A stretch of DNA of 64,000 nt from Chrysomallon squamiferum (Eukaryota > Animalia > Mollusca): the NCBI GenBank assembly GCA_012295275.1, contig CM022673.1, forward strand, positions 28,458,001-28,522,000. Direction: 5' to 3'. How positions within the stretch are numbered: position 1 is the first letter of the stretch; the number at the start of each line of letters is the position of its first letter. Made by a program: the position numbers and the translations under genes. This document shows, piece by piece, positions 1-64,000 of this stretch. Below the pieces are notes generated by a model. The model searched no databases, had not been told where the DNA came from, and saw nothing but the letters and a program-made list of their open reading frames with translations.

Positions 1-4398
<4,398 letters not shown>

Positions 4399-4772
4399 AA
4401 AAACGTGTTGTGTGGAACGTGTGCAGGTTGGTGTAAGGCAGTTGCTACGCATCATATTCAGATATTTCTGTTGACTTCTGGTGTCAATTGTTCTGTACTG
4501 TGTATTCTGGAAAAAAATGAAATGAGTACGATGAAGATTCATTTTGTTAAAAAAAAAGAATATCGAAGAACTGGGAATTTCATCAGCTCTTTCTGAACAC
4601 AAGATTTTTCCAAACTCATTTCATTTCCTTTAGGCAATAAGCAAAAAATGTAACAAAAACAATCCATATGTACACACACATACACACACACACTATATAT
4701 CATCATGACTGTGATAAATCTGCAGGCCTGCTTTTATTGTTGATGTTGTTGTCATTATCATCATCATCATCA

Positions 4773-4826
<54 letters not shown>

Positions 4827-5629
4827 TTGTTCTTATCGTTTTTGTTATTATTATTTATCTTTAAGATAGAGAACGTGACAGAATGAGAGAGAGATCTAAT
4901 AATGTGTTAGTGTTTCAAACTCAGTTGTATTTAGTCTCCAAATAACTATTTTGATCGTTATCTTGTTTCTGTTTGATAATTTTAAACACTCACACACATA
5001 CACACATCTGGGTTTTGTATTCAAAGGAAACACTCCAGATTACAAACATCTGACAAGTCATCAATATTTGGAGAGTTTTACCATCCGTCCTTTTGTCCAC
5101 TGAATATTGTTATTTTCTTAACATTATACACGTACAAAATAATGCTTTAACTTTTTACTACGTAGTTATATTTACCTCCGTGTACTACCTTTATTACAGC
5201 AGTTCTGATCTTCACAAAATGTCTGTATTTTGTGTGTAAACGAATCAGTAAGTTTTGTAAAGATTCAAAGATCTTGAACGATCAGCTCATATATCTAATA
5301 ATTGTTTATTCTTACATGATACACGATTTCTCGAGATAGCAGTGTGAGATATATAACTGTTTGAACGACAAAAACAAAATATTAATACATCTGCTGAATT
5401 TATTCAAATATCGTGTTTTTGTTGTTTCAAAATTCTCAAACCTGGTTTGAATTGCCGTACTAATGTCACCTACATTTCACAGTAGTATTTCTCAATCTAA
5501 ATTTTTCGTTATAGCAATAAATGTTAAAGCAATGTAATAAAGTCCTCAAGTTTTCTGTTTATTTGTAGGCAGTATCACAATTTGTCATCGTATGAATGTT
5601 ATACATGAAGTGAAACGTATTTCTGTCTT

Positions 5630-8387
5630 TTATTTTAAACCACACATTTCTAGCATTTCTTGAACAAGTGTATCCCTTTTGAAGAGACTTTTGTCAAGTG
5701 ATTTTGAACTTTGTAAATTTTCTATATGAATTCCACACAGAAAAAGGGTTCCTTTTCCATAAGAAAAATAAACAACTGCAGGTTGACCTGTTTGATGGTA
5801 ATATGCAAAAATGTTTTCTTCTGTTGTAATTTCGAAGTATCTGCTTTGAGCATCGCAGAAGAAACCATCAATGACCTCTTTTGGAGGTGATGACAAACGT
5901 AAAGATGTACTAGTATTAACCATCATTGGATGCACTGGAAAATAAAAATAAAAATAAAAAATATTAAATAGCTTTGTCTCACGTTTGGAATTGGATTTAC
6001 AAAGAGTATCTACATAAAGTTCCCAATAGTATGAATTTATAAATTTCTAGAACTTTTCTGAGTTTAATGAATAAATAAATAAATAAATACATTTTTAAAA
6101 TAATAAAGTAATAATGATAATGAAAGAAAAGAAAAGGAAACAAGATATTAATACATCTGAAATACTGTACGTGGATGAAATACTGACAACTATCTCGAAT
6201 TTACGAATAAAAGGATATAACTGTTATGGTCTATGTCTACATGCAGAACCTTTCTTAGGAAATAAATACAGCTAAAAACAATCATTTCGTTATAAATTTT
6301 ATAACAAATACAGCTCAAAACATTTATTTTACACCTGTTTTCAGATTTTTGTATACATTTATAATTAAAATGGCTATCGTCGAAATGAAACGAAGGAAAA
6401 GCTGACAATTAGGAGAAATTTACCTTTGAGTTTCAGTTGTGGAAACCAGGACTGAGCAAATACAGCTGTAGCTCCAATAAAGATAATGCCGCCACCATTT
6501 TTAACAAAACTTATGATATTTGAACTTTCAAAGGAGTGAACATGTAAAGCTGCTTCATCAACAAGAACGATTACTTGTACCTTTTTCAAAAAATTGCCTG
6601 AAGTTGAATAAATATATATTTTACAATCCCATAGTAAAGGAATAAATAATACATGATGAAATATAATATCTGTAAATATCCGCAAATTCAACTGAAATTA
6701 CACATTCGACTAATTTTATACATGTATTTCATAAAGTAAGCTCCCGCAATAGGCCTGTATAGAGAATTTTAGATATATGAGTTGTGAACAGTTAACACAT
6801 AATTAATCAATCAGCTAGCATTTGTTTAATGACATTCGGTTGTTGTAATTATCTCGAGCATATACTGTCGCATATTAGGCTTACATTTTTTTTTTTTTAA
6901 AAGAATATTAAAAGAACCAGATAAAAATATATTTTTTCAAGTTACCTGAAAATCATATTTTGTCTACAGTATTATATACAATTATTGTCTTTTCAGGCAG
7001 CATAATAACGTTTTATTTGCATTTTCCAAAAGGAAAGAACTCTAACCACTGAACTACAGCATATCACGCCCCTGCATAGACTTCTCGAATAATAACAACA
7101 ACAACAACAACAACAACAATAATAATAACAAAAAGTTCTGATTAACATTAAACTGTTGTCGCTCTGGTTTGAAGATAAAATAAAAAATAAGACCAATGAA
7201 CTAGTATTCCGTAAACTTGATGTAATCATCTCCAGCACTCGTTTACTACTACATGTTGCCAAACGGTTTCAAATTATCAGTATAGCAACTTGCCCCGCTG
7301 AAGATTCTTCACATCTGAACATTCTACAGCTGTGGACGTCTTATTCACAACAGAATGCAGCAAATCGTGGAACCTGCTGGAAAATTTGTTTTCTATGTTT
7401 GCTTTCTCTGTAAACACAACAGTTTGCGAAGTCTTAGGACGAAGCGACACAAGCTGATGCGGGAAAATCTCTTGTTGAATTCCGCCAGAGTCTACTTCAG
7501 CGAAAACAAAAAATTATTACTGTTGTGTAATAGAACAATATAAACAATATGTAATATTTTATTAATTTTATAACAACAACAATAGTCGGAGGAGGAAGAA
7601 AACTAAAATAATGATAATATTTGTTAAATAACACTTCAGTACATTTTCTTATTATATTACATCGGTATTAGATATTTGAACTGAATGTAACAACGATAAG
7701 AAAGATTATGCACTGACGTCATTTCATGATATTTTCCTATATTACATACAATGGACAGTTTGTAATTTTACCTTCCCATAGACCGGAAAACATTTACCAG
7801 TTGTAGAATACTTATATTACTTTTTATGTCATTTCTTGTTTTTAATATATATATATATATATAAAATATACACAAAATAAACAAGATGAAAACGTGATAA
7901 TGAAAAACCATCTCACACTCTAAAATCACCGTCCACGTATCAGTGATTTCAATAATGTTTGCATCGAGTGTGCTTCCTTCTTCCTCGCTGTGGACTGTAA
8001 CGCAGTCGCCGGGACGAAACAAAGTGTACTCAAGAAATTCTTCGTAAAGCTGTTCGGGCGATTTTTGAATATTAATTTCCAGCCGGTTGCACAGTTCAGC
8101 CAATAACGTCTCGCGACACACCGGCTTCCCGCCCAGTTCGCAAGCAACGCTTGTAGCGATTGGTGCAAGTGACGAGTCTCGTCTCAGATCAGAATTCACG
8201 TTTAAACCAATTCCGAGAATAAAGAGTTGAGTCTGAGGACACAAGTCTATGACAAGAAAAAAAAAAAAAAATGAAATAAAAAAATAAAAGAAATAACAAT
8301 ATTAAAAGAAAAGAAAAGAAATAAAAAATAATAAAATAAAACAACAAACAAACAAACAAACAAACCAAAACAAATAAATAAATAACA

Positions 8388-8460
<73 letters not shown>

Positions 8461-10890
8461 CAGTAATAAACGGTCTGTGCACGACGACTCTTTTCTAGAA
8501 CATATTGAGAAAAAAAAAAAAAAATGTCTCGACTGTCAAACGTAAACTCGGTTCTCAAACCGAAAGCCGGTGAGAAAATGTCTTCAGACAATGAGGAGGC
8601 AAGAGGGGATGTTCTGAGTTCATTAATCTGAGAAACGTGTTGAAAATGGAAAGCGTTACCACCACTGCAGAATAACCCTTTTCAGTGACAATGTCATCAG
8701 AAACATGTTCAAATGTAGGCAGAAACAAACTTCAATAAACAGTGAAACAGAAGTGCAATGAGTCTCAAACAGGTTATAAGTGGTGCAAAGAGCCAGAAAA
8801 GAAAACAGAAGGAGAGTTATTCAGACAATAATATCCCTCTTATTTACTTTCCCAACCACCTACGTTAATTGTTCTCCTCAGTACAGGTGAAATGCAATGA
8901 ACCTTTCATTTATTTATTCTATTTATTGTGTTTATAGTTTTTGTATGTAGTTTTATGGATGTAAGTATTATTATGTAGGCTTAGCGAAATATATTTTCTG
9001 TAAAATGCGTAATTCTGGAAGGGATTAATCCAGTTTATATTATTTCTTATAGAAAACAATTATTCGGTTTTCAAACAAATCGGTTTTAGATAAACTTTCT
9101 CGAAAGCATTAGGTACCACTGTAAACAAAAACCAAAAGAAAAAAAACCTGTAGTTTACCAGTACAACTATCAGTACAACAATTAATTACACTGAGAAATG
9201 AAGTCATAGACAATGCTAATTATCTCCCTTTACAGACAGTAATAGTTTGTAAACTTTCCTCAGAACGACAATGTTGTAATAGCGGAAAGTAGCAGTAGCG
9301 TAAATCATTACATACGTTACTAACCTGGAATTACGTAATCAGGAATTTCAACAAGAAATCCAGCAAGTTTGTGACCTCTGACCCAGAGATCGTTCGGCCA
9401 TTTAATCGTAACACGCTGAAGTCCCATAGCTTCCACTGCAGAACGTGCAGCCAGAGCAGCAGCAAGTTCTTGAACAAATGCTTCAAACTGATCCTGACGA
9501 ATAATTAGAATTTATAACCAACAATGTTTGTATCAAAACTGCATTTTTTTTAAACATAATATACCTACCTATGCATGCACATTTTTATTTTCTGTGGCTA
9601 TTATATATTTTTTTATATAGTGTCATATTTATGATTTTATATCTATATTTATATATATATATATACACAGTACTTACATAAAACATATATATATATATAT
9701 ATATACAGGGTGTCCCAGAAGTCACGCACCATGAAGATTTTTATTTAGATACACATAAATTAGTAGCGAAACCCTCAACAGAGTAAAAAACAGTTTTATA
9801 AAGAGAATTGAAGTATGTATCAATGCAGAGGGCAAGCAATTTGAGCATTTGTTATGATTATTATTAATACAAATTTTATTCATATGTATCTAAATAAAAA
9901 TCTTCATGGTGCGTGACTTGTATTATGTAAGTACTGTGTAGTGAAATATTACATAGCAAAGACTACTATATATATATATAACATTCGGTCTCACACAAAA
10001 GCACATATTCAAACAGACAGGTTATAAAAGTGATAACTACATTCAGATCCAAGTCTGGTTTAAATCTGTACATTTTTGGGGTTGTTATAAAAATTTAAAT
10101 GACCTTTCACTGAGAATTAACCTTAATCGAAAAGCTGAAAACTTTAGAGAGTTTTAACTACCACTACTGACAAAATTCACGGAATAACAACCATGTCGTT
10201 ATCCTTTGAAATTGGTATGTGGAGGATTAAAGAGGCGTATATGTTTCCGCTGTTAGTGGCGTTAAAACTGTGGCCTTTGTACCCTCTGGCTTTAGTCTGG
10301 TGCTCGCTCAGTATAAAGGTTCCATGCGAGGCTCCTGGAAGGAAGAATTATCTTTATTTTGGTGTCATTTATGATAAAAACTTGAATAGTAATTTTTTTT
10401 TTTTTTTATATATATATATACTTTGAAGTATAAAGAAGTTCATTTTATAAAATATGATGTCTGATTTTGTAAAATTAGAATTCTTAATGGGGTTGTGTTT
10501 ATATAATAATAAGACGAAGAAGACGATCAACAACAATAGTATTAGTAGTAGTAACAGTAGTAATAATAATTATGAATAACATGTAGGTACTGTGTAGTCA
10601 AATATTACATAGCAAATACTACTATGGACTACTATACATATGCAGACATATAAACATTATACATAAAAAGACATTCATGCATAAGCTACACATAAAACAC
10701 ACAAATATGCATTCAAACAAGAATACATGTTAGTTAACATAAACATTTTTCATACAACCTTTTTTGCAAGCTGCAGAGCATCGTCCATAGTGGTTTTCGT
10801 TGTTCGCTTATATACAAAATGTCGTCCAATGTGATTAGTCTTCAAGTTCTTCACGAAATTTTTAATATCAAATATATCCTTATCCTCCAT
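5630..10890 (-). CDS. Biotin-protein-ligase family protein (BirA-type catalytic domain + BPL_C + C-terminal BPL_N/class I GATase-like domain), ~484 aa; 1-nt frame discrepancy at the exon 1/2 junction
   Basis: Exons (minus): 10890-10759, 10334-10192, 9493-9325, 8246-7917, 7494(or 7491)-7294, 6597-6424, 5934-5630; sum 1454 nt, one short of a multiple of 3. Motifs: LKTNHIGRHFVYKRTTKTTMDDA, HGTFILSEHQTKARGYKG, GNIYASLIL, IKWPNDLWVRGHKLAGFLVE, ILGIGLNVN, ATSV, RETLLAELCNRLE, VSLRP. Then ISFVKNGGGIIFIGA and PAVVYFSYGKGTLFLCGIHIE...CGLK, which resemble BPL_N. Confidence 0.88.
9706..9919 (+). mobile_element. Internally deleted Tc1/mariner-superfamily element (MITE-like) in an intron of the biotin ligase gene
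   Basis: Starts TA|CAGGGTGTCCC. Perfect 34-bp inverted repeat at 9719-9752 and 9886-9919. Internal 9771-9857 translates TLNRVKNSFIKRIEVCINAEGKQFEHLL*, a typical Tc1/mariner transposase C-terminus. The outer part of the right TIR is missing. Confidence 0.85.
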
Positions 10891-11429
10891 TTTTCTTTCT
10901 TTTTCGCTATTTTTTTTTTCTTAAATGATAAACTATAGAAACTGATCGACCAAAGATTCAATGTTCTGAAAATAGAAAATTAAAACGATATTTAGGATCC
11001 ACGAATCAAATATATGACGAAATAATTTAACTGTTGATCGTCAAAGGAAACTGCTTTAGACACGTTATTTTATATCATACGTGTCTCTTGATCATCAACA
11101 GATTTCACAACGCTGTTCAAGAGTCTCATTCATCTTTGAGAATGTGGACGTGCTTTTATTTAAACTATAGTCCTTACGTGAAATTTATGTTTATCTTTAA
11201 GTTCAGTCCATAATAACTTATGCTAATTTCAGTTTGTAAACTTATATTGCTGGTGACTTATACTAGCCATGAGCTATTTAACATATCCCATAGATAACTG
11301 CTTATACCTAAGCACAGTGACATGCATTGTTTAAGGCATCTAGCACGGGGAATGTATATGAAAAACAAAGTAACAACAACAAAAACTATATAGTAATATG
11401 CTGGAGCATAGTACAATACAAGTAGCACT

Positions 11430-12050
11430 ATAGGCGTATTTTCTTGCCGAGCGAGATTCTAGTTAGCTTTTTTAACTTACGCTCTTTTAGTGCGGCAAAG
11501 ATTAGTAAAGCCAAACGCGGTTCAATAACCAAGCAGAAGACAACATACACTGCAGACACGAGAACGTGAAGGGATACAGTAACTAGCATATTCCACTAAG
11601 CGTGAAAACAGAAATGCACGAAGTATACAAGGCGAATTGCAGCTGAAGTGTTTGTTTCGTCTGCCTGTCATAGCCTTTAAGAAATTTAATAATAGGTCTA
11701 GATAATTTCTCTTAATCTTTAATGATACCCACTGATAGAAGTCGTGTACCTTTAACTTTCTGCTCCTTCACTTTTCGTCGGTGCTCTTTTAGGGGAGGAA
11801 ATCTTAGTAACAGATTGTGCGGGAACTGTAAGTGCCAAAATATTGCCGCCTGTTTGTTGTGATCTTAACGAAGTTATGTTGATTGTCATTTAACGTAATA
11901 CTTACCACTGACAAATCTAACTAACCAGTTCGATATCGTGTGTTTTAAGATATTCGTTTATAAAATGAATGGGTTTTGAACGATGCATTGATCTGTTACC
12001 GACTAATCTCAATTTCAGAATCTTCGTTTTCAACTTCGAACTTTTGTAAG
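11430..12050. promoter_or_regulatory. Probable bidirectional promoter / 5' non-coding exon region between the biotin ligase gene (-) and POLD1 (+)
   Basis: The genes are head-to-head and both start codons follow splice acceptors (minus 10966, plus ~13498-13505), so both need upstream non-coding exons. The segment is locally CpG-richer and has GTAAGT donors on both strands (plus 11828, 12046; minus 11905, 11480). Confidence 0.45.
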
Positions 12051-12801
12051 TTTGTTACTTTGTGGTTTATAATAACAATAACAATAACAATAACTAATAA
12101 TAGCAATAGCAACAACAATAACAATAACAATAACAACAATAATAATAACAACAATAATAATAATAAACTTGTGCTTATTTGCACAACAACGATATCAGTT
12201 TAACTGATTGCAGTGATTCGTTAAAAATACCATAATAATTATAATGATAATTATGATTTATTCAATAAATAATTATTTATTGTGATAGTTTTTATAATTA
12301 TATCAGGCAACATGTAATATATGTTATTTAATTTTATTGATGCCTGGTGGTGTGTGTACAGTGATAGGAGACCAAACAAGTCATAACCATTTGAATCTAT
12401 ATCATAAGCTATGAATCTGTATGATGGGTGAAATCATAGTGAGGTTGTAAATTTTATTGTCATAATAAAGTCATTTATTTGTAAAATCATTTATGTCATT
12501 TATTTGTAATGCAAAGGTACCCATAAACTGAAAACATCATTTTTAGAAAAATGCATTTGGTAAAATCCATTAATTCATAACTGTAACATGAGACCTGAAA
12601 ACAAACTTTGTGACAGAGGTTTCACATTAGTTTAAACTGTATGATAACAGATTTACTTATTTCAGCAAAATGTAATGAAGGAGGCATTGTTTATAATATG
12701 TAAACCTGATATTTTATCTTCATGTATTGTAAACAGGAGACTCCCTTCTTCTCACCACAGAAACATCTAAATATTACCTGTTAATGTTTTTGATTGAATA
12801 A

Positions 12802-12848
<47 letters not shown>

Positions 12849-13510
12849 ACACAGAGACACAGATACATATAAAATATAATATTCCAGACCAGGAACTCAT
12901 GTAATCTGATAATGGATTCTGTAAGAGAAGAGGCACTCCCTTGTTCACATTTAAACACTAATCATAATCCAAATACTTAACAACTAGATCGGTTTCAGTT
13001 TTCAACATAGATTTCATTTACAGTATTAAATAAAATATTTCAAAAATAAAATATTATTTTTCTTTTCATTTCCCAATAATGGCACTGAAATTGAAACTGA
13101 CTTTATGGATTTTATAAATGTATATATATAATATTAATACACTGATTATAAATATTCTGCGTTATCTTGATTATGAATTTCATCAACAGAAATCTTCTTG
13201 ACTCTTTTGGGAACTAACATGGGTGCTGCCTTATTTACATAAAATCAATATATATATATATATATAGACATTTAATGATTTATATGTATGCATATTATAT
13301 ATGTGTGGGTGTGGGTGGGGTATTTAATCATTTGAAATTTATTTTTATATTAGTATTGTGCTAGCCAGAGACTAAACAATAAAATAGTAAATCTCTTTCC
13401 AGAAGAGAATACTTTTATTTTTTGTTAAAAAGTTTTAACAAAAAATCACAAGTGAAGCATTCTGAGATATTAGATTTAATTTTCTTGTGTTTTTTTAGAT
13501 TTTAGTCATA

Positions 13511-16500
13511 ATGGATAAAAGGAAATCATTTCCCAATGGCTCTGGAGCAGTACCAAAGAAGAAGTTACGGTAATATTTAAGAATAATAATTGTTTTACAA
13601 CATCTTATAAAAATTGTCCTAAAGTGCTAAACAGATATTTTGTTTAACTGGTTTCAATTTAAAGATTTGATTCTTTTTCAATTTTGAAGACAGTTGTTGT
13701 TTGTTTTGCTTTTTTTTCTGTTGATTTCAAAATTACTCAGTGCAAATTGCTGAAAACATAATTATATACAAAGCTAAAGCTAGGTTTAAGCAAATTACTT
13801 AATCAGATTTTTAACGTAAAAATATGTGAAACTGCATTTTATTTTATTTTATTTTATTTGAATTATTTTATTTTATTTTATTTATTATGAAGGAACAATA
13901 TGGAGGAAGAAGATCCTTCGTCATTTGAGGCAGAACTGGCAATGATGGATGAGTTTGAAAGTGAATTCACAGAAGAGATGGTCTGTGCTGCAGCAGGAGA
14001 TCATTCTAGAGGTATTTACTGATATTAATAGTAACCATTCTTTACTAAACATAAAGTACAGCAACCTTTTAACGATGGCTTTTGTTAAGCAAAAATACAA
14101 ATGATGCAAAAACAATTGTGTATACAATTATATATTCTCAGATTCCACAAATAATTATATCTACATATAAAAAGTTTCATTATACAGAACATGATATATT
14201 GATTTGGCACTGAGAAAAACTACAAAATATGGCTTGGCTCTTACCACATTTTGAAATGAAAGCACATTTCTCACAATCTAAAACTGTGATGTTTATCAAG
14301 CTTTACCAGAAAGTGGAAATGACGAGATGATATTTGACTGACCATTACCAAGATTTTATTTGTGATAACTATTTTTTTTTAAATTTGTAGTGTTCTGTGA
14401 TGAAAGTGTTCATGTGTATCAGCTAATTTCTCTGTTTACAGGTGCTGGTCCTGAATCTACTTTAACAAACAGTAAGTGGGCTCGCCCACCTGTCCCACCC
14501 ATAGATTCTAACAGGGACAGTCTGGTGTTCAACCAGCTTGACTTGGATTACTATATTGGTAAGACACAGTTTTCAAGTTTTGATTTTCATATTTTAGATT
14601 TGATATGATGGTTTTTCACACAAAATATAGGAATTTCAGTTGTAACATAATAATTTTAGACAAAAAAAAAAATGTTGATCTTTGATTTATTTTTCATGTG
14701 AGATAAGATTTATTATTTTTTTTAAACAAAAAGAAGAAAAGTATTGGTTATTAGTGATTTTAGAAAGGAAATGTTTGAACTTATTTTAAACTTTCAAAAC
14801 AAGAATATTAAGTAAATGTTGTTTGTTGATAAAGAAAAACATTTGATTGTTGTTTAACTGAAAATGTGTCCTCTAATGACTAATAATTAATACTTTCTGA
14901 GTTACTTAAGTAATTCATTTTAATCATACAAGTTTAAAATAGTAAAACATCAGCAGAACCTTTGAAACAATACTTCTGGCTTCATTCTGTTTTAAAATAT
15001 TATCAAGTATCATTTATTATTATCCCATTTTTATATATATATAAAAAAATTAGAATACAAAATTTTATGTTAGAAAAGACTTTTAATCCAACAAAATTTC
15101 ATCAATAAAATATTAACCATTTTCGAGTCAAAAAATACAAAATTTCTTATATAAATAAACAAAAAAAATTTAAACAAAAAATTTATATACATTTTTTATT
15201 TATTTATTTATTTTTATTTTCTTATGAAGGTAAACATATGGATGGTATGCCAGGAGCCACAGTTGGGCCTGTGCCTGTTATTCGAATGTTCGGAGTTACT
15301 AAGGAAGGTAACAGTGTTCTTGCACACATCCACGGATTTGCACCTTATTTCTTTGTCCCTGCTCAACCAGGATTTAAGGAGGAACACTGTAATGTGTTCA
15401 AGGTGTGTTAAATGATGTTTATTAAGTAGCTTTTTCTTTTTAAAAAAAAAAAAAAAATTCTTAGAAAATAAGCGACATGTAATTGGGTCAGAATTGGTCC
15501 TGGTATGAATGCACAAAGGATCATGCCTCAGGGGTAGTTTTTTTTAAATCTCTAGTTTCTACTTTCCTGTCTGTTACAGTGTGATTACAAGACATGATGG
15601 CAGCATGTTTTGGGTTTGTTTTTTCTTCTTAAACATATATATATATGATCCGATTTATGTTATAGCTGTAGGTTTAAATCTTTGGAGCAAACTGTAAAAT
15701 TAAATATCTTAAGTTATTATTTGATATTACTGATCAACAAGAAGTTAAAGTTATCTTTAGTTGCCCAGTTATTTCTTGTAAAAAAAAAAAAAAGAAATAC
15801 ATCTTATGTACTGTTATTTTATTTTATAGTGTTATGTCTAAATAAATTTCAACCATTTCAGGATGCTCTTGATAACATGGTAAAGAAAGATATGAGGTCT
15901 AACAGAGAGAACGTTGTGCATGCAGTCCTTGCTGTGGATTATGTTTACAAAGAAAGTAAGTTTATATACTGCAAAATGTATTTTGTGTTTTATGGTTTAA
16001 AAGATAATTGTTAAATAGTGCAAATGTGCAATTAATTTTTTTAATTTTAATTTTGTTTTATTTTTTAAAATAAATATAAGAAATTTAATTAGCATGATTC
16101 TTAATAATGTTGTTTTTCTCTTTATTTTTTAAAATTTGTTTTAATTATTGTTTTTGTTGTTGTTGTTGTTTTAAAAACTATTGGTCTCATAGATGTTAAA
16201 TATTATGTTCATATATTTGTAGATTAATTAAATTAATTAATTCTGAACTGACAGCAGTTATTTCACTAAATATTTGATTTTTTAAAGTTAACATAATTAT
16301 TTCTAACAATAAATCTGCATGTATCTTTCTTGTCTCCAATCCATTTCAAGCTTATTATATTACTTTTATTCTTATATTACTTTTATATATTCAAATGCAA
16401 CAAAAAAGTATCTTTATTTTAATTTATTTTTTACCTTTTTCTTCCAGGTATTTATGGTTACCATGGAAACAGAAAAATTCCATTTTTGAAGATAACAATG

Positions 16501-19500
16501 GCTTTGCCTAGACTTTTGGCTGCTGCAAAGCGGTTGCTTGAACAAGGCTTTGAGTGCCCTGGTTACAGTAACTATGGCTACCAGGCATATGAGAGTAACA
16601 TTGATTTTGAAATCAGGTGAGAGACACATTTAAAATGAGGCTTTTACTATAAATTATGTTTAATGTTTATTGTAAATACTCGAAATATATTTTGTATGCT
16701 ACAGAAACCTTGTTTCATTAGTTTCAGATTTTTTAGGCAAAACGTTTGTGTTTGTAAGATTTCAATTTTGAATTAAAATGAAATAAATGTATAGCATTTG
16801 ATATACATATATATGCAAGGAGCAGAAAATGACATTTATATTAGTTCAGAAGCTTGTTATTATTTTGTCAGCATTTGTAGTTCTTATTAGCAAATTTGAT
16901 TTTAGTAAAGTAAAAAAATGTTGTTAGATTATTTGTACATGCATGAAATAATAAAATACTATATTCAGCAGGTTCACTAATGTTCATGACTATAATTGTT
17001 TTTACAACTTTGTACAAATTGAAGATGAAGATAAATTTAAAATAGAAATATTTAACTGGTAAAGATGTTTTGGCTGGAAAATGAAATCATTTGTAACAAC
17101 TTAATTTAGTTCTAAATTGTAGATGAGAATATTAAAAGTACTCAGAATGATTTGTTTTAGTCGAACAAAAAGAAAGAAAAATCAAAACAAACAGAGTTGA
17201 ATATTTTTTTCTAATAGCTACTTAAGTTAATTTTGTTAATGTTTTAATTTTAACAAAGGTTTATGGTGGACACACAAGTAGTTGGATGTAACTGGATTGA
17301 GTTGCCAGCCAAGATGTACAGGTTAAGAAAAAGAAATGTCCCGAACTGTCCTGAGCCACAGTCTCTATGTCAGATTGAGGCAGACGTTTCCTGGGAAGCC
17401 TTTGTCTCTCACCCGACGGAAGGAGAATGGTCAGAGGTTGCCCCAGTTCGCATTCTCAGTTTTGACATCGAATGTGCTGGAAGGAAAGGTGAGAGTTGTT
17501 TGGGTGCTGTAAATCAGACGCAGGCTTCTTTTTCTATTTTTTCTTTTTTTCTGTTCCACTCACATGATCAGTCAGAGCTTGTTCCATTCTCAGAATGTTC
17601 AGAATCACTTACTGGGTGCATCAGTAAAATATAAATAATATATATATGTGTTTCTTTTTCTGTTTCAGGTATTTTTCCTGAAGCTGACAAGGACCCAGTG
17701 ATACAGATAGCAAACATGGTGCTGAGGCAGGGAGTTTCTGACCCGTTTGTGCGCAATGTGTTCACTCTGAAAACATGTGCCCCTGTGGTTGGTTCACAGG
17801 TTCTTTCATATCAGTCTGAGCAGGAACTTCTGCAGGTTAGTAATACCAGAGCAGTTTACAAAAGTATTTAGAGAGCTCCAAATCTTTAATAACTATAAAG
17901 TTTATTAAATGCCAAACAAAATAACATTAATAATAATATCAAACCTTTGTTTTATTATTATATATTTTTTTCCGTTAATAGAGTTTTCAATTAACTGTGG
18001 CATTCTGTAAAAGACAGATAACTGATTTATTTATGCAGATTTATTCATTACATTATTGGTGCAGAAAACCCCCATTATTGACCACACAAGATATTTATTT
18101 AATCTGTTTCCAGAAATGGGCCGATTTTGTCCGAGAAGTTGATCCAGATATCATCACAGGTTACAACATTCAGAACTTCGACTTCCCTTATCTTCTCAAC
18201 CGCGCCAATCACCTGAAAGTCCGACACTTTCCCTACCTGGGCAGAATTAAGGGTTCTGTGTCTGTGATAAAAGAGTCGACATTTCAGAGTCGCCAGATGG
18301 GGAAGAGAGAAAACAAAACCATCAACATCGAAGGACGTGTCCAGTTTGATTTGCTACAGGTAAGTCTGTCGTTCTTCTTGTTACTTAGCATATGTTGCTG
18401 GACAAAAGAACTTCATTTAAATATATGTCCATATTTGTGTATGTATTGATAACAATTAAATATCTGTAGAGATACTTTCATTACGTTTATTTATATATTT
18501 TGTTGGACTGAAAAAAGCAATGAAGATTGTCTGAAAAATCAAATTCTGGATTTTTGAAAGGGTTTCAGAAATAGCAGAGGTATTGATTAACAATGTAGAA
18601 CTGAATTTACAGAACTGAATTTACTTTAAATTCACTGTTTTTACTTACCTTAATTAGTGGCATCATTCTTAATACACGAGAAATAAAAAATAATGTTTTA
18701 TCTACATGGCAAATTCTGTGATAAAACACAGAGCATGCGTATCTTGGAGAAACATGTCAAACATATTCATTGTTTCAAAATAGCTCACAAACCTGAAGAA
18801 CAAATTGTGATGCACTGAAGTTCTGATACGAGAAAATTGGATTCCTGTGTAATAGAATCAGTTTTACCTTAAAGTATGCACTGGGTAATTTCCAGTTCTT
18901 GCCTGTGTTCCATAATTACTTTATCTTTTCCTGTGTATAAATTATTGCTTACTGATTTAGTGAGTATCCATTTTAATAGTGTTATGCAAGAAATACACAG
19001 TGAATGTCTAATACGGTAATAATCATTTAATATTCATTAAATTAAAATTGGATCTTGGTATATATACATATCCTCATAATTTATTTACTTTTCAGATCTT
19101 GCTGCGAGATTACAAGCTGAGGTCATACACACTGAATGCTGTGTCTTTCCACTTTCTGCAAGAACAGAAAGAAGATGTAGAACATTCAATTATAACTGAT
19201 CTGCAGGTAATCTTTATTTCTGAATTAATTTTTTATTTTATTATAAAATTTATTAGATTGAAGTATTCTAAAAGAAAAGGGTTTTGTACTGGATACTTCA
19301 TGATTATTAATTGTAATTAAACACTGTAATCATTATTAAATTATGCATACTTACAAATGTGTTTGTGTGTGTGTGTGTGTGTGTTAATGTTAGCCATACA
19401 ATGACTTTGTCAGAAACAGTATTACCAAAAGAATGAAAATTAATTGTTTGCTGTCTTGTACATGTATATAGAAAATGTATAACCAGTCATAATATTTCTG

Positions 19501-22500
19501 ATCAATTCTCTTCAGAATGGAAATAATCAGACAAGAAGACGTTTAGCAGTTTATTGCCTGAAGGACGCCATCTTGCCTCTGCGACTGTTAGAAAAACTCA
19601 TGTGTGTCATTAACTACATGGAGATGGCACGAGTGACCGGTGTCCCTTTTTCCTGTCTTCTCTCTCGTGGTCAGCAAATTAAAGTTGTATCCCAGCTGCT
19701 GAGAAAGGTAAGTAAATCAGTTTGATGCAGGTAAACCAATAAATAAATGAAATCAGTTAATAACTGAATTAATTTTAAAAATAATAATAAAATTCAAAAC
19801 ATTTATGAGAAAAAAAAAATATCTGGAACTTATTACAAATAAATACTTTTTGTTTAAATAGTGTTATTGAAATAATCTTTCACTATATGCTTCATCAGTT
19901 TTCTGTTTATTTATATTACAAATTGGAAAATATAAGATTTGTCTTGATTACTTCTAATTTTGAAGTTTCAGGTTTGATTTTGTGAATATTTCACAATGAT
20001 AATTAATTAAAAATTTGTTCTTCCAGGCTAAGGAGCAAGATTTGGTTTTGCCAACACACAAGGTAGATGCTGGCGATGAATTTGAAGGGGCAACAGTGAT
20101 TGAACCAGAAAAAGGGTCAGTACTTTATTTTCTTTTTCTCATCATTATTATTCTAATTCATTGTTATTATTATTATTAAAGCATTTCAGTCATTTTGAAT
20201 TTTGTTTATTTATTCTGCCAATATAAACATAGAATTCCACTAACTAATTCTGTGGAGAATGTCAATAAAACAAGGCTTTTTATTAATAATAATTCCTGAA
20301 AAGTGGTGAGAGTGAAACAGCTCGAGACACTTCATGGGTTAACAACTTACACATTTAGAAGATCACACTGGAAAAAAATATCTTAGATTAAGTAAGCTAA
20401 GTTAATGAAATTTATCTTTGTTTGTCTTTGGTAATAATGATTTCTTTTTCTGTTTCATTCATTAGCTATATGTAGTCTTTATCAAATTCTGAAAGTCAGT
20501 ATTTTGCAGCTTAATCCTTGATTTAATATGCAGTATTAGAAATATTAGTTTTATGTTTATTTGTTTTCAGATACTATGACATCCCAATAGCAACTCTTGA
20601 TTTCTCTTCTCTGTATCCATCCATCATGATGGCTCACAACCTGTGTTACACATCACTGCTTAACCCAACCACTATTCAGAAAGAACAGTAGGTAGACTTC
20701 AACTGACTCAGCTATGTTTGTTGAATTGTATTTTGAAGCATACAAATTGCTTTATCTTAGATTTACCCAAAACTTTGTGTTTTGATGGAATTCAGGTTTT
20801 AACAATCATTATCTTAAAAAATTAAAAAAAATAATTATCTGGTTTTGTAAAAAAAAAAATTAAACACATCTGAGAATGATGAAACAGTAACAATAAAAAA
20901 AGTTGCCTTTTTGCCATGTGAGCTAGTTACTCATTATTTTTTTATAAATTCATTAAAATATTAAATCTTGATTTTTTTATTTACTGTTAAAATGGTAAGA
21001 GGTGAGGGTGTTTCTGATTTTGTTAGTTTATTTTCTTTCTTGCAGACTGAGTCCGGAAGAGTACATTAAAACTCCTTCAGGAAACTATTTCTGTAAAGCC
21101 ACAAAACGAAAAGGTCTGCTGCCAGAAATCTTAGAACATCTGCTTAGTGCCAGGAAGAAGTATGTTAATAAACAAACAAAATTCTTGACTGTTGACAATA
21201 AATACTGGGATTCATTTACTTTCAGTAAATTGTAATTGATGGGTATTAAAAGTCAGTATAATTATTTCTAGCGGTTGGTTGCTTTTTACATACTTTTTGT
21301 TTTGTTATATTTCTTCTCCATTGTTTGTTTGTATGTGAGTCTGATAGAACAGCAGATAGGAAGAAATGTATTTTCATTCAGCATCATTGATATAAGTTGA
21401 TTGATGTTTTTTTAAAAGATCTTAGTGATTTTGAAAGATATTTGAAGTCACTGTGTGTCACTTATCATTCTGGGTGATTTTTGTAATGGATGATCAGATT
21501 CCACTGACTCACATACTTAATAAAATGTTTGAAAAGTTTTTATTTTATTGCAATAGCTGTTGTGTTGCAATTTCAGAGCCAAAGCTGATCTGAAGAAAGA
21601 AACGGATCCATTTAAGAAGCAGGTGTTGGATGGCCGACAGCTTGCGTTGAAGATCAGTGCTAATTCTGTGTACGGTTTTACAGGAGCCCAGGTTGGCAAA
21701 CTCCCCTGTCTGGAAATTTCACAGGTACACAAAATAGTGTTATAATTCTTTTTTTTATCTTGTGATGCTTTTAATAAACAATCCATTTCATATAGTCCTG
21801 AATGTGAATTGAACCAGATAAATTTTGCTTAAAATAAATTAAAGTGATAATAATAATAATAGTGCAGATTAATATTCAGACTGGGTTTTTTGTTCTTGTT
21901 TGCAGAAAATTAACAGTATGTGGCAATACTGCAATGACTTACACATATTTCTAATCTTGTTTTATGTTTGTATGTCCTAAACTACATCTTATGAATGGGA
22001 AAATAGCTTGTTGATATTCTCAGATATGGTACTTTAATGTCATGCTTTATTATTTACAAAAATTAGTTTAGTAAGAGGGTCATTGGAATTTGTATGTTTA
22101 GTCTGTCACAATATTTCTTTAAACACTTTTTAAGCTCATACATATTACAATACACATAGTGAATCATACAATATGACTGTGTGTTTTATTTAGAGTGTTA
22201 CTGCCTTTGGTCGAATGATGATCGAACAGACAAAACATTATGTGGAGGAGAGATACACAATTGAAAATGGATACAGCCACAGTGCCAAGGTTTGTAAATA
22301 CTTCCATAATAAATTCCAAACTTTTAAAGGTGTGTTATAATTACTCGAGTCTTAGTTCTGATTTAAAAAAATATAATAATAATTATATTTATTTTAGATA
22401 TTACTTATTTTTTGTTATTTAAATTTTAAGTGAAAAAATCATCTTCTTAATAATATTTCTGAATTTACAGTATTATAATAAAAAGAAAAAAGTAATGATT

Positions 22501-24380
22501 ATGAAATAATGTTTAAAAAGATTGTGCTACAAATATCTTGCTGAGTTTTAACATGTTTTGATGATGATAAAAACCTGACATTTTCCATGTATATTATTAT
22601 AAATCTGTCACTTTTGTGTAGGTTATTTACGGTGATACTGATTCAGTGATGTGTAAATTTGGAGTTGACACGGTTGCTGAAGCTATGAAATTAGGAAAAG
22701 AGGCAGCTGATTACATTTCTGAAAAATTTGACAAGCCAATCAAACTGGAGTTTGAAAAGGTGTTTTTTCTTTTGCTAACTCTAAGACAAAGACGTTATTG
22801 GTATAAATGGATTTTAGTTACATCTCATTGCATTTGTGCTAAATGATATTGTGATAAAAAAATTACTTCTTATTTTCTATTTTAACATGCAGTTCACAAC
22901 TGTGCAAATAAATCTCCAGTCTCTTGAAAAGTAAAAAAGAACAAAAAATTTCTTCCAATGTTCATCAACATATTCACTGAGTGTCAAGAAAAATGAAGCA
23001 CAGCATACGACAATGTTAATATAATATATTATTCCTTTATTTTATTTTTTTATTTTTTTTTCTGTTGTTGTTGATTTTTTTGTGTGTGTTTTTGGTTATT
23101 AGTGAATTACTGTATTCTACAGTTTGGACTAATTAGAAAAATCAGTATCCTTAACTTCAGCATAACTATTATTATTATTATCCTAGCACCAAGTGATTTT
23201 GATTTAAATCTGAACTGAAAATAGATTAATACGTACAAGAAATGAATTCAGGTTTGGGAAAAGAGCTGTAAGTTATGTTTTATAACGGACAGGTTTACTT
23301 CCCTTATTTGCTGATCAACAAAAAACGGTATGCGGGACTTCTGTGGACGAATCCTAACAAATACGACAAAATGGACTGCAAGGGAATAGAGACAGTGCGT
23401 CGCGACAACAGTCCCCTCGTCGCCAACCTCATTAACACATGTCTGCAGCTGCTGCTGATAGACAGGTATGTATCAACGTCAAAAACAATGAACGGTTTCT
23501 AAAATAAACCTCTATATTAATAAAGGAAATGTTTTGCTGGATTGGAATAGTGTTGTTACAGTTTGAAAATATGTTAGTATTTTGTATTTCATCTATTTCC
23601 AAATCTTTAAGTTTTGAATGATGGAAAAAATTAAAAGAAAAAAACCACAATAATAATAATAATAATAAATAATAATCTTTACTGGATTTCAAAATAAATT
23701 TTGACTTGATGGTAAAGTGAAACAGACATGTTAATTCTGTTAATGTTTCCCAAATTGTCACATTAGGCTCAGAATCTAGCTAATCTTTTTAACCCAAAAC
23801 CCTGTTCCATTTTCATATTCACATTTTTGCTTTCATGAAGCATGAAATATTTTAAAGTTGCCTAAAGTGATGAAAAATATTTTTATTTTTCTTACAAAAC
23901 ATCAGGTCCCTACCTGAAAAAACAGGCTCTAAGGCAACTCTGAAGTCAAAAATGGAGAATTCTTTAGCTCACCAAATATTTAATTACGTTGGCCTGCTTC
24001 TTAAGAATAGGATGTTTTGTTTTTTGTTTTGTTTTTTTGTGTGTGAGATTTTGTGGATGACTGATCTGGTGTCACAATAGCTTTGATATGTCACAGTATG
24101 AAACAGGCCTTTTCTGTTAGTGAGATCATTTTATATTTCTTACCTTTTCATTTATTTCAGAGATCCGACAGGAGCAATTGAGCATACAAAACAAATGATC
24201 TCAGACCTTCTCTGTAACAGAATTGACATCTCTCAGCTGGTCATCACTAAGGAACTCACAAAAACAGATGACAACTATGCAGGAAAACAGGCACATGTAG
24301 AGTTAGCCAACAAGTATGAAGTCTGCATTTATAATAAATGACATAATCATAGAAACCTGCATTAAATGACAAATATGAAA

Positions 24381-24429
<49 letters not shown>

Positions 24430-27113
24430 TTTTTTCAAAATTCTTCTGCTTTAAATAGCAAAGAATATAATTATATGTGTGGTGTTGCCCATATTTTTTT
24501 TTTTTTTTTTTAAATGTAAATATATATATTTTAGAATGAGAAAGAGAGATCCAGGAAGTGCTCCTCAGTTAGGAGACAGAGTCCCCTATGTGATTGTTGC
24601 AGCTCCTAAAGGCACTGCTGCATACATGAAGTCAGAGGTAAGTTGATTCATTTATGTTTTTACTTGCTTCATCATTGTTGCATGTCACAGTTACTTTTCC
24701 CTGTAAACTAATCTACTATCAGTACCAGGCAGATTACAGGCATTACTGGATTTCTTGGCCAGGATTCTTTGAAAAATTAAAACATATACTGCACTTCATG
24801 TTAGTTATAATCTATGGATTATTTTGCTCAGAAAAAAGAAAACAACAATAATATGATAGAAGAAAAAAACAAAAAACCTTTCCATGATCATTTTCTAAAG
24901 TTTTTATTATAAACACATTATCTTTTCTTACTGTGTAACTGTTTATAAATCAGACTTGGATATTCTAAATATCTGTTTTAAAATATTCCATTAATCTGTT
25001 AACATGATTTAACTGTTTGTTAATTTATTTATTTATCTGTTTATTTATTTTTAACAATTTTGACAGGATCCTATTTATGTGCTGGATAACAACATTCCAA
25101 TAGACACCCAGTATTACCTTGACAATCAGCTCACTAAACCACTACTTAGGATCTTTGAACCCATCCTGGGAGAAAAGAAGGCAGAATCAGTGTTACTTCG
25201 TAAGTATGTTGAAACTTGGTGCATGTATAAATCATACACAGCCAGAAGAAGAGAATGGGAGTTCAGAACATTTGACTGTATCATTGTAAATAAAAGGAAA
25301 ATGAAAAACAAAATTTAGAATCCAGATTTGACTATGTGATAGAAGTTCCCAAATTTTAAAAACATTTATTCCCATTTATTCTTTTTTAGAAACTCAAAAT
25401 AGTAAATTTCGAATTTTATTGAATTACACTGAAAGTTTTGCTCTCTCTCTATATATATATATATAATCTGAGAAAATATAAATAATGTGTGTTGTTGTTT
25501 TATTGCTTGTTTTTTTTTTTTTTTTTTTAATTATTATTATTATTTTATATACATAAAAATGTATTTATTAAATACAATTCATATTCTCTGACACATTTTG
25601 AATATCTATGAATATTGTTTAGTTCTCTGATTAACATACCTATTTGTTTTTTTTTGTGTTTTTTAAAGGTGGTGACCACACAAGAACAAGAACTGTGGTA
25701 ACTTCTAAAGTGGGAGGTCTTTCAGCATTCACCAAAAAGACCAGTACTTGTATTGGCTGTAAGACTCCACTAGCTGAAGATGGTTTGTAAAGTTTTGTGT
25801 TTATTTATTTGATATCTGTAAAAAAAATTGGTGAGCATTGAAAAGAAATCAAATTAACACACTGCTGGAAATGGTTGTATTTTCCCTTCAAATCAAGAAT
25901 TTTTTTTATTTTAAATAAAATAAAGGAAACCTAATTGCACATTCTATTCACAGCTAACCAGTTTTTTTGTTCTTAAGCCCAAAGTTTAATAAGAAAGTGT
26001 GCTGTCAGTGCATTATGATGACTTTTCTTAATACTGTGTAATAGATAAAGAGGCATCCCATGTAAATGTTTAACCTAAAAATAACTTTCTGGACTGACTG
26101 AGTACAAATATCCTATTAAATCTGTATAGTGAAAATATATACTAAAGATTATGTCATTATACATTCCTTAGTGATGCCAAACAGACAGAATAAAATATGA
26201 GTCCATAAAATCTTCTGAATAGTTTCATAATAGATACACAGACATCCTATGTGGATGTCAAAAACTATCATTTAGGACTTGTTTAGTCCTATTGAATCAA
26301 TCCACCATCAAAAACAACCAGATTTAATAAAATCTGAAAGTTCAAGAGATCTTCTGAACAGTTCTAATTAATACGATTGCTGTTAAATGTTTTACAGGTA
26401 CCTCAGTGTGTAAACACTGCAAGCCCCGCGAGTCGGAACTCTACCAGAAAGAAATCATGCTGCTGCAGGGTCTGGAGGAGAGGTTTTCCAAGCTCTGGAC
26501 TCAGTGTCAGAGATGTCAGGGCAGTCTTCACGAAGACGTCTTGTGCACCAGGTATTTTCTGACTTCTACTTTCCTTTACTAATAATAATAATAATGTGAA
26601 ATATTGGAGATATTTTGCAAGTCTTATTGCAACACAGTAAATAGATCATAGTTAACGAAACATCTAAATACATTGCTAAATATACATTGCTAATGATACA
26701 TTGCTAAATATACATTGCTAAAGGTAAAATGTTAATATTTTTGTTGTAAATTGAGAATAAATCATAGAAGAAACTCTTTGTTGTTTACTTTGTGGGAAAT
26801 TCAGTTATGTATGATTAGTATAAAGGAATCTGTTTTGTGTATGGGTGTTTCTGTCTGTCTGTCTGTCTATCTGTCTTTCTCCCTCTCTTTACTGATATAT
26901 AAACATGACATAAAGTTTTATATATTCTGTTTTTTATAGTTCATCAAAACTATACATAATTAACATTATATATCTGTATTTAGGTTTTAAATGTAATTAA
27001 ATTATCTTCATTTCAGTCGCGACTGTCCCATATTTTACATGAGGAAAAAGGTCCAGAAAGATCTCGCATACCAAGATAAACTGATAAAGAGATTCGGGAA
27101 TCCATCTTGGTAG
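13511..27113 (+). CDS. POLD1: DNA polymerase delta catalytic subunit, complete, 24 coding exons
   Basis: Exons: 13511-13569, 13893-14011, 14442-14558, 15230-15402, 15862-15955, 16448-16616, 17259-17488, 17669-17835, 18114-18359, 19096-19206, 19516-19707, 20027-20115, 20571-20687, 21046-21159, 21577-21724, 22194-22289, 22622-22759, 23293-23465, 24161-24313, 24535-24637, 25067-25199, 25669-25782, 26398-26551, 27017-27113. Motifs: [11 protein letters not shown] (ExoI), [11 protein letters not shown] (ExoII), YCLKDA (ExoIII), [35 protein letters not shown], plus CysA (CIGC..CKHC) and CysB (CQRC..CTSRDC). Confidence 0.99.
26665..26722. repeat. ~14-bp tandem repeat (ATACATTGCTAAAT-like) x4 in the last POLD1 intron
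   Basis: atacattgctaa recurs four times at 14-bp spacing. Confidence 0.85.
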
Positions 27114-27825
27114 TAGAAAAAAAAAGGAAAATGTTAACGTGCCATTATGTGAACAGCAGTGCTCTTAATTAGTGTTTGAACTTTTCTGCATGTACTTTTC
27201 AAGAATTATCATTTATAAAAACCAATGTTTCCAGACATTGTTCTCTGAATTAACTAATTTTATATCTAATGCACACTTTTAATACATTTTGTTGGCCAAA
27301 ATATTAGCCAACGATGGTTATTGTGTTAAAGCAAAGGACACACTAATTTCAGTAAATCCCTCCAAAACATTATCTTCACCATACTGTGCCTGTCTTCTCA
27401 GTATAACTTTCCAGTGCATGTGATTTCCATTTATTAAAAAGTATTAAAAATTATATTTGAATTGTCAACATATTTCCATATTTTATCTATCAAACAGAGA
27501 AATAATTTTAAGAAAAGTTAACTGGTTACTGTACAATAGAGCCAGATAATACAATCTAACATTCCTGCAATTATTGGTTGTATATTTTTAAATTACTTAG
27601 TTGTGACAATCTGAAGGACAGTTCAGGTTTTGTCATTTAATCATTTTATGTATATTTACAAGTGGTTTCATAGGGTATTTCAAGAAATTTTGAAACTAAA
27701 ACTTTTGAATCTTATAATTACCACATTAATTCATATCTGTAAATTAACAGCCTGGTCATGATATTGAGCAGTTTGTCTTTAGTTTGTTAACTGTTAAAAC
27801 TTGCTGCAGTGTAAAATGTGTTGAA

Positions 27826-27831
27826 AATAAA
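27826..27831 (+). promoter_or_regulatory. Candidate polyadenylation signal of POLD1
   Basis: AATAAA about 710 nt after the stop codon, followed by GT-containing sequence. Confidence 0.4.
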
Positions 27832-29660
27832 TCTAATCATATACAAACTTGTCTGAGTCAATTCATTTGTCTTAAAAAAGCTAAAAATCTATTATTTTAA
27901 ATAAAACAAATAAAGCAGAGTATTGTTAACAAAAGAAATTTTATTTCTTAAAAAAAAATGTACATATAAAATACACGCTGTAGTTGTAATTGTAGATTTG
28001 CAAGCAATCTTATCAGCAACAGTTTCACAAACTAATTTAGTGGAAAATGGTTGTCCAAATGATGATTTAAATAAAATGCCATTTCTATACAATTACACTG
28101 TGTTTTATTAATACCTGAAATGGAACTTCTAAACTATTAGTCAAAACAAATACTTAGCATTAGTAAGAAAAACAGTTTTGAGTCATGATGCACAAACTAA
28201 ATATCTTCTAGTGTTTACATTAATGATGATAATGGTATTAACATGGCAGTGATAACAATTATTTTAAGATGGATTATAATTATAAACATTTTGTGATGAT
28301 TTTATAATGTTTAAAGGTTTTTTTCTTTTTTTTTAAACTAATAAATAAAAATCGGGTTGCAGATACAACTACAAGCTAATGTGATGTTAAGTAAACAAAA
28401 TTAGTATCTGGAATGACTTGAGTTTTCACAAATGTATAGTAGTAGTAGTAATAATAATAATAATAATAATAAATGGAAAAGGAGCAGCATCAAAGAAAAA
28501 TATAGGTCTATCCAATTGGATGTAGGACTAAAAAATACTTTAATATAGTTAAACATGTTGTGGTCAGTTATAATGGAATATGTAAATTACTATTAACCAA
28601 GAAAATATATACTGGTAGAAGTAAAACAAGAAAAAAAAAAAAATAAATAAATAAATAAAATAATAATAATAAAAATAAGTTGTGTAGTGAGGTATATGGT
28701 CCTAGAAAATATTACATCAGTTATTTTAATCGAGACCAAAGTAGTTGGATATTATTTGAAAAAGATGTTTGGCACTTATTCTATAATCTGCATTTAAATT
28801 AAATTCACAGATTAACCTTAGTTTGTGTTTTCACCTTTTTACTTTTCATTTTTAATTTTTGTCTACATCGAACGAAAAAAATAAAAAATAATGCTTTTGT
28901 CAAAATATGAAATTAAACAGAATTAATTTATTAATACTTTTTTCTTCTTTATTTTTATTTATTTACATCTATAGATAAAAAAAAGAAAAAAAGGTAATCA
29001 ATAAACATATGCAATAAACAAATCTCAACTGGTATAAATTGTAATCTTGTATTCACATCACTGTAACACATGAGTATTACACTATATCATTATCTCTCTT
29101 TTCTTTAAATCAAGGCTTGAAGTGATATATAAATTAGTCATTAATCCTTAAACAGTTTTACATGTGATTTAACAACAGACACTGTCAACATGAGTATGTA
29201 TTCAGAGAAAAAAAAAATATATATATTAATGTAAGTACAAAAATAATTTACAAACAACTATAAAAATAACTGTATGTGAACAGATTTCAACCACTGAACC
29301 AGTCCTTTGTTTTAAATTTTTTTTTTTTTTTTTTTTTCTTTTAACTTCATTCTTAAGATTTTCACATGACAAGTAAAGAAACAAAATAATAATAATATTT
29401 AATAATAAATAATAAATAAATAATAAATAAAATCTCTTTTGGCACATAATCATTCGTAAACTGCTTCATGTTGTATACTAAACATGATTAATGGCAAAAA
29501 CCAAATATTCACTTGATTAGAAAATAATGAAAAAAACAAAAAAATAAAAAATGTTTGTCATGCATACCCTAATTCAAATGGTTGATTCATGTAGGATACA
29601 GAACATGACTTGTAACATGAATTGCATCACTGATTTGATTAATAAAACTGTCATCTGTCT

Positions 29661-32537
29661 TCAGTCATGAGCTAGCACTGTATTAAACAAAAGGGTTTCC
29701 AAACAAGTTCCAACAATTATTCCTGAAATTCAAAAGATAAAAACCTTAGGAGTATAATAATTATGAGAAAAATAAAACTATTAAAAAGTAATCTAATTAG
29801 AAAACAAAACTGACAAAAATTATGAGATCAGTTAAGAGAAAATCATTTTATGTTAAATAGTATTATGTAACTAATCAAAAATATTTTTTGAAAACAAATA
29901 TCTTGCCAAAAAACTAGAAATCAAATCACATTTACAAAGCAAAGCAGAGTGTAACCATGGTTACAAAGATAAAATCAAATATTTTGTTTATTCTCCTTTA
30001 AACGTACTCAAGCACACAAAGAGAGCATGCACTCACAACCATGAAAAAAAGGATTAAAAAAATTAAATTGATTTTCACAAGAATGAGATCTAATGTTTTG
30101 ATTGCTATAGATTATAATTCTCTGAGAAACTTAGCCAGTCACAAATTACACATATTATTAACTCCAACATTTAAATAATTGCAAAAAAAAATACAATCCA
30201 AAAACAAGTGCAAAATGAATAGTTAACTGTTTACTAACAAAATATTAAAATTCTTTATATTTTTCAGGTAATCCATATTCTGAAACTACTACAATTAACC
30301 TGTTCTTACAAGATTACATTTTTTACCTGGATAATATTGCACAAGGTATAAATAAAATAAAATTGACTCACCTAGGGTTATGGAAAGACCAACAATATTG
30401 ATACACAATTCTCTGTCTTCATTTGGAAACTTGCTGCCGTGCAGTAACAGATAGAAAATGTTAACATAGGAAGCCCCACCAAGCAAACCAACATAAATCA
30501 TGAAGGCAGGTAAAACAGACACAGGCAGAAATTTGTACTGAAAAAACAAAACAAAAAATTAGAGGAAAAAGTTCACAAAAAAAATTGAATAAATATAAAA
30601 AATGTAATTAAGATTATAACAGAAAAATTCAATTCATTTGTTTTGAAGTTTTTTCTCTTTATTTTAAGAATCGAGTAAACAAATTAAAATATAAGGACAT
30701 TGAAAGCACAGAAATGCACATGTAGTTATTAAAAGAAATAACCAGAGTTTGATCAAATTAGTTTTTTATTTTATTTCAATGGGTTTAGCATCGACAAACA
30801 TAAACATATAGTACTTTGCAGGTTTGAATGGGTTCAGGAAGTACTTACATGTACGTCAAATATCCATATGATCATGTTGATAAATTGTAACAGAGAGAGA
30901 ATATCTACTCTTTTGATGATGAAAAGCTGAACTGAAGACCTGGACACAAACACACCAGCCTGAAAAAAACAGAAATATAATTTCAAAATTACACTCACCT
31001 TAAATTCTTATTTATGTGGCATCAGACATTTCATTCAGGACTGTACTAATACTAGAAATTTATACAGATCATATCAGATTCTGTATGTGTATATTTATAA
31101 ACTGAACATGATAACATAGATATATACAAACTATTCTGTGGATATTTACAAATGTTAACAAACCTGTATACATTTCACAACAGATACAAACTATTCTGTG
31201 GGTATTTACAAATGGTACCTGATAACACAACTGCAGTGCTGCATACAGTTCAGGACAGCCAATGTTGTATTCAGATTCAGGTCTTACTTTGGCAGCACAT
31301 CCTCGGGCAACATACTCAAACGTATACACAGCACACAGCTGAAAAAATATCAACTCATCTGTTTTGAAAATAATTAAAATATGGCAGATTTTGAAGGAAA
31401 GAAAAGAATGTATGTAAATATGGTTAACAATTTCTGCATACTGATGTGTTCCTACCTGACTATTATAGTCATTGATAATTTAATTATGGTGTTAGATTTA
31501 ATCTGCTGATTGAAAAGAATATATACGTTCAGTGATGGAAATTATAATTGTAAGAAGTGACCTGTAAAAAAAAAAAAAAAAGAATATAAATTTGACAGTA
31601 ATTTTATGTTCAACCAAAAAAAAGGAAGAAAAGGAAGAAAGTAAATAAAAGACAGAAATGACAGAGAAAGAAAATTATTGATAACACGTGGCTGGATATT
31701 GTTAAAACTGGAAAGATGACAATATCAAATACAATGGCTACAAAGAGTGCATTCTAAAAATAATGATCTTGTTACAATTTTCAGCTACCCAAAAGCTGTT
31801 TACTACTGGATGTCAAATAAATTAATTTTCTCTATCTCATTATTTTACAATAATTAACCTTTTCTCTATATTTCTCATCACTATCAGACTTAAAAAAATT
31901 TGAACTACAAATACCGGGGTAGAGAAAGTCATGACCAATATAGCAGTCATTAAAACAGCATGAGAGTCTAAATACATTGAAAAAACCACAAAATAAAACA
32001 AAGTCTACTAACATTAAATGCCAGCCAAGACACAAGTTTCAGACATCTCCAGATTCTCTTTAATTCACCTTCTTCTTGTTCGGGACTCTGAACAGAGTTT
32101 TCAAGTTCATCAATTTCGTAACGACCTGCAATTAAAAACATACCAGAGATTCAATTTTAAACAACAATACAAAAGAGTGTTAACAAAGATTCACAAACCC
32201 AAACAGATGTCTAGCAAAAAAGTGATAATAAAATAAAACAGCATGTATTATATAATAACTTAAACACAGAAGATCAAAGCACATTAAAACATTCAGATGA
32301 CAAGATGTTCTGACTGTATAAAACTCTGACTGTTTACCTGAATCACTTTTGAGAAGTGGCTTGTTTTCGTCTGGTGGCTCATTGATCATCAGCTGTGTGG
32401 ATTCAGGCACCCGAATGATGAGGAAATAGGCAACCCAGTACAAGAGAACAACAGGAGTTGTCAGCAGAAAAGCATATCTGAAATTTTATTAAAATGTTTG
32501 TCAAATGAAATGAAAAAACATTACATTAAATCTCAAA

Positions 32538-32589
<52 letters not shown>

Positions 32590-34791
32590 TTAGATACACA
32601 AACATGAGTACATAATCCCACAATCTTAAAGTGTTAGTTTTAGTATTGTTATATTCTTTGTCTAATCCTTCCAAATCTCTATCTCCCTCCTCTCCTTTAC
32701 CCACTTTCTTTTATTCTGTTTCTCATTTTATTTTATCTCACTTTGTTTTATTTCTTAACTTCAAACTGAGTATTATTATTATTATTATTATTATTTTTCA
32801 ATTTTGCACTTTAAATGTAACAAAACAAGTAGTAATATCAAAAATATGTGTCGTTCCTCACAATCTAATACAATATAAAATTAATTCATAAAATAAGTAA
32901 ACACACTTTGTAAGATGTTTCAGCTGATCTTGTTTGTCGTCTCCTTTCATAGCTGTGCAAGCCTGAAAAAAAACAACACAGAAAGCTTACTATAAACATT
33001 TTAAGTATAATACTCAACACATTTTTGCTCTGAGTATATTTTATATATCATGGTTCAAATGATTAAAGAATAGTGAACTGTAACTTTAATGTTTAAGAAC
33101 TTCATCTTGTCATTTTATTTGAAGCAAAATGAATTAATAACTCCAAGTGTGACAGAACAAAGTGGTGACTTTCAGGTGATATATCACAGTATTATTTTAT
33201 TATAATATGATACTTCTGTACAACTAATAACAGGTTGCTCAAAACTCTATAACAAATTGGAAAGAAAAAGAATTTTGCTGGAACATTTACTTACATCATA
33301 ACAGATACACTTAATTTTAGCCTTTCCTAGTTTGGCTTCAATGAAGATAATGTTTTTAGACTATTTATAGGTTATTTCAACTTCACCTTTGTTATTGCAT
33401 TTCTATTCAAAGTCTTAAAAGTGAGATTCAAAGATAGTATATCTTCCTCTTTTCTACATTTAATAAAAGGAATAAAATGCAAAGAAATAGAAGTAAACAT
33501 TATATAAGAGGAACATAAGCTGATAAATAAATAAATATAAGTAAAAGAAAGAAAACAATTAATTAATTCATGTCAAAAATATTTACAAAATAAACTTCCT
33601 ACCAGTCCATCTCCAAACAATTAATACTTACCAAAAATGACATAGATGGTTGCCCCTAGCAACCCAGCCATACCAGTGCCACTGGACCATGCATTGACCA
33701 GTTTACTGGGAAAACGAGACAAGAAACCCAGAGTGACACTGAAAGAACACAACATGTACAGTTTATTATCATTTGTATATCATACATCAAGATTTCTTTT
33801 ATTTTTATTATTATAAAATAAAAAAAAATAAAATAAAATAAAATAAAATAAACAACAAACAAGCAAACAAATAAACAAATAAAAAAGTTTAAAAATAAAT
33901 AAATAAATAAATAATAAAAAATAAACAAATATATAAATAAACTAAACAAACAAACAAACAAACAAACAAATAAAATAAATAAATAAATAAATAAACAAAT
34001 AAATAAATAAATAAATAAAATAAAATAAAATAAAATAAAATAAAATAAATAAATAAACAAATAAATAAATGACAGATTCCCCACCTAACGCCTCACTTAA
34101 ATCTGTGCACTCACCAATAACAAATACCCACATCAAAGGTTTTAAAAACTACTAATTAACCAACTTACGTATTACCCAAAGGTAGAAGACACTGAAGAAA
34201 TTAAGTACATAATATAAACTGTATACCATTAAATATGAATGTGAGGAATTATTAATTTTTTTTTTTTTTTTTACAAAATAACAACTGTTTTTCATTTGCA
34301 CCTATATTTTGAAGAAACTGAGATGCAGATGTTCAGAGGCTCAATTCTTCTCTTAACTCTCCTACAGGGATATTTTCTGCTTCAGCCAGTATTGTATAAT
34401 TGATTTATCAAAAGCTTTGGGATGTGCTATCCTGTCTATGACATGGTGCATATAGAAAGGTCTTTACTTCTAATTATGAAATAGAAAATGGTGGATGAAA
34501 AAATCAAAAGGATACCCAATAAATATTTATTTGGAGGATCTGGTATGCTGTGTATAATGTAGCCAAAATTATTTACATTTACCTTAACTTCGTGAAATTT
34601 GTTTAATGAAAAGAAAAAATGCTGGATTTCTGTTTGGAGCAAATCTTTAAGATAGTTTAAGATACATAAAATGACATTTAAAATTATTGGGAAAAAAAAA
34701 TAAAATAAAAAATAAAATTTACACCTACTTTTCTCCAAACGCTGCACTGGAACCACTAACAACCTAAAAAAAAAAAAAAAAAAAATAAAAA

Positions 34792-34824
<33 letters not shown>

Positions 34825-36700
34825 GATTATTGTCTTTAAGTGGTACACTTTTATTAATAAGATATAAAGTACTTTAGTTAATGATCAAAACATAAGAGGT
34901 CTATAAATTATACACAAAGATAATTAATGATTACTGTAATTTTTACTTTTATTATCATTATTACAACTTTCTTTTTTTAACAGAATTATTACATTTTTAA
35001 GTGTATTCTAATTTATTTCAAATTGAAGATCATAATTAGTTTTTTATGAAAATATAAAATTAGTAATTTATAAACATTAATGATATCATTTATGGATTAA
35101 AAACATGGGCAATAAAATTATTTTATTTAAAATCAATTTTAAAATGTCAGAGTATTAACAAATATGTGAAGATAAACTCCAACAAAATGTAAATTTATAT
35201 GTAATAAATAATAAAACTGTCACTTTAAAGAACAATTAACATAAAATAATAATTAGATAAACTGTTAAAATCAATTTTTATTTTTATCTGAAATGACAAT
35301 ATTTATTCAAGAGAAGTGAATCAACAACATTAAAAGCAAAGATATTTTATGAACTGAAAATGTATAGCCAGTCTTAAATAACTATGCATAAAACACTACC
35401 ATTAAAAATTAATTATTCTTAATCCAAAATACATCCACATTTCTGAAGCAATGTTGAATAATAACAACTGAAATTATTTAAGAAGCATTTACCTATATGT
35501 ATATATATATATATATATATATAGACAGAATTATCTTTAATTTTATAATAGTAACAAAAAGCCTAAAATTTGGTTTGCGTATTTCATACATGTTTTTTTA
35601 TTAGAAATTGGCTAACAATCTTAACTAATAACAAAGTATAACCATTAAAACATTATTATATCAAAATATATGATTGTGTTGTGCTTTTTTATAGACATAT
35701 TCATTCGTGTTATCAAACACAGACAAAACAATAATTTTAAAATAAACCAAATAAATTTTTGAATGTAAGTATCAGATGTATATTTACATTCTACTTACTA
35801 TGCAGAGAAGAGCAAACCAAAAACTGAATGCATACGCGACACCAAACAAACCTGAAAAAAAAAAAAATTCTAAAATAAAAAATGTGTTCACTGGACATAT
35901 ACCGGACTGACAAATTATGACAGGGGATTATTAAATTAACTATATTGAATTACTAAATTCTTAATCATACTGGGTTCCTAGATTACTTAATCATAGTGCA
36001 GTACCCGATTATGATACTGGATTACTAAACTAATCATACCAAAGTACTAGATTATGATATCAGATTACCCAAAAATTTCCTAAATGTGAGCAACTGTTTC
36101 GAATGCTACATGGGCTGGGGGCTAAATTTCTATTCCCCAGCAATATATATTTTGAAACATGAGCATTATTATATTTTATATACATACCTAATAGCATCAA
36201 ACATCCATTTACCAAATATCTGAGAGAAAAGGACACTTTTAACAGGAAAAATGTGTTGAGTGCTGAAAAAAGATGAAAAAAGTTTTAAATATTAACAGTG
36301 TATATTTGTTTGTGTTCAGTGCTTTGAGAAATGAATAATTATACACATTGCCAACTGACCAGTCAGTGAGAAAACTAATTACCAAAAATACTAGTGACTA
36401 TTCTAGTAAACTAATTGCAGTTAAACTTTTAATGTTTTATATTAATTTTCTCTCAAACTGGAATGCACTAACCATTACCACTGGAGCACCAGCTGGAATG
36501 TGAGAAATTTTAAAATCAGAAATTATTTTATAATATTTACTCACACTTAACAACTGCAGCCAGTGCTACATTTGCTCCAAACACAAGTCCAACATTATTC
36601 TTTTGATGAAAACTGTAAAAAAAAAAAAAACATTAAATAAATCTGGGTGTATATTTTGTTAATTTGGTATAAACTGCTTTTCTTTTGGGTAGTTAATTTA

Positions 36701-36744
<44 letters not shown>

Positions 36745-37494
36745 TTATGTAGTAATTGTAATAGTAGTAGTAGTATTTTAATATATAAAAATGTATATTA
36801 AATATAGATACGAATTTTATAGTGCTGTGGGTTGATGAAAAATTAGGATTAATCAAAAAGCTAAACATCACATAGCAAAATTTATCAAGTATTAAACAAC
36901 GTTTTTATATATATATATATAACATTAATTCCTGACTGATACACAAAAGTAACAAATGTTTATGATATCAAAGCCAGTGCAATATCCTGAATGTATTGCT
37001 ACTGAATTCATTAAATAAACATATTACTGAGCAGGTTTGGTGTAAGTTTTAAATCATATTACCGTTCAGAGATTGTATCTGCAGCTGAGTTAACAATTAC
37101 ATATGGCAAATTGTTAATTGCTCCAAGTAGAAAAAACCCAATCTGAAAGAATCATAACCAGATTATATTTCAAATATTTAAAGAGGTTGACACAATACAC
37201 CAAGTAAAAATAAAATAAAATAAAATAAAATAACTGAAAAGAAGATAAATAAATAAATAAATAAATCAATAAATCAATAAATAAATAACAATACAAAATA
37301 ATGTTCTGCATTCATTTATAATAAGAATGAAAATTCTTTAGACTTGTACATACTGTACCATATAATTATTTATTATAATTTTATTTTTTATTTATTTACT
37401 TATTTATTTTTTGTTCCTATGTCTCTATCTTTTTCTTCATTTTTATTTAATTATTTAATTTAATTTTATTATATTTATTAATTCTGTTTAATCT

Positions 37495-37561
<67 letters not shown>

Positions 37562-37954
37562 CATTTTAGATTTTGGAGACAGACATTTGTGTGTGACAAT
37601 AATTAAGGTCATTTACTAATAAATAAATATATAGACAAATAAAATATTAATAATAATATTAATAATAATAATAATTACAAGGTGTCATTATCTTATTTGT
37701 AAAATGAACTATTTTTTACAAAATATTACAGTTTATTGACGCTGGTGAACCTTCTTTCTCTTTTATTATTATTATTATTATTATTATAACATATCTGTGC
37801 ATCAGTGGCATATCCAATATAATATTCGTGAAACAGTTATAAACGAACTCTGTCGAAGACGACATAACGCCATTGACAAGATAGTTGACAGTAAATGAAA
37901 CATTTGTTTATTAACTCGTTTCAAACTCACCCAGTTTCTTATTAGCATAGACAT
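29661..37954 (-). CDS. CLN3/battenin (BTN1) family lysosomal multi-pass membrane protein, ~399 aa, 14 exons
   Basis: Exons (minus): 37954-37931, 37142-37063, 36612-36545, 36262-36188, 35851-35799, 34763-34729, 33738-33632, 32952(or 32962)-32907, 32477-32338, 32125-32013, 31338-31219, 30959-30849, 30537-30372, 29722-29661. Family motifs: RNWIGFFLLGAINNLPYVIVNSAA, SAAFGENVTLGF, AWSSGTGMAGLLGA, VYTFEY, YQAGVFVSRSS, GLLGGASYVNIF, EDRE. Confidence 0.93.
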
Positions 37955-38745
37955 TATACTTTGCTGGTATTCGGACTATTCTACTATGTATGTATAAATA
38001 AATTCACATGATGTGCGGCACCTGACTACTATCAATAGGCAGTGAAATGACTAGGCAATGGATAAGCTAACATGTCAAAGTTCACATGTAATTTGGTAAA
38101 ACAGCTGTCTCGAAAAAGGTATCCGTTTCCGTGTTATCACAAGGGGCATAACTCTCACAAGCCATACTGGGGAGAATCAAAAAGTCATAGAAAACGTCGG
38201 ATTAACAACTACAACAACAACAAATCAGACTTCGGTCATGCTCTGGAAATTAGCAATGGAGTCCAAATTATTAAACTGGAAGGGAAACCTAAACCGTCAT
38301 TTATGATTCAAAAAATGAAATTCTGCTAAATTATAATTAAATCTAAATATAACAATCTTTTATGCGGTTTTATTGCTGCTGTATTTTTAAAGATATAATT
38401 TGTGTTCATGCATTTTGAACAGTCATTAAGATTAATTATTTTTTTTTTTAAATTTTTTTAATGCAATTTTATAGCAATGATATTTATTTATTTCTGTTTC
38501 TATTTCAATTATTATTATTACTTTTCTTCAATTTTTATTTATTTATTTATGTTTAGTTTTCTACCAAGACGAATTTATATACATATGAAATATTCTAAAA
38601 TAAATATTCATTAGCCCGAACAATTTGCGTTGATGTCACTTTCTCAAATATCTTTCTCAAATTCTACAAGACATACACATGAAACCGTGACGTATGCAAG
38701 TGGGTGACGTAATATTATTGTCTTCCTTTTTTACTTAGATGGAGA

Positions 38746-49129
<10,384 letters not shown>

Positions 49130-49169
49130 TAATACTCTTAGCTAGCGTTCTTAAACAGCTATTTCTTTA

Positions 49170-49393
49170 TATACTGTTTATAAAGATATATATCTGTGTG
49201 GAATAAATGCTAGCAATGAATTATTTGTAACATTTTTCTTATGACTAAAGCTGGCTCATAAACTCGTTTTGTAGATCGGTTATTTTTTTAACAGTATTTA
49301 AAAAGATACGTCTGTATGAAATAAGTGCTGGCATGGAATTATTTGTAACATTTTTGTGAAAAAATGAAGCTGGCTTATAAGATTATTTTTTGT
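49170..49393. repeat. Diverged ~118-bp tandem duplication just downstream of the F-BAR gene stop codon
   Basis: gaattatttgtaacattttt and aagctggct(c/t)ataa each occur twice, about 118 bp apart. Confidence 0.8.
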
Positions 49394-51581
49394 CGCATTC
49401 GTTTTCACTGTTGTTATGAAGAGGTATTTTTTTTAAGCTAAATACCAAATACTAAATTAAGGTTTATTATAACGAATGATGTTAATATATGCTTCATTTA
49501 TATTTGAGCCGTCTTCTTTTTTTTTAAATTTGATATTCTTCTTCTGTTCAGAATTATTTGTGTTTGAATGTACCCTTAAACATAACACGTTCCATTAATA
49601 TTACTACTAAATTTAATATGGTTATATTACATTTTGAAAGATCGATAGATATCTATCCACTTTAAACAAAAAAGCGTTCGGATAAAGAGCAAGGTGGCTG
49701 GGAGTTCACGTTTTCTAATGCGATGCATACACTAAAAGTCGTAATTCCCGACGAAACACAAACTGGAATGTGAAGCATTAATTAGCTACGCTATGCTGTG
49801 ATATTTAAGTATGTAAGACAACGATTTATTTAGAAAATGGATGGTAAAGGCATTCCTTCATGAAATTCGATGAGCTACTGCTGGTAATGTGATACAGCGA
49901 GGGAGAGATGAACGCTCTTTGGTAACTTTATGGAACACAGTATTGTGGAGTTCCGGCCCGTTTGATGGAATGATGAAATACATCGAAACAGTGAAACTCA
50001 GATAGCCAGTTGTGGAGGAATCCGACATTTTTGGAGCTGCATTGCGGTAGCAAAATGTTTAGCTTCAAATTCTGGACATGGATGGGAAAATAAAAATCCT
50101 ATGGAAATTTTATCCGCGATAAAACATGTTTCTTTCAAGTATTAATGAATAACTGTGATACAAAGAATGCTAACGAAGAACAGACTGGTGTAGACGCGGT
50201 AATGCATTCTGAAAAAAAAATCGATCTACGTTTAAGCCAAAAGAATTTGGCAAAACGTCACGTTTTCCTGGTGAGCTGGAACTGAAGCGCTTGTGGACTG
50301 ATTCAAATAAAAGTTTTACACATATAGCCTCTGATTCGTAGCTACCATACTTTGTCGAATCTGGATTAGCATAAATCATAATTCGTTTCACTTTTCTTTA
50401 TCGTTAAATAATAACGTTGCGAAGTTTTGTGATAAGGGGGTTAACTCCTTCGAGTTTAATTATTTTAATCATTAAAACCAGCTATGACATTATTATTTAT
50501 AATTATAGGTAATAAGTATTGTTTAAAATGCTTTAAAATATTTATGTTTTATTATACTTTGTTCTTGTGGTTAAAAAGTACGCATCTGAAATTTATATAA
50601 AAATATATAAAAAAGTAATAAAATAAAATATTTTCTCATTGGTTGTAACATTCTCTATATAGTCTCCTGAAATACTTTATACAGATTCTGTATTTTAAAA
50701 CTATTTTAGTATTCTTTTTATCTTCTTCCTCTTCTTAATTACTTTTATTTATTTAGTTTGTATTTTTCACTCGGAATGTTTGTTATTTTCACTCTTTTTT
50801 TTTTCGTTTTATTTGTTTATTTATCTTTGTATAATTTAATGTAACATACCAGTTTAATCTGATTTTTATGTATATTGGACAGAAGGAATATTTGTTTGTA
50901 TATTTTTAGTACTGATCTGAAATTAACATCGTGATTGGTACCATCTTAATGTTCGCATGGTATAAAGGCTTAAAGGTGAAGGAATGAAGATCAAATGGTT
51001 TGTGGTGGATTTGGCATTTTACGGAAAAAAATTCACGGAGTTTAGAAAAACTGAATTTAGAACTTAAAAAACTGTGTTGTGTTAATGTAATTAAAATTGC
51101 GTTATTTTGTTTAATTACGTTTTTCTCATTCTTGTCATAAATTTGTTTCTTGTATTATTTGTTTTTCGTTTTGCTTTTATTATATAAGAATTTTTTATTT
51201 AATATATACATATAGATAAAACGCTAATAGATGCATTCAAAATTTCGAATTTATTAAATATATATTTGATAACAATAAACTTTTGATATCAGTTATAGGA
51301 TACGTTTTGACATCAGTATTATGTAATAAATAATAATAATAAAAATATTATAAATATTTGCCCGCATGAAACAAATTGATTGAATATAAAATTAAAATTA
51401 TATATTGTTTGATATTAAACGTATGGTCAGAAAAAATAAATATTATTTATGATTTGGTATTTTTATGATTATAATTATTTACTTCTTTAAATTTGTAATG
51501 TATTCATCAAAATGCCATTAGGATAAAAAAAAAAGTTTTGTTATTTATTATTATTATTAACATTAATAGAAGTAGTAGCAT

Positions 51582-51628
<47 letters not shown>

Positions 51629-51716
51629 ATAGTGGTAGTAAAAATATAACTTTTGATATAAGTAAATTGACAGAATAATGTTGTTTTACATTATCATAAA
51701 TAATAATAATAATATC

Positions 51717-51773
<57 letters not shown>

Positions 51774-52385
51774 TTAATTAAATATAATGTATTTGCTTGA
51801 AGCCATTATACATCTGCCAGTAATTTATAAATGTACGTATCTCACACACACACAAAATAAATAAATAAATAATAAATAATAATAATAAATAAAAACGATT
51901 TAAAAAGTAAAAAAAAAAAAATTAAAGGAGATAAAGAAAAAAAACGAAAAAAGGAGTGACTGTTTTGTTTGTTACATACATCATACATATAATTATGCAA
52001 ATCGAAATAAACAAAGACACAAATCTATGAACTCGACTTATTTAGATTAAAAACGATTTAATTAACTAATTTTTAGTTGTTTTTTTGTTTGTTATTAATA
52101 CTTTTGGAATTAAACTGTAAACGCCGAAAGATTTAGAGTTATCTCCATTTATGCTAGTGAAAAAAAAAAAGCACTGGGTGAAATTATTAGAAGACAAAAA
52201 TTTTGGAATTTAAGGTACGTGGTATTTATTTACTGTTTTCTTTTTTCTTCTTGTTCTCAAATTCATAGCGATGAAGTAACATAATTACGATTTCTGTAAT
52301 TACGTTTTAGTAAATTACATTTCATTAACATGGCCGGTGTACGTCAGATTGTTACCGAAATGTATTTATTTATTATTATTTATTT

Positions 52386-52463
<78 letters not shown>

Positions 52464-52585
52464 TAATTTAATTATTTATTATGTAATTATTATTATTTAG
52501 ATCATCATCATTATTTAACAAAAGTGTCGATATTTTGTTTAATGTTTAATAAATAAAAGAAATTTGTTTTGTGCTGTAAACTTGT

Positions 52586-52651
<66 letters not shown>

Positions 52652-53235
52652 TGAATATGAATATGAATAAATGAATAATAAAATGTATGGCTAATAGATC
52701 ATATATAGTGTTTTATGTCGGTAGGTACGTAGATACATAAATACAGATGTGTGTGTGTGTCTACTTCGAATTTTACATACAGTGAACAAACACTTTTTTA
52801 ATAATCGAAAAAGTCAACCAAACTTAACTGCAGTTAAATTCCAGTCTAAACTCTAAAGTACAGAAGCGTCAATAATTTAAAGCACAATATTAAAACACGC
52901 GATATTTAATATTAATGTATTAAAATTACTTGAAGTGTAGAATTATTTCAGATGAGTTCTTAATCGTGAGATCGTGTCAGAACGTAACAGTGCTGCTTAG
53001 TAAGCTCGTACGTAACACCTGGAGAATTGGCTATTCATTCTTTGTCATTCCTTGCGTGAGACGAAATACATACAGTTTGGCAAGCAGAATGTTGCTTAGA
53101 AATGATAAGTGTCTATTGAAAAAGAAATGAGTGTAATACATTGATGAATCGAATGGGTTAACAAGCATCATGTGTGTGTGTGTGTGTGTGTGTGTATGTC
53201 TGTGTGTACTTTTCTTTGTTGTTAGTTTTTCTTTA

Positions 53236-53274
<39 letters not shown>

Positions 53275-53713
53275 TTTATATATTTTGATTTATCTTTCAA
53301 AACCCACGAATCCGCCCATTCATCATATTAGCACCTAGTCATTCTGCTCCAGTATCTCCTTAGCAGTTCGTAACGAATTATAATGTCTAGGAAATCGGAT
53401 ATCTGTTTGCTTTTTTTTTTCAACTGCTTCTTTGCTTCGCAATACTTTTAGTGAGAAACAGTGGTGGTCAATTGAATCAAGCCAATGAAATGAAAATTAC
53501 TGATTCCACGGAATTAATTGATCGGACGAAGCCGTGGTCAGCGCGGGATTGACCAAGACTTGGAAAGAGTCTTACATATATTAGATTAAATGAACCTTTG
53601 GCAGGGGCAGTAAACTCGAACTGAGGTTGTTCGTTTGCTGAATTCTGTTCCATCTGTCACTGTGAAACAGACTGTGGATAATTAAAATTATTCGTTAAAT
53701 TAATAATAATTAA

Positions 53714-53762
<49 letters not shown>

Positions 53763-53834
53763 GTAGTAGTAGTAGTAGTAGTAGTAGTAATAGTAGTAAT
53801 AATCGTAGTAGTAGTAGTGGTAGTAATAATATTA

Positions 53835-54050
53835 ATAATAAATACTGGCTTCAGACTATATTAAAGTAAAGTAGTACTGCTTATTGTACAGTAGTAGTAG
53901 TAATAGTAATAGTAATAGTAATAATACTGGCTTCACATTGCTGTTATTGTACAGTAGTAGTAGTAATAGTGGTAATAGTGGTAATAGTAGTAGTAGTAAT
54001 AAATACTGGCTTCACACTACATTGTTATTATACTGTAGTAGTAGTACTGA
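53835..54050. repeat. Compound repeat: AATACTGGCTTCA-cored unit x3 interleaved with (AGT)n
   Basis: aatactggcttca at ~53842, 53924 and 54002, each followed by ttatt(g/a)tac(a/t)gtagtagt. Confidence 0.8.
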
Positions 54051-54212
54051 TACTGTTACCACCAATTTCTTCTATTTCAGTTTCACTATATCTCTAAATT
54101 GCACCATATTTTTTGTTTATTCTCTTTTGATGCTGTTGGTGTTTTTAAAAATATAATTAAAATTAAGTAAAATAAAATGAAAAAAAAAAAAATTAAAAAG
54201 TTAATAAAATAG

Positions 54213-54268
<56 letters not shown>

Positions 54269-55649
54269 CATTATATATATAGTTCGTTCCCATTCAAAAT
54301 TCCAAACATCGGCGGGTACTTATGATGATCACACCTCCATTACTTCTTATTGTAAGAAGGAAAAAAAGAAAAAGAAAAAATATTTCGAAAAGGAAGGAAT
54401 TACTCGATGGAGAGTCACTTTCAAGACACGACTTGGGCTTAAAATTAGTTTAATGAATTACGTTTACAGACACGAGGATAAATGCTCTACTTAGTAAAGA
54501 GAACTAACTTCGGATCAATCTCGCTGGTAAATCGCCAATTTTCCTATCGGTCGGGGGTTGGAATTGTTCGAGTCGAGTGCTAACTAAATTGAGTGTCAGT
54601 CTTAGAGAAAATAATTGGTTCCGAGATCGCATGCCTTGAGTAACTTGAAGTCTGTTGAGTGGACATCGCAACAGAGAATTACAATGAAACGAGATAGCTT
54701 CTGTTTCTCCAGTCGTTGTAATGTAGTCGCTGCATCGCTAGAATTTGACAGCAGTCATAGCGGCATTTGTCGACGTGATGGTAGTAATAGTAATGAAGGT
54801 GGTGTATGCAGTAATTGTGAAAGAACTACTAGTAGTTATGGTAGTAATACAAGTAGTTGGCCTAATGGATAAAGTCGCAGCAGCAACAGAAGTAATAGAA
54901 ATAATGGTTGGCGGTGCATAAAAATACCGAAACGGACCGAAAAGGGCCGAAATGGACCGAGAGAAAATTTAATTGACTTTTATGGCACTTTTCTATTTAT
55001 TTATTTCAAATATGTCACCCACGCTTGGAAAACGGTAGCGACGACATCTCCATTGAGGCAAGGGAATCAGTCTATAGAGTTCAAAGTTCACTGATCTTAT
55101 TAATGTAAATACGAAGTTACAATAAACTGATTTTTGAATTTGTCAGTGACGAAAATGTTTATTCATTTTAAACGTAATTAAATATAGCATGCGACGACAA
55201 GTTTCCAGCGTTAACATGTCGAGACATGGTAGAAGACTAACTCTGTTTCTGTCACTAGATTAGCTAGTAAGTGGCTGTATGTTTAAAATAAGCAATTATG
55301 AAATGCAGTAATGCTCATTCTTGAGCCCATTTTGATATGACTCCGCCATTTTCGATCCTATCCATTTTCATATTTTGTTGATCATTACAAATTTCGTTTT
55401 TTTTTTTTTTTTAATTCATTATTATTATTATTATTGTTGTTGTTGTTTATTTATTTCGTTTTTCTTAAAAATGAAATTCCATTTGTTTTGAAAATGGCAG
55501 TAGTAATATCTTCTTTTCAAAAACCATTCATCAACTCTTTAGAACTTATTATCAAGTAAGAACTGATTATGAGTGTTCTTTCAGTTAAGGTCCTAATTTG
55601 TTATTATGTTGTTGTTTTTTTTGTTTTGTTTTTCTTATTATTATTCATA

Positions 55650-55701
<52 letters not shown>

Positions 55702-55706
55702 GCACA

Positions 55707-55743
<37 letters not shown>

Positions 55744-58375
55744 GTATAATAAAATAAATATTGTATACTGGATTACAGAGAACGGAAAAGAAAAGAATAA
55801 AGGTTATAAAGAAGTCTTACCAGATAAGACAAATGAAAAGAATGGCTTTAGAGAACAAAATAATCTCGACTAAATCAATTTTCGATTTTTGACAAAATTA
55901 CTTTAATGACCCGAGTTTGTGAACAAATCCACAGGACATATGATCAATGGTTGCCAGTTAGCTATCGAAAACAAAGTCACGAACAAAGTTCTTCAGGACG
56001 TTATAATTTACGATTTTTCTTCCACGAAACGATCGTTATACACAAACACAAACGGAAATACGGTAACAAAAGTCCCGAAATGTGAAAGTCGTTTGATTAA
56101 CGTCGACAGAACAACACTGTCCTACATACAAGACAAATACGACACTGTACGCTGCAAAGTCCACTGTTGTTTTTTTTTTTCGAGTTTCCTGCAGCAAATG
56201 ATTATGAAGTATTTAGAAATCATTTCAGTAACGTTGACAGCTATTCCCTGTACGTGGTTTCAGAGGAATCGTGACGCTTGTTTTATTTTTTTAAACGCAA
56301 AAACGAAGAGACCTTGCGACGTTTGTGACAGTCACGTAATATTCTGACCGCTAACGTGTTGACGTGTTGGGAATCAGTCGTATCTGATAAGGGTTGTCCT
56401 TCCCGTTTTTTTTTTTTTTTTTTTTTTTTTTTTCTTTCTTGGTAGTAGAAGAATGGAATGAAAAGACTTCGTGCGTGTGTTTGTGTAAATCTTTTAATAG
56501 TACTAGTAGTAGTTTGAAACGTATGTATGTGTACGTATGTATGTTTAGGTATGTGCGTGTGTGTTTGTATGTATATATAATTGTGTATATATATGTACGT
56601 GCGTATGTATGTTGTATGTATGTATTTGTGTGTATATGCCTTTCTGTGTATGTATATAATTAGTATGTATCTGTGTATATGTACGTGTGTATAAATGTAT
56701 GTATGTATTAATGTGTATATGTTTGTATGTATATATGTGTTTTTGCATATGGTATATACTTGTATGAATGTAAATTTTTTTGTAAGTATGTATGTAAGTA
56801 TGTAGTATATCTATGAGTGTGTGTGTCTGTTTGTATGTGTGTACGAATATATGTACTTAGATACGTATGTACATATAGAATGTGTGTTTATATATATATA
56901 ATTACAGAGGTGTGAATTATCGTATATTCTACGTATACATCGGTATAAACATATTCAAATATACAGACCATCATCAGCAAAAATAACATTTTTAGCATAC
57001 TTTAGCATATTAAAAGAAAATGATTGTCACATCTATTATAAGGATCTTTAAAAACCATCCAAATACTGATGGACATCCATGCATTGATTTTTATTATCTA
57101 GCTGACACTTTCCTTATAATTGTTTGGGAAAATTTGGAATGTTACTTGCGTTATAACGATGGCTGCACGGTTGTTCTGAAAGGAATTATATTTCTCTGCA
57201 CATCAAATAACTTATTACGGTCAATAAATGATTCAGAAGCTTTACACTTAGCTAAGTAAGAAAAAAGGCATTTCATTATGCCGTTAAAAGAAAATCAATT
57301 ACCATATGCCAGATTTTAATTATTCATAACTGGTAGTATGCCAGGCGTAATTGATTAATAGCGCAGTCGCCAAATCAAGCAAAGACAAAGACGAAGATTC
57401 GATTAGTTTGCTGTAAGCTTTCCTCGCTTCGTGTCAAACTCTTTCCCATGTGTTTGCCTTCGGGAGTTGATGTCATCAGTTTTATTCAGTGCGTTCACGA
57501 AATAAAATTTATCAGTGATTGAGCAAGCTCCTTTCTGTTAATAGAAAGTGAAGCACGTATTTCTTTCATTTTTTCTTTCTTTTTTTTTTTTTTTTTTTCT
57601 TTCTTTTTTTCTTTTTTTTTCTTACACTATTCTTAAAATTGAAAATCTGTTTTTAAAAATGGATATTATTATTTTTTATTTATTTATTTATTTTTTTTTA
57701 ATTACATTTTATTTTTTTTTTATAAATTGTACAGGTTCTTTCACTGCTTTAAGATTTTTTTGCTACGAGTTATAATCGCTTTATGTGCAGCCGGATTTTA
57801 GACTTCATTAATTGAAACCTGTTTGAAACGCATGACAGTGTCAGCTACCAGGATCCTAAAACTGACGCAAATATGTGCTTTTCTGAAACAAAATCAGTGG
57901 CTGTTTAAAAATGAGGCCTATAAACAAAGGATCAAATGGCAGTAATAACTAAGAAAAATAATGCTAAGGTTGCTGAAGCACTGTATAATTAATTATTCTT
58001 GTATAAATGTTTGTGATTTGGTTTCAGTCATAATTATTTTCGAAATTGTTGCAGTTTCATTGTTTTATTAATATTCAAGTTTTTGAATTGTTATTAAAAT
58101 ATACTTTTTGGTAAGCAGAGAAAAATATCACACACACACACACACACACACACAAACGCCCATCTCCTTTAATGCAAATGTTTCTGACACTAATGCTATT
58201 TATTCTCGTTCCTGTTGTGAGGGGGATTCTAATCTTTTACACTGAAATTAATTTAAATGTCACTTGTTCGAAATTGTAATTACGAATATAACGTTATGAT
58301 CGGTTTTCTCTTAGAAACCATATTTAGATTTTTTATTGATCAGAGGATTTAGAACTAGTAGAAGATAATAAATTA

Positions 58376-58420
<45 letters not shown>

Positions 58421-58702
58421 TTAGCTTATTATTCATCAATTATAATTATTAGGAGGAATTGTTTTGTAGTATTTCCCTCATTCTAGTTTGTAAAAGAAAT
58501 TTATAAAATAAAAAAAATAGAAAAAAAAGTTTAAGTTCGTCCATTTATTTGACAGTTTTATGCAGACACGTCATTCTAGTTTGAGGTTTTTTTTTGTCAG
58601 AAAAATACTCGACAAAAATGTATAAATTGAATTTTTTTTTTTTTTTTTTTTTTAAGCCGGTTTTTTTTTTTATCTGACAAAAGAGTATAATATATATATA
58701 CG

Positions 58703-58733
<31 letters not shown>

Positions 58734-59274
58734 GTACGCATTGAAACAAATATTGTAAATACACAGATTAACTCATTTTGTTTAAAATTTCATGTTTTTT
58801 TTATTTTTTTTAAATAATTAAAAAAGGATATTAACGCTTCATCTTTCATCAATCCAGTATTACAGGAGATTGCGGAGGCTGAAACATGCTTTTAAACTGG
58901 CGAGTATATTTCTCCAGTTTCATCACTTTTATCAGATGGAGATGCTACGTACAACAGAAAGTATATTGAGGAAATCACGGAACAAAAACAGGTTTTATTT
59001 CTGTTTAGCAGATCTTTCGTCGTAACAGGGCTGAGCCATTGTCCTGTGCTCGCTGACGTTTGTGAAATTTGAGACAGTAAGTAAAAACTTGTGTGAACTG
59101 ACCACTCACAAACACACGTATAAACATTGTCCTTGCGAACTTGACCTGAATCACGATGATGAAATGTAAGACTGTCTGATTTCATTACCATTTATTTATT
59201 TTTCCATTTATTATAATGTATGTACACATATCCATGATTTTAAGCAGACTTAATAATCTTCAACCATAAACTGC

Positions 59275-59596
59275 AGAATAATTAGCAGGTTGAAACATTT
59301 TTCTGACCTGACACGGTTTAAAACTTACAGTTCAAACTAATGTTTATGTAGTATAATTCGTTTTTATTATCTTACTAGTGGAAGATGATATTATTTTTGT
59401 TTACAGTTTGATTCCTTATATACCATTCATTGATTTGTAATCGTACTTATAAATAGTGTCGGTGAAAGAATAATTAGGTTGAAAATTTTTTCTTTTACGT
59501 TTTAAAACTTACAATGGTGGTATAATTTGTTTTTATTATCTTACTAGTGGAAGATGATATTATTTTTGTTTACAGTTTGATTCCTTATACGCCATT
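59275..59596. repeat. Tandem duplication, two copies of ~130-155 bp separated by a short spacer
   Basis: ~60-bp identical core gtttttattatcttactagtggaagatgatattatttttgtttacagtttgattccttata at ~59360 and ~59529. Confidence 0.92.
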
Positions 59597-61137
59597 TTGA
59601 TTTGGCTTATTAAAGTGAATCCAGGAACTAGGCTTATTACTATTATTGCTGTTGTTGTTGCTGCTGCTGGCTGCATTATTGATTCTGTTTCTTTCTTCTT
59701 CTTCTGTTTCTTTTTTTACTTTAGCAAGCACTCTGTTTGTTATATATATATATATATATTATTATTTATTTTTTATTTTTTAGGAAACGTAAAGTTAACC
59801 ATATTCCTTAGAAATCAAGATAAACGAACTAAAACAACATTATTTTTTATGATCGAGTACATTATATATTACTCTAATACACATGATCGATTTTCATTTT
59901 ATTTTTTATTTTTTATATATACTTTTTCTTACTCTGTAATCGTAGGAAATGAAACTATAAGCAGATAATTGTATCTGAAATGAAAAGCAATTGTACAACT
60001 GCTCATTGACTTTCCGGGCTGAAATGAGAAAGGAAAAAAAAAAAAAAAAAAAAAAATGAGGCAGAATCGTGTCTTTTATGTCTTGCCATTAAATCTTCAA
60101 AGAATATTCTTCGGCGTCTTCTGAAAGCGATGGCTAGGCACCACAGTCCCAAAACAATAAATTTTCAAATCATTTAACATTTCATAAAAAAAATAAAAAA
60201 TACAATAAAGAGTATATTTTTCAGTAAGAATAAATAAATACCGTAATAAAAAAATCATTAAGAAGACACAGTTAGGAAGGAAACTGCTTAATTATATATT
60301 ATTTCAATTTTTTTTTTTTTTTTTTTTAACTCATATAGATTATTATTGTTAATTTACCTTGCTGAAGTCCCTTAATTATAGAATAGTTGTGATTTGCGCT
60401 GAAATAGCTTAGGGCGTAACTGTTCTTTAATTTCGTTCTTTTCTTCTTTTTTCTTTTTTTTCTTTTTTTTTTTTCTTTCTTTTTTCTTATGGTAATTGTC
60501 TTGCTCACCATCTGTCTTCTTCTTCTTCTTCTTTTTTTTTTTTTTTTTTTTTTTGTACAGTGAATTGTCTATTTTCACCAATTGTCGTCTTGTGTTTTTT
60601 GTACGATTTTTTTTTTTTTTTTTTTTTTTTTTTCACTGTATGTCTTCAATTAGTCAGTGGCGTGCTGTACGCAATGTTTGAAAGCTGAAGACGTTTACGT
60701 AATTCAAATACTCTTTTAGTACCAATTGAATCGAGGTCGTCTTTTGGAATCCTCAGTAATGTCAATTAATTATTGTCAAAGAGCATTTTTAATATCCGTT
60801 CGAAAGAAAATCTTGTTTTGTAAATTACGTTGATATTCGGAACAAGTCGCAATTCAAATGCTTTGAACTGCTGCAAAATGGGTTGATTTAGTCCTGTTCA
60901 GTGTACTCTTTTGTTATCATTGTTTCGTGATAGGTGCTGTTTAACTAACATCGCCAAAGATATGCATGTTTTCACTGTCTGAAGGTCTAAAGTGCAGTTA
61001 ATTAGATATTTTAAAAATATATATTTTGGGGTAGCTAATAGAAAAGAGGGGTTAAACAGTGTAATTATATTATATATATATTTAGTAATGTTTGATCTAT
61101 CTACATGTCCATCCAAACACTTCTTTTTTTCTCTCTG

Positions 61138-61241
<104 letters not shown>

Positions 61242-61298
61242 ATTAATTGAGAAAGACAGTTGTCATATGGAAATCGCATGTTTCATACCAGTTCTATT

Positions 61299-61329
<31 letters not shown>

Positions 61330-63379
61330 TGATTATTTCTACTCAGTTAATTTATCAGTATTGTCTTTTCCCGTTCTGTAATAATTACTATTTCAGTTTT
61401 ATGCTTCTATGCTTAATAACGTGCTGAAAATCGTAATGCATGGTATCTAACACTTTAATGACATAGTAGATAATACAGTTCATTTTGTCAACTGGGATGC
61501 TGTAAAGTGACGTTTATCAAATGAAACGCTTTTAAAAGTCAGTTGTACGTTTGCGTTGATCTTGTCCAAAGAAAAACGTTAATTCTGTGTCCTTTGAAGT
61601 TTATTACAAAAGCCAAAAAAAATAAAAAATTAAAAATAAAAGAAAAAAAAAAAAAAAAAAAAGAATAAAGAATAAAGTGGTTAGAATTGATTTCCTTGCC
61701 GAGAAATAATATGACTGAGACCACAGAATTTTCGGTGCGTGAAGATGCAATTTGCTAAACGGGAAATATTGTTTATGGCTTCCCATTTTGTAGGCTGCGA
61801 GGGTGTTCAATTTAATTGTGAATTTCTTTTGCAAGTTAATTTGGCTTTCGTTATTTATGTTTTCCTGACTGTGTTTTCCATTAGTTGCTCTCAGTTTCTG
61901 TCCTTTGAAACGCCTTAAAGCTTCTGGATTGTATCGAATCAATGTAACAAATTGCTTTTTTCCTTTCCGGAAGAAATTTCTAAATTCCTTTATCTCTGGT
62001 TTCAAAACAGATTTTATACGGGCATTCTGGGATTTGTTATTTTCTGAAATATTTATTGCATTTGTGATGAAACGAATGGAACATTACTTAGGAAGAAGAA
62101 ACAAAAAACAAACAAAAAAGAAGGAAGAAAGAAAATAAAAGATGGATTGTTAAGTCCTTTGTTGGTGTTATTTGTGTTTTAAAAAAGAAGAAGAAGAAGA
62201 AAGTGTTAAGTTTATTTTGAAAGTCTAGTTCATCTTAACGAAATCTAATTAAGGAAGGTAAAGTGACATTGTATTAGATTATGTGCAAAAATAGTTTTCA
62301 AATCTTTAGGTATGTTAGCTTAGAAGCCTTGAAAATATATGTTAAACACTAGCGTTTAGGGGTTTCTTTATTTTTATTTATTTTTATTTTTTTATTTTTT
62401 TTTTACAGTGAAAGAAGAAAAATAAAATAAAAATAAAAATAATAATAAAAAAAAATTATAGTAATAGATTTAAAACCCAAAATTCTTCTGTCGCAGCGCT
62501 ATCGATTGTTTCTGATTTGACATATCATTTATCTACGTTATTTCATAACTTCAGCTCGGAGAACAACAGTTATCATCAAACAGTACTATCATTACTTTAA
62601 CAGCAGACCGAGTTATTCACTGCAGGGCAGACCACTTCATTATGTGGAAGTGAGCTGTCGCGATCTCGTTTATCTATTATTCCATCGCTTCTGTTAATGT
62701 GACAGCAGATTTCAACTAATCACGCTGTCATTAGCATAACAGATACAACCTTGTATTATAATACTCTGTCATTCATTCGTACCTATCATGATTCAGAATT
62801 ATCTTTCACTTCTGTTCACCGAAGGAGTAGATGGAGTTTTAGCATGACATCTCTTTTGTCTGCATTATCTCGTAACTTCAGTTGCTGTGACACAACTTCT
62901 TATTACCACAACAAAAACTGGTATTACGTGCTGATGGCTGATTATTATATTACTGGAAAAATGGCTAAGTTTTTTTTGGGTTTTTTGTCATCGAAATAAG
63001 AAGTTATTAAATATGATACTTCGTTTATCTGCCTTTTTTTTTTTTCTTTTTCTTTTTTTCTTGACGAGTTAATGCAATAGAAAGAGTATCAGCAATCTCG
63101 GTGTCATTTCAATAATAGGAATTTTTATTTTATTTTGTTCGGTAGATCATTTCGAATATATTTAGAATAAGCTTTAAGTCGTGTTCCCTGATTAAATATG
63201 CCGTCTCTCTTACATAATTTCAAGACTTTTTAAAGTCAATACAAAAGGGGGTTATCAATAACCGCACTTGTATTACATTTTGTCGGCAGATTATTCCTTA
63301 AACATTCAGAATAAGGATCAAGTTTTGTTCGCAGAAGTAGCTTATGGTATCGTGTTTATTTGTCATTTGAAATCATCCC

Positions 63380-63450
63380 ATTTGTCACACACCTCACGAA
63401 TAACTGCACTCAGCCTAACATGCAACAATGGACTCGTCTTTCCACCTGTT
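63380..63450 (+). repeat. Dispersed repeat fragment; a second copy lies at 46876-46975
   Basis: tttgtcacacacct and gcaa(t/c)aatggactcgtctt occur in the same order at both loci. Confidence 0.6.
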
Positions 63451-64000
63451 ACACAGACAGCTCAGGGAATAATTAAGCAAACCGCTTTTAACGATTAAGA
63501 AAAAAACAAAAAACGAACACAAATATAATAATATTCACATTTATTTGCTATAAATTCAGTCACATGACACACGAATAACATAAATCATTTATATGACATT
63601 TAGTACACACGTCCGATAGCACTAAGGCATATATTACAGTGTTATTACAGCATATATCAGCATATAAATGTTTTCAGCCGATATTTTAGGGGTTTGTTTA
63701 ACTAGTCCCTAAGCTGACTGTAACAACTGGGAATGTAACAGATATATCATAATCTAAACGAGTTCAGCCGCTGACTGCTCCATTAATATTATAAGGATTT
63801 GCGTAAGCTGTCCCTAAGCCTACCCACTGGGTGCGTAACACATGGGAGAAAATCTCATTCAGTCATTTTTTTCTACAGTTCAAGGATATTTAAATATGAC
63901 ACGTCATTAATCCTTTTTTTTCTTTCTCTTAATATGGTAAATTATCAACAAATCGCAGTGTCATAAGGATTTTGTATTACATACGGCAAGCAAGAAAGCA

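Follow-up and report, generated by a model that had tools for sequence, protein, structure and literature searches.

Does the minus-strand gene at 10890–5630 of this 64,000-nucleotide stretch of Chrysomallon squamiferum DNA (the window) encode a second biotin ligase, and what might such an enzyme do? PMC12582158 and PMC3199775 divide biotin ligases into three structural classes and describe the eukaryotic enzymes with an N-terminal extension. The first-pass annotation had proposed the reverse order for this gene, and this is what we find: the protein begins at a BirA-type ligase core (aa 1–278), and a BPL_N domain follows it at aa 280–483.

Gene structure and the one-base gap in exon 1

All seven exons (Table 1) were recovered in order by tblastn. 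With one N inserted, the CDS runs without an internal stop and encodes 483 aa. The six introns predicted earlier are borne out, five of them GT-AG and one GC-AG, and a splice-frame check placed every exon join in phase except that of exons 1 and 2. The 5′ end of exon 5 may lie 3 bases further out, at a NAGNAG acceptor. The motifs named in the first-pass annotation, KWPND (9403–9389), KLAGFLVE, GIGLNV, VSLRP (7450–7436), FVKNGGGIIFIGA and PAVVYFSYGKGTLFLCGIHIE, lie where they had been placed on the minus strand. Over its whole length the protein shares 50% identity with the Gigantopelta aegis RefSeq protein P0001 (E = 3e-166), rising to 63% in exon 4. Two merged neighboring genes were ruled out by a domain boundary inside exon 5 and by full-length relatives that carry both domains; symbiont contamination was ruled out by the presence of six spliceosomal introns and of microsatellites, and by a neighboring DNA polymerase gene of animal type. 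Three RNA runs from the same study gave no contig over the exons among the matches listed. Elsewhere in the window, a CLN3-like gene at 31–33 kb was not confirmed by Pfam.

Table 1. Exons of the ligase gene in the window and what they encode.
Feature	Position	Strand	Content
Exon 1	10759..10890	−	ATG at 10890; aa 1–44; TTMDD motif; one base short as assembled
Exon 2	10192..10334	−	aa 45–92; biotin-binding loop QTKARGYKGHSF; located by tblastn
Exon 2 loop residues			A60 = E. coli G115 position; Y63 (10281–10279) = R118 / Aquifex R40 position
Exon 3	9325..9493	−	aa 93–148; KWPND (K123, D127), catalytic K134
Exon 4	7917..8246	−	aa 149–258; GIGLNVN strand; region that binds the adenylate; C-terminal cap begins
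Exon 5	7294..7491	−	aa 259–324; end of BPL_C cap (VSLRP) and start of BPL_N; GC-AG intron after
Exon 6	6424..6597	−	aa 325–382; BPL_N nucleophile-elbow NGGGIIFIG; Gly366, Cys in Lingula
Exon 7	5630..5934	−	aa 383–483; TAA at 5632–5630; second BPL_N half, GIHIE

In the assembled sequence, the reading frame ends at codon 53. The missing base, which the first-pass annotation does not describe, falls in a homopolymer, a run of six T on the plus strand (10760–10765). An independent DNA run, X1, has an extra T behind 10759 that restores the phase, and the gap is therefore probably an assembly slip. That the base is truly missing, so that the family is real and the window copy a pseudogene or null allele, would account for the early end of the assembled CDS. 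We nevertheless consider this very improbable given the base in X1, the homopolymer at the site, the remaining six exons, which are open and in phase, and the synonymous nature of two of the three exon differences listed for X1 (27 further differences lie beyond those listed).

A ligase core followed by a GATase-fold domain

Exon 3 matched Pfam BPL_LplA_LipB above gathering (E = 1.1e-5), and TIGR00121 matched P0001 with E = 5e-22 and 78.6 bits, below its cut-off of 83.1. The Gigantopelta orthologue was modeled with AF2 (pLDDT 83, pTM 0.85), and fold comparison of its residues 1–279 gave BPLs as the closest structures (Z 27.6, rmsd 2.5, 253 aligned), above the BPL-like protein 3bfm (Z 20.0) and LipB (Z 13.3). 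The structural match takes in S. aureus BPL from its residue 64 onward, and Pfam returned no HTH family on P0001, hence no winged HTH of the class II BirA type at the N-terminus; the core is thus compact, without HTH or long N-extension, as had been described. Residues K123, D127 and K134 align with K172, D176 and K183 of E. coli BirA, and the window also carries N126 and GIGLN. The ligase catalytic residues are present in all 21 mollusc-clade rows of the alignment, with the equivalents of K172, N175, D176, K183, G186, G205, G207 and N208 invariant. In the pocket, T90 and R116 equivalents are found in 21/21 of these rows and those of Q112 and W123 in 19/21 each (Phe at the latter position in the window). 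Because the biotin-pocket positions are largely kept, the earlier suggestion of a different cofactor finds little support.

The C-terminal domain matched Pfam BPL_N weakly when exon 7 was used alone (E = 0.007, below the gathering score). A profile built from 62 prokaryotic BPL_N proteins gave 32.3 bits on the window protein, 23.3 bits on aa 417–461 and at most 4.1 bits on 200 shuffles of the C-terminal part; the match is beyond chance. Compared by HHalign with prokaryotic BPL_N, the mollusc C-terminal part scored a probability of 99% (E = 3.8e-18, 224 columns), and residues 279–495 of the Gigantopelta model matched class-I GATase folds with Z of about 15, among them the plasmodial PLP synthase glutaminase 2abw (Z 15.3, rmsd 3.1, 180 aligned) and 1kxj (Z 15.2). 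In the brachiopod Lingula the domain is intact (Pfam E = 2.6e-66). Together, the Lingula match, the fold comparison and the shuffle-controlled profile uphold its assignment to the BPL_N/GATase fold. The catalytic triad is Cys-His-Glu in Lingula and Gly/His/Glu in the window, where His and Glu lie in GIHIE; across 14 mollusc-clade rows, Cys is found in 0, His in 3 and Glu in 12.

The same parts, a BPL catalytic domain, a C-terminal cap and a GATase-fold BPL_N, make up the class III ligases, yeast Bpl1 and human HLCS, as described in PMC12582158. In class III the extension precedes the catalytic domain, whereas here BPL_N follows the cap, and the GATase Cys is lost in molluscs whereas yeast keeps C89/H215/E217. 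The mollusc protein, at 483 aa, is also shorter; the yeast and human ligases have 690 and 726 aa. This protein resembles the class I enzymes (M. tuberculosis BirA, P. horikoshii BPL) and the compact ligases of protists in core fold, catalytic residues and lack of HTH, but it adds a C-terminal domain of ~205 aa and has ARG[A/S/Y/T/M] in place of the GRGR loop.

Relatives, the separate HLCS and origin

Relatives occur in gastropods, bivalves and Lingula; a word search with an alignment returned only 2 family members among 113 matches. In the published Gigantopelta annotation, a BirA-named gene (ctg809-2.9-1) shares its contig with POLD1, as in the window, and HLCS (K01942) is a separate gene, ctg818-2.2-1. 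This comparison with HLCS was made in Gigantopelta as the nearest relative, where ctg809-2.9-1 is linked to P0001 by name and synteny, not sequence. These data support the earlier proposal of a second ligase beside HLCS and speak indirectly against orthology with HLCS.

Searches for the C-terminal part elsewhere returned little: a word search with exon 7 alone gave 0 of 185 candidates, a genome scan with part of the Lingula BPL_N gave 0 of 94, and when metagenomes were scanned with the Lingula protein, the 80 loci retained out of 551 matched the ligase core only (BPL_N 0, biotin/lipoyl domain 0). The monooxygenase and internal biotin/lipoyl parts of the 1059-aa gene model predicted for Lingula had no tblastn match within the window. 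No description of a BirA-BPL_N mollusc family was found in the literature searched, which lay mostly outside subscription journals and was covered partly through top listings.

In a tree of cores, one that took in no HLCS sequence because the searches returned none, the core falls in a 100/97 clade of compact ligases that includes choanoflagellate and amoebozoan members, apart from 20 prokaryote-type rows; the nearest relatives include the compact protist ligases of Planoprotostelium (P0019) and Microstomoeca (P0026). Of the two origins offered earlier, an old eukaryotic lineage is preferred because of this clade, and direct bacterial transfer fits less well; transfer from a protist is possible. 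Rather than vertical descent with many losses, both parts might have entered the mollusc-brachiopod ancestor horizontally, the core from a protist or bacterium and BPL_N from a stand-alone bacterial gene, a scenario that we hold to be possible but doubtful. It agrees with the 21 proteins looked up among the best 150 matches, in which the named animals are molluscs and Lingula only, although other animals may be among the remaining 129. Lingula BPL_N matches stand-alone bacterial BPL_N proteins with E-values of up to 1.9e-46, and within the compact clade, where branching order is loose, the choanoflagellate row does not come out as the sister of the animals. Against it stand the placement of the core and the prokaryotic BPL_N loci, 0 of 122 of which are ligase fusions (the one adjacent pair has BPL_N first). 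The stand-alone proteins of Chlamydiota, Verrucomicrobiota and Alphaproteobacteria are homologous to the C-terminal domain over its full length, but are mostly separate ORFs of 220–370 aa; their intact GICAG motif was selected for by the search pattern.

The altered biotin-binding loop and possible roles

The GRGR biotin-binding loop reads ARGY in the window; Lingula has the canonical GRGRRGRTW. Arg at the R118 position is found in 49/53 compact-clade rows, 175/178 other rows and Lingula, and in 0 of the 21 mollusc-clade rows (A7 S5 Y4 T4 M1), which descend from one ancestral loss and so are not independent. The G115 position is Ala in 19 of the 21. In alignments that have weak E-values but no gaps across the loop, Y63 takes the place of R40 in Aquifex BPL and of G40 in the R40G mutant of that enzyme, 3efr. 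According to PMC9120650, G115S and R118G reduce the affinity of BirA for biotinyl-5′-AMP, and TurboID includes R118S. Since the BioID-type arginine is absent, the mollusc members likely hold activated biotin loosely. The loop is altered in some compact ligases too (G115 not Gly in 6/53, R118 not Arg in 4/53), so that the loop change alone is no proof of leakiness; the bulky Tyr of the window may not behave as Gly or Ser would, and other residues of the family may compensate.

Taken at about even probability, our reading is that the gene encodes a second mollusc ligase with a BirA-type core and a BPL_N domain without catalytic Cys, likely active, loose on the adenylate and directed at docked proteins rather than at HLCS housekeeping. 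The kept core would make biotinyl-5′-AMP from biotin and ATP and, by analogy with BirA G115S and R118G, would hold it loosely. The C-terminal domain may dock the proteins to be biotinylated, by analogy with the part in substrate recognition proposed for the N-terminal domain of the yeast and human enzymes; for yeast, PMC12582158 describes a domain of GATase fold that shows no such activity in vitro, and proposes that it recognizes substrate. The enzyme would be cytosolic, because the protein starts at the core without an extension. Historically, an old eukaryotic compact ligase would have gained a C-terminal BPL_N before the mollusc/brachiopod split; Lingula would retain the ancestral motifs, and molluscs would then have remodeled the biotin loop and the GATase site. 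Against a leaky second ligase stands the frameshift of the window copy as assembled.

The kept catalytic residues, the two domains as in class III, the canonical loop of Lingula and retention of the gene across bivalves and gastropods would also suit an ordinary, specific ligase for biotin carboxylases that shares the job of HLCS (for example on cytosolic acetyl-CoA carboxylase, or in one tissue) with compensated loop changes. We place this on the unlikely side, since the otherwise near-universal R118 equivalent is gone in every mollusc row, the five residues found there look like relaxed constraint, and Gigantopelta lists a separate HLCS. Less probable still is an enzyme that uses another carboxylic acid for adenylation (an analogue of biotin or another cofactor), or one that senses or sequesters biotin or biotinyl-AMP without passing it to protein. 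Two loop residues that grip biotin and adenylate have changed together, family-specific invariant residues (H133, R172) surround the site, and four related compact ligases carry fused avidin domains, pointing to biotin handling beyond ligation in the clade; the S89/T90, Q112 and R116 equivalents and the GxGxN strand are kept, however, and the fold is far nearer BPLs than LipB or 3bfm.

If the leaky second ligase is taken further, the family could be a natural mollusc proximity-labeling enzyme: having lost the BioID arginine in the ancestor of the phylum, it would set biotinyl-AMP free, or channel it loosely, toward proteins bound to the C-terminal GATase-fold domain. We think this unlikely. 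The engineered BirA* R118G, TurboID R118S and Aquifex R40G have the same loop arginine replaced, and 5 of the 21 mollusc-clade rows have Ser there, as in TurboID. In contrast to these engineered enzymes, the mollusc variants are natural, kept across molluscs and joined to an added domain; the window has Tyr, and promiscuity is putative. Were natural proximity labeling true, animals would have proteins other than carboxylases that bear a biotinylation mark. Natural R118-type variants of marine and freshwater invertebrates are candidates for low-temperature proximity-labeling tools.

The family represents a fourth arrangement of biotin ligase, in molluscs and a brachiopod, beside HLCS. Its presence prompts one to ask which targets an animal biotinylates with a second ligase. 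With the GATase-fold domain at the other end of the protein, and with a triad that Lingula has intact but molluscs have broken, the family also offers a natural experiment on the role of that domain.

Gene model and domain order

GC content in the window, which is AT-rich animal DNA, is 0.23–0.35 per 2 kb. Six introns had been proposed in the first-pass annotation, and we found seven predicted minus-strand exons between 10890 and 5630, separated by introns of 424–1078 bases, five of them GT-AG and one GC-AG. The GC donor (G/GCAAGT) belongs to intron 5 (7293–6598, minus strand); GTT opens three other donors. The junction of exons 1 and 2 is the sole one out of phase, and as assembled the frame meets a stop at codon 53. 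Contigs of an independent DNA run (X1), with dozens of differences from the window, have one more T behind 10759, in a run of six T. Because this T is exactly the base needed, we attribute the gap to a probable slip in assembly. With one N inserted, the CDS encodes a predicted protein of 483 aa with no internal stops.

Coordinates of the ligase gene exons and of other features in the window
Feature	Position	Strand	Remark
Ligase gene exon 1	10890-10759	-	
Ligase gene exon 2	10334-10192	-	
Ligase gene exon 3	9493-9325	-	
Ligase gene exon 4	8246-7917	-	
Ligase gene exon 5	7491-7294	-	contains cap/BPL_N boundary
Ligase gene exon 6	6597-6424	-	
Ligase gene exon 7	5934-5630	-	
Family-B DNA polymerase (delta-like)	13511-about 19300	+	putative start about 2.6 kb from ligase start
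CLN3/battenin-like exons	about 31200-32480	-	by resemblance
Exon with SH3 domain start	47399-47809	+	Pfam SH3_1 E=3.5e-5; unrelated gene

The single match to exon 4 among 120 candidates was XP_041367711.1 of Gigantopelta aegis (P0001, 495 aa; database name 'bifunctional ligase/repressor BirA-like'). It matched all seven exons in order, was 50% identical to the spliced window protein end to end, and served as stand-in wherever a spliced sequence could not be entered.

The proposed order, ligase core first and BPL_N/GATase-like domain at the C-terminus, was borne out by Pfam in relatives, by profiles and by the predicted fold of P0001. Pfam BPL_N matched exon 7 weakly (E=0.007) and P0001 at E=0.11; C-terminal to the ligase, it scored above gathering in Potamilus (E=1.1e-10), Solemya (2.5e-7) and Lingula (residues 801-1058, E=2.6e-66). 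With neither the window protein nor Lingula among its sequences, a profile built from 13 C-terminal parts of the mollusc clade detected both (4.6e-27 and 5.3e-24), and one built from 62 prokaryotic BPL_N proteins gave the window protein 32.3 bits versus at most 4.1 for 200 shuffles. Profile–profile comparison of the C-terminal part with prokaryotic BPL_N returned 99% (E=3.8e-18, 224 columns). In the AF2 model of P0001 (pLDDT 83, pTM 0.85), residues 1-279 matched solved ligases (Z 27.6), and a fold search with residues 279-495, the check suggested for this part, returned class-I GATase folds (Z about 15). According to a 2011 survey, eukaryotic ligases have their catalytic portion C-terminally (PMC3199775), whereas in the mollusc ligase the catalytic core is N-terminal.

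Spread and descent of the family

Searching 1.84 billion representatives with phmmer gave 19 proteins at E<=1e-30. Fifteen were looked up: 12 came from named molluscs (Gigantopelta, Patella, Haliotis, Solemya, Argopecten, Bulinus, Candidula, Tegillarca, Saccostrea, Potamilus, Pinctada and Mercenaria), one from Lingula anatina and one from the amoebozoan Planoprotostelium. Pomacea was a lower-ranked match, and the range outside molluscs and Lingula rests on 21 of the best 150 matches. Full-length two-domain relatives (468–513 aa) came from Logan contigs of 2.9–4.4 kb, which we infer to be spliced transcripts joining both domains. The proteins sit in databases under automatic names (in UniRef, for example, 'Biotin-protein ligase N-terminal domain-containing protein'), and in the ESM Atlas a cluster of 53 members, mostly from molluscs, is probably the same family; full-text literature searching found no description of a two-domain mollusc ligase family.

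We placed 65 catalytic domains, hand-picked from 262 after a 178-row FastTree, in an IQ-TREE LG+C20 phylogeny with a midpoint root, bootstrap not fully settled and no HLCS among its rows. The window protein grouped with Gigantopelta (100/99), the 14 mollusc-clade rows with one another (100/99), and these with Lingula and its sister, the fragment P0062 (98/94). This group falls inside a 41-row clade (100/97) with ligases of the choanoflagellate Microstomoeca and Planoprotostelium, and 20 prokaryote-type rows stand apart; 'compact eukaryotic' and 'prokaryote-type' are our labels, based on few named rows. Since bivalves and gastropods sort largely as expected, the tree fits vertical descent within molluscs. 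In 16 of 64 parts of the prokaryotic collection, none of 122 BPL_N-motif loci (80 with flanks of at most 3 kb) held a BPL_N–ligase fusion, and birA lay directly downstream of BPL_N in one. In that one, a Bdellovibrionota locus (L142:1641-3330), a stand-alone BPL_N gene overlaps, directly upstream, a biotin ligase gene, a pair with class III domain order in split form.

Other fusions were seen among relatives. Ahead of ligase and BPL_N, residues 5-500 of the Lingula protein (P0017, XP_013422157.1) hold an FAD domain resembling kynurenine-3-monooxygenase, together with a biotin/lipoyl-carrier domain that has an EAVKT motif (Pfam Biotin_lipoyl E=0.002, below gathering); if the model is one transcript, this ligase may carry its own acceptor, or the fusion may be a merged gene model. 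Four compact-clade ligases (P0032, P0042, P0051, P0091) carry a fused avidin domain (Pfam Avidin E 2e-19 to 3e-14), C-terminal in three and N-terminal in one.

A probable second ligase beside HLCS

The ligase gene and a family-B DNA polymerase gene (Pfam DNA_pol_B_exo1) are arranged head to head; from its motifs and synteny with Gigantopelta POLD1, we take the polymerase to be the delta type. Pfam searches with single CLN3/battenin-like exons gave no confirmation of their resemblance, but a battenin-like gene is present on the matching contig of Gigantopelta. The host annotation tables of the Gigantopelta hologenome give three biotin-ligase-type entries (PMC7895826): ctg818-2.2-1 ('Biotin--protein ligase', K01942, HLCS), ctg809-2.9-1 (named 'biotin--acetyl-CoA-carboxylase ligase'), as well as ctg1886-0.2-1, annotated in supplement 6 only as 'Biotin-protein ligase, N terminal', which is either a fragment split from HLCS or a BPL_N gene standing alone. 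The contig of ctg809-2.9-1 also carries POLD1 and a battenin-like gene (PMC7895826); by name and synteny, ctg809-2.9-1 is probably the P0001 gene. With this entry and HLCS both annotated, the nearest relative therefore lists both genes, which supports the suggestion of a second ligase distinct from HLCS. The orthologue table pairs both Gigantopelta ligases with a partner in a second peltospirid (PMC7895826).

Active-site residues and proposed function

Residues were compared in 21 mollusc-clade rows, five placed by tree only, leaving out near-duplicates (P0154-156) and fragments (P0022, P0023, P0077). Numbering is that of E. coli BirA, with K172-G186 checked by alignment and the loop against Aquifex R40. 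Equivalents of K172, N175, D176, K183, G186, G205, G207, N208, T90 and R116 were invariant. In the biotin loop, 19 of the 21 rows have Ala at the G115 position and none has Arg at R118, which is present in Lingula, 49/53 compact-clade and 175/178 other rows; these counts stem from one ancestral loss, and a few compact ligases also vary at the same place. Some compact-clade ligases (P0019, P0024, P0027, P0052) likewise have non-canonical loops, and the loop may have been remodelled more than once in that clade. BirA G115S and R118G, on which BioID is built, lower the affinity for biotinyl-5'-AMP, and TurboID contains R118S (PMC9120650).

The GATase triad is intact in Lingula (Cys888/His1017/Glu1019); among 14 mollusc-clade rows, Cys was kept in none, His in three and Glu in 12. 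The yeast Bpl1 GATase-fold domain, for which substrate recognition is the proposed role, is reported to keep its triad yet lack glutaminase activity (PMC12582158). It is N-terminal, whereas the mollusc domain is C-terminal and has lost Cys in 14/14.

An ordinary second biotin ligase is a possible though rather unlikely reading, and a different ligand, or a sensor, is less likely still. That this genome's copy is dead, its frame broken in exon 1 as assembled and open once a base is added, we consider very improbable. The most likely reading, at about an even chance, is an active enzyme that would adenylate biotin with a weakened grip on the intermediate, its non-catalytic C-terminal domain docking, and so choosing, acceptors that would be other than, or besides, the carboxylases served by HLCS.
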